Part shown: positions 1 through 64,000 of the stretch, piece after piece | Layout of the letters: each line of letters begins with the position of its first letter | Numbering within the stretch: position 1 is the first letter of the stretch | Origin: Sulfurospirillaceae bacterium | Lineage (GTDB): Bacteria > Campylobacterota > Campylobacteria > Campylobacterales > Sulfurospirillaceae | Direction of reading: 5' to 3' | Assembly (NCBI GenBank): GCA_033723415.1 | Contig: JAWVXD010000001.1 | Coordinates: forward strand, 160,001 to 224,000 | DNA: 64,000 nt | Position numbers and translations under genes: made by a program | The notes under the pieces: generated by a model | Told to the model about the DNA's origin: nothing | Database searches by the model: none | Seen by the model: the letters and a program-made list of their open reading frames with translations, nothing else

Positions 1-1113
1 TAATCTTTTTGTGATCTCGGAAAGGGGCATCAGAAATTTTAGTATTTCTTGATCTACTTCATCTATGTTTGAAAAATCTTTCTGTAGAAAAACATCTATC
101 TGGTCATAGTTATATCTTTTTTTAGAATTTATGACAGTATCTAAAAGTTCTTCTTTAAGAGGCTCAAGAGTATTTTTATCTAGAGTTATCTTAAAAGTAT
201 AAGCAAGTCTGTCTACATTGGGCTTTAATGAACATATATTTTCACTAAGTGTTCTTGGCAGCATTGGAATCGATTTATGAGGAAAATATATAGAAAAACC
301 TCTTTTCTTTGCTTCTTTATCAATGCTCCCCATCTCAAATACATACTCACTTACATCAGCAATCGCAACATAAAGTATATAGTTCTCTATATCAAAATAA
401 ATCGAGTCATCAAAATCCTTTGCATCAATAGGATCAATTGTACAAAATGGAAGATGTGTAAGATCAACTCTATCCGGGTATAATGATTTTTCTACTACAA
501 CCCCATGACTTAATGCTTCGGTTTCACTTTCCTTTGTAAAGAATTCATCTTTTTCATAAATTCCCAAAGCTATTTTTTCATCAACTTTAGGATCATCTAA
601 AACGCCTAGTATCTCTATGATATTATTTGTTGCATTGTCAATCTTTAGAACAGTATTTATAGGGAGTTGTTTAAGTGACTTTTGAGAAGCACTTATGTCA
701 CAAACTAAATCAGTACTTATGTTTATACCCATAATCCTATTATTGTGGGATTTTGTATAAACTATACTTGTATTATGTGCCCTTTGTAAAATCAAAACAA
801 CTTTGGCTTTGACTCTGGACCTTTTTTTTGAATGAAGCTGTTTTACAACGACTATATCACCTTTAGAAGCACCAAATAAATCTTTTGATTCAATAAGTAA
901 ATCTCTATTATCTTCACCCAATATACTTAGAAAGCCGGTACCGCTTGTGGCTATATCAATCGTTCCTATCTTAAATTTATTGTTTAATTTGTATGTGTTT
1001 TTATGCTTCTCCAAGGCCTTAATCTTAATAAGATTATTGATTAAAGGCTGAAATTCTTGAGTGATTTCAGTAGCATTTACTTCAGTACAAAGTTTGAGGA
1101 TAAACTCTTTCAA
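1..1113 (-). CDS. rnr: Ribonuclease R (5' part; runs off the window start)
   Basis: Absent from the ORF track; translated by hand. TTG at 1113 overlaps the HDOD stop and gives MKEFILKLCTEVNATEI...GTIDIATSGTGFL. The RNB catalytic motif PFCTIDPIDAKDFDDSI lies at ~400-450. Confidence 0.9.
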   Translation of the reverse strand, partial: MKEFILKLCTEVNATEITQEFQPLINNLIKIKALEKHKNTYKLNNKFKIGTIDIATSGTGFLSILGEDNRDLLIESKDLFGASKGDIVVVKQLHSKKRSRVKAKVVLILQRAHNTSIVYTKSHNNRIMGINISTDLVCDISASQKSLKQLPINTVLKIDNATNNIIEILGVLDDPKVDEKIALGIYEKDEFFTKESETEALSHGVVVEKSLYPDRVDLTHLPFCTIDPIDAKDFDDSIYFDIENYILYVAIADVSEYVFEMGSIDKEAKKRGFSIYFPHKSIPMLPRTLSENICSLKPNVDRLAYTFKITLDKNTLEPLKEELLDTVINSKKRYNYDQIDVFLQKDFSNIDEVDQEILKFLMPLSEITKRL

Positions 1114-1922
1114 ATTTCCAAATTCTCTATAGCGCTCAAGTATGTATTTATTTCTAGATCGTAATCTTGGATCAATCTCAATGCATCTTGTATCTGCTCT
1201 TCTTGTAGCGAGCCAAAAATATTTATAGAAGTTTTTACGACATGTAATGCTTTAGCAAATTTTTGCATATGCTCGCTTGCACTCAAAGGGTTGTTTGAGA
1301 ATTCAATTGCTTCGATTAATTCTGTTTCTAAATTCCATTTTTCAAATATTTTTGCGGTTATTTCCTCATTTGTAAAACCGGTAAATTCTTTTTCTATAAG
1401 TGACAATGCCATAAGATTTTCATTTCTTTCTATTTTCTTTTGAAATTCATCTACTAAATTTTGTTCTATTATCTCATGGGCAAGTATTAATTTTCCAACT
1501 TCCATCATAAAGGAAGCAGGCTGAAGTATATCTAACATACTTCTATCTATCTTTGTATACCATTTAAACATAAGGACGCTTTGTAGTGTGCTTATATTCA
1601 AAAATCTATCTTTGTCTATCTTATAAGGAGTAAGATCTATTTTTATATTATCTTTTATAGCGCTTGATAGTGCAAAACCTCTTATAGTTGCCATACCAAA
1701 AAGTGAAACAGCATGAGCAATACTTTTGATTTCTTTGCTAAAACCATAAAGTGGTGAATTTGCAGATTTTAGTATATTGGCAGTAAGCATTGGGTCTCTT
1801 TGAACAATTTTAACCAAATCTTGCATAGAACTGTCGGTATCTGAGCAGATCCTTTGTATCATCATAACCGTGTCATCTAATGGTGGAAGGGCTTTTATTT
1901 TTTGTAGTATCCCGCTATCCAT
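1110..1922 (-). CDS. HDOD domain signal-transduction protein
   Basis: LPPL...DPMLTANILKSANSPLYG...SIAHAVSLFG, the HDOD signature. Confidence 0.88.
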   Translation of the reverse strand: MDSGILQKIKALPPLDDTVMMIQRICSDTDSSMQDLVKIVQRDPMLTANILKSANSPLYGFSKEIKSIAHAVSLFGMATIRGFALSSAIKDNIKIDLTPYKIDKDRFLNISTLQSVLMFKWYTKIDRSMLDILQPASFMMEVGKLILAHEIIEQNLVDEFQKKIERNENLMALSLIEKEFTGFTNEEITAKIFEKWNLETELIEAIEFSNNPLSASEHMQKFAKALHVVKTSINIFGSLQEEQIQDALRLIQDYDLEINTYLSAIENLEI

Positions 1923-2059
1923 GTTTCGCCTTTTAATAAGATATAAGGCAATTCTACTATTTTGTATATTACAATTTGCTAAAGAAGCAAGAACCTGCTA
2001 TTATTATAGCTATAAAAGTTTGCTTTATCAGTTATCAAAATGTTTGTTTGGAGGAGAGC

Positions 2060-3346
2060 TTGTTGCATTTTTTACAACAGTTAACTGTGCTATATGTTGA
2101 AGATGAAAATCATATAAGAGAAGGGTACAGTAAGGTTTTAAAAAGACATTTTAAAGAAGTTTTTTGTGCGTCTGACGGTCTTGAAGGACTGGAAATGTAT
2201 AAACAATATTTGCCTGATATTGTTATAACTGATATAAGAATGCCAAATAAAAACGGTATAGAAATGGCAAAAGATATACTAAATATCACTCCTAAGCAGA
2301 TTATAGTGTTTACAACAGCCCATAGTGAATCCGAATACACTATGCAAGCATTGGAAATGCAAGTCTCAGGCTATATGTTGAAGCCTGTAGATAAAAATAA
2401 ACTAGTAGAAAAATTAAACAATTTAGCTGAGAATCTTCTTGCAAATAGAGAAAATATAAAACATCAAAAAGCTATACAAAGTATTTTAAATACACAATCA
2501 AATATTTTAATTTTGACTGATTTAGAAGATATTGAATTTGCTTCAAAATCTTTTTTTGACTTGTTCAATGTCACTAATAAAGAGGAATTTTCTCAAAAAT
2601 TTAAAAGATTTATTGATATTTTTTCTCCCTGCGATGATTGCTGCTGCATAAAATCTAAAAATGATTTTATAAAAAGTTATAAAGATAATGCAGAGTGCCA
2701 AAAAATCGTTTCTATTTCATATGACGGTCATGTAAAAAAATATCAAATCAAGATTGATACCGTCATGACAGAAAGCGAAGAGTTGTATGTTGTTTCTCTT
2801 TGGGACGTTACAAGTTTACATGAGGAGAAACTAAATGCAGAATTTAGAGCAGATTATGATGAATTGACAAAGGTGTACACTAGAGTTAAGTTCAATGATA
2901 TTTATGAAATAGAATTTTTGAGAGCACAAAGGTATCAAAGAGAATTTAGTTTGGCGATTTTAGATATTGATCATTTTAAAAGTATAAATGATCAATTTGG
3001 ACATTTGATAGGTGATGAAGTATTGCAAAAGTTTGCAAAATACTGCTTGGATAACTTAAGAAGTACTGATCTGTTCTTTAGATGGGGTGGTGAAGAATTT
3101 GTTTTAATATTAAGTGAAACCAGTCAAGAACAAGCCTCATTGGTATGTGAGAAGCTAAGGCGTGGTTTAACAGAATTAGAATTTCCTTTTGGGATTATAC
3201 TATCTATCAGTATCGGACTTAGCAGTATAAGAGAAAATGACTCTAAAAATGGCTTGTTCGAACGAGCAGACAAAGCTTTATTCAAGGCAAAACAATCAGG
3301 TAGAAACCAAGTTGTTGTAAGTGAAAAAACAAGGTATGCTAATTAA
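2060..3346 (+). CDS. Response regulator (REC)-GGDEF diguanylate cyclase
   Basis: REC motifs LYVEDE and ITDIRMP; C-terminal RSTD I-site plus GGEEF. Start moved to TTG 2060/2063 because GGAGG lies at 2050-2054. Confidence 0.88.
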   Translation: MLHFLQQLTVLYVEDENHIREGYSKVLKRHFKEVFCASDGLEGLEMYKQYLPDIVITDIRMPNKNGIEMAKDILNITPKQIIVFTTAHSESEYTMQALEMQVSGYMLKPVDKNKLVEKLNNLAENLLANRENIKHQKAIQSILNTQSNILILTDLEDIEFASKSFFDLFNVTNKEEFSQKFKRFIDIFSPCDDCCCIKSKNDFIKSYKDNAECQKIVSISYDGHVKKYQIKIDTVMTESEELYVVSLWDVTSLHEEKLNAEFRADYDELTKVYTRVKFNDIYEIEFLRAQRYQREFSLAILDIDHFKSINDQFGHLIGDEVLQKFAKYCLDNLRSTDLFFRWGGEEFVLILSETSQEQASLVCEKLRRGLTELEFPFGIILSISIGLSSIRENDSKNGLFERADKALFKAKQSGRNQVVVSEKTRYAN

Positions 3347-5549
3347 AATGTTGATAAAGAGTTTTCTCTATATCTGCATTTTCATAGTAAATACTTTTGC
3401 AACAAATATATTGATTCTAAACTCTTATGAAAACACTTTTGAGTGGACCAGATTACAAAGTTCCACTATTATAGAGAATATTCAAAAAGCCCGTATAGAC
3501 AAGACGGACATATTTGTAGAATATATGGATGCACAAGTTTTTAAAATAACTCCTCAAAGAGAAAAAAATATAATAACCTATCTGCAGGATAAATATAAAA
3601 ATAAGTTATTTGATATTGTTGTCACAACAGATGACAGTGCACTAAAATTTGTAAACAAAAATAAAGATATAAAAATCTTTAAAAATGCAAAAGTTTTTTT
3701 TTCCGGCGTACATGATCTCACTTTTGCTAAAGAACTTGATAAAAACTTATATGCCGGTATATTTGAAAAAGAGAATCCTCTTGCTAATTTAAAGATAGCA
3801 AAAGAAATAAACAAAAGATTAAAAATTGTTTATGTAGTCTTTGACGGTACAGTTACCTCATTGGAAAGAGTAAATCTGTATAAAAAAAAGTATGCAAATA
3901 TAAAAAAAATAAAATTTATTTATATGTATAACCAGGATATTGAAAAAATAATTCAGAAATTGAAAAATTATGATAAAAACTCTGTTATGATATTACAGAG
4001 TTTTTCAAATTTTACAAGAGCAAATAAACATATATCTTATGTAGAAACTGCTCAGATATTATCAAAGTATTATAAAAATCCAATGCTGGTAAATAAGGAT
4101 ATCTACGTAAATATCCCAGATACAAATATCATTGGCGGTGATTGTACCGATGGTGAGAAACAAGGATATGTCGTATCTCAAATGATTATAAAGTACCTAA
4201 ATGGCACTAAAATACAAAATTTGGGTTTTGATTTGAGTCATGGTAATAAATTTTATTTGAATGTTGAAAATTTAAAAAAGTTTGGTTTAAATGTTAATGA
4301 TTTCAATCAAGGCAATCCAAAACTGATAAATGAACTAACCTCATTTTATAATTTGCATTCAAATCTAATAGATCTATTTCTAGTTATATTATTGCTAGTC
4401 TCATTATTCTTGATAATTCTGACAAAGAAAAATATGGACCTCAAAAAATCTTTAGTTAATTTTCAAACATTAGCTGAAACTACATTTGGGGCTACTATTG
4501 TTATTAATTCAAAGTTTATAATCGAATATGCAAACCAAAGAGTTTTGGAGTTGACAGGATATACACATGATGAGATTATAGGTGCCAACGCTACAAAATT
4601 TATCCATAAAGATGATCAAAAAAAAGTTTTCAAAATGGCTAGAGAAGGTGATGAAAATCCTAAAGAGACAAAGCTTTTAAAAAAAGATCAAAACTTTTTT
4701 TATGCACTTTTGAGAAGTAAGAGAATAAAGCTTGACAAAAAATATTTTGCGATCGTAAGTGCTATAGATATAACAAATATCAAAATTCAAGAACAAAAAA
4801 TAACACAAATGAATGAAAATTTAAAAATAGAGATAAAAAATGCGTTGGAAGAAAATACTAAACAACTAGAGTTTATCCAAGAACAGAGTAAATTGGCATC
4901 TATGGGTGAGATGATAGGATCAATCGCCCATCAATGGAGACAGCCTTTGAATGCATTAAATATAAATATACAGAACCTAGATGATGATTACGATGAAGGA
5001 TTGATTGACAAAAAATTCATTGATGACTTTATATATAAAAATAGAAAGATCATTGAATTTATGGACAAAACCATAGATGATTTTAGAAATTTCTTTAAAA
5101 TTGACAAAGAAAAGACAGATTTTAGCGTGATGAAAGTCATAAATGAAGTTATTAATATGGAATTAAATCACTTAAAAAACAACCAAATAAAAATAGTATT
5201 GACTGGAGAAGATTTAAATATTCACGGCTTTGAAAATGAATTTAAACAAGTTATGTTAAATTTGCTGAGCAATGCAAAAGATGCAATAATGGGACAAAAT
5301 ATAGATGATGGAAAGATCGAGATCATTTTGAAGGATAGGACAATTTCAGTCAAGGATAATGGAGGAGGGATAACGGAGCGTGCTATGGGAAGGATATTTG
5401 AACCATATTTTACTACAAAAGAACAAGGTTCTGGAACAGGGATCGGTTTATATATGTCTAAAACTATCATAGAAAAAAACATGGGTTGGACTCTGAGAGC
5501 GGAAAATATAGATGATGGTGCATTATTTGAGATTATTACGCAAGATTAA
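3336..5549 (+). CDS. Membrane sensor histidine kinase (ABC-substrate-binding-like periplasmic domain, PAS, HisKA, HATPase)
   Basis: N-terminal signal/TM, ILILNSY...EYMD periplasmic domain, second TM, PAS (YANQRVLELTGY), H-box IAHQWRQPL, N/G boxes NAKDA, DNGGG, GTGIGL. Start uncertain (3321/3336/3348). Confidence 0.88.
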   Translation: MLIKMLIKSFLYICIFIVNTFATNILILNSYENTFEWTRLQSSTIIENIQKARIDKTDIFVEYMDAQVFKITPQREKNIITYLQDKYKNKLFDIVVTTDDSALKFVNKNKDIKIFKNAKVFFSGVHDLTFAKELDKNLYAGIFEKENPLANLKIAKEINKRLKIVYVVFDGTVTSLERVNLYKKKYANIKKIKFIYMYNQDIEKIIQKLKNYDKNSVMILQSFSNFTRANKHISYVETAQILSKYYKNPMLVNKDIYVNIPDTNIIGGDCTDGEKQGYVVSQMIIKYLNGTKIQNLGFDLSHGNKFYLNVENLKKFGLNVNDFNQGNPKLINELTSFYNLHSNLIDLFLVILLLVSLFLIILTKKNMDLKKSLVNFQTLAETTFGATIVINSKFIIEYANQRVLELTGYTHDEIIGANATKFIHKDDQKKVFKMAREGDENPKETKLLKKDQNFFYALLRSKRIKLDKKYFAIVSAIDITNIKIQEQKITQMNENLKIEIKNALEENTKQLEFIQEQSKLASMGEMIGSIAHQWRQPLNALNINIQNLDDDYDEGLIDKKFIDDFIYKNRKIIEFMDKTIDDFRNFFKIDKEKTDFSVMKVINEVINMELNHLKNNQIKIVLTGEDLNIHGFENEFKQVMLNLLSNAKDAIMGQNIDDGKIEIILKDRTISVKDNGGGITERAMGRIFEPYFTTKEQGSGTGIGLYMSKTIIEKNMGWTLRAENIDDGALFEIITQD

Positions 5550-5588
5550 AGTTTTTTTAGATAAAATAATCTAACTTAAAATTTTTAA

Positions 5589-6623
<1,035 letters not shown>

Positions 6624-6630
6624 CAAAAAT

Positions 6631-6667
6631 ACATCGGGCAAAAGTATCTTCTTACTGCCCGATGTTT
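6631..6667 (+). terminator. Stem-loop after ilvC (terminator or stabiliser)
   Basis: ACATCGGGCA (6631-6640) / TGCCCGATGT (6656-6665), perfect 10-bp inverted repeat with only a short T run. Confidence 0.6.
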
Positions 6668-6689
6668 CAAACCAATACAAAGATTATTT

Positions 6690-7790
6690 TTGACAAGAAA
6701 AAAGAAAAAACACCCAAGAACCAAAAAAAATATTTCTAGAAAAAAAACTGTTACAAAAAACAGACTTTTTTATATTGCTACTATTTCCGTACTGCTATTT
6801 TTAGGATTTGTTTTTTATAAATATGCTTATTTGCCTTCTCAAAAACATCAAGTTTCAAATGTTTCTGTTCAAAATGAAAAATCAACAAAAGAGTTGATGG
6901 ATAAGATGAAACATATGTTAGAGGTCGAAAATAAAAGAGTGAGAGAAGAGATAAATGCTAGTAAACGTAAGGAACCTGTAGTTGAAAAACCTATAAAGCA
7001 GATTGAAAAAATCATAGCATCTAAAAAAGAAGTTAAGACGCAAGACGATTCTAGTAAACAGCATTATCTATCTGAAGCGCAAGACTTCAAGAAAAATTCG
7101 AAACAAGAAGAAGCAAATGTAACTACTGAAAAGAGTGTAAAATACAAAGGAATGCCAAGACTGGCCATAATTATTGATGATGTATCATTTCCTCATGAAG
7201 TTAAGAGGATACAAGAGATACCATACAAAGTAACACCCTCATTCTTTCCACCTACAAAAGTACATCCTGAAACTGTAAAGCTCTCAAATGAGTTTTCTAT
7301 TTGTATGCTACATTTGCCCTTGGAAGCAATGAGCTATCCTCATCCCGAACCACAAACGCTTTTAGCATCTGATTCAAGGGATACGATCTACAAAAGAATT
7401 AAATCACTAAAGAGTGAATTTCCTCATATAAAATATTATAACAATCATACAGGAAGTAAGTTTACAGCAGATGAGCAGGCTATGGAAAAGCTTATATCAG
7501 TCATGCATGGTTTTGGATTGCATTTTGTGGATAGCAGAACAACAGCAGCCACAAAAGCGAAAGAAGTTTCTAAAAAACTTCACTTAAAACTTATTTCAAG
7601 AGATATATTTTTAGACAATACAACAAATCCAAAAGACATAATCTCTCAATTGAAAAAAGCTGTAGAAATTGCAAAGAAAAGAGGTTACGCTGTTGCTATA
7701 GGACATCCTCATAAGAATACATTGAAAGTTTTAATAGGTGCCAAAAAATATTTAAGAGGCGTCCGGATGGTTTATATTAATGAGATATAG
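6690..7790 (+). CDS. Divergent polysaccharide deacetylase family protein
   Basis: N-terminal TM; LAIIIDD, MLHLPLE, NNHTGS, FVDSRT, RDIFLD, AIGHP motifs. Confidence 0.9.
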   Translation: MTRKKKKHPRTKKNISRKKTVTKNRLFYIATISVLLFLGFVFYKYAYLPSQKHQVSNVSVQNEKSTKELMDKMKHMLEVENKRVREEINASKRKEPVVEKPIKQIEKIIASKKEVKTQDDSSKQHYLSEAQDFKKNSKQEEANVTTEKSVKYKGMPRLAIIIDDVSFPHEVKRIQEIPYKVTPSFFPPTKVHPETVKLSNEFSICMLHLPLEAMSYPHPEPQTLLASDSRDTIYKRIKSLKSEFPHIKYYNNHTGSKFTADEQAMEKLISVMHGFGLHFVDSRTTAATKAKEVSKKLHLKLISRDIFLDNTTNPKDIISQLKKAVEIAKKRGYAVAIGHPHKNTLKVLIGAKKYLRGVRMVYINEI

Positions 7791-8552
7791 ATGCAAAAAG
7801 TAAAAGAAATTCCACAATGTTTTGAAATTCTTAAAAATAAACCAAAAGATTTATATTATGAAGGTAATTTATCTCTTATGAATATGCCTATGGTTGCAAT
7901 AGTCGGCACAAGGCACCCTATATCATATACTAAACAACTTTGCCTTAATCTAGGAAATGCTTTAAAAAAAAGAGGAGTGTGTGTAGTTAGCGGCGCAGCC
8001 ATGGGAGTTGATGCACTGGCACATAGATCAGCCTTCCCAAATACTATAGCTGTCATGGCAAACTCACTTGATATCTGCTATCCAAAAGTAAATTTTTCTC
8101 TTATAGAAGATATGAGAAGAGAGTCATTGCTTTTAAGTGAATATGAAGAAAATACAAAAGCAACAAATTATAGTTTTGTTTTGAGGAATAGATTAGTTGT
8201 TGCACTAGGAGAGGTTCTAGTCGTTGCAGAGGCAGATTTGGACAGTGGATCTATGAGAAGTGCTGAAATAGCTCATCAACTTGGTAAGAAGATATTTGTT
8301 TTTCCTCATAGGTCAGGTGAAAGTTTAGGAACAAATATGCTTCTTTCAAAAGGTATGGCTACGGCAATATATGACATAGATGATTTTGCTGATAAATTTG
8401 GCAAAATTATTGAAACGAGTGATAAATTTTTGGATTTTTGTAAAGAAAATGAAAATATTCAAGATATACTTGAAAAATTCGGTGATATGGTTTATGAGTA
8501 TGAATTGGCAGGAAAGATAGAAATTCATGATATGAAGGTTTTAGTACTTTGA
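7791..8552 (+). CDS. dprA: DNA-processing protein DprA
   Basis: VAIVGTR, VVSGAAMGVDALAH, FVLRNRLV, EADLDSGS. Confidence 0.93.
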   Translation: MQKVKEIPQCFEILKNKPKDLYYEGNLSLMNMPMVAIVGTRHPISYTKQLCLNLGNALKKRGVCVVSGAAMGVDALAHRSAFPNTIAVMANSLDICYPKVNFSLIEDMRRESLLLSEYEENTKATNYSFVLRNRLVVALGEVLVVAEADLDSGSMRSAEIAHQLGKKIFVFPHRSGESLGTNMLLSKGMATAIYDIDDFADKFGKIIETSDKFLDFCKENENIQDILEKFGDMVYEYELAGKIEIHDMKVLVL

Positions 8553-8944
8553 AGATAGCTAGCTTAGATATAGGGTTAAAAAGAATAGGAATTGCTATAA
8601 GTTTTGATAAAAAAATTGTTATTCCTCAAGATCCAATTTTTAGAAAAAATCGCATTCAAGCATCAAGGGATGTAGATAAGTTTCTGAACGATTGGGATAT
8701 AGATATACTAGTTGTAGGAGTCCCAAAATCTGGAAGCAGTGCAGAAGAAATGGAAAGAAGAATAAAGCATTTTTTATCTCTTCTTGAGTTTAAAAACAAG
8801 ATATACTTTCAAGATGAATATGGTACCAGCGTAGAAGCAAAAGAGATGATGAAAGGCATAAGTAAACAAAAAAAAGATGGAAAAATTGATTCGCTTGCTG
8901 CTAAATTAATTTTAGAAAGATGGTTATCTCAAAATAGTATTTGA
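8549..8944 (+). CDS. ruvX: Holliday junction resolvase-like protein RuvX/YqgF
   Basis: SLDIGLKRIGIA, VVGVP, QDEYGTS, IDSLAAKLILE. Confidence 0.92.
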   Translation: MKIASLDIGLKRIGIAISFDKKIVIPQDPIFRKNRIQASRDVDKFLNDWDIDILVVGVPKSGSSAEEMERRIKHFLSLLEFKNKIYFQDEYGTSVEAKEMMKGISKQKKDGKIDSLAAKLILERWLSQNSI

Positions 8945-9703
8945 CTATTACTATCGTTTTTTTTCAAAATTAGCAAAAATATACCTATGTAACAGATAAA
9001 CAATTTGACTATTGATACCTTGTGAAATTTGCATCTTTACTACATTACTCAAACAGATATAGGAATTTTATAACTCGACAAATGAAATATAATCAGATAA
9101 ATTAATAATGTTGATGATGAATTATCTATAGAAAATATTTATTTTTCCCTTTATCTTTTGATAAAAATATTATCAAATATATGTTCTTTTTATATATAAA
9201 TTTTGGATAAAATGATCTTAATAAATTACTGTTTTTGTTCTTGAAAAATACATTATCTAGAATTAAAATTCTCCAAATTTAAGCATGTTTTATATATAAA
9301 TACTTAGAAAATATTATATAAAAAAATATAAAAAATAGTGTTTTATATATAGGCTATTTTCTCCAAATATATCATTGATAAAAATTTTAATCTTTTATTT
9401 GTATTAAATTTAAAATTATTGAGTCATTCTTCTTGTATTAGTTACCTATAGTAACATCAAATTTATTTGTTTATATTTTATTTAAAAAAATGCTTTCTGG
9501 TGATAGGTTATAAATCTGCTGCCTTTTAATGCCTATGAAATGAACGTTAACGCCCAAAATAGCCTAAACTATATCAATCAAAAATAGAATAAAAAATAGA
9601 CAATCATATAAAAATAGTTAATATCTATTTAAGATTAATTATCTACCATAGGAGGGATGTGTGTAAACACAATTTCAAAAATCTTAACACTTAAGGAGAG
9701 AGA

Positions 9704-10726
9704 ATGAAGTCAATTACTGGAGGATTAAAAATCTTTATTTTTAGTTGTTTGTTATTTTTAACTGCTACAGCTATGCAGGCAGATACTTGGAAGTACGCTT
9801 TGGGAGAAGGACTTAATGATCCTCAAGGATTGTATGCAACAAAATTCAAAGAGGTTATTGAGCAAAACTCTAATCATAAAATAAAGATCTATCCTGTCGG
9901 TACTCTTGGAGAAGAGAGCGATATAATGGAGCAAGTACAAGCAGGTTTGTTACAATTTGTTGGCCAATCGACAGGATATATGGGTGGAACAATACCGGAA
10001 ATGGATGTATTCTTTGTTCCTTACTTGATGCCTGACAATCCAAAACATCTCGGTAAGTTTTTCAAAGATTCTGTAGCTATTAACAAAATGTTCCCAAAAA
10101 TTTTTAGAAAACACAACCTTGAACTCTTGGGTATGTTCCCAGAAGGTGAACAAGCGGTTACAACCATGAAGGAGTTTCATTCACCTGCGGATCTTAAAGG
10201 AAAGAAAATAAGAGTTATGCCAGGTTCTCCTTTGCTAGTCGATACTTATAAAGCTTTTGGGGCTTCTCCTGTTCCTATGAGTTGGGGAGATTTGATTGGT
10301 TCTTTGAAAACTCACATGGTTGATGGACAAGAGAATCCGACTATTTGGATTGCTGCTTATGGACTAGATAAATTGACAAAGGTTTTGACATATATGGGAC
10401 ACAATCAATTTACAGCAACAGCCGTGGCAAATGAGAAGTTTTTCAATAGTTTAAGTGCAAAAGACAAAAAGCTTGTAAAACATGCTTCAGCCGTTGCATT
10501 AAATTATATACTAAAAGAAGCACAAGATTTGGATGCTTTAGGTTTGGGTAGAATTATACGCTCTAATCCAACTTACAAAATCGTAACTTTGACAAAAAAA
10601 GAAAGAGCTGTTTTCAAGAAAAGAGCTTCAAAAGTTGAAGACGCTTTTATAAAAGAAGCCGGTAAAAGCGGAGCTGCTATACTTAAACAAATGAAAATTG
10701 ACCTAAAAAATGCTGAGACAAAATAA
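9704..10726 (+). CDS. teaA: TRAP transporter substrate-binding protein, TeaA/UehA (ectoine/hydroxyectoine)-like
   Basis: Signal peptide; DctP motifs KKIRVM and DGQENP. Segments DIMEQVQAGLLQFV, PYLMP, AINKMFP, MFPEGE closely resemble Halomonas TeaA as I recall it. Upstream of doeA. Confidence 0.85.
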   Translation: MKSITGGLKIFIFSCLLFLTATAMQADTWKYALGEGLNDPQGLYATKFKEVIEQNSNHKIKIYPVGTLGEESDIMEQVQAGLLQFVGQSTGYMGGTIPEMDVFFVPYLMPDNPKHLGKFFKDSVAINKMFPKIFRKHNLELLGMFPEGEQAVTTMKEFHSPADLKGKKIRVMPGSPLLVDTYKAFGASPVPMSWGDLIGSLKTHMVDGQENPTIWIAAYGLDKLTKVLTYMGHNQFTATAVANEKFFNSLSAKDKKLVKHASAVALNYILKEAQDLDALGLGRIIRSNPTYKIVTLTKKERAVFKKRASKVEDAFIKEAGKSGAAILKQMKIDLKNAETK

Positions 10727-10732
10727 TCTCAT

Positions 10733-10761
10733 TCACGATAGCCAGATATTGGCTATCGTGA
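10733..10761 (+). other. Intercistronic perfect 12-bp hairpin between teaA and teaB
   Basis: TCACGATAGCCA-GATAT-TGGCTATCGTGA, no downstream U-tract. Confidence 0.75.
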
Positions 10762-10777
10762 GATAAAAAGGAACTTT

Positions 10778-11356
10778 ATGGATAAAAACTCTAATAGGGC
10801 TAGTATGCATTTTTTTAGTATGCTTGATTTTATAGATTTGCAAATCAGTAGACTCGAGGGATTTATTCTGGCTATAGGTATTATACTGATGGCTGTAAAT
10901 ACTGTTGCAGGAGTTGTTAGCAGATATGTATTTAATGATGCTTTAATATTTACAGATGAGCTAAATAGACTTTTTATAGTTATGGTTACTTTTGCAGGTA
11001 TTAGTTATGCCGCAAGACTAGGAAGACATATTAGGATGTCAGCATTTTATGATGTCCTTCCACAAATTTTTAAAAAAATCTTAATGATATTGATGTGTAT
11101 TTTAACTGCCTATGTTATGTTTAGTTTGTCTTATTTCTCGATCTTATATATCTTAGATATACATCATACGGGTCGAATTTTGCCTTCTTTGGGAATACCA
11201 GCTTATATAATTTATTTGTGGGTACCTATAGGATTTTTTGTTACAGGCATACAATATGCCTTGACTGTGATAAAAAATTTCAGATACAAAGAAGTATATC
11301 TGTCTACTGATGTGTTAGACGGATATTGTGATATAGATCCAACTAGTGTGATATAA
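10778..11356 (+). CDS. teaB: TRAP transporter small permease (DctQ/TeaB-like)
   Basis: About four TM segments; FAGISYAARLGRHIRMSAFYD DctQ motif; position in the operon. Confidence 0.85.
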   Translation: MDKNSNRASMHFFSMLDFIDLQISRLEGFILAIGIILMAVNTVAGVVSRYVFNDALIFTDELNRLFIVMVTFAGISYAARLGRHIRMSAFYDVLPQIFKKILMILMCILTAYVMFSLSYFSILYILDIHHTGRILPSLGIPAYIIYLWVPIGFFVTGIQYALTVIKNFRYKEVYLSTDVLDGYCDIDPTSVI

Positions 11357-11362
11357 GGAATA

Positions 11363-12649
11363 ATGATGGGTATAACAATTTTTACTTTGATGGTCGCTTT
11401 ATTGTTACTTGGTTTTCCTATGATGGTTTCTTTATTGGCAGGCTCAATGGTAGGTTTTTATGAGTTGTTTGGCGATTTTCATAGAATGCAATTTATGATA
11501 CAGCAAATGATGGGTGGAATACGACCTGCATCACTTATCGCAGTGCCTATGTTTATATTGGCGGCAGATATCATGACCAGAGGTCATTCAGCAGAGAGAC
11601 TTATAGATTTGGTCATGTCATTTGTCGGACATATAAAGGGTGGTTTAGCAGTAACAACTTCAGCTGCATGTGCGGTATTCGGTGCCGTGTCCGGTTCTAC
11701 ACAAGCAACTGTTGTCGCCGTAGGTTCTCCACTAAGACCGAAATTACAAGAAGGTGGATATAAAGATTCATTTATCTTGGCATTGATCATAAATTCAAGC
11801 GATATTGCATTTTTAATTCCTCCTAGTATCGGTATGATTATTTATGGAGTCGTTTCTAAAACCTCTATACCAGAGCTTTTTATATCTGGAATTGGACCTG
11901 GACTTCTAATTCTCTTAATGTTCTCTGTATACAGTATTGTTTATGCTCGCATAAATAATATTCCGACTCAACCTAGAAGTAGTTGGAAGGACAGAGCACT
12001 TGCATTTTATAAGGCTTTGCTACCACTTGGATTTCCAGTTATTATTATCGGTGGGATTTTTACCGGTATATTTAGTCCAACTGAAGCTGCCGCGATAAGC
12101 GTTGTTTATGCGATTATCTTAGAAATGTTCATATTTAGGACCATGAGCTTAAAACACTTTTATGAAACTGCAAAATCAACAGGTTTGGTAACGGCGATAG
12201 TTTTTATACTTGTTGCTGCAGGTTCCTCTTTTGCCTGGGTTTTATCTTTTGCTCAGATTCCTCAAGCTGTTTTATCTAGCATCGGAATTCAAGATATGAC
12301 ACCGCTTGGTGTACTTGGAGTGATAAACGTAGCCTTTTTTGTAGGTTGTATGTTTGTTGATCCAATAGTGCTTATCTTGATATTGGTACCGATTTTTGCT
12401 CCTGTAGTGAAATCTGCAGGATTAGACCCTGTTTTAGTTGGTACGGTGATAACATTACAAGCTGCTATAGGTTCTGCAACACCTCCTTTCGGTTGTGATA
12501 TATTTACTGCTATTGCTGTTTTTAAAAGACCTTATTTTGAAGTTATCAAAGGTATCCCTCCGTTTACCTTTATGCTTTTGTGTGTTGCTGCACTGGTGAC
12601 ATTTTTCCCTGGAATTGCATTATTCTTGAGAGATGTAGCTTTTAGTTAG
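11363..12649 (+). CDS. teaC: TRAP transporter large permease (DctM/TeaC-like)
   Basis: LIAVPMFILAA, FGAVSGST, LIPPSIGMIIYG, SPTEAAA, SATPPFGCDIF. Confidence 0.88.
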   Translation: MMGITIFTLMVALLLLGFPMMVSLLAGSMVGFYELFGDFHRMQFMIQQMMGGIRPASLIAVPMFILAADIMTRGHSAERLIDLVMSFVGHIKGGLAVTTSAACAVFGAVSGSTQATVVAVGSPLRPKLQEGGYKDSFILALIINSSDIAFLIPPSIGMIIYGVVSKTSIPELFISGIGPGLLILLMFSVYSIVYARINNIPTQPRSSWKDRALAFYKALLPLGFPVIIIGGIFTGIFSPTEAAAISVVYAIILEMFIFRTMSLKHFYETAKSTGLVTAIVFILVAAGSSFAWVLSFAQIPQAVLSSIGIQDMTPLGVLGVINVAFFVGCMFVDPIVLILILVPIFAPVVKSAGLDPVLVGTVITLQAAIGSATPPFGCDIFTAIAVFKRPYFEVIKGIPPFTFMLLCVAALVTFFPGIALFLRDVAFS

Positions 12650-12893
12650 ATATGTTGTAGTCCATAGTGGATTATTTTATCTTGAAGGAGTTTGATAAAG
12701 ACAAAAATTCAAAAATGTAGATTTTTGTTTTAGACATGCGTTAAAGTCATCAACGACTGTATTGTGTCGTCTTTTCAAACTCCTTTTTTATATGCGGACT
12801 GCTAAGTCCGGCATGACGGTCTTGACTTTATAGATTGTTGAATTTTTAACAAATTATAAATTATTTTAAAACAAATTTTACCAAGGAGATAAA

Positions 12894-14051
12894 ATGATTC
12901 CAAGATATATGTCTGCCATGTGTCTCATCGGACATGGCGGTGTAGAAAAATTGCTCTATCGAGAGGACGTTCGTATTCGAGAACTAAATCCTCACGAGCT
13001 ACTAGTAAAAGTTACGGCGACTGCAAAAAACAACACTGACAGAAAGGTGAGAGAAGGATTGTACCCGACAAAAGACAATAATGACGTTGCATCGTTTGAT
13101 ATGGGCGGAACATCTTCTTTGCAGTTTCCGAGAATTCAAGGAGCAGACGTAGTCGGTAATATAGTTGCAGTAGGCTCTGATATAGATTCAAGAAAAATAG
13201 GTGAAAGAGGTCTTTTAGATTTTAATATATATGCAACCGACAGTGAAGATATCAATTTGGCTCCGGATTATTACGGACATGGTGCAGATGGAGGTTATGC
13301 CGAGTACATAATAGTTCCTAGTAGTCAGTTTTATTTAATTAAAAATCCAGAACTTGCAGATGCAGAGTTGGCCTCTATGGGTATGTGCTCATATCAGACT
13401 GCATTACATATGCTTAATATCGCCGGTGTAAAATCAGGAGAAAAAGTTTTAGTAACAGGTGCAAGCGGCGGAGTCGGTACTGCACTGATACAGCTATGTA
13501 AAATCATCGGAGCAATTCCTTATGCTTTAAGTTCTTTAGATAAAGAAGAGATGCTTTTATCTTTGGGAGCTCAAAAAGTAATCGATAGATCAAAAATCGA
13601 GGATGTCGCGCAAAATATACTTAAAGCAACAAATGGGGAAAATATAGATGCCGTTATGGATTTACTGGGAGGTGAGTATACTAGTAGGCTTATAGATACT
13701 ATGATCGTAGACATGAATAAAAGAGATACTTACCCTAGATTGTCTATTGCCGGTGCAAGCGGCGGTAACGTGAGTGAGATCTTATGGACCAAGATATATC
13801 TTTATCAAGTGCAGATATTCGGCGTCTCCCACGGAACTAGGGTAGAGGCTAAGCAGTTGATAAGATGGATACAAGACAAAAAGTTGATACCTGTTTTACA
13901 CGGCACTTTTAAATTATCAGATTTACATAAAGCTGAAGAGTATTTTGTTTCAAGAGATAACAATTTCTTGGGAAAAATCGTGATTGTGCCAGATTCTGAA
14001 TGGAATAGGCATGGCGAAAAATTTAAAGTGAGAAAATTCTATGAAAACTAA
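12894..14051 (+). CDS. MDR-superfamily NAD(P)-dependent oxidoreductase, zinc-less (quinone/enoyl reductase-like)
   Basis: GroES-like N-domain (VKVTATAKNNTD, QGADVVG instead of GHE), Rossmann VLVTGASGGVG, C-terminal GKIVI; SD AAGGAG. Confidence 0.85.
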   Translation: MIPRYMSAMCLIGHGGVEKLLYREDVRIRELNPHELLVKVTATAKNNTDRKVREGLYPTKDNNDVASFDMGGTSSLQFPRIQGADVVGNIVAVGSDIDSRKIGERGLLDFNIYATDSEDINLAPDYYGHGADGGYAEYIIVPSSQFYLIKNPELADAELASMGMCSYQTALHMLNIAGVKSGEKVLVTGASGGVGTALIQLCKIIGAIPYALSSLDKEEMLLSLGAQKVIDRSKIEDVAQNILKATNGENIDAVMDLLGGEYTSRLIDTMIVDMNKRDTYPRLSIAGASGGNVSEILWTKIYLYQVQIFGVSHGTRVEAKQLIRWIQDKKLIPVLHGTFKLSDLHKAEEYFVSRDNNFLGKIVIVPDSEWNRHGEKFKVRKFYEN

Positions 14052-15069
14052 GCATGTTATACAAATCATCGATACGCATGCCGGAGGCGATGTCAGCAGA
14101 ATCGTAATAGGAGGAATAAAGGATATACCAGCAGACACAGTCAGAGGGAAGATGGAATATTTGTCTCAATACGCGGATGGTTTAAGGGTAGCTTTGCTAA
14201 GTGAACCTTATGGCATACCCGAAATGTCTGTAGATTTGATTGTCCCTCCTAGCAATAAAGAGGCTAAGGCAGGTTATATCATTATGGAGGAGATGGGTTA
14301 TCCGATATATTCCGGTTCAAATACGATTTGTACGGCTACTGCCTTATTGGAGAGTGGTCTAGTGGAAAAAAAGGAAGGATTTAACTATTTTAAATTAGAA
14401 TCTCCCGCTAGTTTGGTAGAGATAGAAGCTTTTGTAAAAGATGGAATTGTAGAGTCTGTTACATGTGAAGGATTACCTAGCTATATAGCCGAATACAAAA
14501 ATAAAATATATGTTCCAAATTATGGAGAAGTAACATATTCAATCGCTTATAGCGGCGGATATTATGCTCTTGTTGATGCAAAAGAACTTGGTTTTAATCT
14601 TGTCAAAGATGAAGAAAATGCACTTCGTCAGTGTGCGTATGCAATCGTAGAGGAAATAAATAAAACTAAAATATACAATCATTATGATTTAGGATTTGTC
14701 GGGAAGTTGCCGTTTTTGCATTTTATGGGAGAAGTTGAGAAAATAATCGAAGGAGAATACAGATCAAGGTCTACTACATACGTTCATCCTGGAGTTATAT
14801 GCCGAAGCACTACCGGCACAGGTACTTCGGCAAGATTGGCTTTTTTGAACTATGAGGGGAAAATCAAAGAAGGAGACAAGCTAGAAACTGTTTCTTTGAG
14901 AAATACTAAGTTTGTCGGAGAGTTTTGTTTTGTTGAAAAGAAATTTGGTTTTGATATCGTTAAAAATAAAATATTCGGTAGAAGCTATATCTTAGCAAAA
15001 TCAGATATTTTTATTGATTTAACTGATCCTATTCTAAATTGTGACACGATCTCAATGATTACTTATTAA
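14041..15069 (+). CDS. Proline racemase family protein with Ser/Thr catalytic dyad (probable dehydratase/epimerase)
   Basis: IDTHAGGDVSRIV, LLSEPYG, PIYSGSNTIC, YSGGYY, CRSTTGTGTSARL; overlaps the MDR stop. Confidence 0.88.
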   Translation: MKTKHVIQIIDTHAGGDVSRIVIGGIKDIPADTVRGKMEYLSQYADGLRVALLSEPYGIPEMSVDLIVPPSNKEAKAGYIIMEEMGYPIYSGSNTICTATALLESGLVEKKEGFNYFKLESPASLVEIEAFVKDGIVESVTCEGLPSYIAEYKNKIYVPNYGEVTYSIAYSGGYYALVDAKELGFNLVKDEENALRQCAYAIVEEINKTKIYNHYDLGFVGKLPFLHFMGEVEKIIEGEYRSRSTTYVHPGVICRSTTGTGTSARLAFLNYEGKIKEGDKLETVSLRNTKFVGEFCFVEKKFGFDIVKNKIFGRSYILAKSDIFIDLTDPILNCDTISMITY

Positions 15070-15081
15070 GCAAAAAAACTA

Positions 15082-15112
15082 TTGACAAAGTCTATGAAAA
15101 AACGATAGACTT
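15082..15112 (+). promoter_or_regulatory. sigma70-type promoter overlapped by an 8-bp palindrome
   Basis: TTGACA (15082-15087), 18 nt, TAGACT (15106-15111); AAGTCTAT-N9-ATAGACTT (15088-15112). Confidence 0.55.
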
Positions 15113-15140
15113 ATTTATCTTTTTCGAAAGGAGCTGTACC

Positions 15141-15299
15141 ATGTATTTCAAAGTATCTCTTGTTAATTTTGTTTACGTCAGTATAGCAGTTTTGAAAAAT
15201 TTTATATATCCTTCAATCAGTTATAAAATTATAAAGCCGATTGATAGAATCTTCGCCCAATACAAAGCTTTAGCCATCAAGCCCAGACAAACTCACTAA
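15141..15299 (+). CDS. Unannotated 52-aa small ORF / putative leader peptide
   Basis: AAAGGAG at 15127-15133, ATG at 15141: MYFKVSLVNFVYVSIAVLKNFIYPSISYKIIKPIDRIFAQYKALAIKPRQTH*. Below the ORF-track cut-off. Confidence 0.5.
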   Translation: MYFKVSLVNFVYVSIAVLKNFIYPSISYKIIKPIDRIFAQYKALAIKPRQTH

Positions 15300-15420
15300 A
15301 TTTAAATATTCTTCACAAACAATCTAAATTGTTCATATGCTATGCATATTATGAATTATTTAAGCTAGTGAGTACTTAAACAAATATTTTAAAACACTAT
15401 ATATTTAAGTTAAGGAGAAA

Positions 15421-16662
15421 ATGATGGCAAACGAGATGGAATTATTTGAAAAGTATGAATCAGAAATAAGAGCTTACTGTAGAGCAGTGCCTACGGTTTT
15501 TAAATCATCGCAAAACGCAATAATGATAGATGAAAACAATAAAGAGTATGTGGATTTTTTTGCTGGGGCAGGAGTATTAAATTTCGGCCACAACAATCCA
15601 AAGATGAAAACTGCAATCATAGATTTTATAAATAGAAATGGCGTAGCACATAGTTTAGATATGTTTACCGATGTCAAAAGAGATTTTATAAAAACTTTTG
15701 TTGATACAATTCTTAAACCGAGAAACATGGAGTATAAACTACAATTTACCGGTCCTACAGGCACAAATGCCGTAGAAGCTGCACTTAAATTGGCGAGAAG
15801 AACAACAGGCAGAGTCAATGTAGTGGCTTTCAACAGAGGATTTCACGGTATGACTTTGGGTGCGCTTGCATGTACCGCGAATCAAGCTTTTAGGGGAGCA
15901 TCCGGAGTTCCTTTAAATAATGTTATTAGAGATACGTTTAATGACATGCAAGCATTGAGCAACCTGAGGCAAAAATTTGAAGACAGGGGTTCTGGACTTA
16001 TGCCGCCGGCTGCTTTTTTAGTTGAATCAGTTCAAGCCGAGGGTGGTGTGAGAGTAGGGCAGAAAGAATGGCTTCAAGGTGTTCAAAAACTTGCAAAAGA
16101 CTTAGGATCACTTTTTATAATAGATGATATTCAAGCAGGAAGCGGAAGATGTGGAACCTACTTTAGTTTTGAAGATCTGGATTTAGATCCAGATATTATA
16201 GTTCTTGCAAAAGGATTGGGTGGATTTGGTACGCCGATAGGTATGCTTTTGAATAAACCCAATATTGATTCCAATTGGAAACCGGGTGAACATACCGGCA
16301 CATTCAGAGGACAAGGTATCTCTTTTGTTGCAGGTAAAATAGGAGTTGAGTACTTTAAGAACAATGATCTTTTAGATGGAGTGAAAGAAAAAGGGAGCTA
16401 TATTAGGAGTAGATTAGATGCACTTCAAGAAATACATAAAGATTTAAAAATAAGACAAAAAGGCATGATGCTGGCACTAGAATTTTCAAATGCACAAATC
16501 GCCAAAGAGGTTGCAACGAAATGTTTTGAAAGAGGACTTATTATAGGTGCTTGCAGTACCGGTGAAATTCTTAAGTTTATTCCTCCATTGACTATAGAGA
16601 AAGATGTTCTTCAAAAAGGCATGGATACTTTTGTTGATGTCTGTTTAGAAGTTCTGGGTTAA
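15421..16662 (+). CDS. Class III PLP aminotransferase, EctB-like diaminobutyrate transaminase (probably catabolic, DoeD role)
   Basis: FEKYESEIRAYCR, DFFAGAGVLNFGHN, QFTGPTGTNAVEAALKLAR, FHGMTLG, IDDIQAG, LAKG, PGEHTGTFRG. Confidence 0.85.
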   Translation: MMANEMELFEKYESEIRAYCRAVPTVFKSSQNAIMIDENNKEYVDFFAGAGVLNFGHNNPKMKTAIIDFINRNGVAHSLDMFTDVKRDFIKTFVDTILKPRNMEYKLQFTGPTGTNAVEAALKLARRTTGRVNVVAFNRGFHGMTLGALACTANQAFRGASGVPLNNVIRDTFNDMQALSNLRQKFEDRGSGLMPPAAFLVESVQAEGGVRVGQKEWLQGVQKLAKDLGSLFIIDDIQAGSGRCGTYFSFEDLDLDPDIIVLAKGLGGFGTPIGMLLNKPNIDSNWKPGEHTGTFRGQGISFVAGKIGVEYFKNNDLLDGVKEKGSYIRSRLDALQEIHKDLKIRQKGMMLALEFSNAQIAKEVATKCFERGLIIGACSTGEILKFIPPLTIEKDVLQKGMDTFVDVCLEVLG

Positions 16663-16672
16663 GGGGGTTGGT

Positions 16673-18064
16673 ATGTCATATAGTAAAACATCATTTGTAT
16701 CTATAAATCCAACTACAGAAGAAATCGTTTGTGAAGTACCAATGGATACTAAGCAGGAGGTTCAGGCAAAACTAGAGCTTTCTTTAAAAACTTATAACGA
16801 ATATTGGAAAGACACCACATTTGAGCAAAGAGCTGATATTTTAAATAAAGTCGCAGCAGAGATGAGAGCCAATTTAGATGAATATGCAATTCCTATGACT
16901 TTGGAGATGGGAAAGCCTATAAAAGAGGCAAGAGCTGAGGTAGAAAAATCAGCGTGGTGTGCAGAGCATTATGCAAAATATGCGAAAAGCTATTTAAAAC
17001 AAGACAATATAGAGTCGGATGCAACTTTAAGTTACGTCCAATATCTTCCTCTGGGTCCGACTCTAGGGATATTGCCTTGGAATGCACCTTTTTGGCTTGC
17101 GTTTAGATATATTGCTCCTGCACTCATGGCAGGCAATACATGTGTCATGAAACATGACTCTCACACGCCAAAATGCGCAGAAGTTATCGTTCAAGCATTT
17201 ACCAAAGCAGGCGCCCATGAAGGGATATTACAAAATTTGACTATCGCCAGTTCTGATGTAGAATCAGTCATGAGACATCCGATAATCACTGCTATATCAT
17301 TTACAGGTTCTGTCGGTACAGGGTCAAAAATAGGTGCGATTGCCGGTTCTGAGATAAAACCTTGTGTTCTAGAACTTGGCGGTTCAGATCCTGCTATAGT
17401 GCTAAGTGATGCGGATTTGGAATCGGCTGCTGATATTATATCCTTGTCTCGTATGATAAATGCAGGACAGTCATGTATAGCAGCGAAAAGAATCATCGTT
17501 GAGGAACCAATCTATGATGAATTTATTGAAATGCTTAAAGTAAGATTTGAAAGATTAAAAATGGGTGATCCGATGGATGAATCCACTGATATCGGTCCTA
17601 TTGCTAGAAAAGAGTTAGTCCATGAGATGCATCAACAAGTAAAAAGATCCATAGATGCCGGCGCAAAGTTGGTGCTTGGAGGCAAAGAGTACACGGGCAA
17701 AGGATATTTTTATCCGGCTACACTCTTAGTTGATGTCAATCCTGGTATGGTGGTTAGTTGTCAAGAGACTTTTGGGCCTATAGGTGTGGTTATCAAAGCA
17801 AAAAATGCCGAAGAAGCTTTAAAGATTGCCAACGATACGGAGTTTGGGCTTGGAGCTTCAGTTTGGACTGATGTTAAAAGAGGCGAAGAGATAGCAAGAA
17901 AAATAGTATCTGGACAAGTTTCGGTTAACGGTATAGTGAAAACAGATCCTAGATTACCTAGTGGCGGTGTTAAAAAATCGGGCTTAGGTAGAGAATTGGG
18001 TCCTCATGGAATCAAAATGTTCGTAAATGCTCAACAAATTTGGATCGGTCCTAAAAAGGGCTAG
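16673..18064 (+). CDS. NAD(P)-dependent semialdehyde dehydrogenase (GabD/Sad-like; DoeC role)
   Basis: ILPWNAP, FTGS, LELGGSDP, AGQSCIA, ETFGP, GGVKKSGLGRE. The role is inferred from context. Confidence 0.85.
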   Translation: MSYSKTSFVSINPTTEEIVCEVPMDTKQEVQAKLELSLKTYNEYWKDTTFEQRADILNKVAAEMRANLDEYAIPMTLEMGKPIKEARAEVEKSAWCAEHYAKYAKSYLKQDNIESDATLSYVQYLPLGPTLGILPWNAPFWLAFRYIAPALMAGNTCVMKHDSHTPKCAEVIVQAFTKAGAHEGILQNLTIASSDVESVMRHPIITAISFTGSVGTGSKIGAIAGSEIKPCVLELGGSDPAIVLSDADLESAADIISLSRMINAGQSCIAAKRIIVEEPIYDEFIEMLKVRFERLKMGDPMDESTDIGPIARKELVHEMHQQVKRSIDAGAKLVLGGKEYTGKGYFYPATLLVDVNPGMVVSCQETFGPIGVVIKAKNAEEALKIANDTEFGLGASVWTDVKRGEEIARKIVSGQVSVNGIVKTDPRLPSGGVKKSGLGRELGPHGIKMFVNAQQIWIGPKKG

Positions 18065-18087
18065 TTTTTTTAAGGAGAAAACAAAAG

Positions 18088-19266
18088 ATGAAACTAGCTT
18101 TTTCAAAGAAAGAGTATATATCAAGAGTTAAAAGAGTTCAGCGCTTAATGAAAAAAAGGGATATTGACATACTTGTTTCCACAGATCCAGGAAATATGAA
18201 CTGGTTGACCGGCTATGACGGCTGGTCTTTTTATGTTCATCAGGGTGTTATTGTCTCTGTTAATGATGATGAACCTATTTGGTTTGGAAGAGACATGGAC
18301 AGAAGCGCTGCACTTTTAAAGTGTTATATGCAAGAAGACAATATGATTGCATATCCGGAAGAATATGTTCAGAATGTTGACAAGCATCCTATGGAATGGA
18401 TCGCAAAAAATATTTTTTACAAAAAAGGATGGCAAAAAGTTGTAATAGCCACTGAGATGGATACATATTATTACACTGCCGCTGCCCATCTAACCCTTGT
18501 TTCAAATCTTTGGAAAGCCAGATTTGTAGATAGTCAGAATTTAGTAAATTGGGCCAGAGGCATAAAATCTGATAAAGAGATTGAGTATATGAAGATCGCC
18601 GGAAAAATAACATCTAAAATCCATCAAAGGATATTAGATGTTGCCAGAGTCGGTATTCCAAAACATTTTGTTGTCTCCCAGATATATGAAACAGCTATTG
18701 CAGGAGTAGATGGTCTAAGTGGAGATTATCCGTCAATCGTGCCTTTACTACCTTCAGGGAAAGAGGCATCAGCATCTCATATTACATGGGATGAGAGATC
18801 TTTTAAAGCTCATGAAGGAACATTTTTTGAGATGTCAGGATGCTACAAAAGATACCATGCTCCAATGGCTAGAACGATTTTTATGGGTAAACCTGACCAA
18901 AAATTTGTAAATGCAGAAAAAGCAGTGTTAGAGGCTATAGATGCAGGGCTAGAACAGGCAAAACCCGGAAATAGGACGTGTGATATCGCCAATGCTGTGG
19001 ATAAAATCATGACAAAATATGGTATAGATAGACACGGGGCTAGATGCGGGTATCCAATAGGCGTTAGTTATCCTCCTGATTGGGGAGAGAGAACTTGCAG
19101 TTTAAGATCTTCTGATTATACTGTTTTAAAACCAGGTATGACATTCCACTTTATGCCTGGAATTTGGCAAGATGATTGGGGTATTGAGATAACAGAGAGT
19201 ATTTTGATAACAAAAGACGGAGTTGAAACTCTATGTGATTTCCCCAGAAAACTTTTTGTAAAATAA
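18088..19266 (+). CDS. doeA: Ectoine hydrolase (M24 family, DoeA/EutD)
   Basis: DPGNMNWLTGYDGWSFYVHQ, GDYPSIVPLLPSG, SYPPDWGERT, MTFHFMPG, characteristic of EutD/DoeA. Confidence 0.92.
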   Translation: MKLAFSKKEYISRVKRVQRLMKKRDIDILVSTDPGNMNWLTGYDGWSFYVHQGVIVSVNDDEPIWFGRDMDRSAALLKCYMQEDNMIAYPEEYVQNVDKHPMEWIAKNIFYKKGWQKVVIATEMDTYYYTAAAHLTLVSNLWKARFVDSQNLVNWARGIKSDKEIEYMKIAGKITSKIHQRILDVARVGIPKHFVVSQIYETAIAGVDGLSGDYPSIVPLLPSGKEASASHITWDERSFKAHEGTFFEMSGCYKRYHAPMARTIFMGKPDQKFVNAEKAVLEAIDAGLEQAKPGNRTCDIANAVDKIMTKYGIDRHGARCGYPIGVSYPPDWGERTCSLRSSDYTVLKPGMTFHFMPGIWQDDWGIEITESILITKDGVETLCDFPRKLFVK

Positions 19267-19275
19267 GGAGTGTAT

Positions 19276-20430
19276 ATGCCAATCAAATGGTCAGACGCAG
19301 TTAAAATTGCAACAGATTTCAGGCACGAACTTCATGCCGAACCGGAGTTGACATGGCAAGAAGTAGAAACTTCAAAAAAAATCAGAGCAATGCTTGATCA
19401 CTATAATATAAAGTGGAAAAGTTTTGCAAAGACAGGGACCGTAGGATATCTAGGGAAAAATATCAAAGGCAAACACATAGCACTTAGAGCAGATATTGAT
19501 GCCTTAGACGTACAAGAGACTACAGGTCTAAAATATGCTTCCGTGAAAAAAAATCATATGCATGCGTGTGGACATGATGGGCATACCGCCACTCTTATGG
19601 CAGTAGCTATCTTTTTGAGTGAAAATGAAACTAAACTCTCAAATCAAGTATCTTTAGTTTTTCAACCTGCAGAAGAAGGCGGGCATGGTGCAAAAAAGAT
19701 GATTGAAGAGGGATGTTTAGATGGAGTAGACTTTATATATGGCTGGCACAATTGGCCGGCCATTAAATTTGGACAGGCACTTTGTCCAGATGGAGCAGTT
19801 ATGGCAGGCAATGGGACTTTCACCATATCTTTAGAAGGAGAAGGCGGTCATTCCTCCCAACCTGAAATGTGTAAAGATCCTGTTTTGGCAGGTTCAGCCA
19901 TAGTTGTAGCACTACAACAGATTGTAAGTAGGCAAATAGGTCCACAAGATGCTGCAGTGGTTTCAGTTACATCATTTGAAGCCCCGAGTGGACTGACCGC
20001 TATTCCGTCTTTTGCTAAATTAGCCGGAAGTATCAGAGTCACAAGTTCTGAGATGAAAGAAGTTATAGCCGACTCTATTAAGAATATAGCAAAAAATACG
20101 GCAGCAGCATATGGAGTAAATGCAATAGTAGAATTTAAAAATAGATATAACGCTACTATAAACCATAAAGAAGAGGCAGAAAATTACAGAGAGATTTTAA
20201 AAAATAATTTGGGAGAGAATTGGCAAAGTCAGGTCAAGACTCCCATTATGGCATCAGAAGATTTTAGCTACTATTTAGAAAAGATTCCAGGAGCCTTTGC
20301 CCTAATAGGAAGTGATGATGGAGAAGAAAAGCACTGTAAACCTTGCCACAATGCTTCTTACGATTTCAATGATAAACTCATTGATGTTGCAGGGAAAATT
20401 TTAATGGAGTGCGCCGGGTATAGATTTTAA
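19276..20430 (+). CDS. M20D amidohydrolase, probable N-acetyl-diaminobutyrate deacetylase (DoeB2-type)
   Basis: RHELHAEPEL, LRADIDAL, MHACGHDGH, FQPAEEG, WHN, SEDF, CHN. ATG 19276 follows AAGGAG; directly after doeA. Confidence 0.8.
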   Translation: MPIKWSDAVKIATDFRHELHAEPELTWQEVETSKKIRAMLDHYNIKWKSFAKTGTVGYLGKNIKGKHIALRADIDALDVQETTGLKYASVKKNHMHACGHDGHTATLMAVAIFLSENETKLSNQVSLVFQPAEEGGHGAKKMIEEGCLDGVDFIYGWHNWPAIKFGQALCPDGAVMAGNGTFTISLEGEGGHSSQPEMCKDPVLAGSAIVVALQQIVSRQIGPQDAAVVSVTSFEAPSGLTAIPSFAKLAGSIRVTSSEMKEVIADSIKNIAKNTAAAYGVNAIVEFKNRYNATINHKEEAENYREILKNNLGENWQSQVKTPIMASEDFSYYLEKIPGAFALIGSDDGEEKHCKPCHNASYDFNDKLIDVAGKILMECAGYRF

Positions 20431-20433
20431 AAT

Positions 20434-20775
20434 TCAAATAAAAACTTCTATATATTGGTTTTCGTCAAATCCGACTATTATTTGATCTTTGTATTCTATA
20501 ACCGGTCTTTTGATTAGCATATTTTCTTTAGCTAGCCATTTTATTTTATCTTCATCACCTAAACTAAGTTCTTTAAGCCCCAATTTCCTATAGGTTGTCC
20601 CTTTTTTATTAAAGAGTTTATCTACTGTAGTCTTTTTTAACCAAGACTGTATTTTATCTATGTCTACAGACTCTTTCTTGAAATCTACAAATTCATAATC
20701 TATGTTGTGTTCTTTAAAAAAGTTTAGGGCTTTTTTTACGCTTCCGCAAGTTTTTATTCCATATACTATATTCAT
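20434..20775 (-). CDS. ArsC/Spx/YffB-family thioredoxin-fold protein
   Basis: YGIKTCGSVKKA, LFNKKGTTYR, LIKRPV. Confidence 0.9.
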   Translation of the reverse strand: MNIVYGIKTCGSVKKALNFFKEHNIDYEFVDFKKESVDIDKIQSWLKKTTVDKLFNKKGTTYRKLGLKELSLGDEDKIKWLAKENMLIKRPVIEYKDQIIVGFDENQYIEVFI

Positions 20776-20842
20776 TAGTTAATCCTGTTTTAAATTTCAA
20801 TAGAGTATAGTATAATAAATTTTTATTTAAAAAGGAGTTATT

Positions 20843-21124
20843 GTGCAAGTAAATGTAAGCTCTATGAATGCATATAACGACTGGCTTTCAAATAATTCTA
20901 ATAATATTGCAAATGTAAATACTCAAGATTATAAAGCAACTAACACAAATATAACAAATATAAAGGGAGATGTTAATGCAGTCTCAACAAAGAGTTCTAG
21001 TGGAACTGATTTAACAAAAGAATTAACAGATCAGATATCTATAACAACAGGCTTTAAAGCTGATCTAAAAGCAGTTAAGACTCAAGATCAAATGTTGGGC
21101 TCTATTTTAAATCTTTTAGCTTAA
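20843..21124 (+). CDS. Small flagellar basal-body rod/hook-like protein (N- and C-terminal D0 motifs only)
   Basis: SNNIANVNT (Flg_bb_rod-like) and TDLTKE...FKADLKAVKTQDQMLGSILNL (Flg_bbr_C-like); SD AAGGAG. Confidence 0.75.
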   Translation: MQVNVSSMNAYNDWLSNNSNNIANVNTQDYKATNTNITNIKGDVNAVSTKSSSGTDLTKELTDQISITTGFKADLKAVKTQDQMLGSILNLLA

Positions 21125-21130
21125 ATCTCA

Positions 21131-22153
21131 TCAAATAATCAACATAGCATCACCATAAGAAAAAAATCTATATTTTTCTTTAATAGCTTCATGATATAGT
21201 TCTAAAGTTTTTTCTATTCCGACAAATGAAGCTACAAGCATTATAAGTGTAGATTTCGGCAGATGAAAATTTGTCAAAAGATGGTTTACTCGTATAGGCT
21301 TGTTGTTCGGATGCAAAAAAAGATCACAATATCCACTTTTTTCTCTACTTCTTGCATAGTATTCAACTGTTCTTGTCACCGTAGTTCCAACGGCAAGTAT
21401 AGGTTTGTTGGAATCAAATAACTCACAAGTCTCTTGAGAGATATTAAAGTATTCTTCATGCATCTTATGTTCATTGATGTTGTCACTGCTTACCGGTTTA
21501 AATGTTCCGGCACCGACATGAAGTGTAAGTATTTTAGTATCAAATCTTTTCTTTAATTCTTCAAATTTTGCATCATCAAAATGCAGAGATGCCGTAGGAG
21601 CTGCCACTGCGCCTCTATTATGGGCAAAGACACTTTGATAATTGGTTACATCATCTTTATTATCTTCTCTTTTTATATATGGAGGGAGAGGTACATGACC
21701 TATATCTTCTAAAATGTCAAATAATTTAAACGTATCAATTTTTTCTTTGCCAACAAAAAATTCTACTACTCTAAGTCCGTCGTCATGTAATTCGACAACT
21801 ATGGCTTCTAAGTTCTTGTCAAAATTTATTATGCTGTTCTTTTTGACTCTTCCTTTAATATAGACTGAAAAAAGATTTTCCTGAAGCGGAGAATTTAATA
21901 ATAGCTCAACCTTTCCGCCTGTTGATTTCTCTCCAAAGATCCTTGCTTTGACAACTTTTGTATCATTAATGACGACAGAAGTGTCTGATGGAAAAAAATC
22001 AAGGATATCACCAAATTTCGAGTGAATAATTTTGTCTTTTTTTCTATCATATACTAAAACTTTTGCACTGTTCTTGTCCTTTAACGGACTTGATGCTATA
22101 AGTTCATTCGGCAAATAATAATCATATGTACTAAGCGAAAAGGGATCAATCAA
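21131..22153 (-). CDS. queA: tRNA preQ1 SAM ribosyltransferase-isomerase
   Basis: GHVPLPPYI, GAVAAPTASLHF, TNFHLPKS, FFSYGDAM. Confidence 0.97.
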   Translation of the reverse strand: MIDPFSLSTYDYYLPNELIASSPLKDKNSAKVLVYDRKKDKIIHSKFGDILDFFPSDTSVVINDTKVVKARIFGEKSTGGKVELLLNSPLQENLFSVYIKGRVKKNSIINFDKNLEAIVVELHDDGLRVVEFFVGKEKIDTFKLFDILEDIGHVPLPPYIKREDNKDDVTNYQSVFAHNRGAVAAPTASLHFDDAKFEELKKRFDTKILTLHVGAGTFKPVSSDNINEHKMHEEYFNISQETCELFDSNKPILAVGTTVTRTVEYYARSREKSGYCDLFLHPNNKPIRVNHLLTNFHLPKSTLIMLVASFVGIEKTLELYHEAIKEKYRFFSYGDAMLII

Positions 22154-22157
22154 CTTG

Positions 22158-22946
22158 TTATATCTTCTTTTCTATAGCGTCTTGATTTTCTTCTGTCTCT
22201 TCATCATCCTCATCTGACTCTTCATCATCTTTATTTTTTGCAGCAGGATTAACTATTCTAGCAACAATGATGGATAAGCCGTATAAAACCACTAATGGAC
22301 CAGCCATTAAAAATTGTGTTAAAACATCAGGAGGAGTTAAAACAGCAGCAACTGCAAATATTATAATTATTGCATATCTGAAAAAATGAATTAATGCAGC
22401 GTCATCTACAAGTCCAAGTTTTGCAAAGAAAAATGTAATTACAGGCAATTCAAAAGCTATGCCGAATCCTACTAACAGTTTTGTAAAAAATCCTACATAT
22501 TCACCAATACTAGGAAGTGCAGTGAATAGTTGTGAGCCAAAATTTATAAGAAAATTAAAGCCAATAGGTACAACCATATAATAGCAAAACATAGAGCCTG
22601 CTACAAACATTAGTGTTGCAGATAATACAAATGGAAGCACAAGTTTTTTTTCATCTTCATAAAGTCCAGGTGCTACAAAGAGCCAGAATTGCCAAAAAAG
22701 TACAGGTAATGAGATTATAATACCGGCAAAAAACGAGACTTTTATGGCAGTAAAAAATGGTTCTTGTACCTTTGTAAATATAACGTGAGAGTTAGGAGGA
22801 AGAACACCGTTTAAAGGTGCGATCATCCAAGCTAAAATTGGTTCCCAAAAGGAAAAACATGCAAAAAACATAATAAACACAACAGCTAAAGAAATAAAAA
22901 GTCTTTTTCTAAGCTCAACTAAATGAGGTCTTAATTCATCAAACAT
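22158..22946 (-). CDS. tatC: Tat translocase subunit TatC
   Basis: HLVELRKRL, FVAPGLY, FELP, TPPD. Confidence 0.97.
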   Translation of the reverse strand: MFDELRPHLVELRKRLFISLAVVFIMFFACFSFWEPILAWMIAPLNGVLPPNSHVIFTKVQEPFFTAIKVSFFAGIIISLPVLFWQFWLFVAPGLYEDEKKLVLPFVLSATLMFVAGSMFCYYMVVPIGFNFLINFGSQLFTALPSIGEYVGFFTKLLVGFGIAFELPVITFFFAKLGLVDDAALIHFFRYAIIIIFAVAAVLTPPDVLTQFLMAGPLVVLYGLSIIVARIVNPAAKNKDDEESDEDDEETEENQDAIEKKI

Positions 22947-22948
22947 TT

Positions 22949-23350
22949 TTAAACATCCTCTTTTGTGTCATTATTTTCTATCTTTTTTTCTGTGTTTATT
23001 TGCTCTTTTGCCAATTTTTTTGACTTTACCGCATCTTCTTTCATCTCTTTTAGTGAATCGCTTAGCCCTTTAGTACTGTTTTTTATATCTTCTAACTCAT
23101 CAAAAGAGAGTTGTTTTTTTGTACTTGTTGCAGCTGCTTCTAGTTTTTTCTTATATTCTAATGCTTCTTCTTTTAACTCTTGTATATGCATCTCTTGTTC
23201 TATAGAAGATTTTGCTTCATTTATACTTTTTTTGAATGTTTTAAAGAATTTTGCAACTTGAACCATAGCATCTGGAAGTTTGTCTGGTCCTAAAAACAAT
23301 ACGGCTACGATGGCTATCATGAGTAATTCGCTAAACCCCATTCCAAACAT
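22949..23350 (-). CDS. tatB: Tat translocase subunit TatB
   Basis: MFGMGFSELLMIAIVAVLFLGPDKLP; upstream of tatC. Confidence 0.95.
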   Translation of the reverse strand: MFGMGFSELLMIAIVAVLFLGPDKLPDAMVQVAKFFKTFKKSINEAKSSIEQEMHIQELKEEALEYKKKLEAAATSTKKQLSFDELEDIKNSTKGLSDSLKEMKEDAVKSKKLAKEQINTEKKIENNDTKEDV

Positions 23351-23428
23351 AATTATTTCCGCCTTTGTGGTTTTATTTAAGAGAGAAATTATATCTTATG
23401 TTTACTCAAAAATAAATAAACTTTCTAA

Positions 23429-25726
23429 CTATTTTTGAGAAACTAATTTAGTACAAATACCTTTGTTTTTTTGCAGCATATCTTCAAAAGAATTTTTATC
23501 AAGCGGTTTGGAGCAATAGAACCCTTGTATGTATGTCGCATTTTTCTCATTTACGAACTTATATTGTTCATAAGTTTCAACACCTTCTACGATAACTTCC
23601 AGATTAAAATTCTTGGCAATTGCTAAAATTGTGTTTATTAGATCTTTGTCGTCTGCATCATATTGGATGTCTTGAGTAAAGGATTTATCGATTTTTAAAG
23701 TTGTAAACGGAAGTTTTTTTAGATAAGAGAGGGATGAGTATCCTGTACCAAAATCATCAATGGATAGATTTATACCAAATTCTCTAAGTTTTTTCATTTT
23801 CTTTTTTACTTCTTTTGCATTTTTAACAATTATTGATTCTGTCAATTCAAATTCTAAGTTATGTGGCTCAATTTCGGTTTGTTTGATTATTTGTTCTATT
23901 TGCCCTAAAAACTCAGGGTTATTAAATTGTTTTACACTTACATTTACTGCAATTTTATTAAGCATCGTAATTTTGTTAAATTTTCTTTGCCATTGCATAA
24001 ACTGTTGAATTGCATTTATAAGTACCCATCTACCTATATTGAAGATTAGCCCGCTTTCTTCAGCAATTGGTATGAATTCATCAGGTGATATTTGACCTAA
24101 TTTTTTATTTTTCCATCGCAAGAGCGCTTCTGCGCCGATTATCCTTGAAGTGGCGATTTCTATAATAGGTTGATAATATATCTCCATTTCATTTTTTGCT
24201 ATAGCATTTCGTAGTTCATTCTCAATTTCAAGATATCGTTTAGCCCTAAGTTCCATATATTTTTGATAGAATCTAGTTGTATTTCTGCCATCTTTTTTTG
24301 ATTGATACATGGCTATATCGGCATGTTTTAATACGTCTTCTGCAAGCTGCTCATTTTTACTTATCAAAGCTATACCTATACTTAGTGATATATTTAATCT
24401 ATGTCCGTCGATCTTAAATGGATTTTCAAATATTTTATGAATTTTTTCTGCTACAATCTCTGCTTTGAGCATTGCTTCTTTTTCATCTTTGGATAAATCA
24501 GGTAAAATGACAACAAACTCATCACCGCCTATTCTTCCGATAATATCTTCTTCTCTAGTACTATCTTTAAATCTGGCAGTAGCTTCTATCAAAAGTTTAT
24601 CTCCTACACTGTGGCCTAGAGAATCATTTATATTTTTAAAATGATCTAAATCTAAAAATATAATTCCGAAGATTATTTCATGTCTTTTGAATCTTGTTAT
24701 TTCTCTATTGATGTCATTTAGTATATTGGTTCTATTTGGTAAGTCTGTCAAAGAATCATAATTTGCTTTATGTTCAATATCTTTTTGTTGATTGATTCTT
24801 TGAGTGATATCACTTACGATTCCTACTCCGCCTATAACTTCCTCATTAGATGCTTTTAATGGATTTGTATTCATACTTATCCAAATACTTTTTCCTGTGT
24901 AATTTGTTGTGTACTCTCCCTCATAAAATCCTGAAAGACCTTCTATAGATGCCCTTAAAGTAGGCAATATAACTTTATCTTTCAGCGTATTCATATCTAG
25001 ACCTATGATATAGTCTCTTGGTGCTTCAATAAAATCTAAAAATTCTTGGTTGGCTTCTTGTATTATTAGATCAGTATTATAGAAAAAAACACCTATAGGG
25101 ACATATCTGAAGATTGTTTCAAATTTTTGTTCTGATTGCATAAGCTCAAATTTTTTGATTTTATATTGGGCAAGAGAGTCAGCTGCATCTGTGTAGTTTC
25201 TATTGAATTTTTTTGCTATATATAATAGTAAGATTAAAAACAATATTGCAAGTATCGCAATATTGTTATAAAAGCTGGTTTCTTGTATCAAAAGTTCCAA
25301 TATAAGAGGAATCAAGCTGATAAGTAAAAAAAGTTGAATGTTTTTGTAAAGATGAGAAAGACTACTTAATGCTCCTGCACTTATTCCTGTCATGATGATT
25401 ATGATGATCATTTGATATAAGTAATTTGACTCCGCAAAAAATAAAATAGGTACAAAACCCCAAGAGACAGCGGATAATACAACACCTAATGAAAAAATTT
25501 GATGCCATTTTTCTGTAGTAAACAAACTCCTGTCTTTATGGAATTTTACCATTGTTGTATAGCGAAACAGAGTAATCGTTAAAACTGAGAGAAACCAAAT
25601 TGTAAGTGCTGCATTGTTGACATGATCATAAAAGAGGGAAAAAAAGGCAATTGACGCTGTAATTACTCCTATTAGTGGTAGTTTAAGGCTTTGATATATG
25701 TCACTAATTAATTTTTCAGCAATCAA
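23429..25726 (-). CDS. Membrane-bound PAS-GGDEF-EAL protein
   Basis: Multiple N-terminal TMs, PAS, REED I-site plus GGDEF, EAL (GAEALLRW) and DDFGTGYSS. Confidence 0.92.
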   Translation of the reverse strand: MIAEKLISDIYQSLKLPLIGVITASIAFFSLFYDHVNNAALTIWFLSVLTITLFRYTTMVKFHKDRSLFTTEKWHQIFSLGVVLSAVSWGFVPILFFAESNYLYQMIIIIIMTGISAGALSSLSHLYKNIQLFLLISLIPLILELLIQETSFYNNIAILAILFLILLLYIAKKFNRNYTDAADSLAQYKIKKFELMQSEQKFETIFRYVPIGVFFYNTDLIIQEANQEFLDFIEAPRDYIIGLDMNTLKDKVILPTLRASIEGLSGFYEGEYTTNYTGKSIWISMNTNPLKASNEEVIGGVGIVSDITQRINQQKDIEHKANYDSLTDLPNRTNILNDINREITRFKRHEIIFGIIFLDLDHFKNINDSLGHSVGDKLLIEATARFKDSTREEDIIGRIGGDEFVVILPDLSKDEKEAMLKAEIVAEKIHKIFENPFKIDGHRLNISLSIGIALISKNEQLAEDVLKHADIAMYQSKKDGRNTTRFYQKYMELRAKRYLEIENELRNAIAKNEMEIYYQPIIEIATSRIIGAEALLRWKNKKLGQISPDEFIPIAEESGLIFNIGRWVLINAIQQFMQWQRKFNKITMLNKIAVNVSVKQFNNPEFLGQIEQIIKQTEIEPHNLEFELTESIIVKNAKEVKKKMKKLREFGINLSIDDFGTGYSSLSYLKKLPFTTLKIDKSFTQDIQYDADDKDLINTILAIAKNFNLEVIVEGVETYEQYKFVNEKNATYIQGFYCSKPLDKNSFEDMLQKNKGICTKLVSQK

Positions 25727-25907
25727 ATTTTTTCCTTCTTGTGTATTTGTAATGATTGATTTTCACAAATTATGTATAAGAACAACATTATTATAGCAAA
25801 AGATTGAAACAAGGTTCATAGTTTTATTGATAAAAAAGGTGTAAAAAGGTATTGTTACTTATAAATATATTAAATAAATATATTGACTTTATAACTTAAG
25901 GTAAAAA

Positions 25908-27476
25908 ATGAAATATGATGTTGTTGTTGTAGGGAGCGGGATTTCTGGTATGAGGGCAGCTATAGAAGCAAAAGAGCTTGGGGCAAATGTTGTATTGGTT
26001 ACAAAGTCTTCGTTATCTGCTAATAACTCTTTCATGGCAAAAGGCGGTATCAATGCCGCATTCGGCAATATGGGAGATAAAGATAATATTTTTCAACATA
26101 GCAGTGAGACGCTAAAGAGTTCAGTCGGCATAGGGAATGAAGAAGCAATAAGAATATTTTGTGAGCAAGCTCCGGCAGCTGTTAGAGATTTGATAACTTA
26201 TGGCGTTGAGTTTAGTAAATTAAAAAACGGTAAACTTGCACAGAGACCGTTTGGAGGATCGAAATTTAAGAGAACTATCTATGCAGCTGATGAAACTGGT
26301 CCTGCTATTATGAAAGCCCTTCATAATATTGTTAAAAAATATGAGATAGATGTAGTAAAAAATCATATGGTTATAAACTTGATAGTTAAAAACAATATAA
26401 TCTCAGGCGTTACACTTTTTGATGAAGAGACTCAAAAGGTGGTCGTTTGTGAGGGGAAAAGTGTAATCTTAGCCAGCGGCGGATTTGCTTCTTTATACAA
26501 AAATTACACTTCAAATGTTAGAGATGCAACAGGTGATGCGATTGCTATGGGATTAAGGGCGGGATTGAAGGCTATGAACCTTGAGTTTGTTCAGTTTCAT
26601 CCTACCGGTTTAGAAGGTACCAATTTTTTATTAAGTGAGGCAGCAAGAGCAGAAGGAGGTAAATTAGTCGATGAAAACGGTGAGTCGTTTGTGGATGAAT
26701 TAAATACCAGAGATTTTGTCACAAGAGCAATCTTCAAAGAGATGCAAAAGGGTAATAAAGTATTTTTGGATCTCAGAGCAGTTCCTGAAGACGTTATAAA
26801 CACTAAGCTTATAGGTATTAAAAAAAGAGTACATGCTCTTAAAAAACTAGATGCAAGCAAGGATTTGATTCCTGTTAGCCCTGTTGCTCACTACACAATG
26901 GGCGGTATAGAAACAGATACTATAGGACGAACTAGCATAGAAGGACTTTTTGTCATAGGAGAAGCCGGTGATAATGGAGTGAATGGAGCAAATAGACTTG
27001 GAGGAAATTCTTTGAGTCAAGGAGCAGTTTTTGGAAAAATATCTGCATATGAAGCGATGAAATTTGCAAATAAAATAAAAAAATTTAATGGTGTCGATTA
27101 CTATGATATTATGAAAGATATACAATTTGTTGAAAATCTGAAAGAGTTGGCAAAGCATACTGATGCAAATGAATTGAGAAATGAGATAGGACATGTTTTA
27201 TTTAAAAAAGTAGGTATTATAAGAACAGGTGTCGGTCTAAAAAAAGCATTGGAACGAATTACAGAGATAGAAGAACAAATCAAAGAACCATCAAGTGAAA
27301 AATCAACAAATGTCAAAAATATGCTTGAATTGGTAAATGCTATATTGGTTTCAAAAGCAGTTATTAAATCTGCTCTTGCAAGAGAAGAGAGTAGAGGATC
27401 TCATTTTAGGATAGATTTTCCTGAAACAGATAGAAAATTTAAGAAAAATACTCTTATAGGTATAGAAGACTTATAG
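25908..27476 (+). CDS. SdhA/FrdA/NadB-family flavoprotein (stand-alone)
   Basis: VVVGSGISG, AKGGINA, QFHPTG, SEAARAEGG, HYTMGG, GANRLGGNSL, REESRGSHFR. Confidence 0.85.
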   Translation: MKYDVVVVGSGISGMRAAIEAKELGANVVLVTKSSLSANNSFMAKGGINAAFGNMGDKDNIFQHSSETLKSSVGIGNEEAIRIFCEQAPAAVRDLITYGVEFSKLKNGKLAQRPFGGSKFKRTIYAADETGPAIMKALHNIVKKYEIDVVKNHMVINLIVKNNIISGVTLFDEETQKVVVCEGKSVILASGGFASLYKNYTSNVRDATGDAIAMGLRAGLKAMNLEFVQFHPTGLEGTNFLLSEAARAEGGKLVDENGESFVDELNTRDFVTRAIFKEMQKGNKVFLDLRAVPEDVINTKLIGIKKRVHALKKLDASKDLIPVSPVAHYTMGGIETDTIGRTSIEGLFVIGEAGDNGVNGANRLGGNSLSQGAVFGKISAYEAMKFANKIKKFNGVDYYDIMKDIQFVENLKELAKHTDANELRNEIGHVLFKKVGIIRTGVGLKKALERITEIEEQIKEPSSEKSTNVKNMLELVNAILVSKAVIKSALAREESRGSHFRIDFPETDRKFKKNTLIGIEDL

Positions 27477-27526
27477 TATAATATTTATCTAGTTTTTCTA
27501 GAATGATTAAACTTTAAGGAAAATAA

Positions 27527-28456
27527 TTGAAAAAAGCTATGCTCCTACTTAATATGGGGGGACCAAACAACCTATCAGAAGTAAAGACGTTCTTGAATAA
27601 TATGTTTAATGATAAAGCAATAATCGGCGCACCGTCGATCATAAGAAAAATGATAGCTTACTTTATAGTGAAAAGCAGATTAAAAGAGGCAACTAGTAAC
27701 TATGAAAAATTAGGTGGTATATCGCCTATAGTTGAAAATACGAAAAATCTTGTTCAGGAAGTACAAAAGGATCTGGATATAGATGTATTTTATATTATGA
27801 GATATACGCCTCCATTCGCTTATGATGTTTTGTCCCAAATACAAGATTATGATAAATTTTATGTGATTCCTCTTTATCCTCATTTTTCATCCACTACAAC
27901 AGTTTCTTCAATCGAACATCTATATGAAGCGGCGGATGCATTAGGTATAGATGATGAAAAATTTGAGATTATTGATAAATATTATGACAATGAAGTATAT
28001 AACCAAACTATAGTCGAGAGAATTAAAGAAGCTCTGGGAGATGATAATCCGGAAGATTTTGAATTGATATTTTCAGCACATGGTCTGCCTCAGAGAGTTA
28101 TAGACAAAGGTGATCCCTACATGACTCAAATAAAACAAAATGTCTATAGAGCAAGAAAAGAGCTTGTTAAAAACAATATCAAATTTTATAAAACACATTT
28201 AGCTTATCAATCTAGGCTTGGACCGGTAGAGTGGATAAAACCATATCTAGATGAAAAATTAAAAGCACTTAGCAAGAAAAAAGTTATTATATATCCGATA
28301 GCATTTTTAATTGACAATTCAGAAACAAAATATGAACTTGATATTGAATATAAAGAAATCGCCGATAATCTTGGTTTTATAGATTATAGGGTTGCCAGTG
28401 CTCCAAACAGTATGATAAAAAATACGATAAAAGATTTGTATAAACGTATGAGTTAG
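27527..28456 (+). CDS. hemH: Ferrochelatase
   Basis: LLNMGGP, MRYTPP, PLYPHFS, FSAHGLP, YQSRLGP, DNSETKYELD. Confidence 0.96.
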   Translation: MKKAMLLLNMGGPNNLSEVKTFLNNMFNDKAIIGAPSIIRKMIAYFIVKSRLKEATSNYEKLGGISPIVENTKNLVQEVQKDLDIDVFYIMRYTPPFAYDVLSQIQDYDKFYVIPLYPHFSSTTTVSSIEHLYEAADALGIDDEKFEIIDKYYDNEVYNQTIVERIKEALGDDNPEDFELIFSAHGLPQRVIDKGDPYMTQIKQNVYRARKELVKNNIKFYKTHLAYQSRLGPVEWIKPYLDEKLKALSKKKVIIYPIAFLIDNSETKYELDIEYKEIADNLGFIDYRVASAPNSMIKNTIKDLYKRMS

Positions 28457-28460
28457 TGCA

Positions 28461-29516
28461 TCAATTGGTTATGAAAAGCGCTAATTCATCGCTTAGAAAA
28501 TAATCGTTATTGAAAATTTTTCCGTCTTTAGATTTTAGCTTATCATTACTCAGGAGAATATTGACATTTTTTATTTCACTTTTATAAAACTCGTTCATAT
28601 CAACTCCTGCTTCACTTCTAAGTCCCAGAAGTATTTTTTCGATATGAATATCCTCAGAACTTAAATGTTCAATACTTGTACATTTTGGGTTATTTATATA
28701 ATCTTCAATTTTTTTGTCAGTATAAAATCTCTTGTCTTTCAAAAATCCAACAGCTCCGGCTCCTATACCTATATAATCATCATGTTCCCAATACCCGAAG
28801 TTGTGTATACTTTTGTAATTGCCAAAGTTAGAAATTTCGTATTGAGGAAAACCTCTTCTTATTATTTCCTGCGTAAAAAACTTAGCTAGATCTATTGAAT
28901 CTATTGCAACCTTAGGTGTCTTAAAAAACGGTGTTCCTTCTTCTATTGTCAGTGAATATGCACTTAAATGATTTATAGGGAGAGAAAAAGCAATATCCAG
29001 ATCATTTGACAAAAGAGTTTTTTCATCAAGCATGGTTCCATATATCAGATCTATAGAAATATTCTTAAAACCGACTTTCTCTGCATTTTTTACAGCTTTT
29101 ATGGCAGAGTTTTTATTATGACTTCTGCCTAAGAACTTTAATTTTTTTTCATCAAAACTTTGTACTCCAAAACTTATTCTATTTACTCCAAGCTTTTTCA
29201 TCCCATCAAGCCAATTTAAACTGGCAGAATTTGGGTTTGCTTCAGTCGTAATTTCTGCATCTTCAGATAAATAAGGATTAAGAAGTTCAAAAAATTCTTC
29301 ATATAATTTGAAATTTATCGTAGAAGGCGTACCACCACCTATAAACAAGGATCTTATACTATGCTTTTCAACTGCAAAGTTAGACAATTCAGCTTCTAAA
29401 TGTTTAACTATAGAGGACATGTAAGATTTTTTTAAATCAAACTTGTCAACATAAGAATTAAAAGAACAATAATGACACAAACTATCACAAAATGGAATAT
29501 GAAGATATATAAGCAT
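28461..29516 (-). CDS. hemW: Radical SAM heme chaperone HemW (HemN-like)
   Basis: YLHIPFCDSLCHYCSF (CxxxCxxC), GGGTPS, YEISNF, HNFGYW. Confidence 0.9.
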   Translation of the reverse strand: MLIYLHIPFCDSLCHYCSFNSYVDKFDLKKSYMSSIVKHLEAELSNFAVEKHSIRSLFIGGGTPSTINFKLYEEFFELLNPYLSEDAEITTEANPNSASLNWLDGMKKLGVNRISFGVQSFDEKKLKFLGRSHNKNSAIKAVKNAEKVGFKNISIDLIYGTMLDEKTLLSNDLDIAFSLPINHLSAYSLTIEEGTPFFKTPKVAIDSIDLAKFFTQEIIRRGFPQYEISNFGNYKSIHNFGYWEHDDYIGIGAGAVGFLKDKRFYTDKKIEDYINNPKCTSIEHLSSEDIHIEKILLGLRSEAGVDMNEFYKSEIKNVNILLSNDKLKSKDGKIFNNDYFLSDELALFITN

Positions 29517-29606
29517 AAATAAATCACTTTTTTGATAGTATTTTATCTAAATAATAGTAGCTAAAACCTTTGATAGGATACAAAAAAATAAGAAAGTCTT
29601 GAGAAA

Positions 29607-30077
29607 ATGTCGGAAAATAAAAAATATAGACAAAATGTTGCTGCAGTTATATTGTCACACAAATACCCTCTTGTGTGTGAACTGTTTGTCGCCAGACGAA
29701 ACGACATGAAGAATGTATGGCAATTTCCACAAGGTGGTATTGATGATGGAGAATCAGAAAAAGATGCTTTATTTAGGGAGTTAGAAGAAGAAATAGGCAC
29801 AAATAAAATAGAGATAATAACAAAATACCCTGAACAATTAAAGTATGATTTCCCACAAACTATAGCAAAAAAGATGTATCCATTTGATGGTCAAAACCAG
29901 ACATATTTTTTAGTAAAATTGAAATCAAGTGCAAAAATAGACTTAAATACTAAACATCCTGAGTTTGATGATTATAACTTTGTAAAACTAGAAAAGATTT
30001 TTGAGATGGTTACATACTTCAAGAGACCTGTTTATCAAAAAGTTTTAAGCTATTTTAAAAAAGAAGGATATCTTTAG
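29607..30077 (+). CDS. rppH: RNA pyrophosphohydrolase (Nudix)
   Basis: YRQNVAAVI, WQFPQGGID, Nudix box ALFRELEEEIG. Confidence 0.95.
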   Translation: MSENKKYRQNVAAVILSHKYPLVCELFVARRNDMKNVWQFPQGGIDDGESEKDALFRELEEEIGTNKIEIITKYPEQLKYDFPQTIAKKMYPFDGQNQTYFLVKLKSSAKIDLNTKHPEFDDYNFVKLEKIFEMVTYFKRPVYQKVLSYFKKEGYL

Positions 30078-30091
30078 TTAGTATTGTAATT

Positions 30092-30163
30092 ATAAGAGCA
30101 AAGATGGTTTATCTTTGCTCTTATCCAAAGCAATCGTTTTGGATCAAGAGTAAATATAAACCA
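30092..30163 (+). repeat. Overlapping inverted repeats (A-A'-A) giving two mutually exclusive hairpins
   Basis: 30092-30105/30111-30124 is a perfect 14-bp stem; 30105-30122/30146-30163 is a near-perfect 18-bp stem. Confidence 0.75.
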
Positions 30164-30327
30164 CCCTTTGGGTAAAAAGATAAAACGACAATTATATTAT
30201 TATATTTTTATGATCCTGTATTAATTCTGGATTATTGTTAATATATGAATTGTGTTTGGCATTTTCTCTTTTTATTTGAAAATATAGATGGTTATAAGGT
30301 CAATTGTCAGATGGAAGTTGGTACAAA

Positions 30328-31530
30328 ATGCTTATAGTACAAAAATATGGGGGAACAAGCGTCGGCACGGTCGAGCGTATTTCAGAAGTTGCAAAAAGAG
30401 TTGCAGAAAGAAAAAAAGACGGCAATGATCTAGTTGTTGTTGTCTCAGCTATGAGCGGAGAAACGAATAAGCTGATAGAGCTGGCACATAGCTTTAGCAA
30501 AGATCCAAAGAAAAGAGAGATGGATCTGTTGTTAAGCTCTGGGGAAAGAGTAACAAGTGCATTATTAGCTATTGCTCTTAATGAAATGGGATATAAAACA
30601 GTTGCCATGAGCGGGAGGCAAGCAGGTATAGTTACAGACAACGTACATACTAAAGCCAGAATTGAACATATAGACGGCTCAAAAATAGAAAAAGAGCTTA
30701 AAAAAGGAAATATTGTCGTTGTAGCAGGATTTCAAGGTATTACAGATGTGGGTGAAGTCTCAACATTAGGTCGAGGCGGAAGTGACTTGAGTGCTGTTGC
30801 AATCGCTGGAGCATTGGGTGCTGATCTTTGTGAAATATACACTGATGTAGACGGTGTATATACAACTGATCCGAGAATCGAGCCAAAAGCAAAAAAATTA
30901 GCAAATATAAGCTATGATGAAATGCTTGAACTTGCTAGTCTTGGAGCAAAAGTACTACAAAGTAGGTCTGTTGAATTAGCAAAAAAATTAAATGTTAATT
31001 TAGTGACTAGAAGTAGTTTTAACACTAATGAAGGAACAAATATTTTGAGAGAAGAGGATATTATGGAAAAGCCACTAGTAAGCGGCATTGCTATTGATAA
31101 AAATCAAGCAAGGGTTACTTTAAGAGGTGTTACCGATAAGCCTGGAATTGCAGCGGAGATATTTAGAAAATTGGCAGAAGAGGGCGTGAATGTTGATATG
31201 ATCATTCAAAATGTCGGTCTGGACGGAACTACTAATTTGGGATTTACTATACCTGAAAATGAATTGGATGTAGCTAAGAATGCTATGAGTGAAATACAAG
31301 CTTCCCAAAGTGTTGAATTTGACAAAAATATAGTCAAAGTTTCAATCGTAGGTGTGGGTATGAAATCTCACAGTGGTGTTGCGTGTACAGCATTTGATAC
31401 TTTGGCAGATGAGAGAATAAATATAGAGATGATAAGTACCAGTGAGATAAAAATATCTATGGTTATTAGCGCAAAATATGGGGAATTAGCCGTTCGCGCT
31501 CTTCATGATGCTTATAAGTTGGATCAATAG
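30328..31530 (+). CDS. lysC: Aspartate kinase
   Basis: MLIVQKYGGTSVG, VVVVSAM, TLGRGGSD, two ACT domains. True start ATG 30328. Confidence 0.97.
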   Translation: MLIVQKYGGTSVGTVERISEVAKRVAERKKDGNDLVVVVSAMSGETNKLIELAHSFSKDPKKREMDLLLSSGERVTSALLAIALNEMGYKTVAMSGRQAGIVTDNVHTKARIEHIDGSKIEKELKKGNIVVVAGFQGITDVGEVSTLGRGGSDLSAVAIAGALGADLCEIYTDVDGVYTTDPRIEPKAKKLANISYDEMLELASLGAKVLQSRSVELAKKLNVNLVTRSSFNTNEGTNILREEDIMEKPLVSGIAIDKNQARVTLRGVTDKPGIAAEIFRKLAEEGVNVDMIIQNVGLDGTTNLGFTIPENELDVAKNAMSEIQASQSVEFDKNIVKVSIVGVGMKSHSGVACTAFDTLADERINIEMISTSEIKISMVISAKYGELAVRALHDAYKLDQ

Positions 31531-31533
31531 TCA

Positions 31534-32085
31534 ATGCAAAAGTTTTTAAAGTGGTCTTTGGAAAACATTAGAAAAGACAGTTCAATGATGAGCTGGATGG
31601 AAGAAAAAAGATTTGAATGGGTTCCTTTAAACGTTTCCATGCTCAAAAATTTATTAGAAGGTCATACTATTCTTGTTATCACTGATGACGATAGAGAATG
31701 GTTTTGCGAATATATGCTGGGTGATATAAATAAGCTTACTAAAAACAGACCTATACTTCCATTTTTATCTTTAAAATCACTATTTCCAAACCTAAATACT
31801 TTAAAAACAAAAGAAGACATAGAGCTTTTAGAAGATATGCTATTCCAATCTTTTCCAAACGGATATACATATTTTTATATTGGTAAAAATAACAATATAA
31901 AAATGCAAATAGCTAAAAGAAAAGACGATAGTTTTATCTGGGTGATGGATGAACAATTACAAAATAGTTTTTTCCTATCATCAAATGATGAAAATTTAGA
32001 TATAAAACTTATACAACTCTATAAGCTCTTAGATAAAAGTATAAATGCCTTGCTTTTTGCTGAGGTAGATTTTGATGGTGAGTGA
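31534..32085 (+). CDS. hobA: HobA DnaA-binding replication regulator
   Basis: FLKWSLENIR...SWMEEKRFEWVPL; conserved lysC-hobA-holB-folP synteny. Confidence 0.88.
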   Translation: MQKFLKWSLENIRKDSSMMSWMEEKRFEWVPLNVSMLKNLLEGHTILVITDDDREWFCEYMLGDINKLTKNRPILPFLSLKSLFPNLNTLKTKEDIELLEDMLFQSFPNGYTYFYIGKNNNIKMQIAKRKDDSFIWVMDEQLQNSFFLSSNDENLDIKLIQLYKLLDKSINALLFAEVDFDGE

Positions 32086-32695
32086 TGAGGAGCTAAGAAG
32101 TCATATACTTATTTGCAAGAATATGCAAAAGGCATATGACTACTTAGAAGAGAAATATGTAAATGAATATCGTAAACTTTTTCTTAGAGAAGATTTTCTC
32201 CTAGAAGATGCAAAAAGTGTAGCAAAAGAAGCGTATATAGCTGAAAAAGAAAAAAAATTGCTCATTTTAGGTGCTAAAAATTACAATATATATGCACAAA
32301 ATTCTCTTCTTAAGATGTTAGAAGAGCCACCTAGAAATATAATTTTTATACTGGTGTGCGAAACAAAAAATGTTTTTTTGCCGACAATTCGTTCAAGACT
32401 TCTTTCAAAGCAGTTAGACTTTAACGAAGATAAGGTAAAAGTCGATTTGGATCTAGCTAGGCTTGATTTAAAGATCATTTATAATTTTGTTCAAGAGAAT
32501 TCACGAATCAGTAAAAATGAACTAAAATCACTGATGCAGGCAATCGTAGCTGACGCTATTATGAAATTCAACATACACTTTACCACAAAAGAGATGGAAC
32601 ACTTTGAAAAATTATTTCAATTGAGCGAGATGAATGCAAGACCAAACAATATACTTGTCTCATTACTTTTAACAATTTACCTGAAAAAGAATTAA
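32075..32695 (+). CDS. holB: DNA polymerase III delta' subunit
   Basis: AQNSLLKMLEEPP, LPTIRSR. Confidence 0.88.
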   Translation: MVSDEELRSHILICKNMQKAYDYLEEKYVNEYRKLFLREDFLLEDAKSVAKEAYIAEKEKKLLILGAKNYNIYAQNSLLKMLEEPPRNIIFILVCETKNVFLPTIRSRLLSKQLDFNEDKVKVDLDLARLDLKIIYNFVQENSRISKNELKSLMQAIVADAIMKFNIHFTTKEMEHFEKLFQLSEMNARPNNILVSLLLTIYLKKN

Positions 32696-32696
32696 C

Positions 32697-33839
32697 ATGA
32701 AACTACATAAAATCTCAAATGATGTTGACCTTGAAAAACTTTTTTATGATTTAGATGTGACAAAAGAAGGTGCAAAGATTTTGTTAAAAAAAGCAAATAT
32801 CCATCTGATATACATAAAAAATCTAAGATCACCAGCAGCAAATATTTTAAAACAAGATGCACTATCTATAGGCGGTGACCTTGCAGTGCCTAAAAATAGC
32901 GTAACGTGTAAAGATGAGTATGTTGATGCAGTTTTGATTGCAAATACAAATCAAATTCTTCAATTATCTAAAAAAGAAAAAATTCAGCCTTTTGGTTTAA
33001 AAGAACTAGCTGAAAAATTACCTGAATTTTTACAGAACAATAACCAAAAAACAGAGATTATGGGTGTTTTAAATGCAAATGATGATAGTTTTTATTCAAA
33101 TAGTAGATTTACACAAAAAGATGCTCATAGAAGAATAGAAGATATGATTAGTGAAGGTGCAGATATAATCGACATTGGCGGACTCTCAAGCAGGCCTGGC
33201 AGCATTCCTATAAGCGAAGAAGAAGAGTTATTACGGATAAAAGATATCATAGATATTATATATAAAAATCGATTTTTTGAAAAAGTAAAGTTTTCTCTTG
33301 ATAGCTACAGTCCAATTTGTTTAACCTATGCGATGGATCGTGGATTTACAATCATAAATGACATAACGGCATTAGAAAATGATGAGGTCGCTAAAATTGC
33401 TGCAAGCTATGAGGCAACTATCGTTTTGATGCATAAACTTGGTTCTACGGTCAACATGCAAAATAATCCACAATACGACAATGTGATTTTTGATGTAGAC
33501 GATTTTTTTACGCAAAGAATCAAAAAAGCAAAAGAGTTTGGTATAAATAAAATTGTTTTAGATGTTGGTATAGGTTTTGGGAAAAATCTAGATCACAATC
33601 TATCTCTTTTACAAAATCATGAGCATTTTTTACATTTTGGTTATCCTCTATTGATAGGGGCAAGTAGAAAATCTATGATTAACATGATAACAAACAGTAG
33701 GGAAGAAGATAGATTACCTGGAACGTTGGCTATACATTTAGAAGCTGTTAGGAAAGGTGCTTCTATGGTAAGAGTGCATGACGTAAAAGAACACTTCCAA
33801 GCATTAAGAGTCCAAAAAGCTATATTGAGAGCCAAATAA
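32697..33839 (+). CDS. folP: Dihydropteroate synthase (Campylobacterota type with N-terminal extension)
   Basis: IMGVLNANDDSF, DIGGLSSRPG, DVGIGFGK, GASRKS, RVHDV. Confidence 0.95.
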   Translation: MKLHKISNDVDLEKLFYDLDVTKEGAKILLKKANIHLIYIKNLRSPAANILKQDALSIGGDLAVPKNSVTCKDEYVDAVLIANTNQILQLSKKEKIQPFGLKELAEKLPEFLQNNNQKTEIMGVLNANDDSFYSNSRFTQKDAHRRIEDMISEGADIIDIGGLSSRPGSIPISEEEELLRIKDIIDIIYKNRFFEKVKFSLDSYSPICLTYAMDRGFTIINDITALENDEVAKIAASYEATIVLMHKLGSTVNMQNNPQYDNVIFDVDDFFTQRIKKAKEFGINKIVLDVGIGFGKNLDHNLSLLQNHEHFLHFGYPLLIGASRKSMINMITNSREEDRLPGTLAIHLEAVRKGASMVRVHDVKEHFQALRVQKAILRAK

Positions 33840-34601
33840 GTGGAGTTTGAATTTTATTATTATGTGATATTTCTGGCTGCAGGATTTTTAGGAGGCTTTG
33901 TTGACTCAATTGCCGGTGGTGGCGGGATCATCACAGTTCCTGTCTTTTTAGCCGCAGGAATGCCTCCTCATATGGCCCTAGCTACAAATAAACTAGGAAG
34001 TTCTTTCGGAAGTTTTACGGCATCTATAAATTTCATACGAAAGGGATTAGTCTCATTTAAGGAAGTTTATCTAGGGGTGATATTTACTTTTATAGGGGCA
34101 GTTATCGGCGCAAAAACCATATTGTTAGTAGATGCTAGTATTTTAAATAAAATAATACCGGTTATGTTGGTTGCTATCTTTTTGTACACTCTTTTGAACC
34201 CAGCATTTGGTCATTTAGATAAAGCAAATAGGCTAAAAAAACCTGTTTTTTTTCTAATTTTTGGTATCTTGATCGGTTTTTATGATGGTTTTTTTGGACC
34301 TGGGACTGGAAATTTCTGGACAATAGCATTGGTCGGTTTAATGGGATTGAATCTAAAAAAAGCTACAGCAACGACAAAGATTATGAATTTTACAAGTAAT
34401 ATTGTTTCTTTGTACGTATTTATAATGAGTGCAAATGTTCTCTTCTTTGTCGGAATTTTGATGGGAATGGGACAGATTTTAGGAGCATTTGTAGGCTCAT
34501 CCATGGTTATAAAAAAAGAGATAACTTTTATAAGAACATTTTTTCTTTTTGTCGTTGGCGTGACAATCTTAAAATTAATTTACGATAGTTGGTTGAAATG
34601 A
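33840..34601 (+). CDS. TSUP (TauE/SafE) family transporter
   Basis: GFVDSIAGGGG, ALATNK, GFYDGFFGPGTG. Confidence 0.9.
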   Translation: MEFEFYYYVIFLAAGFLGGFVDSIAGGGGIITVPVFLAAGMPPHMALATNKLGSSFGSFTASINFIRKGLVSFKEVYLGVIFTFIGAVIGAKTILLVDASILNKIIPVMLVAIFLYTLLNPAFGHLDKANRLKKPVFFLIFGILIGFYDGFFGPGTGNFWTIALVGLMGLNLKKATATTKIMNFTSNIVSLYVFIMSANVLFFVGILMGMGQILGAFVGSSMVIKKEITFIRTFFLFVVGVTILKLIYDSWLK

Positions 34602-36547
34602 ATGAAATAGAATATAAAAAAAATATAGATATATTGAACGCATGGGCTAGGGCATACTATGTAGAGGATGATCCTATTGCCAGTGATGAAGAATATGACA
34701 AGCTTTATCATGAAGTGCTTGAATTTGAGATAAATAACCCAGATAAAGTTGATGAAAATTCACCTACTAAGAGAGTTGGGGGCGTCGTTCAAGAAGGTTT
34801 TTCCAAGGCAAAGCATATTAAAAGAATGTGGAGTATGGAAGATGTATTTGATCTGGAAGAATTAAAGGCTTGGATTAAAAGAGTTGAAAAAACAAATACG
34901 AACTTTAGCTTTTATTGTGAACCGAAGTTTGACGGTGCAAGTTTAAATATTATATATGAAAACGGATATCTAAAACAAGCCATAACGAGAGGTGATGGAT
35001 TTATCGGTGAAGATGTAACTGAAAATATAAAAACTATAAGTTCTATCCCAATAGAGATAGAATATAAAGAATTGATTGAGATCAGAGGTGAGATCATAAT
35101 CAAAAAAAGTGACTTTGAAGCTTTAAATCAAGACAGACTAAATAAAAACGAGCCTTTGTTTGCAAATCCAAGAAATGCTGCAGCAGGTAGTCTAAGACAA
35201 CTTGACACAAAAGTTACTGCAAGCAGAAGATTGATGTTTTATCCTTGGGGCGTAGGTGAAAATAGCTTAGCTTTTTCATCCCTCAGTGAAAAAATAGAAT
35301 TTATATATAAATTAGGATTTGCAAGACCACCTAAGACAATAGTCAGTAAGTCGATTGAAGATGTAATTAGTTTATATGATGAATTGGTAGCATCGCGCGA
35401 TAAAATTCCTATGATGATGGATGGAATGGTAGTTAAGATTGATGAAGTGACATTGCAAGAACAATTAGGCTACACGGTAAAATATCCAAGATGGATGGTT
35501 GCTTTCAAGTTCCCGGCGGTAGAAAAAGTAACAAAGATACTTGATGTCATAGTTCAGGTAGGAAGAACAGGTGTACTTACTCCGGTTGCAGTTTTGTCTC
35601 CTGTAAATATTGAAGGTGCTGTGATTGAACGTGCTACTTTGCACAATTTTGATGAAATTCAAAGAAAAGATATAAAGATAAATGATTTTGTTATCATAAT
35701 AAGAAGTGGAGACGTTATACCTAAAGTAACAAAAGTTTTAATAGATAGAAGAGATGGAACGCAACAGGACATAGCAAGACCGACAAATTGTCCTATATGT
35801 GGCAGTGAAGTCTTGGATGAGGGTATTCTGATCAAATGCCAAAATCTATCGTGCGATGCAAGAGTAGTAAATTCTATCATACATTTTGCATCAAAAAAGT
35901 GCATGAATATTGATGGATTAGGAAATAAAATAGTAGAACTTTTGTATGAAAAAGAACTTTTGAAGAGTGTTGAAGATCTATATGAATTAAAAGCGGATGA
36001 TCTTTTGGAGTTAGAAGGATTCAAGGAAAAAAAAGTTGAAAATCTTATAAATTCAATTGAAAACTCTAAAAATGTTGAGTTGCATAGATTTATAAATTCT
36101 TTGGGAATAGAACATATTGGAGAAGTGGCTGCAAGAAAAATAGCAGAAAGTTTTGCACAAAGATGGATTGATGTAAGCTTTGATGAAATAGTTTCACTTG
36201 AAGGCTTTGGTGAAGAGATGGCAAAAAGCTTGATAGATTTTATTGTTGTAAATAAAAGTAAAATAATTAAACTATCAAATGTATTAAATATATTAAATCC
36301 GATTATATCAGAAAAAATAGATTCAATATTTACATCTAAAACAGTTGTTATTACAGGGAGTATGTCAAAACCAAGAGAGGAAATCAAAGAAATATTGGTA
36401 AAACATGGAGCAAAAGTTACAAATAGTGTATCCAAAAAAACCGACTTTGTGATTTATGGCAAAGATGCCGGAAGTAAATATGATAAAGCACTATCTTTAG
36501 GCGTTAAAACTATGAGTGAAGAGGAGATGCTAAGTGAGATTGGATAA
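34598..36547 (+). CDS. ligA: NAD-dependent DNA ligase
   Basis: EPKFDG, ANPRNAAAGSLRQ, QVGRTG, Zn finger CPICG...C, BRCT. ATG 34598 overlaps the upstream stop. Confidence 0.98.
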   Translation: MNEIEYKKNIDILNAWARAYYVEDDPIASDEEYDKLYHEVLEFEINNPDKVDENSPTKRVGGVVQEGFSKAKHIKRMWSMEDVFDLEELKAWIKRVEKTNTNFSFYCEPKFDGASLNIIYENGYLKQAITRGDGFIGEDVTENIKTISSIPIEIEYKELIEIRGEIIIKKSDFEALNQDRLNKNEPLFANPRNAAAGSLRQLDTKVTASRRLMFYPWGVGENSLAFSSLSEKIEFIYKLGFARPPKTIVSKSIEDVISLYDELVASRDKIPMMMDGMVVKIDEVTLQEQLGYTVKYPRWMVAFKFPAVEKVTKILDVIVQVGRTGVLTPVAVLSPVNIEGAVIERATLHNFDEIQRKDIKINDFVIIIRSGDVIPKVTKVLIDRRDGTQQDIARPTNCPICGSEVLDEGILIKCQNLSCDARVVNSIIHFASKKCMNIDGLGNKIVELLYEKELLKSVEDLYELKADDLLELEGFKEKKVENLINSIENSKNVELHRFINSLGIEHIGEVAARKIAESFAQRWIDVSFDEIVSLEGFGEEMAKSLIDFIVVNKSKIIKLSNVLNILNPIISEKIDSIFTSKTVVITGSMSKPREEIKEILVKHGAKVTNSVSKKTDFVIYGKDAGSKYDKALSLGVKTMSEEEMLSEIG

Positions 36548-37244
36548 TTATTTGCATCTTGAAGGATTTGCTCAAAGTAGAAATAAGGCACAAGAGTTGA
36601 TAAAGCAGCAGGAAGTCTTAGTCGATGGTGAAATTGTCTCTAAATCTAGTTTTGAAGTAGACAAAACAAATAACATAAGTATTTTGAATTCAAAACAGTA
36701 CGTTAGCAGAGCAGGGTTTAAGCTAAAGACTTATCTTCAGACACAAAATATAATCTGTGTGAATGGGAAAAATTGTCTAGATATAGGAAGCAGCACCGGT
36801 GGTTTTACACAAGTCTTACTTGAAGAGAGTGCAAAAAAAGTAGTGGCAGTTGATGTAGGTAGTGAACAACTTCACTTAAGTTTGAGAAGTACGACAAATT
36901 TAGAAATATTTGAACAAACTGACATCAGAGATTTTAACTATAATGAAAAATTTGATATTATAACCTGTGATGTATCTTTTATCGGGGTTGAACATATCAT
37001 TGAACATATTGATAGATTGGCAAAAGAGTATATATTGATCTTATTCAAGCCACAATTTGAAGTTGGAAATACTGTAAAGAGAGATAAGAAAGGTGTAGTA
37101 AAGGATAGTTTTGCGATTAATAAAGCAAAAGAGAGATTTGTTGCAAACTGTGTACAACTATGGGATTTGATTGATAACAAAGATTCAAAAATAAAAGGAA
37201 AAGAGGGAAGTGTTGAAACATTCTACTGCTTTAAAAAAAGATGA
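36534..37244 (+). CDS. tlyA: TlyA family rRNA 2'-O-methyltransferase
   Basis: S4 domain MRLD, YVSRAGFKL, DIGSSTGGFT, DVSFI, KPQFE. Confidence 0.93.
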   Translation: MRLDNYLHLEGFAQSRNKAQELIKQQEVLVDGEIVSKSSFEVDKTNNISILNSKQYVSRAGFKLKTYLQTQNIICVNGKNCLDIGSSTGGFTQVLLEESAKKVVAVDVGSEQLHLSLRSTTNLEIFEQTDIRDFNYNEKFDIITCDVSFIGVEHIIEHIDRLAKEYILILFKPQFEVGNTVKRDKKGVVKDSFAINKAKERFVANCVQLWDLIDNKDSKIKGKEGSVETFYCFKKR

Positions 37245-38064
37245 AATAGACTCTATTGCAATCGGAACATTTGATGGTTTGCATTTAGGTCATCAACAAT
37301 TAATAAAAAAACTGACTCCAAAAGGAGCCTTATTTATAATTGATAAAGAAAAAGCAAATCTCACTCCAGGTGAAAAAAGAAGTGAATATACAAAATTCCC
37401 TTGTTTTTATTATAAGTTTGATCAAATAAAAAACTTTGATTGCAATGGATTTACATCGTTTTTAAAAAAAGAATTTCCTAATCTAAAGAATATCATCATA
37501 GGATATGATTTTAAATTCGGTGCAGCCAGATCATGTGACATATATGATTTAAAAAATCTTTTCAGCGGTCAGATTACTATTGTTGATGAATTTTTTCTAG
37601 ATGGAATTTCAGTTCATTCTTCTAAGGTTAGAGAATTTATACAAAATGGAGAAATAAAAAAAGCAAATAAATTAGTCGGACGTGAATATTGTATTAGTGG
37701 AAAGCATATCAGAGGACAAGGGCTCGGTAAAAAAGAGCTTGTTCCAACTATAAATTTGGAAGTAGGAAAATATATCTTACCAAAAAATGGAGTATATGCT
37801 ACATTTACAAAAATAGACAATCATATTTATCCGTCTGTCACATTTATAGGAGTGAGAGAAAGTTCTGATGGTAAGTTCTCTCTCGAAACACATATTATCG
37901 GTCAAGAGATAGAAGTCTCAAAAGTTGAAACAATAGATGTTTGCTTTATAGACTTTATAAGAGAGAATAGGAAATTTGATTCTTTTACTGAGTTGAAGTT
38001 ACAAATTTTTAAAGATATTAAGAGCGCAAAAAAAATTGTTGATGAGAATAAAATTGATGGATAA
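37210..38064 (+). CDS. ribF: Riboflavin kinase/FAD synthetase
   Basis: IGTFDGLHLGHQ, GYDFKFG, PTIN, ETHI, RENRKF. Confidence 0.95.
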   Translation: MLKHSTALKKDEIDSIAIGTFDGLHLGHQQLIKKLTPKGALFIIDKEKANLTPGEKRSEYTKFPCFYYKFDQIKNFDCNGFTSFLKKEFPNLKNIIIGYDFKFGAARSCDIYDLKNLFSGQITIVDEFFLDGISVHSSKVREFIQNGEIKKANKLVGREYCISGKHIRGQGLGKKELVPTINLEVGKYILPKNGVYATFTKIDNHIYPSVTFIGVRESSDGKFSLETHIIGQEIEVSKVETIDVCFIDFIRENRKFDSFTELKLQIFKDIKSAKKIVDENKIDG

Positions 38065-38761
38065 GATCTTTATGCAACCAATTGAAAAGCAGTTTGAATT
38101 TGATGAAAATGTTGCTAGTGTTTTTGATGATATGTTAGAGAGATCTATTCCTTTTTATAAAGACGTAATATCTCTTATATGCAGTGTTGTTATCTCCTCT
38201 GCAAAAGAGAATTCAAGAGTATTGGATCTTGGTTGTTCTACGGCCAATACCCTTTTATCCATTTACAAGAAAAGTAATAAAAAACTTGATTTGATCGGAT
38301 TTGATAATTCTGAAGCTATGCTTCATCAAGCCAAAAATAAGATAAAAGCATATGGTGCGAATATCGACTTAAAATTAGTTGATATTTTAGAAGCAGAATT
38401 GCCAAAAAGCGATGTGGTCATAGCAAACTATATGCTACAATTCATTAGACCTATAAGTAGATCTCCTTTTTTAAAAACAATATATAATGCGATCAATGAC
38501 GATGGAATCTTCATATTTAGTGAAAAAATTGTATATGAAGATAAAAAATTTAACAAAGATATTATTGATATTTATTACGAATTTAAAAAAACACAAGGTT
38601 ACAGTGAATTTGAAATTTCACAAAAAAGAGAAGCTTTGGAAAATATCTTGATCCCATATACTGAAGATGAAAACAAAACGATGATCCTGGAAGTAGGTTT
38701 TAAAAAGGTTGAGACAATTTTCAAATGGGGAAACTTTGTAACTTTTGTGGCTTTAAAATAA
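38057..38761 (+). CDS. cmoA: Carboxy-SAM synthase
   Basis: FEFDENVASVFDDMLERSIPFY, DLGCS, YSEFEISQKREALEN. Confidence 0.95.
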   Translation: MDKIFMQPIEKQFEFDENVASVFDDMLERSIPFYKDVISLICSVVISSAKENSRVLDLGCSTANTLLSIYKKSNKKLDLIGFDNSEAMLHQAKNKIKAYGANIDLKLVDILEAELPKSDVVIANYMLQFIRPISRSPFLKTIYNAINDDGIFIFSEKIVYEDKKFNKDIIDIYYEFKKTQGYSEFEISQKREALENILIPYTEDENKTMILEVGFKKVETIFKWGNFVTFVALK

Positions 38762-38774
38762 TCGTAAAGATTTT

Positions 38775-40433
38775 CTAGACTTCTTGGAAGTTATTACTTA
38801 CATATTCTAATTCATATATATTTTCTGCTATATACTCTATGTCGTCTATTGCTTGGGTTGATGCTGCGAACAATATCTTGTCATCAAGTTTAATTTGCAT
38901 ATTTTCATCAGGTAGTAGATAGAATTTATCTTTTCTCTGAAGTAGCAGTATCATTACGTTATTTTTTAGATTTCTGTTATCTCTTCTCTTTAAAAAATTT
39001 CCTATAACTATAGTTTTATTCTCATTTAGTGCGATTGTTACGGCATATGCCTTATTGGTATTGATAAATAATTCATAAATTTGTGGATTCTCTCCTATAT
39101 TATCTAGTAGGTCCCATATAAGATTAGCTCCAAAATCTTCATTTTGTTCCTTGAGAAGATTTAAGAATTTGTCTGACATTGGATTAATAAGAGCATTAAC
39201 TGTTTTATGGATAAGGATTTTTGATAGCATGTAGACATAGTCTATTTTGGAATACTGAAAGATAGAATAGTTCTCTAATTCATTTTCTCTAGCAATTGTT
39301 ATAATATTTTTATTTAATTTTTTTGCTGTTGACAATAAAGATAAATTGGTCGTATCATCATCGGTACCTGCAATTATGACTGCAGCATCTTGTATACCTT
39401 GACTTTTGAGCAAATCTTTGTCATCTGCATCAGCTATTACGACACCTTTTGTTTTCAAATTTTGTAGCTGTTTTTCATCTATCTCTATAAAAGTTGCTTC
39501 AATGTTGTTGTCTTCTAATATCCTATATATCTCCTTACCCATTCTTCCATATCCGCAAACTATATATTTTCCTCGTGGTAATTTGATAGTGCTATTTGAT
39601 AGAACATCTATATTATAGACCCATTTTTCTATCTGATAAATGGATGGAGAATTAAGACTCAAATTTATATGATTTGATATTATGCTAAAAGGATTTTCTA
39701 CTATTTCAACTCCAACATCCAATAGATTTTCTGTTAAATTGTCAGTGGTAGATTTAATTGCCAACGGAACATTTGGATTGGTCAGTTTACTGGTTATAGC
39801 TATTCTAAGATTTAAGTTGTCATCTTCAAACAAAGATACTAGTCCTTTGCAGTATTTTGATTTAATACCTGATATTTCTAAAGCGATCGGATCATATATA
39901 TCTGCTTGAATTACAGGAATAATAGGAGTGTTCCCTTCTAGTAACAATTCATTTACACGTTCTTCCTCTTTTTCTATAACTACAACTCTAAAGCCTTTTT
40001 TCATGGATTTTTCAATAATTTTTTTGGTTGTGCTGTTAAAACCTAGAATAATAAAAAAGTCCTCTTTTAAATTTTTTATTTGTTTTTTAAATTTTGCACG
40101 TGATAGTTCTTTTAGTAATACTTTATCTTGAACTAGGGATATAATAGTACCAATGCTGTAAAACCAGCCGATAACCGTAAGATAGATTAACATAGATACC
40201 CAGATTCTTTGTGGGTATGTAAAGGTGTAAGGAGTTTCTCCAAAACCTATTGTGGTAGCTGTGTAAGTAACAAAATAAAAAGCATCAAAAATACTCATAT
40301 GATAAGGCTCACCGCTACTTGTTACTCCGCTTATAGAGACAAGACCCACTATTGAGATAGTGTAAGCTATAATAAGTACGATAAAGGGTATTCTCATCTT
40401 TTGTAAGATGAGAAACAAAGAACTGTTTTTCAT
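38775..40433 (-). CDS. Potassium channel family protein with tandem TrkA-N (RCK) domains
   Basis: Two TMs flanking the pore motif TATTIGFGE; RCK motif IVCGYGRMG. Confidence 0.88.
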   Translation of the reverse strand: MKNSSLFLILQKMRIPFIVLIIAYTISIVGLVSISGVTSSGEPYHMSIFDAFYFVTYTATTIGFGETPYTFTYPQRIWVSMLIYLTVIGWFYSIGTIISLVQDKVLLKELSRAKFKKQIKNLKEDFFIILGFNSTTKKIIEKSMKKGFRVVVIEKEEERVNELLLEGNTPIIPVIQADIYDPIALEISGIKSKYCKGLVSLFEDDNLNLRIAITSKLTNPNVPLAIKSTTDNLTENLLDVGVEIVENPFSIISNHINLSLNSPSIYQIEKWVYNIDVLSNSTIKLPRGKYIVCGYGRMGKEIYRILEDNNIEATFIEIDEKQLQNLKTKGVVIADADDKDLLKSQGIQDAAVIIAGTDDDTTNLSLLSTAKKLNKNIITIARENELENYSIFQYSKIDYVYMLSKILIHKTVNALINPMSDKFLNLLKEQNEDFGANLIWDLLDNIGENPQIYELFINTNKAYAVTIALNENKTIVIGNFLKRRDNRNLKNNVMILLLQRKDKFYLLPDENMQIKLDDKILFAASTQAIDDIEYIAENIYELEYVSNNFQEV

Positions 40434-40449
40434 TCTAAATCCCTATCAT

Positions 40450-40827
40450 CTATCTTTTAGATTTAACGGTATCACCTACATATAATATAACAGAAGTGAT
40501 ATTTGCTAGTAAGGCACCTCCTGATAGAGAAACAATTATAACCACAATACTTGGATTCATAGAGCTTGTATAAGCTGCTATGGTCCAAATGGTAGCAGCA
40601 GCAATTAATTGAATATCTGCTACTAACGATGTAGCAAGCAATACAGAGCCCATCTGTGTTCTATCACCGAGCTTTAATATTGTTGCTATCAGGTTAATCA
40701 CAATTGCTGCTAAGAGTTCATATTTGTCATGTTGCTCAATTAGCCCGATGTCTCCATAAAAAAAGCCAAAATTTAATGTCATGGCAAGTATTATAAAAAA
40801 ACCTGCTCTTACTTTTTCTAAATTCAT
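40450..40827 (-). CDS. Small multi-TM membrane protein (DUF6394-like) upstream of the K+ channel
   Basis: MNLEKV...LNFGFFYG...LKLGD...LLATSLVAD; hydrophobic. Family name recalled from memory. Confidence 0.7.
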   Translation of the reverse strand: MNLEKVRAGFFIILAMTLNFGFFYGDIGLIEQHDKYELLAAIVINLIATILKLGDRTQMGSVLLATSLVADIQLIAAATIWTIAAYTSSMNPSIVVIIVSLSGGALLANITSVILYVGDTVKSKR

Positions 40828-40873
40828 ATTCTATCCTTACGTTTACATAGGATTTGGTTGCAAAATTGTTTTT

Positions 40874-41122
40874 TTACTTAAATAGCCTCGGATGTGATTT
40901 TTTAATATGTTCGATGATCGTAATTATCTCTTCTATACCCATTTCTCCGTCATCATCATCTTTGAAAACTTCATCTATAGCATTTACATACGCATCTACT
41001 GCTTCTTCCAATTTATCTTTTTTTACACCGGCAAAGTATAATGCAACATGTAACATATCTGTCAGTTGCATCGCCAATTCTTCAATTTCCAGTTCTATCT
41101 CGTTAATTTCATTGTCTAACAT
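40874..41122 (-). CDS. Acidic small hypothetical protein
   Basis: 82-aa ORF with GGAGG SD, overlapping the DHH gene end. Confidence 0.75.
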   Translation of the reverse strand: MLDNEINEIELEIEELAMQLTDMLHVALYFAGVKKDKLEEAVDAYVNAIDEVFKDDDDGEMGIEEIITIIEHIKKSHPRLFK

Positions 41123-42155
41123 TTTTCCCTCCTGTTTTTTTTGCCATTAAGTTTATAATCTGGTTTTTTATATCTTCATATATAAAACCATCTTTAAAAC
41201 TTCCCATCAAACCTCCACTTGCATTTGGATGACCACCGCCATTAGCTATCTTTGCAGCTACTTTACTTACGTCTATTTTGCCGTTTGCTCTAAAACTTAC
41301 AGTCTTTCTTGATGTTACATCCATAAAAAAATCGAAATTTGGATTTTCTTTGAGAAAATCATTCCCGATAACGGATACATTTCCTATATTATATGTTAAG
41401 ATCCCAAGATATCCATCATATTCTATTTTCATGGATTCTTGATTTTCACTTAACATTTTAACATTATATTTGGAGATTAAATTACTTAGAGTGTCATCTT
41501 GATCAAAAGTCAGTATCTCTTTTTTGATTTTATGCATATTATTATCAAGTGCGATGTGTGGATCCTTATAATCAAAATATGGCTGTATTCTTGTTAATAG
41601 ATCAAACATATACTGACTGTTTTCTTTTGGAAACATAATTCTATTGATCTCTTTAGCTCCACTAACCAAGCCTAAACAAACTTTTCCTAACTCAAATTCC
41701 TCTTTGTCTTCAAGCCAGATATCAACTGCATTGACAACATCAACAAATTTTGATAATTTTTTATCTTCTCCATAGATTGATGAAAAAAAATCATAAGTTA
41801 TCTTGGTCGCACATCTAGCATCATCTAAATAATACCATTCAAACTCTTGGGCGCAATTTTCTCCAGATTTGTGGTGGTCCAACAAAAGAATCATAATATT
41901 TTTATTTGTATTCATGATCTTAGAATCAAATTCTTTAGCTTGTTCCGGTGTTAAATTTAAATCAGTTATTAATATAATATTTTTTTCAAATCCATCATTT
42001 TGAATATCGTTAAATATTTCGTTAAATCTCTCATTTATCTCTTTACCATAATTTGAGTTATAAAATTTTATAGACTCAAAGTATTTGTTTGTGACCATTT
42101 GACATCCATATCCGTCTAGGTCTGTGTGAGACAAATGATATAGCTTATAATCCAT
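41109..42155 (-). CDS. DHH family phosphoesterase
   Basis: SHTDLDG, ITD, LLDHH, GGGHPNASG. Confidence 0.92.
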   Translation of the reverse strand: MDYKLYHLSHTDLDGYGCQMVTNKYFESIKFYNSNYGKEINERFNEIFNDIQNDGFEKNIILITDLNLTPEQAKEFDSKIMNTNKNIMILLLDHHKSGENCAQEFEWYYLDDARCATKITYDFFSSIYGEDKKLSKFVDVVNAVDIWLEDKEEFELGKVCLGLVSGAKEINRIMFPKENSQYMFDLLTRIQPYFDYKDPHIALDNNMHKIKKEILTFDQDDTLSNLISKYNVKMLSENQESMKIEYDGYLGILTYNIGNVSVIGNDFLKENPNFDFFMDVTSRKTVSFRANGKIDVSKVAAKIANGGGHPNASGGLMGSFKDGFIYEDIKNQIINLMAKKTGGKNVRQ

Positions 42156-42163
42156 GTAATTCC

Positions 42164-44344
42164 TTATAAAGTTTCAATTTCTACTGCTCCTAATACTTCA
42201 AATTTAGCATTTGAGTCTATTTCTGCGTGACTTAGTACAACAACATCTAGGTTAAATTTTTCAAAGATATCGTTTAAAGATTTTCTTAAAAGAGGATCAA
42301 CCACGATTACAACAGGAGCTATGCCTTTTTGCAATACTTTACCGGCTTCATCACTGACAACCTGAACGAGTTTGTTTATTTGCCCTATATTTAGTATAAG
42401 ATCTCTTACTCCATCTCTGTCATGTAATGCATCCAATAGTTTCTGTTCTGTTTGCGCATTAAACGTTAGAAGCTTAATAACACCTTCTTCGTCTTTATAC
42501 AGTTTTGTAATAATCCTTGAAAGTTTTGCTCTTACTTGCTCTACTATTATATCCACATTCCTAGTGATTTCTGCTATATCACTAATCGTTTCCAAAATTG
42601 TTAACATATCCTTTATAGGAATTCGCTCATGTAAAAGTGATTTTAAGACTTTTTGTATCAGACCAATATTTGCAACTTTCAAGCAGTCATCAACTACAAC
42701 TTGGTAATTTTCTTTTGTTTTATCTACAAGTTCTTGAACATCTTGTCTAGTTAATAGTTCTTCAGAGTATTTTTTGATCAGCTCACTAAGATGAGTTGAT
42801 ATAACTGTAGACGGATCTATAGTAGTGTAACCTTTTATTATAGCATCTTCTTTTTTATCTGCATCTATCCAGAGTGCATCTAAGCCAAAAGCAGGTTCTT
42901 TGGTTGGAATTCCTTCTATTTCATCTGCAACCAGACCGCTATCCATAGCTAAAAATTTATCCGGAAATATTTCACCGTTTCCAATTTCTACTCCTTTTAA
43001 GAGCAGTTGATACTGATTAGATTTTAAATGCAAATTATCTCTTATTCTAACCTGTGGAATGATGTACCCATAATCAGTTGCAATCTTCCTTCTCATACTT
43101 TTAATCCTATCCAAAAGGTCTCCGCCTTGGCTAGGATCTGCTAGTTTGATTAGTTGATAACCTAAGTCTAGTTCTAGTATTTCTAACTTCAATATATCAT
43201 TCAGCGCTTTTTCTTCTTCTTCCTTTAACTCTTTTTTAGATTTCTTTGGTACTTCAGAAGAAGCCTTTAGCGAATCATCCTCTTTTTTCTGTTTTATATC
43301 TTTTGCAAACATATTTGCTATAGAAAAACCATCTTCTACAGTTTTTTTCATAATATACCCAAGAGTTAAAAATATGAATCCCACAAGGCTTAATGAGATG
43401 CCGGGAAGGCCTGGGACTAATGCAAACATAACTAATATGAAACCTACGATAAAAAGGGTTTTATAGTCACCAAATAATTGGTCAATTGCTCCTGTTGCAA
43501 AGTTTTTATCATCTTTGTTGGCTCTAGTTATAATAATTCCGGTTGCAGTTGAGCTTATAAGTGCCGGTAATTGAGAGACAAGTCCATCACCAATAGTAAG
43601 GATTGTATAAGTTTTTGCACTTGTAGCAAGATCAAGATTGTACTGAAAAGCACCTATAAGAAAACCGCCTATTATATTTATGATGGTTATGATTATACCG
43701 GCTATTGCATCGCCTTTGACAAACTTGCTCGATCCATCCATCGCCCCGTAAAAGCTTGCTTCTTGAAGTATATCTTCTCTTCTGATTCTTGCTGTTTTTT
43801 CATCTATCAAACCGGCATTTAAATCAGCATCGATTGCCATTTGCTTGCCTGGCATAGCATCTAGTGTAAATCTTGCAGCTACTTCTGCTACTCTGGTTGA
43901 GCCTTTAGTAATGACCATAAAGTTTATCAAAACAAGAATAGAAAATACGATGATTCCAATAACGTAATTACCGCCTACAACAAATTCACCAAAACTTGAG
44001 ATGATCTGGCTTACTGCATCAGGTCCTTTATGACCATTGCTAAGTATCATTCTGGTTGTAGCTATATTTAAAGATAATCTATAGAGAGTGATGATTAAGA
44101 TTAAAGTCGGAAAAGTTGTTAAATCGGTTGGTTTAGGTATATATAACGAAATTAAGATAATAAGAACGGACATTGATAAAGAAATTGTTAAGAAGAAATC
44201 AAGGACAGAACTAGGTAATGGTATGATGATAATCGCCAAAATTGCTATAATAATAACAACCATGGTTAAATCTTTAGCTCTAAGTATTGGTCCTAAAATA
44301 GGACTTAAACTAGTTAAAATCTTGTTTCTATTTTGTTTCAACAA
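42164..44344 (-). CDS. flhA: Flagellar export gate protein FlhA
   Basis: RVAEVAARFTLDAMPGKQMAIDADL, FYGAMDG, IGDGLVSQ. Confidence 0.98.
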   Translation of the reverse strand: MLKQNRNKILTSLSPILGPILRAKDLTMVVIIIAILAIIIIPLPSSVLDFFLTISLSMSVLIILISLYIPKPTDLTTFPTLILIITLYRLSLNIATTRMILSNGHKGPDAVSQIISSFGEFVVGGNYVIGIIVFSILVLINFMVITKGSTRVAEVAARFTLDAMPGKQMAIDADLNAGLIDEKTARIRREDILQEASFYGAMDGSSKFVKGDAIAGIIITIINIIGGFLIGAFQYNLDLATSAKTYTILTIGDGLVSQLPALISSTATGIIITRANKDDKNFATGAIDQLFGDYKTLFIVGFILVMFALVPGLPGISLSLVGFIFLTLGYIMKKTVEDGFSIANMFAKDIKQKKEDDSLKASSEVPKKSKKELKEEEEKALNDILKLEILELDLGYQLIKLADPSQGGDLLDRIKSMRRKIATDYGYIIPQVRIRDNLHLKSNQYQLLLKGVEIGNGEIFPDKFLAMDSGLVADEIEGIPTKEPAFGLDALWIDADKKEDAIIKGYTTIDPSTVISTHLSELIKKYSEELLTRQDVQELVDKTKENYQVVVDDCLKVANIGLIQKVLKSLLHERIPIKDMLTILETISDIAEITRNVDIIVEQVRAKLSRIITKLYKDEEGVIKLLTFNAQTEQKLLDALHDRDGVRDLILNIGQINKLVQVVSDEAGKVLQKGIAPVVIVVDPLLRKSLNDIFEKFNLDVVVLSHAEIDSNAKFEVLGAVEIETL

Positions 44345-44350
44345 TCACCT

Positions 44351-44755
44351 TTAGTTTTCTATTATGTCTTTTAAAGTCAAATCATCTAGAAAAAGATCAA
44401 TTTTATTTTGCAATCTTGACAAGACAGGCAAAATTTTACAAAATTCTTCTTTACCGCTGGGACATTTAGATTCAGGAGTTGAACACTCGAAAACTTTTGT
44501 AGGTCTCTTTTCAGCTGACTCAATAATCGTTTTTAATGTTAAATTTTCTGGCCCTGAAGCCAATAAAAATCCACCCTTTGTCCCTTTAAAAGATTTTAAA
44601 ATTCCATTTTTTGCTAACGATTGTAATATTTTAGCTAAAAAACTTTTAGAAATTGCAAGCTCGGTTGATAATGTTTCTACATCCTGTGGTGAATTTTTCC
44701 TCGCAATTATTATTAAAGATAATAATGCATATTCACTGGCCTTTGTTAATAGCAT
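44351..44755 (-). CDS. Rrf2 family transcriptional regulator
   Basis: TKASEYAL, FLAKILQSL, KGTKGGF, three Cys (C-x7-C-x7-C region). Confidence 0.92.
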   Translation of the reverse strand: MLLTKASEYALLSLIIIARKNSPQDVETLSTELAISKSFLAKILQSLAKNGILKSFKGTKGGFLLASGPENLTLKTIIESAEKRPTKVFECSTPESKCPSGKEEFCKILPVLSRLQNKIDLFLDDLTLKDIIEN

Positions 44756-44913
44756 ATGATAAACCTTTCTTTTAATTAAGACTAATATTGTACTAAATAT
44801 AAACTAGATTTTACTTTAAGAAAACAATATCAAATATAGTAGTGAATTTTTTTTTAGTTAATTCAAATAAATTTAGAGGATTATGAGAAAATAGTGACTT
44901 TTCTTATTTTTTC

Positions 44914-44922
44914 TGCTATAAT
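44914..44922 (+). promoter_or_regulatory. Extended -10 promoter of rpsO
   Basis: TGCTATAAT about 55 nt upstream of the rpsO ATG. Confidence 0.6.
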
Positions 44923-44976
44923 TTCTGGCTTAAAAAAATTGAGCAAAAACTCAAAATACCAATCAAGGAGGTCGTA

Positions 44977-45249
44977 ATGGCTTTAGGTTCGGCGGAAAAA
45001 TTAGAAATCGTCAGTAAATTCGGAAGAAAAGAGGGTGACACAGGTTCACCAGAGGTGCAAATAGCTATACTGTCAAAAAGAATATTGGATTTGACAGAAC
45101 ATTTGAAAATCAATAAAAAAGATCATTCATCAAGACTAGGTCTTTTAAAATTGGTAGGACAAAGAAAAAGACTTATGAGATACCTCAAAAAAACTAATTT
45201 TAGTAGATACACTGAGATTCTAAAAGAATTGTCAATAAGAGACAAATAG
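44977..45249 (+). CDS. rpsO: 30S ribosomal protein S15
   Basis: [28 protein letters not shown]. Confidence 0.98.
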
Positions 45250-45253
45250 CATT

Positions 45254-45281
45254 TTGGGCCTATTTCTATTAATAGGCTCAA
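45254..45281 (+). terminator. Stem-loop after rpsO
   Basis: TTGGGCCTATT / AATAGGCTCAA (one G-U pair). Confidence 0.55.
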
Positions 45282-45360
45282 TACTCCTTATTTTAATTTA
45301 CTCATTAAAAATTTCAAACACATTAATCGTACATCATTCCGTATAAAATATATTAAAAAG

Positions 45361-45386
45361 TATGTAATTTAGTAATAAATTACATA
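45361..45386. promoter_or_regulatory. Perfect 11-bp palindrome upstream of the HTH gene (candidate operator)
   Basis: TATGTAATTTA-GTAA-TAAATTACATA. Confidence 0.5.
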
Positions 45387-45500
45387 AAATACACATTAAA
45401 TTTTATATAAATACACAAAAATGAGATATTTTAGATACAATAAGTTATATTTTACATACATTTAGGTGTAATTAATTTTGTCTTAGTTAGAATTGTAACT

Positions 45501-45752
45501 ATGAAAACTAATGATATTTTTAATCTCCTTCATAATGCTGTAGAATCAAAATTTCTGGGAAAAAAGATCAGTCAAAGAGAAATGGCTGAGCGACTAGGAG
45601 TTTCTATGAGAACTTATCAAGATTGGAGACTAGGAAATTCTCAACCTCAAGCTGCAACGGCAATATTTAAAATGCTTGGTGAGCTTGATGATGATGAAAT
45701 TTTGAGAATAACAAAACGTATCCGAACCGGTCTAAAAGAGGAGAATACATGA
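45501..45752 (+). CDS. XRE/Cro-type helix-turn-helix protein
   Basis: ISQREMAERLGVSMRTYQDWRLG. Confidence 0.9.
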   Translation: MKTNDIFNLLHNAVESKFLGKKISQREMAERLGVSMRTYQDWRLGNSQPQAATAIFKMLGELDDDEILRITKRIRTGLKEENT

Positions 45753-45913
45753 GCACGTTATCAAAAAAGGAAAAGCAAGCTTTAAATGAATTGTTCCTTT
45801 CATTAGGGGAGCGCAAGAATTTTTTTGATAAATTCAAAAGATTTGTAAATGAATTTATATTACTCGTAAAATATAAATTGAAAAGCAAAAAAGCAAAAAA
45901 TCCTTTCCTATAA
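45749..45913 (+). CDS. Unannotated 54-aa basic protein translationally coupled to the HTH gene
   Basis: GAGGAG at 45738-45743, ATGA overlap: MSTLSKKEKQALNELFLSLGERKNFFDKFKRFVNEFILLVKYKLKSKKAKNPFL*. Confidence 0.7.
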   Translation: MSTLSKKEKQALNELFLSLGERKNFFDKFKRFVNEFILLVKYKLKSKKAKNPFL

Positions 45914-46013
45914 AATCTACTATTTATATTATAAACCTTTTCCAAATTCCCTAAATTCAACATATTACTACTATCTTTCACTGATATTCATCCGTCGATA
46001 TCATAATTATAAA

Positions 46014-46048
46014 ATATGACTAAAGAAAGTTTAGTCATATAGACTAAA
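46014..46048. promoter_or_regulatory. HspR-type operator (HAIR-like) upstream of hrcA
   Basis: TTTAGTC-ATATA-GACTAAA (46030-46048) overlapped by ATATGACTAAA-N5-TTTAGTCATAT (46014-46040). Assignment to HspR is from recall of Campylobacterota heat-shock promoters. Confidence 0.65.
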
Positions 46049-46057
46049 GAAATATAC

Positions 46058-46118
46058 TTGACAAAATAACACTCAATGTTGTATAATTACATCAGCAATT
46101 GAATGTTGAGAGTGACAA
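46058..46118 (+). promoter_or_regulatory. hrcA promoter with downstream CIRCE-like element
   Basis: TTGACA 46058-46063, TATAAT 46082-46087; TCAGCAATT-N9-GAGTGACAA 46092-46118 versus consensus TTAGCACTC-N9-GAGTGCTAA. Confidence 0.65.
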
Positions 46119-46188
46119 GAGTAGTAAAATTTTGCTATAATCATAAAATATAAGAAATTTTAGATTAGCAAAAAAAAGGATAATAATC

Positions 46189-46983
46189 ATGAAAGTATCC
46201 AAAAGAGATTTAATTTTAGAGTCTATTATAAAAGAATATATAAAATCTAAAACTCCTATTGGTTCAAGTGAATTAAAAGGCAGAATGACTCTGGATATAT
46301 CACCATCAACGATTAGAATATATTTTAAGCAGCTATCTGAAGAAGGAGCATTAATCCAGCTTCATGTAAGTAGCGGTAGAATTCCAACGCAAAGTGCTTT
46401 AAGAGAATATTGGTTAAATAAAATAAATCCGGAAGTACCTATTGCTATCGAAGATATTGAAAAAATGCAAAATTCAATTCGTGATTATGGATTATATTGC
46501 ATAGTTAAAAAAAATAAAAATTCTACATTTAGCGAATTGATGCGGGTTAGTGATAGATTTTTAATTTTAGTTTTTGATGAAGATGAGATCGTTTTAAAAT
46601 ATCATCCAAAAATAGAGAAATTTTTAAATAGTTTTATCGGTTGTAGTATGCAGGATTTAAAAAAAATATCTGCAGCTGTCGGACTTTATGAGCTGAGAAA
46701 TAAACTAGAACAGATTTTTTTGCAAACATCAATCTTAAAAGAAGGAAAAGATGAATTGTATAAGATCGCTCAAGAATTAGATAATGAAGAATTTATTGAA
46801 AAGATTGTCGAACCTGGATTCCTGGATTCATTAAATGTAGGTATGTATTTTGATGATTTTGTGCCAAATGGCTGCATGGCCGTTAAGCATAATGCCAACA
46901 TGAAGGATGATGACTTGCAAATGTTTTGCCTAGGAAAGCTAGACAGCGATTTTGAAAGTTTCTTTAAAAATGCAAAGGAGTAA
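46189..46983 (+). CDS. hrcA: Heat-inducible transcription repressor
   Basis: ILESIIKEYI...PIGS, SPSTIR, HVSSGRIPT; precedes grpE-dnaK. Confidence 0.93.
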   Translation: MKVSKRDLILESIIKEYIKSKTPIGSSELKGRMTLDISPSTIRIYFKQLSEEGALIQLHVSSGRIPTQSALREYWLNKINPEVPIAIEDIEKMQNSIRDYGLYCIVKKNKNSTFSELMRVSDRFLILVFDEDEIVLKYHPKIEKFLNSFIGCSMQDLKKISAAVGLYELRNKLEQIFLQTSILKEGKDELYKIAQELDNEEFIEKIVEPGFLDSLNVGMYFDDFVPNGCMAVKHNANMKDDDLQMFCLGKLDSDFESFFKNAKE

Positions 46984-46985
46984 AT

Positions 46986-47531
46986 ATGGATAATGAAGAA
47001 AACAAACAAGAAGAAATAACTCAAAACGATGAAGAGATTGAGACAACAAATGACTCTGAAGAAGTGGTGTCTGAAGTTGAAAATCTGGAAAACAAGATTA
47101 AAGAGTTAGAAGATAAGTACTTAAGAGCCAATGCGGATTTTAATAATATTAAAAAAAGAATGGAAAAAGAAAAAATGATGGCTATAGCTTATGCTCATGA
47201 GACATTTGCTAGAGATTTATTGCCTATCATTGATGCTTTGGAAATGGCTAAGGATGCAAGTGAAGTTGAGAAAGATCAAGACACTGGAGAGCTATTTAAT
47301 AAAATTAAGGAGGGAATAAATTTAACCATAGAGCAATTTAGAAAGACATTTGAAAAACATGGAATAGAATTGGTTGATATGGGAGGAGAATTTAATCCTA
47401 ATTTTCATGAAGCAGTCATGCAGATTGAGAGCGAAGAAAAACAATCTGGAGAAATCTTAGAGGTGTTTCAAAAGGGATATAAGATAAAAGATAGAGTTTT
47501 AAGACCAGCTATGGTGAGTATAGCAAAATAA
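46986..47531 (+). CDS. grpE: Nucleotide exchange factor GrpE
   Basis: LRANADFNN, FNPNFHEAV, QKGYKIKDRVLRPAMV. Confidence 0.97.
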   Translation: MDNEENKQEEITQNDEEIETTNDSEEVVSEVENLENKIKELEDKYLRANADFNNIKKRMEKEKMMAIAYAHETFARDLLPIIDALEMAKDASEVEKDQDTGELFNKIKEGINLTIEQFRKTFEKHGIELVDMGGEFNPNFHEAVMQIESEEKQSGEILEVFQKGYKIKDRVLRPAMVSIAK

Positions 47532-47647
47532 AGAAAGCAAAGAAAAATTAAAAAGTTTAGGCGAAAAGTCTTAGCTTTAAGTGATATAAATTTAGTTTTA
47601 ATAGCTTCAAGCTAAAAATATTAAATAAAAACTTGAAAGGATTAGAA

Positions 47648-49537
47648 ATGGGAAAAGTTATAGGAATAGATTTAGGAACAACAAATTCATGTGTTGCAGT
47701 TTTTGAACATGGAGATAGTAAAGTTATACCAAATAAAGAAGGAAAAAATACTACACCTTCAATAGTGGCATTTACTAGTAAAGATGAAGTTTTAGTTGGA
47801 GATACTGCTAAAAGACAGGCCGTGACAAATCCAAAAAGAACGATTTATTCAATCAAAAGAATTATGGGCTTGATGTGTGACGAAGATAAAGCACAAGAAG
47901 CCAAAAAAAGACTACCGTATGAAATTGTTGACAGAAACGGTGCATGTGCTATAGAAGTAGATGGTAAAGTGTATACTCCACAAGAGATAAGTGCCAAGGT
48001 TTTGATGAAGTTAAAAGAGGATGCTGAGGCGTATTTTGGAGAAGAAGTGACAGATGCGGTTATAACGGTGCCGGCATATTTTAATGATTCACAAAGAAAA
48101 GCTACACAAGAAGCCGGAACAATTGCTGGATTAAATGTTCTTAGAATTATAAATGAGCCTACTAGTGCGGCTTTGTCATATGGTTTAGAGAAAAAAGAAG
48201 CAGAAAAAATCGTAGTTTATGATCTTGGTGGTGGTACATTTGACGTAACTGTTCTAGAAACCGGTGATAGTGTCGTAGAAGTTTTATCAACTGGCGGAGA
48301 CGCATTTTTGGGTGGAGATGATTTTGATAACAAATTGATTGACTTTCTTGCAAATGAGTTTAAAAATGAGAATGGCATAGATCTTAAAAACGACGTTATG
48401 GCATTACAAAGATTAAAAGAAGCAGCGGAAAATGCGAAAAAAGAGTTGTCAAGCTCTACTGAGACAGAAGTAAACCTACCTTTTATTACTGCAGATGCTT
48501 CAGGACCAAAGCACTTGGTAAAGAAAGTTACAAGAGCAAAATTTGAGTCTATGATAGAAGATTTAGTGGATGAAACAATCACAAAAATCAAAGAAGTTGT
48601 AAAAGACTCAGGCTTAGATAAGAATGAAATCAAGGAAATCGTATTGGTAGGTGGAAGTACTAGAGTTCCTCTTGTACAAGAAAAAGTAAAAGCATTTTTC
48701 GGTAAAGATTTAAATAAATCTGTAAATCCTGATGAAGTAGTTGCAATTGGTGCTGCTATTCAAGGTGCCGTAATTAGAGGAGATGTAAAAGATGTTCTTT
48801 TACTTGATGTAACCCCATTAAGCCTAGGGATTGAAACATTGGGTGGAGTTATGACAAAGCTTATAGAAAAAGGAACAACAATTCCTGTTAAAAAAGCTCA
48901 AGTATTTTCAACAGCTGAAGATAACCAATCTGCTGTTACAATTCATGCTTTACAAGGAGAGAGAGAATTTGCAAAAGATAACAAATCTTTGGGTCAATTT
49001 AACCTAGAACACATTTCTCCAGCACCTAGAGGCGTACCTCAGATTGAAGTTTCATTTGATATAGATGCAAACGGTATCTTGACTGTAAGTGCAACTGACA
49101 AAGCTACAGGAAAAGCACAAGAGATTAAGATTACAGGAAGCAGCGGACTGGATGAAAAAGAGATAGACAAAATGGTAAAAGATGCAGAACTTCATAAAGA
49201 AGAAGATGCAAAAAGAAAATCAGCAGTTGAAGCAAGAAATCAAGCAGATGCGCTAGCTCATCAAACTGAGAAATCTTTAGGTGAGATGGGTGATTCAGTT
49301 GATGCCGCTGAAAAAGCAAAAATAGAATCTGCTTTAAAAGAACTAAAAGATGTTTTAGCTAATGATTCTGCTACTAAAGAACAAATTGACGAAAAAGTAA
49401 AAGCTTTGACGGAAGTCAGTCACAAATTAGCAGAAGCTATGTACAAGAAAGATGAAGCGTCAAAAGCCGGTGGTGAAAAAGAAGCTGGAAAAAAAGATAA
49501 AAATGATGAAGATGTAATTGACGCAGAAGTCGAATAA
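47648..49537 (+). CDS. dnaK: Chaperone DnaK
   Basis: [32 protein letters not shown] 47648. Confidence 0.99.
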
Positions 49538-49540
49538 AAT

Positions 49541-49571
49541 ATTTGAGCTGGTCTAATGGCCAGCTCAAAAA
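49541..49571 (+). terminator. Stem-loop after dnaK
   Basis: TTTGAGCTGG...CCAGCTCAAA 10-bp inverted repeat. Confidence 0.65.
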
Positions 49572-49588
49572 ACTTAGGATAAAAAATA

Positions 49589-50068
49589 ATGGATAATGTT
49601 TCTTTTGAAAAAAATAAACTTACTATGTCAATCTTGATGATGCCTGATAAGGCAAATTTCTCAGGCAATGTACATGGCGGAGATTTATTAAAATATTTAG
49701 ACCAAGTTGCTTATGCATGCGCTGCTAGATATTGTGGAGAACGAATTGTAACACTGAGCGTAGATAGTGTTGTCTTTAAGCATCCAATACCTGTCGGGAC
49801 GCTAGTTACATTTTTGGCAAGCGTGAATTATACCGGTAGAACATCTATGGAAGTAGGTATAAAAGTAGTGGCTGAAGATATTCAGCAAGGAATTGTTACA
49901 GATACAAATAGTTGTTTTTTCACTATGGTTGCTGTTGATAAAAACGGCAGACCTACTCCTGTGCCAATGCTTGTTCCAAAGACTGATATAGAAAAAAGAC
50001 GATTTCATGATGGTGAAATACGAAGAAGAATACGATTAAATGGGTTTAGCGACATAAAATCAAATTAA
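49589..50068 (+). CDS. Acyl-CoA thioesterase (hotdog fold, YciA-like)
   Basis: ANFSGNVHGGDLLKYLD, GRTSMEV. Confidence 0.92.
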   Translation: MDNVSFEKNKLTMSILMMPDKANFSGNVHGGDLLKYLDQVAYACAARYCGERIVTLSVDSVVFKHPIPVGTLVTFLASVNYTGRTSMEVGIKVVAEDIQQGIVTDTNSCFFTMVAVDKNGRPTPVPMLVPKTDIEKRRFHDGEIRRRIRLNGFSDIKSN

Positions 50069-50131
50069 GTGTTTATGTAATATTTATATTATTTTGTTAA
50101 AATATCGGAATTTATTCTTAAGGCAAAATAT

Positions 50132-51922
50132 ATGAAATATTTTTCAAGGTTACTTTTAATTTTCCTAATATCTGTAGTGTCTTTATCGGCTATTACTCAA
50201 AGGAAAATACTTTCTCCTGATGAAGCTTTTATCGTCACAGCTCATCGCAATGCAGATAATATTTTAGTAAATTTAAAATTAGGTGAAGATATTTACATTT
50301 ATGCCGATAAACTGAAATTTGATATCACTAAACCTCTAAATGTGTCCATTGACAAAGAGCTTACCAAACCAAAACCTATAAAGCATCAAGAATTTTTAGT
50401 TTTTGAAAAAAATGTCAATATAAATATACCACTTTCAGTAATCAAAAAACATGTTAGTTCAGGAAATTTTACGCTTCAGGTATCTTATCAGGGTTGCTCA
50501 TCACAAGGTGTTTGCTATCAACCTCTTAGTAAAACTTTTTCATTTAATCTAGCTAGCGGAAATACAAATATAAAAAAACAAGATACAACTCAAAGTAGCA
50601 CTGCAAAGGCAAATATTTCAGAAGAGGGTAAGATAGCGCAAAGCTTTTCTAAGAAGAGTATATGGCTTGTTCTAATAACTTTCTTTGGTTTTGGTCTTTT
50701 GCTCTCGCTCACTCCCTGTGTTTTTCCAATGATACCGATATTGTCTTCTGTAATTGTTTCTCAATCCTCGAAAAGCATGAACACCAAAAAAGCATTTTTC
50801 CTTTCTTTGATATATGTTTTGGCTATGTCTGTTGCATATACTATTGCAGGAATACTTGCTGGATTGTTTGGAGCCAATATACAAGTAGCTCTTCAAAATC
50901 CATGGGTAATATCAATTTTTAGTTTGATCTTTGTGCTTCTGTCTTTTTCTATGTTTGGTTTTTATGAACTGCAAATGCCAAGTTTTATTCAATCAAAACT
51001 ATCAAAAAACAGTGAAAACTCTAGTAAAGGCGGGTTGATAGGTGTTGCAATTATGGGATTTTTATCTGCTCTCATCGTAGGACCTTGTGTTGCCGCACCA
51101 CTTGCCGGAGCTCTTGTTTATATAGGGCAAAGTGGAGATGCCTTGCTCGGCGGTCTAGCGTTGTTTGTTATGAGTTTAGGCATGGGAGTTCCTCTCCTGA
51201 TCGTAGGTGCCGGAGCAGGTAGATTTATGCCTCGCCCGGGTATCTGGATGGATACAATAAAATCAATCTTTGGCGTATTGATGTTGGGTGTTGCTATTTG
51301 GATGATCTCTCGTATTGTCCCTCCGGTATTTACTATGCTTTTATGGATGCTGTTGTTGCTTATATCTTCTGTATATATGGGAGCTTTAGAACCTTTAAAA
51401 GAAAATTGCAGTGGTTGGAAAAAGCTTTTCAAGGGATTAGGTATAGTATTATTTATATATTCTGTAATGTTATTTGTAGGTGCAATGAAAGGATCAGTAA
51501 ATCCACTGGAACCATTATATCAATCAAGTGCTATCATACAACAATCAAACAGTAATACTTCTGCTGAGTCAGCATTTAAAAGGATTAAAACCTTAGATGA
51601 ATTAAATACTGAAATAAAAAACTCCAAGAAACCTGTTTTTATAGATTTTTATGCTGATTGGTGTGTAAGTTGCAAGGAATTTCAGCAATATACGTTTAGT
51701 AATGAAGCAGTAAAAGAAAAAATGAAAAAATTTAACCTAGTTCAGATCGATGTAACAAAAAATACTGCTGATGACAAGGAGATTTTAAGAAGATTTAATA
51801 TTTTTGGACCTCCTGCAATAGTGTTTTTCAAAGACAACAAAGAACTAAAGTCTTATAAAGTTGTCGGCTTTAAAGATGCAAAATATTTTGCTACACATTT
51901 GGATAGAGTTTTAAGTGAATGA
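50132..51922 (+). CDS. dsbD: Protein-disulfide reductase DsbD
   Basis: YQGC...CY, LTPCVFPMIP, GPCVAAP, thioredoxin WCVSC. Confidence 0.96.
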   Translation: MKYFSRLLLIFLISVVSLSAITQRKILSPDEAFIVTAHRNADNILVNLKLGEDIYIYADKLKFDITKPLNVSIDKELTKPKPIKHQEFLVFEKNVNINIPLSVIKKHVSSGNFTLQVSYQGCSSQGVCYQPLSKTFSFNLASGNTNIKKQDTTQSSTAKANISEEGKIAQSFSKKSIWLVLITFFGFGLLLSLTPCVFPMIPILSSVIVSQSSKSMNTKKAFFLSLIYVLAMSVAYTIAGILAGLFGANIQVALQNPWVISIFSLIFVLLSFSMFGFYELQMPSFIQSKLSKNSENSSKGGLIGVAIMGFLSALIVGPCVAAPLAGALVYIGQSGDALLGGLALFVMSLGMGVPLLIVGAGAGRFMPRPGIWMDTIKSIFGVLMLGVAIWMISRIVPPVFTMLLWMLLLLISSVYMGALEPLKENCSGWKKLFKGLGIVLFIYSVMLFVGAMKGSVNPLEPLYQSSAIIQQSNSNTSAESAFKRIKTLDELNTEIKNSKKPVFIDFYADWCVSCKEFQQYTFSNEAVKEKMKKFNLVQIDVTKNTADDKEILRRFNIFGPPAIVFFKDNKELKSYKVVGFKDAKYFATHLDRVLSE

Positions 51923-52209
51923 AAGTAGCATTAGTCGTTGATGTAGAAAATCTAAAAGACAAAGAAGTATTTGAAAAACATCTTTTTAAAGAAGGTTTTT
52001 TCCCTGTCGAAAATGAAAGTTTTGCATATATAGGAGAAGCTACATCTCATATATTTAATACAAGAACATATATACTTGAAGTCGTATCAAAAGGCTTAGA
52101 AAATACACCATTTGATAGATGTAAAATAATTTTCGAAATTGGTGATAATCCAATGGAGATATATATTTTTGATAAAAAGATAAAAGAGTTCATAGAGTTC
52201 AAATCTTAA
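51919..52209 (+). CDS. Hypothetical protein coupled to dsbD
   Basis: 96-aa ORF with ATGA overlap. Confidence 0.7.
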   Translation: MKVALVVDVENLKDKEVFEKHLFKEGFFPVENESFAYIGEATSHIFNTRTYILEVVSKGLENTPFDRCKIIFEIGDNPMEIYIFDKKIKEFIEFKS

Positions 52210-52210
52210 A

Positions 52211-52227
52211 TGGAACTTTTTTTGCTT
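52211..52227 (+). promoter_or_regulatory. sigma54 (-24/-12) promoter of flgH
   Basis: TGGAAC-N-TTTGCTT with GG at 52212-52213 and GC at 52224-52225 (canonical 12-nt spacing). Confidence 0.8.
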
Positions 52228-52270
52228 CTATAGAGTTTTAACACACAATAATTTATATATAAGGTAAAAG

Positions 52271-52981
52271 ATGAGACAAATTTTAGTAACTTCCTTTGTT
52301 AGCCTTTTGTTTATCGGATGCACAACTCATCAAGCTGATCCAAAAATCACTATGCAAGCACCAACATACGTAGATCAAACACCATCAAGAGTCAGTGATG
52401 CACCTCAATCAAATGAAGGTAGCCTTTTTGGGCAAGGAGATAATCCACTTTTCTCTGATTTAAAAGCCATGCATGTAAATGATATCGTAACAGTTACTAT
52501 AAGTGAAAATATAGCTCAAAGCTCACAAGCCAAAAAATCACTGTCTAAAAATTCCCAAGATTCACTAGGAGGCGGTGTTGTTACAAACGGAAGCTCGAAT
52601 GGAGCTTTAAAAAGTGTTACAAATGCGATAAATAGTGTATCAAATATAGGTTTTCAATCCGGTTCTACAGATTCATTCACAGGTTCAGGGAGTAACACCA
52701 GAGATGAGAAATTTGCTACAACTATTTCGGCTAGAATAATAAAGATATTAAATAACGGAAATTATTTTATCGAAGGTAGTAGAGAACTCTTGCTTAATGG
52801 AGAAAAGCAGATTATTCAAATTAGTGGGGTTATCAGGCCTTATGACATAGATCAAACAAATACAATTGACTCCAAGTATATTGCTGATGCAAAAATTTTA
52901 TATAAAACACAAGGCGATATGGATAAGAGTACTTCAAAACCTTGGGGAACAAAGTTGATAGAATCTGTTTGGCCGTTTTAA
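52271..52981 (+). CDS. flgH: Flagellar L-ring lipoprotein
   Basis: Lipobox FIGC, LFSDLKAMHVNDIVTV, GVIRPYDI, C-terminal WPF. Confidence 0.96.
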   Translation: MRQILVTSFVSLLFIGCTTHQADPKITMQAPTYVDQTPSRVSDAPQSNEGSLFGQGDNPLFSDLKAMHVNDIVTVTISENIAQSSQAKKSLSKNSQDSLGGGVVTNGSSNGALKSVTNAINSVSNIGFQSGSTDSFTGSGSNTRDEKFATTISARIIKILNNGNYFIEGSRELLLNGEKQIIQISGVIRPYDIDQTNTIDSKYIADAKILYKTQGDMDKSTSKPWGTKLIESVWPF

Positions 52982-52991
52982 CAGCCAAACA
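52966..52991. terminator. Hairpin between the convergent flgH and T2SS F genes
   Basis: TGTTTGGC...GCCAAACA overlapping the flgH stop. Confidence 0.45.
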
Positions 52992-53006
52992 ATTTAATTT
53001 TTTAAA

Positions 53007-54248
53007 TCAGTTCTTAACGGCTTTTGCTAGATCCCACATTGGCATAAATATACCAAGGGCCATAAGAAGAACCATAGCAGCTATAAATCCCAATAAAATA
53101 GGTTCAATATAGCTTGATATATTGTCTATAAGTTCATTAAATCTTGATTTGAAATAATTTGTCACTTTATCTAGCATTTTATCTAGAGTTCCACTTCTCT
53201 CTCCTGCATGAATCATTTGAATCAGCATACCTTCGAAAAGTCCGGTTTCTCTAAACGCTTCTGTTAGTGAGATACCTCTTTGTACAGAAGTATTTACTGA
53301 ACTTAGCTTGTGTTTTAAATGCATATTCTCAAGTGTCAATAATGATGTTTCTAAAGCATCGGCAATAGGTATACCTGAGCGTATTAATTCTGTAAAAACT
53401 AGTGTAAATCTTGACATAGTAGCATAAAAGGTGATACTTCCTATAAGATATACTTTCAAAATGTATTTATCAAAATCGTATTTGAATTTTTCATTGTTTG
53501 CAAGCATATATTTTGTAAATATGATGACTACAAAAATAAAACCCAACAGATAAAATCCATAATTATGAATAACATTTTCTAGAAAAAGCAGTATTTTAGT
53601 AGGTAACGGGAGTTCTGTTTTAAACTTAGAAAATATTTCTTTGAATTTTGGCACAACATAAACCATAAGAATTGTAAATGCTATGGCAATTGCAACCATA
53701 ACAGTTATAGGATATCTCATTGCTTTTTTGAATTTTTGTCTATTTTCTTCAATTTCTTCTAGGATTTCAGCCAATTTTTCTAAAGATTCTGCCATATTTC
53801 CTGTATTCTCTCCAAGTTCAATCATGGCAATGGTAACGTCACCAAGTTCTTTTCTATATGGCATCATGGCCTGTGTAAGACTAAGCCCGGAGTTTAGATC
53901 ATCATTTAATTCTGAGAATATAGATTTCAATGATTTGTCAACACTGGCTTCGGTTACTTCTTTTATGCTGTCATGTATGGAAATGCCTGCATCTGTCATA
54001 ACTGCCAGTTGTCTAATCGCAGCTATCAATGATTTTGCATTGATCTTCTTTTTTATAACAGATTTAAAAAATTTTTCTTTAAACTCTGCAAATTGGTCTT
54101 CTATAGGGGCTGAAGTCACTTGAATATTTAGCAAGATGCCTGGAATTTTAGTTTTGGCTATAGTTATAGCATCTTTTTTATTTGGCGCTTTGATAGTCTT
54201 TATCTCTTTTTTACCTTTAAATAATGAGGTTACTTCATAATAATTCAT
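53007..54248 (-). CDS. ctsF: Type II secretion/T4P inner-membrane platform protein (GspF/PilC; CtsF-like)
   Basis: RQLAVMTDAG, GENTGN, AMRYP, GERSGTLD, IEP. Confidence 0.88.
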   Translation of the reverse strand: MNYYEVTSLFKGKKEIKTIKAPNKKDAITIAKTKIPGILLNIQVTSAPIEDQFAEFKEKFFKSVIKKKINAKSLIAAIRQLAVMTDAGISIHDSIKEVTEASVDKSLKSIFSELNDDLNSGLSLTQAMMPYRKELGDVTIAMIELGENTGNMAESLEKLAEILEEIEENRQKFKKAMRYPITVMVAIAIAFTILMVYVVPKFKEIFSKFKTELPLPTKILLFLENVIHNYGFYLLGFIFVVIIFTKYMLANNEKFKYDFDKYILKVYLIGSITFYATMSRFTLVFTELIRSGIPIADALETSLLTLENMHLKHKLSSVNTSVQRGISLTEAFRETGLFEGMLIQMIHAGERSGTLDKMLDKVTNYFKSRFNELIDNISSYIEPILLGFIAAMVLLMALGIFMPMWDLAKAVKN

Positions 54249-55993
54249 CCTTTTGCCACCCTTACAACTTCATCGAGAGTTGTCACACCGCTTGCAGCTC
54301 TTAGTATGCCATCTCTGTACATATTGATAAAACCTTCATCTAATGCTTGTTTCTTTATATCTTCTTTGCTTCTCCCTTGTGCAATCATACTAGATACTGT
54401 TTCGCTAACAACAAGTATTTCTGAAAGCATTTCTCTTCCCATATAACCTGTTTGCGAGCATTTTTCGCAACCGTTGTGCTTATAAAACTGATACTCTTTA
54501 GGCAAAAATTCATTTATTTCATCATGAGCAGTTTTGGGTAATGTAATTTTTGTTTTACAATAAGGACAAAGTTTTCTGACTAGTCTTTGAGCTTCTATGG
54601 CAACAAGTGAACCGCTAAGAAGATATGGCTCTATTCCCATATCCATAACTCTTGTTACGGCACTTATCGCATCGTTTGTATGCAGGGTTGAGAAAACAAG
54701 ATGTCCTGTAAGTGCAGCTTGCACAGCTATTCTCAATGTCTCTTGGTCTCTTACCTCTCCAATCATTATAATATCCGGATCTTGTCGAAGGATTGATCTC
54801 AAAGCGCCGGCAAAATTTAGATGTGCCTTTTCGTTGACTTGAACTTGCTGTATAAGATTGAGTTGATACTCAACAGGGTCCTCAACCGTGATTATTTTAG
54901 TTTCAACACTTTTTATAGCATTTAAGGCAGCATATAAAGTAGTGGTTTTCCCGCTTCCGGTAGGGCCTGTTACAAAAATTATGCCATATGGAGCTCTCAT
55001 AGAAGAGTTGAATTTATCAAAGTTGTCTTTATGCATACCTAATTCTTCAAGTCTTATCATGACCTTTGATTTGTCCAAAATACGCATAACTATTGATTCA
55101 CCGTTTAATATCGGCAAGGCAGATATCCTAAAGTCAAATTCTCTGCTAAGTATTGTTGCTGAAAATCTTCCATCTTGCGGTTTTCTTTTTTCAGCTATGT
55201 CCATATTTGAAAGAAGCTTTAGTCTAGAGGCTAGAGGAGGGTATATGTCTTTATCAAATATGAAAGTTTCGGTTAAGATACCATCTATCCTACTTCTGAC
55301 GACACAATTATTGACGGTTGGTTCCACATGAATATCACTTGCTCTTGATAAGATAGAAGTTTTCAAAATAACTTCTATGAGCTTCATGATGCCGGACAAT
55401 TCTTGAGGATTGTCGCTTGCACTTGAAGAGATTTCTTTTCTAATATCCGATATTAGATCTTTTATACTGTCGCCAAGTTCAATTTTATTTAGATATTTTT
55501 CAATCAAAGATGGCTCGCTGATTACAGTTTTGACAAGTTTTCTTGGGAATATTCTTTGAATTCCCTCTTGTGCATTAATATCAATCGGATCCTTAAATGC
55601 AACATATATATTTATTTCATCTTCTTTTATAGGAAGCGCTTGAAATTTTCTTAACTGAGCAAAAGGTAGTTTATTTACCATTCTATGGTTAATATCTATA
55701 GAATCTAAATCAATATATGTTGCGTTTAAGTTCTTCGCCAAAGCTTGTAGAAATTCTTCTATTTGAACAGCAAAATATTTGTTGATGTCCTCAAGTTCTA
55801 TATTGCCTTTTTTATAAAATTCAATGATCAACGTTATTAGATCTTGTTTCTCAAAAAGATTTCTATCTATAAGTATTTCAAATATATTTTTATTTTTTTC
55901 TTCAGATTCTTTTTTGATTATTTCCGCAGTATTATCATCAATAATTCTATTACCGATTAGATAATCTGCAAAGTTATTTAGTATGTCTTCCAT
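54245..55993 (-). CDS. ctsE: GspE/PilB family assembly ATPase (CtsE-like)
   Basis: ASDIHVEP, GPTGSGKTTT, TVEDPVE, LRQDPDIIMIGEVRD, GHLVFSTLH, CxxC pairs. Confidence 0.92.
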   Translation of the reverse strand: MEDILNNFADYLIGNRIIDDNTAEIIKKESEEKNKNIFEILIDRNLFEKQDLITLIIEFYKKGNIELEDINKYFAVQIEEFLQALAKNLNATYIDLDSIDINHRMVNKLPFAQLRKFQALPIKEDEINIYVAFKDPIDINAQEGIQRIFPRKLVKTVISEPSLIEKYLNKIELGDSIKDLISDIRKEISSSASDNPQELSGIMKLIEVILKTSILSRASDIHVEPTVNNCVVRSRIDGILTETFIFDKDIYPPLASRLKLLSNMDIAEKRKPQDGRFSATILSREFDFRISALPILNGESIVMRILDKSKVMIRLEELGMHKDNFDKFNSSMRAPYGIIFVTGPTGSGKTTTLYAALNAIKSVETKIITVEDPVEYQLNLIQQVQVNEKAHLNFAGALRSILRQDPDIIMIGEVRDQETLRIAVQAALTGHLVFSTLHTNDAISAVTRVMDMGIEPYLLSGSLVAIEAQRLVRKLCPYCKTKITLPKTAHDEINEFLPKEYQFYKHNGCEKCSQTGYMGREMLSEILVVSETVSSMIAQGRSKEDIKKQALDEGFINMYRDGILRAASGVTTLDEVVRVAKG

Positions 55994-55997
55994 ATTA

Positions 55998-56549
55998 TTA
56001 CCAATATACTCTAGTTTTAATTACGGTATCGTTTTTTAAAGTTCTAAGATATATTTTTTTAACACCGTTTTTTTCTTCTACAGATAGCTTGTATTTTAGA
56101 TTTTTATCTTTATCATCATTGAACCAGTATGAATTTTCTTTTTGCGTATATTTACCCTTTACATATTTATCAAATATTATTGAAAGGATATAATTTGTTT
56201 TTGGAAGATTTACGTATGAAATATCAACATGATCAATAAGAGCATAATAAAGTAACTTTTTTTCATAGAGAACAGTTGCAAAATAAGCAGCATTTTCTCT
56301 ATTTTCTTTTGTTTTATATAACTTTATTATAGGGACCATCATTTTATTTATCATATCTGAATTCAAACAAGAAACTGCAAATATATTTAAAAAACTATCG
56401 TCATGTTTGTATTTTGTATATAAAACAACTGATTTTGAGCAAACTTGAGCGTATTGTTTGTTTAAAAATTGAGTTTTTAAATCATTTAGATCATCAGCAG
56501 AAAGAAATGTCGACAATAATAGAATAATTAATAAAATATTTTTAGTCAT
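55998..56549 (-). CDS. Exported hypothetical protein in the cts cluster
   Basis: Signal peptide MTKNILLIILLLSTFLSA; two Cys. Confidence 0.75.
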   Translation of the reverse strand: MTKNILLIILLLSTFLSADDLNDLKTQFLNKQYAQVCSKSVVLYTKYKHDDSFLNIFAVSCLNSDMINKMMVPIIKLYKTKENRENAAYFATVLYEKKLLYYALIDHVDISYVNLPKTNYILSIIFDKYVKGKYTQKENSYWFNDDKDKNLKYKLSVEEKNGVKKIYLRTLKNDTVIKTRVYW

Positions 56550-57507
56550 ACAATTCTCCATTTATAATATCATGCAAAAGAGATCTAATGCTATCAGAAT
56601 TATTCGTATTTAAATATGCCTTTAAAGCTTTGATAGCATCATCTTTATGATTTAATCTATATTTTGATTTTGCAAACCAAATCCAGCTTCTCTCATTTGT
56701 GTTATCAATGTCATTTGCAATTATTGACCACTTCAGAGAATCAATAAAATCTTTTTTTTGATAATATTCTTTGCAAAGCATTAATGCAAATATGATACTG
56801 TGATTTTCATTAAATTTGTCTTTTAGGTATTTGATAGCATCTATCTTTTTCATTTCTATTTTAATACCATCACTGTGATTAGCATCAGGTGCATCAGTTT
56901 GAGCTATTTTATTTGTGCTTTGCATAGTGATATTTTCTTTAGCTTTCTTTGTTGATTCTTTAACTTTTTTTTCTTCTACCTTTTTTTCTTTTTTGATTTT
57001 GATCTCCGGTATTTTGAGGATCAAACTGCTGCTAGGAAGTTCTTTTACTTTAGGATTTGATGAACTTTCTAAATGAAAAGATTTGGTTTCATTCTTTGCT
57101 AAAGTCGTATTGTTTTCAACCTGCTGTGTAGTATTTACAGGTATAGCAAGACTTAATTTTTTCTTCTCCTCTTGTCTTATCTTTGGAACAGTTGTGGCAT
57201 TTGCGCTATTTGATACTTTTGGCATGATTGCAACAGCTATATGCTTAGAACTATTCGTTTCATTTTTCTCTTCTTTCGCACTAACAACCATTTTTATCTG
57301 TGGTTCAGGAGATTTAGAGATATTGGATATATTATTGATTTTTGATTGCATGAGTGAGAGTATACTTTTTTTCTCCCAAAAAAAATAAAACACCAAGGAT
57401 ATAATTATCAGAGAAGAAAATAATATAAAAGAAAATTTAACTATTTTTTTCTTCATATATGTAGAATATTTTTTTTCTAATTCTGCTATGTCGCCGGGAC
57501 TATACAT
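56542..57507 (-). CDS. CtsX-like bitopic protein with C-terminal TPR-like domain
   Basis: One TM, Lys/Ser-rich linker, SLKWSIIAN...WIWFAKSKY TPR-like segment; lies between the ATPase and ctsE. Confidence 0.7.
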   Translation of the reverse strand: MYSPGDIAELEKKYSTYMKKKIVKFSFILFSSLIIISLVFYFFWEKKSILSLMQSKINNISNISKSPEPQIKMVVSAKEEKNETNSSKHIAVAIMPKVSNSANATTVPKIRQEEKKKLSLAIPVNTTQQVENNTTLAKNETKSFHLESSSNPKVKELPSSSLILKIPEIKIKKEKKVEEKKVKESTKKAKENITMQSTNKIAQTDAPDANHSDGIKIEMKKIDAIKYLKDKFNENHSIIFALMLCKEYYQKKDFIDSLKWSIIANDIDNTNERSWIWFAKSKYRLNHKDDAIKALKAYLNTNNSDSIRSLLHDIINGELYD

Positions 57508-58312
57508 CTATCATTCCTTGAGCTATCCCTGCCATTGTTATATATTTTATCTTGAGGGCTTTTGAACTTATTTTTGATGGACTGTACGTATCGTAATATT
57601 CAAGTATTTCAAAAAGCTTAAAGAGCAATTTATTTATAGTCCTTAAGTTCCCATCAGTTAATTTTGTAATAATCTTAAAATGTTTTTCATTGAATAATCT
57701 CAAAAATTCAAATTTATTGTGAAAGATCAATTTCTTTTCAATGTAAGTCTGAATTTCTTTATAGGAAAGATTTTTAAGTTCAATACTTTCCCATATCCTG
57801 GTTTGAAAATAGTCTTTTGCAAGGACATCTTCTTCATCAGTTTTATGAACTGTAAAAAGAAATTTAAACTTCCTAGAATCAGCCATAAGTCTAATTTTTT
57901 CTATTAATTCATTTGGGTACAGTTGAGACTCGTCAATTAGAACAGTTATAGCATCTTCTTTTGGATCAAGTTTTTCAACAACAGTATTTAAAAATTGGTC
58001 ATATCCACTAAATTCAGGAGAAGTTTCATTAAAAATTTTCTCATATAATGCTTTAATAAATTCTATTTCATTAAAGTATGGTCTTGGGAAAAAAATTATC
58101 TTCTTTTTCTTTTTAAAATCATTATAGATCTTTTGCAGTAAAAAAGTTTTTCCTGTGCCTGGTCTTCCATAAAACAATATCAGTTTTAGTGGTTTGTCTA
58201 TTGCTTGCACAAGTTTTTCATATGCAAAAGTAGATTTATCAAGATTTATATAATCAAATAAACCACCGTCAAGAAATATGTTTTTTAGGTATAAATATTC
58301 ACTTTTACTCAT
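57500..58312 (-). CDS. AAA ATPase (CtsP/MshM/ExeA-like)
   Basis: Walker A GRPGTGKT, Walker B VLIDESQ, GNLRTIN. Confidence 0.85.
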   Translation of the reverse strand: MSKSEYLYLKNIFLDGGLFDYINLDKSTFAYEKLVQAIDKPLKLILFYGRPGTGKTFLLQKIYNDFKKKKKIIFFPRPYFNEIEFIKALYEKIFNETSPEFSGYDQFLNTVVEKLDPKEDAITVLIDESQLYPNELIEKIRLMADSRKFKFLFTVHKTDEEDVLAKDYFQTRIWESIELKNLSYKEIQTYIEKKLIFHNKFEFLRLFNEKHFKIITKLTDGNLRTINKLLFKLFEILEYYDTYSPSKISSKALKIKYITMAGIAQGMIDV

Positions 58313-59789
58313 ACAATCTCTTGGAAAATCCTAATTCTCTAAGGGATGTTTTAGTAACTCCTTTAGCGCCTATAATTTTTGGTGTTATTACAAAAATCAA
58401 CTCTTGAGAAGTCAAGCTATTGCCAGTATGTCTAAATGCACTTCCAAGAAGAGGAATATCACTTAGAACCGGAACATTAGAATCGCTTGCACCTTTAGAA
58501 TTTGTTATCAATCCACCTAGAATTATTGTACTTCCATCTTTTACTCTAACTACTGTTGATAATTTTTTTTCAGAGGTATCAGGTGCGATTTCTCTAGGAG
58601 TTGTCTGCTTCCCGTCATCTTGTGTATATTTAAAATTGCTAACTGAAGGGTTGATCCTTAAAATTATTTCATTATTATCAGAAATCTCAGGGGTAATATT
58701 CAATAAAACTCCGATGAAGATAGAGTAATTAGTGTATGTTGTAGTTGTAGTTGTTGTTGCAGTTGCATTATTTGTTGTATCTTGTGGGACTCTATAGTTT
58801 ATATTGTCACCAACAGTTATAAGAGCTTGTTGATTGTTTAGAGTCAATACTTTTGGACTTGATACTACCTTTGTATCTCCATTTGTCGCTAAAAAGTCCA
58901 TGAGTCCAGACATTGTAAAAAGTGCATCACTTACAACAGTATAAGAATTTGTAAAATCTGATTTTCTGATAGGTAGATTGGCGCTCGCATTAGATTGTAC
59001 ATTTGCAGTATTGCTTAAAGACAGATTGAATGCACTCCAGTCAATACCGGTTGAGCTTTTGTTTTCAAGATCTACAGAAATGATCTTTACATTGATCAAA
59101 ACTTGTTTTGTTAATCTTTCTTTTAATATATCAATGTACTGCGCAACTCTATCTAATTGTTTTTTCGTAGCTGTAATCGTAATAATACCGGCATTTTCGT
59201 TTATGATTGGTTTTTCAGCTTTATACTCATCTGCTCCGGTATTTAAAACAGACATAAGTTCATTGGAAATTTTTGCCCAAAAGTTAAATGTTTCAGTAGA
59301 TTTGATTGAATTGTCTCCGCTTACGGTTTTTGTTGCTCCTTCAGCCGTAGGTGTAGCATCTACAGAAGCATTTAATACAGAAGTTCCATTTCTCACTGAT
59401 GTTATATAATCAATCCTAAAAGTCTTAGTATTTAGCGCATAAATCTTCAAAATATTTTTGTCAAATTTATAGTAGAGGTCGTTATCGCTTATTAATACAC
59501 CAAATAACTCATCTAAAGTAAGGTTATTGATATTGACACTATTTAGTTTATCTCTAAGCGTTTTTTTTGCAATATCATCTTGAACGACAATAGTAAAGTT
59601 ACAGGTATCGGCTATTTGAGTCAATAGATCAATATTAGAAACTTTGTTGCTTGCTTTTATATTAAATGTTCTAAATTCACATGACTTATTGCTATCTAAA
59701 GCATACAGCTGAGTTATAGAAAAAAATATTAAAAAAAACAGTACCGATAATTTTTTATTATTTTGATGAAAATTTAATTTGAGACCCAT
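58305..59789 (-). CDS. Secretin (MshL/CtsD-like)
   Basis: KTFRIDYI, GIDWS, SSPKVLTLNNQQA, VPVLSDIPLLG, ELIFVITPKI. Confidence 0.92.
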   Translation of the reverse strand: MGLKLNFHQNNKKLSVLFFLIFFSITQLYALDSNKSCEFRTFNIKASNKVSNIDLLTQIADTCNFTIVVQDDIAKKTLRDKLNSVNINNLTLDELFGVLISDNDLYYKFDKNILKIYALNTKTFRIDYITSVRNGTSVLNASVDATPTAEGATKTVSGDNSIKSTETFNFWAKISNELMSVLNTGADEYKAEKPIINENAGIITITATKKQLDRVAQYIDILKERLTKQVLINVKIISVDLENKSSTGIDWSAFNLSLSNTANVQSNASANLPIRKSDFTNSYTVVSDALFTMSGLMDFLATNGDTKVVSSPKVLTLNNQQALITVGDNINYRVPQDTTNNATATTTTTTTYTNYSIFIGVLLNITPEISDNNEIILRINPSVSNFKYTQDDGKQTTPREIAPDTSEKKLSTVVRVKDGSTIILGGLITNSKGASDSNVPVLSDIPLLGSAFRHTGNSLTSQELIFVITPKIIGAKGVTKTSLRELGFSKRLYE

Positions 59790-60189
59790 TGTTTTTCCTT
59801 ATAAAAATTTCTCTTGTATTATTTGAACTTTTAAGCAATACACTGCTTTTTTTGATTTTTACCAACTTGTATACTCCGATTTTTTTATATAACTTAATCC
59901 ATCTTCCATTGATTTTGGCTCTATTGTCAAATATGGCGTCTAGCCTCAAATAAACTCTTCTTCTCCCCGTGGCTCTTCTTTGCTCTACACTTCTGCTTGT
60001 AACTACAAAAGGATTACGAGTTTGATTTAATTCTTTTTGACTTATGCCTATTCTGGTTTCACTAACTTTATCAAAGATTTTATCATATTTCTGCATCTCA
60101 TTTGTCAATGAGTCTGAGTTTGATGCATACAAAAAATTTACAGATAAAATCAAAAATATAAATATTTTGTAAAAATTTAACTTTTTCAA
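59758..60189 (-). CDS. Exported pilus-assembly accessory protein (PilP/MshK-like position)
   Basis: Signal peptide; RNPF motif; AKINGRW. TTG start at 60189 overlaps the upstream stop. Confidence 0.6.
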   Translation of the reverse strand: MKKLNFYKIFIFLILSVNFLYASNSDSLTNEMQKYDKIFDKVSETRIGISQKELNQTRNPFVVTSRSVEQRRATGRRRVYLRLDAIFDNRAKINGRWIKLYKKIGVYKLVKIKKSSVLLKSSNNTREIFIRKNNGSQIKFSSK

Positions 60190-60833
60190 TATTTCATCCC
60201 CCAAACCGCTATATTTACATAACCATCAATTCCTGCTGCACCTTTTAAATTTAAATCGTAAATATCAACAACTAATTTGCTCTCTTCTATAGAATTAATA
60301 AATTTCATAACATTTTTAAAATTGCCGTTAAACTTAACAGTCAGAGTCAATATTTGTTCAATTTTTTGTAAATTTGGTTTATTTATTTTATTTTGAATTA
60401 TTTTTATATGCACATTGTTCTTTTGCGCAAGTAAACTTATTGAATCAAGGAATTTTGCCCAGTTTTGGTTGTTGAAAAGTAAATATGACAGATTTTTTAG
60501 CTTGTTGTCTATGTACGTGTTCATATATGTTGTATCTTCTAATCTACTTTTTGCATCTTCTAAATCTTTTTTAGATTTCTTTATGAAGTATGTGTCATCT
60601 CCGTTTCTAGTGACTGATCTTAGATAGTTCTGTTCATTTATAACTTTTTTATCCATAAATGATAGATTTCTCTTTGTGTGCTTTAATTTTTTCTCACTTA
60701 TTGGGAATACATAAGCATAAGAGATAAATCCTATAAAAACAAATAGCATCAATAAAATCAGTGAAATTTCACTACTTTTTTTATTGGAAAGTGCTATATC
60801 TATTTTTTCAAATATATTTTTAGAACTATTCAT
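60186..60833 (-). CDS. PilO/GspM-like pilus assembly protein
   Basis: Single TM, coiled coil, GNFKNVMKFINSIE ferredoxin-like segment. Confidence 0.75.
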   Translation of the reverse strand: MNSSKNIFEKIDIALSNKKSSEISLILLMLFVFIGFISYAYVFPISEKKLKHTKRNLSFMDKKVINEQNYLRSVTRNGDDTYFIKKSKKDLEDAKSRLEDTTYMNTYIDNKLKNLSYLLFNNQNWAKFLDSISLLAQKNNVHIKIIQNKINKPNLQKIEQILTLTVKFNGNFKNVMKFINSIEESKLVVDIYDLNLKGAAGIDGYVNIAVWGMKY

Positions 60834-62346
60834 TATTTAATCCTATTGAAACTTTAGACAAATAAATATTTTTCTTTTCATCTTTTACTATTTTGTCCGT
60901 ATTTATCTTATATTTTTTTAAATCAGTTAACTTTTTGATAAATTCTGTGATTTTTTTATCACTTACGTTTTGAATATCGAATGTAAATATATTTTTTTTA
61001 AATTCTACATCTTGAATTTTTGAATCGGTTTTATTTGTTATATTAAAAAGTTCCGTCAAAATGATTGCTTTCATTGGATATGAAATTTTCTTTGCATAAA
61101 TCTCACGTAAAAGTTTTTTTCTGAAATTTAATTTATTACTTTCTTTATCTAAGAGTGTATTTACTTTATCTTTCTCGCTTTTTATTGCCGCAAGTTGATT
61201 TTTTATATTATTGGTTTTTTTATTTAATACTCTAAACTCTTGAGATTTTTGATTGAGTTGCATATTGAGAATATAATCAAATCCCAGCTGGTAAACAGGA
61301 TATGCCATAGATATTATGATACTTGCTGCTATTGTTGCTATGACTTTACCAAGAGGTCTTTTAAATAATGGAGGAGGTCTTTTAAAAGGAGAAAAGTTCA
61401 GAGCATCGTCTTTTTCTTCAAAATATGATTGCGCCGATAAGATCATAAGTATATGAATTTGATCAATATACCACTCTTTTGAGTTTATTGCTATATTAAA
61501 ATTGAATTGATGCGATTCTAAACCTAAGTAGCTTTGAGCATATTCTTCAATTCCTAAGAGATCTCCTATTTCAGAGCCTATATATATTTTATTGATTGCC
61601 TCTAATGCGTAAGATCTTTTTGCATAGACTAAAACATCATTTATGTATAAAAATATCTCTCCAAAAAGCTTCATAAGATGTTTTTGATAGTCTAGATTAC
61701 TGCCTTTTAATCCATCATTCGTCAGTAGGTCATTAAAGTCTTTTTCGTCAACTCTTTCTCCAACTAACTCACAAAACTTTTCATTTATTTGCGTTAAAGA
61801 ATAGTGCAGGGATTTTGAGTATAAATATTCGCCGTCTCTGTAAATTGCTAGAAATGCATCTTCTTTTTGAAAATATATAAAACAATATACGCCATCAGGC
61901 TCTAAAAAATTTTTCTTATATAAAGATTGTAATAAAAAAGGTGCGCCGGTTGCATAATCAATATATTTTGTATATTTTTTTATAGCGCCTAATCTCTCAT
62001 CTACTAAAAGAGAATCCATTACAAAAACATTGTATGTTCTATTCTTTGTATCATTGGTTTCTGTTTCAAGGTAAGTTATAGAGTAATTGACAGCTGAATC
62101 AAGTCCTAATTCATCATAAACCTTAACTTCTATAGCATCTTTTAAATCTTCATCAGAAATATTTCTGCTCATCTCAATTGTGGCATTGATTATATCTTTT
62201 GATGGAATATATGAAGTGAAAAAAGAGTCTCTTTTACTTTTTTCTATTTTGTTTATTTTTATTTCATTCTTGCTATATTCATATGATGTAAGCGTTATCG
62301 GGTCAACAGAAACTATATTTGTGTAGTTATTTTGCTTTGATGCCAT
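60826..62346 (-). CDS. PilM/PilN (GspL-like) fused pilus assembly protein
   Basis: Large cytoplasmic domain, one TM near residue 340, then coiled coil and periplasmic domain; first gene of the cluster. Confidence 0.6.
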   Translation of the reverse strand: MASKQNNYTNIVSVDPITLTSYEYSKNEIKINKIEKSKRDSFFTSYIPSKDIINATIEMSRNISDEDLKDAIEVKVYDELGLDSAVNYSITYLETETNDTKNRTYNVFVMDSLLVDERLGAIKKYTKYIDYATGAPFLLQSLYKKNFLEPDGVYCFIYFQKEDAFLAIYRDGEYLYSKSLHYSLTQINEKFCELVGERVDEKDFNDLLTNDGLKGSNLDYQKHLMKLFGEIFLYINDVLVYAKRSYALEAINKIYIGSEIGDLLGIEEYAQSYLGLESHQFNFNIAINSKEWYIDQIHILMILSAQSYFEEKDDALNFSPFKRPPPLFKRPLGKVIATIAASIIISMAYPVYQLGFDYILNMQLNQKSQEFRVLNKKTNNIKNQLAAIKSEKDKVNTLLDKESNKLNFRKKLLREIYAKKISYPMKAIILTELFNITNKTDSKIQDVEFKKNIFTFDIQNVSDKKITEFIKKLTDLKKYKINTDKIVKDEKKNIYLSKVSIGLNNE

Positions 62347-62413
62347 TGTTGATAACTCCTATTCTAGGGCGAGATATTGATTTGAACTTAAATTGTACCA
62401 TAAAATTTAATAA

Positions 62414-63313
62414 TTATTCCAAATCATAACCTAATTTCTTTAAAATATCTTTATTTTGGCTCCATCCAGGTTTTACTGTGACATATAACTTTAGGTAAAC
62501 TTTCTTGTTTGCAATCTTTTCTATTTGATTTCTCGCAAAGCTGCCTATTCTCCTTAGAGTTTGCCCATCTTTACCTATTAGAACACCTTTCTGACTCTTC
62601 TTTTCTACTATAATACTAGCATTGATAATTTCAATATCTTCTCTTTCTTCTACCTTTTCAACAACAACATCGGCGAAATATGGAATTTCTTCACTTGTAT
62701 TGTTGAAAATCGATTCTCTTATATATTCTTTGTATATATCTCTCATATTTTCTGTAGTTAATATATCAGGATCATATAAGTAAGGATGTACAGGAAGATA
62801 TTTTGATATCTCCTCTAAAATATACTCTTGTTTGACTCCTTTTTTGATAGAAACCGGGATTAAAGAAGAGAATTTATCCTGGTATTTACTAAATTCTTCA
62901 ATTTTTTTCAAAACTTGGGCATTACTCACATTGTCTACTTTTGTTAAGAGTACAAAATGAGGAATTTCTTTTTTATTCTTTTCTAGAAAATCGACATAAT
63001 AATCAAGTTTGTCCGTAACAGGAGATAAAAACAAGATCAGGTCGCAATCTCCCATAGCTTTTAATGCTTCGTCCATCATAAATTTGTTCAAGAGTCTTTC
63101 TTTCTCATGTAAACCAGGAGTATCAATAAATATGATCTGTGAATTTTCATGCAAAGCTATTATTTTAGATCTTCTTCTCGTGGCGTTAGCTTTGTGAGAG
63201 ACCAATGCAATTTTTTCTCCCACAAGCCAATTTAGAAGTGAGCTTTTCCCGGCGTTTGGTCTTCCTATTACCGAAACAAAGCCAGATCTTGTTTCTGTTG
63301 TATTTTTAGGCAT
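62414..63313 (-). CDS. era: GTPase Era
   Basis: GRPNAGKS, DTPG, TKVD, KH domain (EEIPY, GVLIGKDG). Confidence 0.97.
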   Translation of the reverse strand: MPKNTTETRSGFVSVIGRPNAGKSSLLNWLVGEKIALVSHKANATRRRSKIIALHENSQIIFIDTPGLHEKERLLNKFMMDEALKAMGDCDLILFLSPVTDKLDYYVDFLEKNKKEIPHFVLLTKVDNVSNAQVLKKIEEFSKYQDKFSSLIPVSIKKGVKQEYILEEISKYLPVHPYLYDPDILTTENMRDIYKEYIRESIFNNTSEEIPYFADVVVEKVEEREDIEIINASIIVEKKSQKGVLIGKDGQTLRRIGSFARNQIEKIANKKVYLKLYVTVKPGWSQNKDILKKLGYDLE

Positions 63314-64000
63314 TATAGAATATACCTGCTACTATCTTCATCCTCAACTATCGCGTCAAGTTTTTCATGAACCAATGAAGCAGTAACTATTATCTCTTGA
63401 CCAGCAAATTCATCTGCACTGTAGCTAATGTCTTCTATGACTTTTTCTACTACCGTATGTAGTCTTCTAGCTCCAATATCTTCTGTTTTTTCGTTTGTAA
63501 TTTGTGAAATTTTTGCTATTGCTTTTATTGCATCATCTTCAAATGTCAACTTAACACCTTCTGTATTTAACAATTCTTGATACTGCTTTAATAGAGAATT
63601 CTTAGGCTGAGTCAATATTTTATAAAGGATATCTTCGCTTAAAGAGTTTAGCTCGACTCTTAGAGGAAATCTTCCTTGAAGTTCCGGAATTAAATCGCTA
63701 GGTTTACTTAGATGAAAAGCGCCTGCTGCTATGAAAAGTATGTGGTCTGTTTTGATCGTTCCATATTTTGTATTTACGTCGCTTCCCTCTACGATTGGCA
63801 GTAAATCTCGTTGCACACCTTCTTTACTAGGATCACTTCTATTTGAAGAATGTGAACTAACGGCAACTTTATCAATTTCATCTACAAAAATAATACCGCC
63901 GTTTTCTGCTCGGTCTTTTGCTTCGACTTTTATAGCTTCAAAATCCAAAAGTTTTTCACTCGCTTCATGCCTGAGTGCTTCTTTTGCATCTTTGACTTTT
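63313..64000 (-). CDS. hslU: HslU ATPase subunit (3' part; starts beyond the window)
   Basis: [40 protein letters not shown]-terminal SRYIL. Confidence 0.97.

Follow-up and report, generated by a model that had tools for sequence, protein, structure and literature searches.

The window, the 64,000-nucleotide stretch of a Sulfurospirillaceae genome analysed here, carries on its plus strand genes in the order UehABC/TeaABC-type transporter, MDR oxidoreductase, racemase-fold protein and doeD-doeC-doeA-doeB2. The MDR gene (positions 12894..14051, 385 residues; Pfam PF08240/PF00107, ADH_N/ADH_zinc_N) encodes a zinc-free, putatively QOR/enoyl-reductase-like oxidoreductase. It overlaps by 11 nt the racemase-fold gene (14041..15069, 342 residues; Pro_racemase, PF05544), the product of which has a Ser91/Thr258 dyad. 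Open reading frames, Pfam and PDB matches agree on this layout, two overlapping genes between a TeaABC-like transporter and doeA genes, as described in the first-pass annotation.

The transporter is a TRAP system composed of a UehA/TeaA-type solute-binding protein (9704..10726; PF03480), probably for ectoine/hydroxyectoine uptake, a small permease, DctQ (10778..11356; PF04290), and a large permease, DctM (11363..12649; PF06808; TIGR00786 above cut-off). The best PDB matches of the binding protein are 3FXB, 3GYY and 2VPN (E from 2e-97, for 3FXB, to 4e-84; next 6e-38), which PDB names only as TRAP or periplasmic binding proteins and which we take to be the UehA and TeaA structures. Downstream lie an EctB-like DABA transaminase, DoeD (15421..16662; NF006733 557 bits, above cut-off), a catabolic copy 46% identical to the biosynthetic ectB on contig C3 of the source genome; a putative aldehyde (aspartate-semialdehyde) dehydrogenase, DoeC, named from its context (16673..18064; PF00171; 50–62% identical to dehydrogenases in doeB2-doeD-doeA2-doeC clusters); the ectoine hydrolase DoeA (18088..19266; TIGR02993 573 bits, 40 below the cut-off of 613; 54% identical to P. 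yeei DoeA); and the M20 N-acetyl-DABA deacetylase DoeB2 (19270..20430; NF038260 608 bits, cut-off 550). Hydrolase (40 bits short of its cut-off), deacetylase, transaminase, semialdehyde dehydrogenase and ectoine transporter together make up an ectoine catabolic cluster. It shares the M20 DoeB2, the EctB-like DoeD and the lack of a regulator in the block with the doeBDAC cluster of Methylomicrobium alcaliphilum 20Z (PMC7192451), but differs in its TIGR02993-type DoeA, its TRAP transporter and the MDR–racemase-fold pair. The source genome, rated 100% complete, also carries ectABC and an ectD-like gene.

Gaps of 244 nt upstream of the MDR gene and 351 nt downstream of the racemase-fold gene, neither holding a gene remnant, make separate transcription of the pair possible. 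A promoter/terminator scan gave 51 sites against 47.4 expected, which is chance level, and an operon structure is therefore not supported.

Active sites of the two proteins

The catalytic pair of the racemase-fold protein is Ser91, rather than Cys, at the first position and Thr258 at the second, bearing out the Thr noted at first pass; Asn94 lies three residues past Ser91. A proline racemase or 4-hydroxyproline epimerase needs a Cys/Cys or Ser/Cys dyad, and we rejected both assignments. Four residues ahead of Thr258, where the family has an Asp that contacts the prolyl nitrogen (Asp232 in Q4KGU2), stands Cys254. The YSGSN motif occurs in all 240 homologues and the CRS motif in 235 (the pattern leaves the other five unmatched), where the solved relatives in the alignment have DRS. 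Exchange of Asp for Cys in 235 of 240 homologues points to a ring other than proline. The protein falls below every NCBIfam cut-off (NF047722, 229 versus 550 bits; NF045511, 133 versus 540) and, judged by its sequence, is a subfamily of its own in which the ring-nitrogen Asp is replaced by Cys.

The predicted structure is closest to PDB 4K7G (TM 0.91), that of B9K4G4, a trans-3-hydroxy-L-proline dehydratase with a Ser90/Thr256 dyad (Zhao et al. 2014, PMC4113996). Ser91, Asn94 and Thr258 correspond to its Ser90, Asn93 and Thr256, and dehydratase followed by reductase is a layout common to both systems. However, the two proteins are 31% identical, the ring-nitrogen Asp is exchanged, the partner of B9K4G4 is a pyrroline-2-carboxylate reductase of the OCD or MLD2 family rather than an MDR, and the neighbourhoods of the pair hold ectoine genes or none, not those of hydroxyproline catabolism.

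This nearest fold and dyad would suit a trans-3-hydroxy-L-proline dehydratase acting with a new type of pyrroline-2-carboxylate reductase, either to clear a side product of EctD or to consume hydroxyproline. EctD converts proline to trans-3-hydroxyproline, according to PMC6890836, citing Hara 2019; that activity, given there for the H. elongata enzyme, would alone explain a pair that tracks ectD. We nonetheless consider a hydroxyproline substrate unlikely, given the low NF047722 score and the replaced Asp. Across 176 loci (including the best 80 of 415 GTDB matches), neighbours were DHDPS in none, DAAO-like in three and OCD-like in three, none of them adjacent. Such a substrate would also leave unexplained the insertion between transporter and doe genes, two carriers with doeA and no ectD (G196 and G336) and the ectoine induction of the S. 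meliloti MDR described below.

The MDR protein is 42% identical to the S. meliloti 1021 structure PDB 4J6F. In the eut cluster on pSymB of S. meliloti, the gene directly following atf gives a 42% match, and the gene after atf in that of P. yeei one of 60%. By sequence the window protein is an orthologue of the S. meliloti 'adh', which is reported to be ectoine-inducible and has its role listed as undefined (PMC5924519). The two share the absence of the zinc lobe, but 'adh' follows atf in eutABC clusters and has no racemase partner. Zinc-dependent MDR alcohol dehydrogenases bind catalytic zinc through Cys, His and Cys and have a four-Cys structural lobe. Assignment to that class was rejected: the window protein has Asn46, has Gly-Ala/Thr-Asp for Gly-His-Glu, lacks the lobe and retains only Cys165. 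It has the MDR fold with a GASGGVG motif, and its fold matches after 4J6F are a mix of quinone oxidoreductases, crotonyl-CoA reductases and alcohol dehydrogenases; all NCBIfam cut-offs lie above its scores. The cofactor pocket has no acidic residue past the second strand, and Lys217 and Arg232 are invariant. The MDR is predicted to be an NADPH-dependent reductase of the dehydration product.

Distribution of the pair

Searching genome contigs with a single sequence gave no match, and an alignment-based search was used instead. The loci compared, from genomes, GTDB (best 80 of 415 matches) and metagenomes, number 176. An MDR gene adjoins the racemase-fold gene in 163 of the 169 informative loci, and lies directly upstream in 80/80 GTDB loci (the best 80 of 415 matches), 14/16 genome-sample loci and 69/73 metagenome loci with room upstream. 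Of the 241 Pseudomonadales genomes examined, 17 have the racemase subfamily, and exactly these 17 give a strong MDR match. The trees of the two proteins (that of the MDR by a quick method) divide into the same two clades; G173 and G372 have racemase and MDR genes from different clades, at separate loci. The pair is a conserved, mobile module. Carriers are mostly Halomonadaceae and Marinobacter in the Pseudomonadales sample, with actinobacteria and some Campylobacterota besides. A search for viral copies of the pair found none, published supplements searched for it gave no match, and a search of sequencing runs listed no RNA run containing it.

Ectoine genes lie near the pair in only 6 of the 176 loci, the fetched flanks of the other 170 containing none (best 80 of 415 GTDB matches included), and the pair is usually free-standing. 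Linkage to a tea–doe cluster is seen in one lineage, represented by the window and two further loci (L001 and L004). One genome (G316) has the order teaABC-usp-MDR-racemase-fold. In L144 and L147 the pair stands head-to-head with an ectD above cut-off; the two loci are 78% identical in the racemase and 71% in EctD, and their ectD linkages may be one event. In L143, doeD-doeA2-doeC lies 3.3 kb from the pair. The tea/doe, teaABC-usp and head-to-head ectD links recur across both clades.

The 170 loci devoid of ectoine neighbours could mean that the substrate of the pair is some unrelated small molecule common in saline habitats, its ectoine links being chance insertions combined with shared halophile ancestry. 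A betaine/choline-type ABC transporter directly downstream of the pair in L143 and, in S. americanum, a 38% relative within a betaine-transporter cluster fit this reading. It is very improbable, set against four kinds of ectoine-gene linkage in both clades and three phyla, the ectoine induction of the MDR orthologue, and co-occurrence: the pair is found in 17 of 76 Pseudomonadales genomes with ectD or doeA and in none of the 165 with neither.

Within the same 241 Pseudomonadales genomes, the pair is present in 15 of 46 ectD-positive genomes, leaving 31 without it, versus 2 of 195 ectD-negative ones; both exceptions, G196 and G336, have doeA. Among the 44 DoeA/DoeA2 carriers (DoeA2 counted in, 10 genomes assigned by score alone and G296 left out), it occurs in 8/14 with ectD versus 2/30 without. 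Since carriers are mostly Halomonadaceae and Marinobacter, these counts are not independent and p values overstate the association. TIGR02993 matches of 170–210 bits were initially candidates for non-DoeA proteins, an assignment rejected when 19 of 20 fetched proved to be DoeA2 in doeBDAC-type clusters. The pair itself was present in 2/30 DoeA2-type genomes. Weak M24 matches in carriers (E 1e-32 to 1e-46), lacking window-type doeB/doeD neighbours, were excluded from the DoeA count. Seven of the 17 carriers have ectD but neither DoeA nor DoeA2; five of these have only 26–28% identical M24 homologues, without doe neighbours, and no match at 1e-30 was found in G294, G325 and G155. All 17 carriers have ectD or doeA. 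ectD-like genes are present in G154, as in the source genome; G061 (83% complete) has the pair and no ectD match; G292, G300 and G395 have ectD and DoeA2 and neither the pair nor eutB.

Relation to EutABC

Open reading frames and Pfam reveal no eutA, eutB or eutC in the catabolic block, as first noted, and this extends to the rest of the genome. In tblastn searches of the complete source genome, EutA and EutC queries found no match and EutB found only a 403-residue IlvA-like gene (38–40%); the sole OCD sits beside arginase, and the sole Asp/Glu racemase match has no score with TIGR02990. Elsewhere, mutual exclusion breaks down: true eutB accompanies the pair in G151, G273 and G152. Most carriers lack eutB/eutC, and among 15 DoeA carriers the pair occurs in 7 of the 9 that lack eutB and in 2 of the 6 that have it (p 0.14). 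MDR genes without a racemase-fold partner are found in alphaproteobacterial clusters having all of eutABC, in G626 and in Nitratireductor, cases that the route proposed below explains only as redundancy; the eutA clusters of G547 and G681 contain no MDR.

The source genome has none of the three genes, but replacement of EutABC, as first suggested, is too strong a statement because of the eutB coexistence, the MDR within eutABC clusters, the 170 loci apart from ectoine genes and the seven carriers without DoeA. A free-standing alternative route describes the pair better than a substitute tied to the cluster.

A narrower form of replacement is that the substrate is hydroxyectoine but is not deoxygenated, the racemase-fold protein epimerizing C4 in place of EutA and the MDR oxidizing or reducing C5. 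Ser-containing family members can epimerize. No genome among the 29 examined, which include carriers, has a eutA above cut-off, and a search of 216 alphaproteobacterial genomes, the group in which eutA does occur, found no member of the racemase subfamily. Yet Thr at the second position is described as non-catalytic and as a mark of dehydratases, most carriers lack the eutB/eutC needed to complete such a route, and gammaproteobacteria that do not have the pair are just as devoid of eutA; we regard epimerization as a slim prospect. A specific replacement of EutA by the racemase-fold gene found no support, eutA being missing from 29/29 genomes regardless of the pair.

A candidate route from hydroxyectoine to ectoine

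We consider it somewhat probable, from active-site residues and gene context, that the racemase-fold enzyme removes water from intact hydroxyectoine, the MDR then reducing the resulting compound to ectoine. By analogy with the Ser/Thr trans-3-hydroxyproline dehydratases, Ser91 would abstract the C4 (alpha) proton, with loss of the 5-hydroxyl as water, giving 2-methyl-1,6-dihydropyrimidine-4-carboxylate or a tautomer, which the zinc-free MDR would reduce with NAD(P)H. As EctD gives trans-3-hydroxyproline, hydroxyectoine should share the trans geometry. In the source genome, ectoine would then pass to DoeA, DoeB2, DoeD and DoeC; in carriers without DoeA, the pair would only alter the balance between hydroxyectoine and ectoine or recover hydroxyectoine that has been taken up. 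The predicted dehydratase–reductase chemistry of the first-pass annotation is consistent with the gene linkages, the ectD co-occurrence and the dyad. EutABC of Ruegeria pomeroyi and Sinorhizobium meliloti are proposed to reach the same result through the same intermediate (PMC5924519), and in the window the pair occupies the position that those genes have, between the transporter and the doe genes. By contrast, it has no homology to EutABC, consists of two PLP-free enzymes rather than three proteins, is usually free-standing and can coexist with eutB. The activities of EutABC are themselves unproven (PMC8739950), and the literature treats them as unknown or as no more than proposals (PMC8739950, PMC13188858). 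Among the papers searched, none mentions 'proline racemase' together with 'ectoine'.

DoeA is reported to open the hydroxyectoine ring directly (PMC8739950), which makes a ring-intact step unnecessary for catabolism. The pair might instead act after ring opening and supply DoeD/DoeC by deoxygenating hydroxy-N-acetyl-DABA or hydroxy-DABA, through dehydration to an imine or enamide and subsequent reduction. Hydroxy-alpha-ADABA and hydroxy-DABA are products of EutD/EutE, and R. pomeroyi growing on hydroxyectoine contains DABA (PMC8739950); the MDR after atf in alphaproteobacterial clusters and the doeA and doeB2 of the window point the same way. The seven carriers with ectD and no DoeA/DoeA2 (five with only the distant M24 homologues) argue against this, and the head-to-head ectD and teaABC-usp placements favour the intact ring, so that we think a ring-opened substrate improbable.

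Dehydration and reduction of intact hydroxyectoine would make the pair a PLP-free, two-enzyme 'reverse EctD'. That it closes an ectoine–hydroxyectoine cycle in Halomonadaceae, Marinobacter, halotolerant actinobacteria and some Campylobacterota is a tentative proposal, for which we put the chances a little short of even. If true, the pair, two predicted soluble, cofactor-simple candidates, would provide the first defined chemistry for removal of the 5-hydroxyl from hydroxyectoine, letting cells tune the ectoine/hydroxyectoine ratio without ring degradation. It would extend the proline racemase superfamily to a new class of substrate and give a function to the orphan S. meliloti 'adh', the structure of which is solved. 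It would also be a hidden sink, and hence a knockout target, in hydroxyectoine-producing Halomonas; there, hydroxyectoine was still lost to some extent after deletion of doeA (PMC11142988). eutA or eutBC is missing from many ectoine degraders, among them every Vreelandella of a 2026 survey, and this genus is frequent among the carriers of the pair.

The gene pair and its setting

The two genes overlap by 11 nucleotides on the forward strand, the first (12894–14051) encoding an MDR oxidoreductase and the second (14041–15069) a protein of the proline racemase family, as domain assignment confirmed. As reported in the first-pass annotation, they lie between a TeaABC-like transporter and catabolic genes that include doeA. 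The upstream transporter is of the TRAP type, and the downstream genes encode a transaminase resembling EctB, an aldehyde dehydrogenase, DoeA and DoeB2. In a structure-database comparison, the TRAP binding protein is far nearer to 3FXB, 3GYY and 2VPN, which we take to be UehA and TeaA, than to other solved structures. The DoeA scores 573 bits against a cut-off of 613. The genome carrying the window (2.43 Mb, 34% GC, completeness rating 100%) carries a biosynthetic ectA-ectB-ectC-ectD-ask cluster on another contig (L090:4121-8773, contig C3), in which the gene at the ectD position is ectD-like, scoring 313 bits against a cut-off of 336.5. The lack of eutA, eutB and eutC in the block extends to the whole genome, in which no orthologue was found. 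Among kin the cluster is rare: a search of 150 related genomes found the racemase subfamily in one.

The pair is a module of adjacent, co-occurring genes. The MDR gene lies directly upstream of the racemase gene in 80 of 80 GTDB loci (the best 80, from 415 matches). The same holds for 14 of 16 loci fetched from the genome sample and for 69 of 73 metagenome loci with upstream room (best 80 of 314). Within our sample of 241 Pseudomonadales genomes, 17 carry the racemase subfamily, and exactly these have an MDR match better than 1e-90. Clade I racemases partner clade I MDRs and clade II racemases clade II MDRs, except in two genomes (G173 and G372) that have one of each clade at separate places. 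In one further genome (G236, L095:9397-10460), the racemase-fold gene is broken into two frames and the MDR gene is intact.

The window (at 9704–20430) and the MAG loci L001 and L004 each hold a complete set of genes for taking up and catabolising ectoine. Their hosts are likely Campylobacterota, a phylum not named in the ectoine-catabolism surveys consulted. In L001 and L004, a usp gene absent from the window precedes the MDR gene, doeB2 directly follows the pair, and DctM is about 140 residues longer at its N terminus than in the window. The window DoeA (18088–19266) is 76–79% identical to that encoded by stand-alone doeA genes of five gammaproteobacteria (L120–L124), which have no doeB, doeC or doeD close by; the two-gene module is present elsewhere in four of these genomes. 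A more distant MDR paralogue (36%) in the same genome as the window (L089:6702-15087, contig C9) has no racemase gene beside it, its neighbours encoding an old-yellow-enzyme flavin oxidoreductase, a 2-hydroxyacid dehydrogenase, a class I/II aminotransferase, a YjgF/RidA protein and an NMT1-type ABC transporter.

Features of the two proteins

The AlphaFold model of the racemase-fold enzyme (pLDDT 89) has as its nearest structure 4K7G, a Ser/Thr trans-3-hydroxyproline dehydratase (TM 0.91, 31% identity). Ser91, Asn94 and Thr258 correspond to Ser90, Asn93 and Thr256 of that enzyme, whose Ser, unlike its Thr, is catalytic (PMC4113996, partial text). An epimerase or redox role for the pair is a reading to which we give very little weight. 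Where the family has an Asp contacting the nitrogen of the proline ring, this protein has Cys254, and HxxGE is replaced by HAGGD; YSGSN is conserved in 240/240 homologues and CRS in 235/240. Since the protein also falls under every NCBIfam cut-off, its sequence marks it as a subfamily of its own, which divides into two clades. Clade I occurs in Halomonadaceae, Marinobacter and Campylobacterota; members of clade II come from halotolerant actinobacteria, from Hahella and Natronospirillum, and from some Marinobacter. Both are distant in the tree from generic alphaproteobacterial family members, a 38% relative from S. americanum sitting on a long, unsure branch. The subfamily was not found in 216 alphaproteobacterial genomes (best match 295 bits, all generic DRSPC types), three of which have eutA over the cut-off.

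The MDR lacks the structural zinc lobe, and Asn46 and Gly-Ala-Asp occupy the zinc-ligand sites of alcohol dehydrogenases. An acidic residue is missing after the second Rossmann strand, which suggests NADPH as cofactor. Among solved structures its nearest is 4J6F, from S. meliloti 1021 (42%). On S. meliloti pSymB, a 42% match stands directly after atf within the eut cluster, and homologues likewise follow atf in P. yeei (60%), R. bangladeshense and five Rhizobiales-like genomes, all with eutABC; H. elongata has homologues at 70%. A review gives the S. meliloti gene, presumably SMb20422 (a tag unmentioned in the literature searched), as an oxidoreductase/adh that is inducible by ectoine and whose role is undefined (PMC5924519, partial text). 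With nine candidates scored per genome, so that misses are possible, no MDR was found in the eutA clusters of two genomes (G547 and G681), and the MDR stood by itself in a third (G626).

Distribution and neighbourhoods

Across the 241 genomes, the pair is present in 15 of 46 with ectD versus 2 of 195 without, both of the latter having doeA. Put differently, its 17 carriers all fall among the 76 genomes that have ectD or doeA, and none among the 165 others. Among 44 carriers of DoeA or methylotroph-type DoeA2 (30 DoeA2 genomes, of which gene context confirmed 20 and the score assigned the other 10), the pair occurs in 8/14 with ectD versus 2/30 without. The Fisher values (p = 2e-10 and 6e-4) are overstated, because related genomes are not independent. 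Seven pair carriers have ectD and no DoeA.

The expected linkage to ectoine genes recurs in four kinds of neighbourhood, but only 6 of 176 loci have such genes in the fetched flanks. Tea-usp-pair-doe is found in two Campylobacterota MAGs of the same lineage as the window, and teaABC-usp-pair in a gammaproteobacterium (G316), independently of the window since its pair belongs to clade II. In L144 and L147, ectD stands head-to-head with the pair at 228 nt and about 0.4 kb, possibly through one event, their racemases being 78% and their EctD proteins 71% identical. In another locus, of 70% GC, doeD-doeA2-doeC lies 3.3 kb away. Around the other loci the neighbours differ by lineage, CorA and acyl-CoA synthetase being examples. 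We consider an unrelated substrate very unlikely.

The methylotroph-type doeB2-doeD-doeA2-doeC cluster is frequent among Pseudomonadales: it was seen in 19 of 20 fetched weak TIGR02993 matches (L261, L263–L278, L280–L282) and, by score, in about 30 of the 241 genomes. In Salinisphaera aquimarina (L110:5389-15207), Ehu-like ABC genes and TeaBC-like TRAP permeases surround a divergent DoeA-like M24 gene (27%; NF038259 160 bits, under the cut-off), which may represent a third kind of ectoine hydrolase.

Proposed reaction and relation to EutABC

Hydroxyectoine is a cyclic amino acid with its hydroxyl beta to the carboxylate. EutB-type PLP enzymes depend on a free amino group that the intact ring does not offer; a racemase-fold enzyme can do without one. 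Removal of the alpha proton and loss of water would yield 2-methyl-1,6-dihydropyrimidine-4-carboxylate, which has been put forward as the EutB intermediate (PMC5924519, partial text). This conjugated enoate-like product would suit a zinc-free MDR, the partner here, more than the imine reductases of the OCD/MLD2 type with which hydroxyproline dehydratases are paired. EctD converts proline to trans-3-hydroxyproline (PMC6890836, partial text), so by analogy the leaving-group geometry of hydroxyectoine should resemble that of Ser/Thr dehydratase substrates. The same activity might suggest that the pair clears hydroxyproline arising after EctD, which we consider unlikely; hydroxyproline-pathway neighbours are no commoner than ectoine genes (DHDPS 0, DAAO-like 3 and OCD-like 3 of 176 loci, none adjacent). 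A ring-opened substrate, which the first-pass annotation had allowed as feeding DoeA, is similarly doubtful: the seven carriers with ectD but without DoeA, and linkage to ectD or to the transporter alone, favour the intact ring. We lean, by a little over an even chance, towards a hydroxyectoine dehydratase and reductase acting on that ring. No paper in the literature searched joins 'proline racemase' with 'ectoine'; an earlier description may exist in subscription papers, theses or patents.

The dehydratase–reductase logic of the original proposal stands as the most likely prediction, but its replacement of EutABC is borne out only in part. Exclusion with eutB is not strict: the pair is present in 7 of 9 carriers of TIGR02993-type DoeA without eutB, but also in 2 of 6 with true eutB (n = 15, p 0.14). 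A further genome (G152) has the pair and true eutB together, and three (G292, G300 and G395) have ectD and DoeA2 with neither the pair nor the eutB route. The pair is best described as a two-enzyme module that usually stands alone and tracks ectD, recruited in the window into a tea/doe cluster; it is most likely a dehydratase and reductase for hydroxyectoine, working in parallel with EutABC without strictly replacing it. EutB and EutC (L085 and L088) presumably share families with the beta-hydroxyaspartate dehydratase and iminosuccinate reductase BhcB/BhcD. By analogy, EutABC may come in at a late step, with hydroxy-DABA or hydroxyaspartate as substrate, which would explain their coexistence with the pair. 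Their activities have been termed unknown (PMC8739950, partial text). The available main text of a 2026 survey, in which inclusion required EutB, mentions no racemase, oxidoreductase or Campylobacter, and reports eutBC missing in all Vreelandella and a third of Halomonas (PMC13188858, partial text). H. elongata has eutBC and no eutA (PMC3187862, partial text), and in H. salifodinae part of the hydroxyectoine loss persists after doeA deletion (PMC11142988, partial text).
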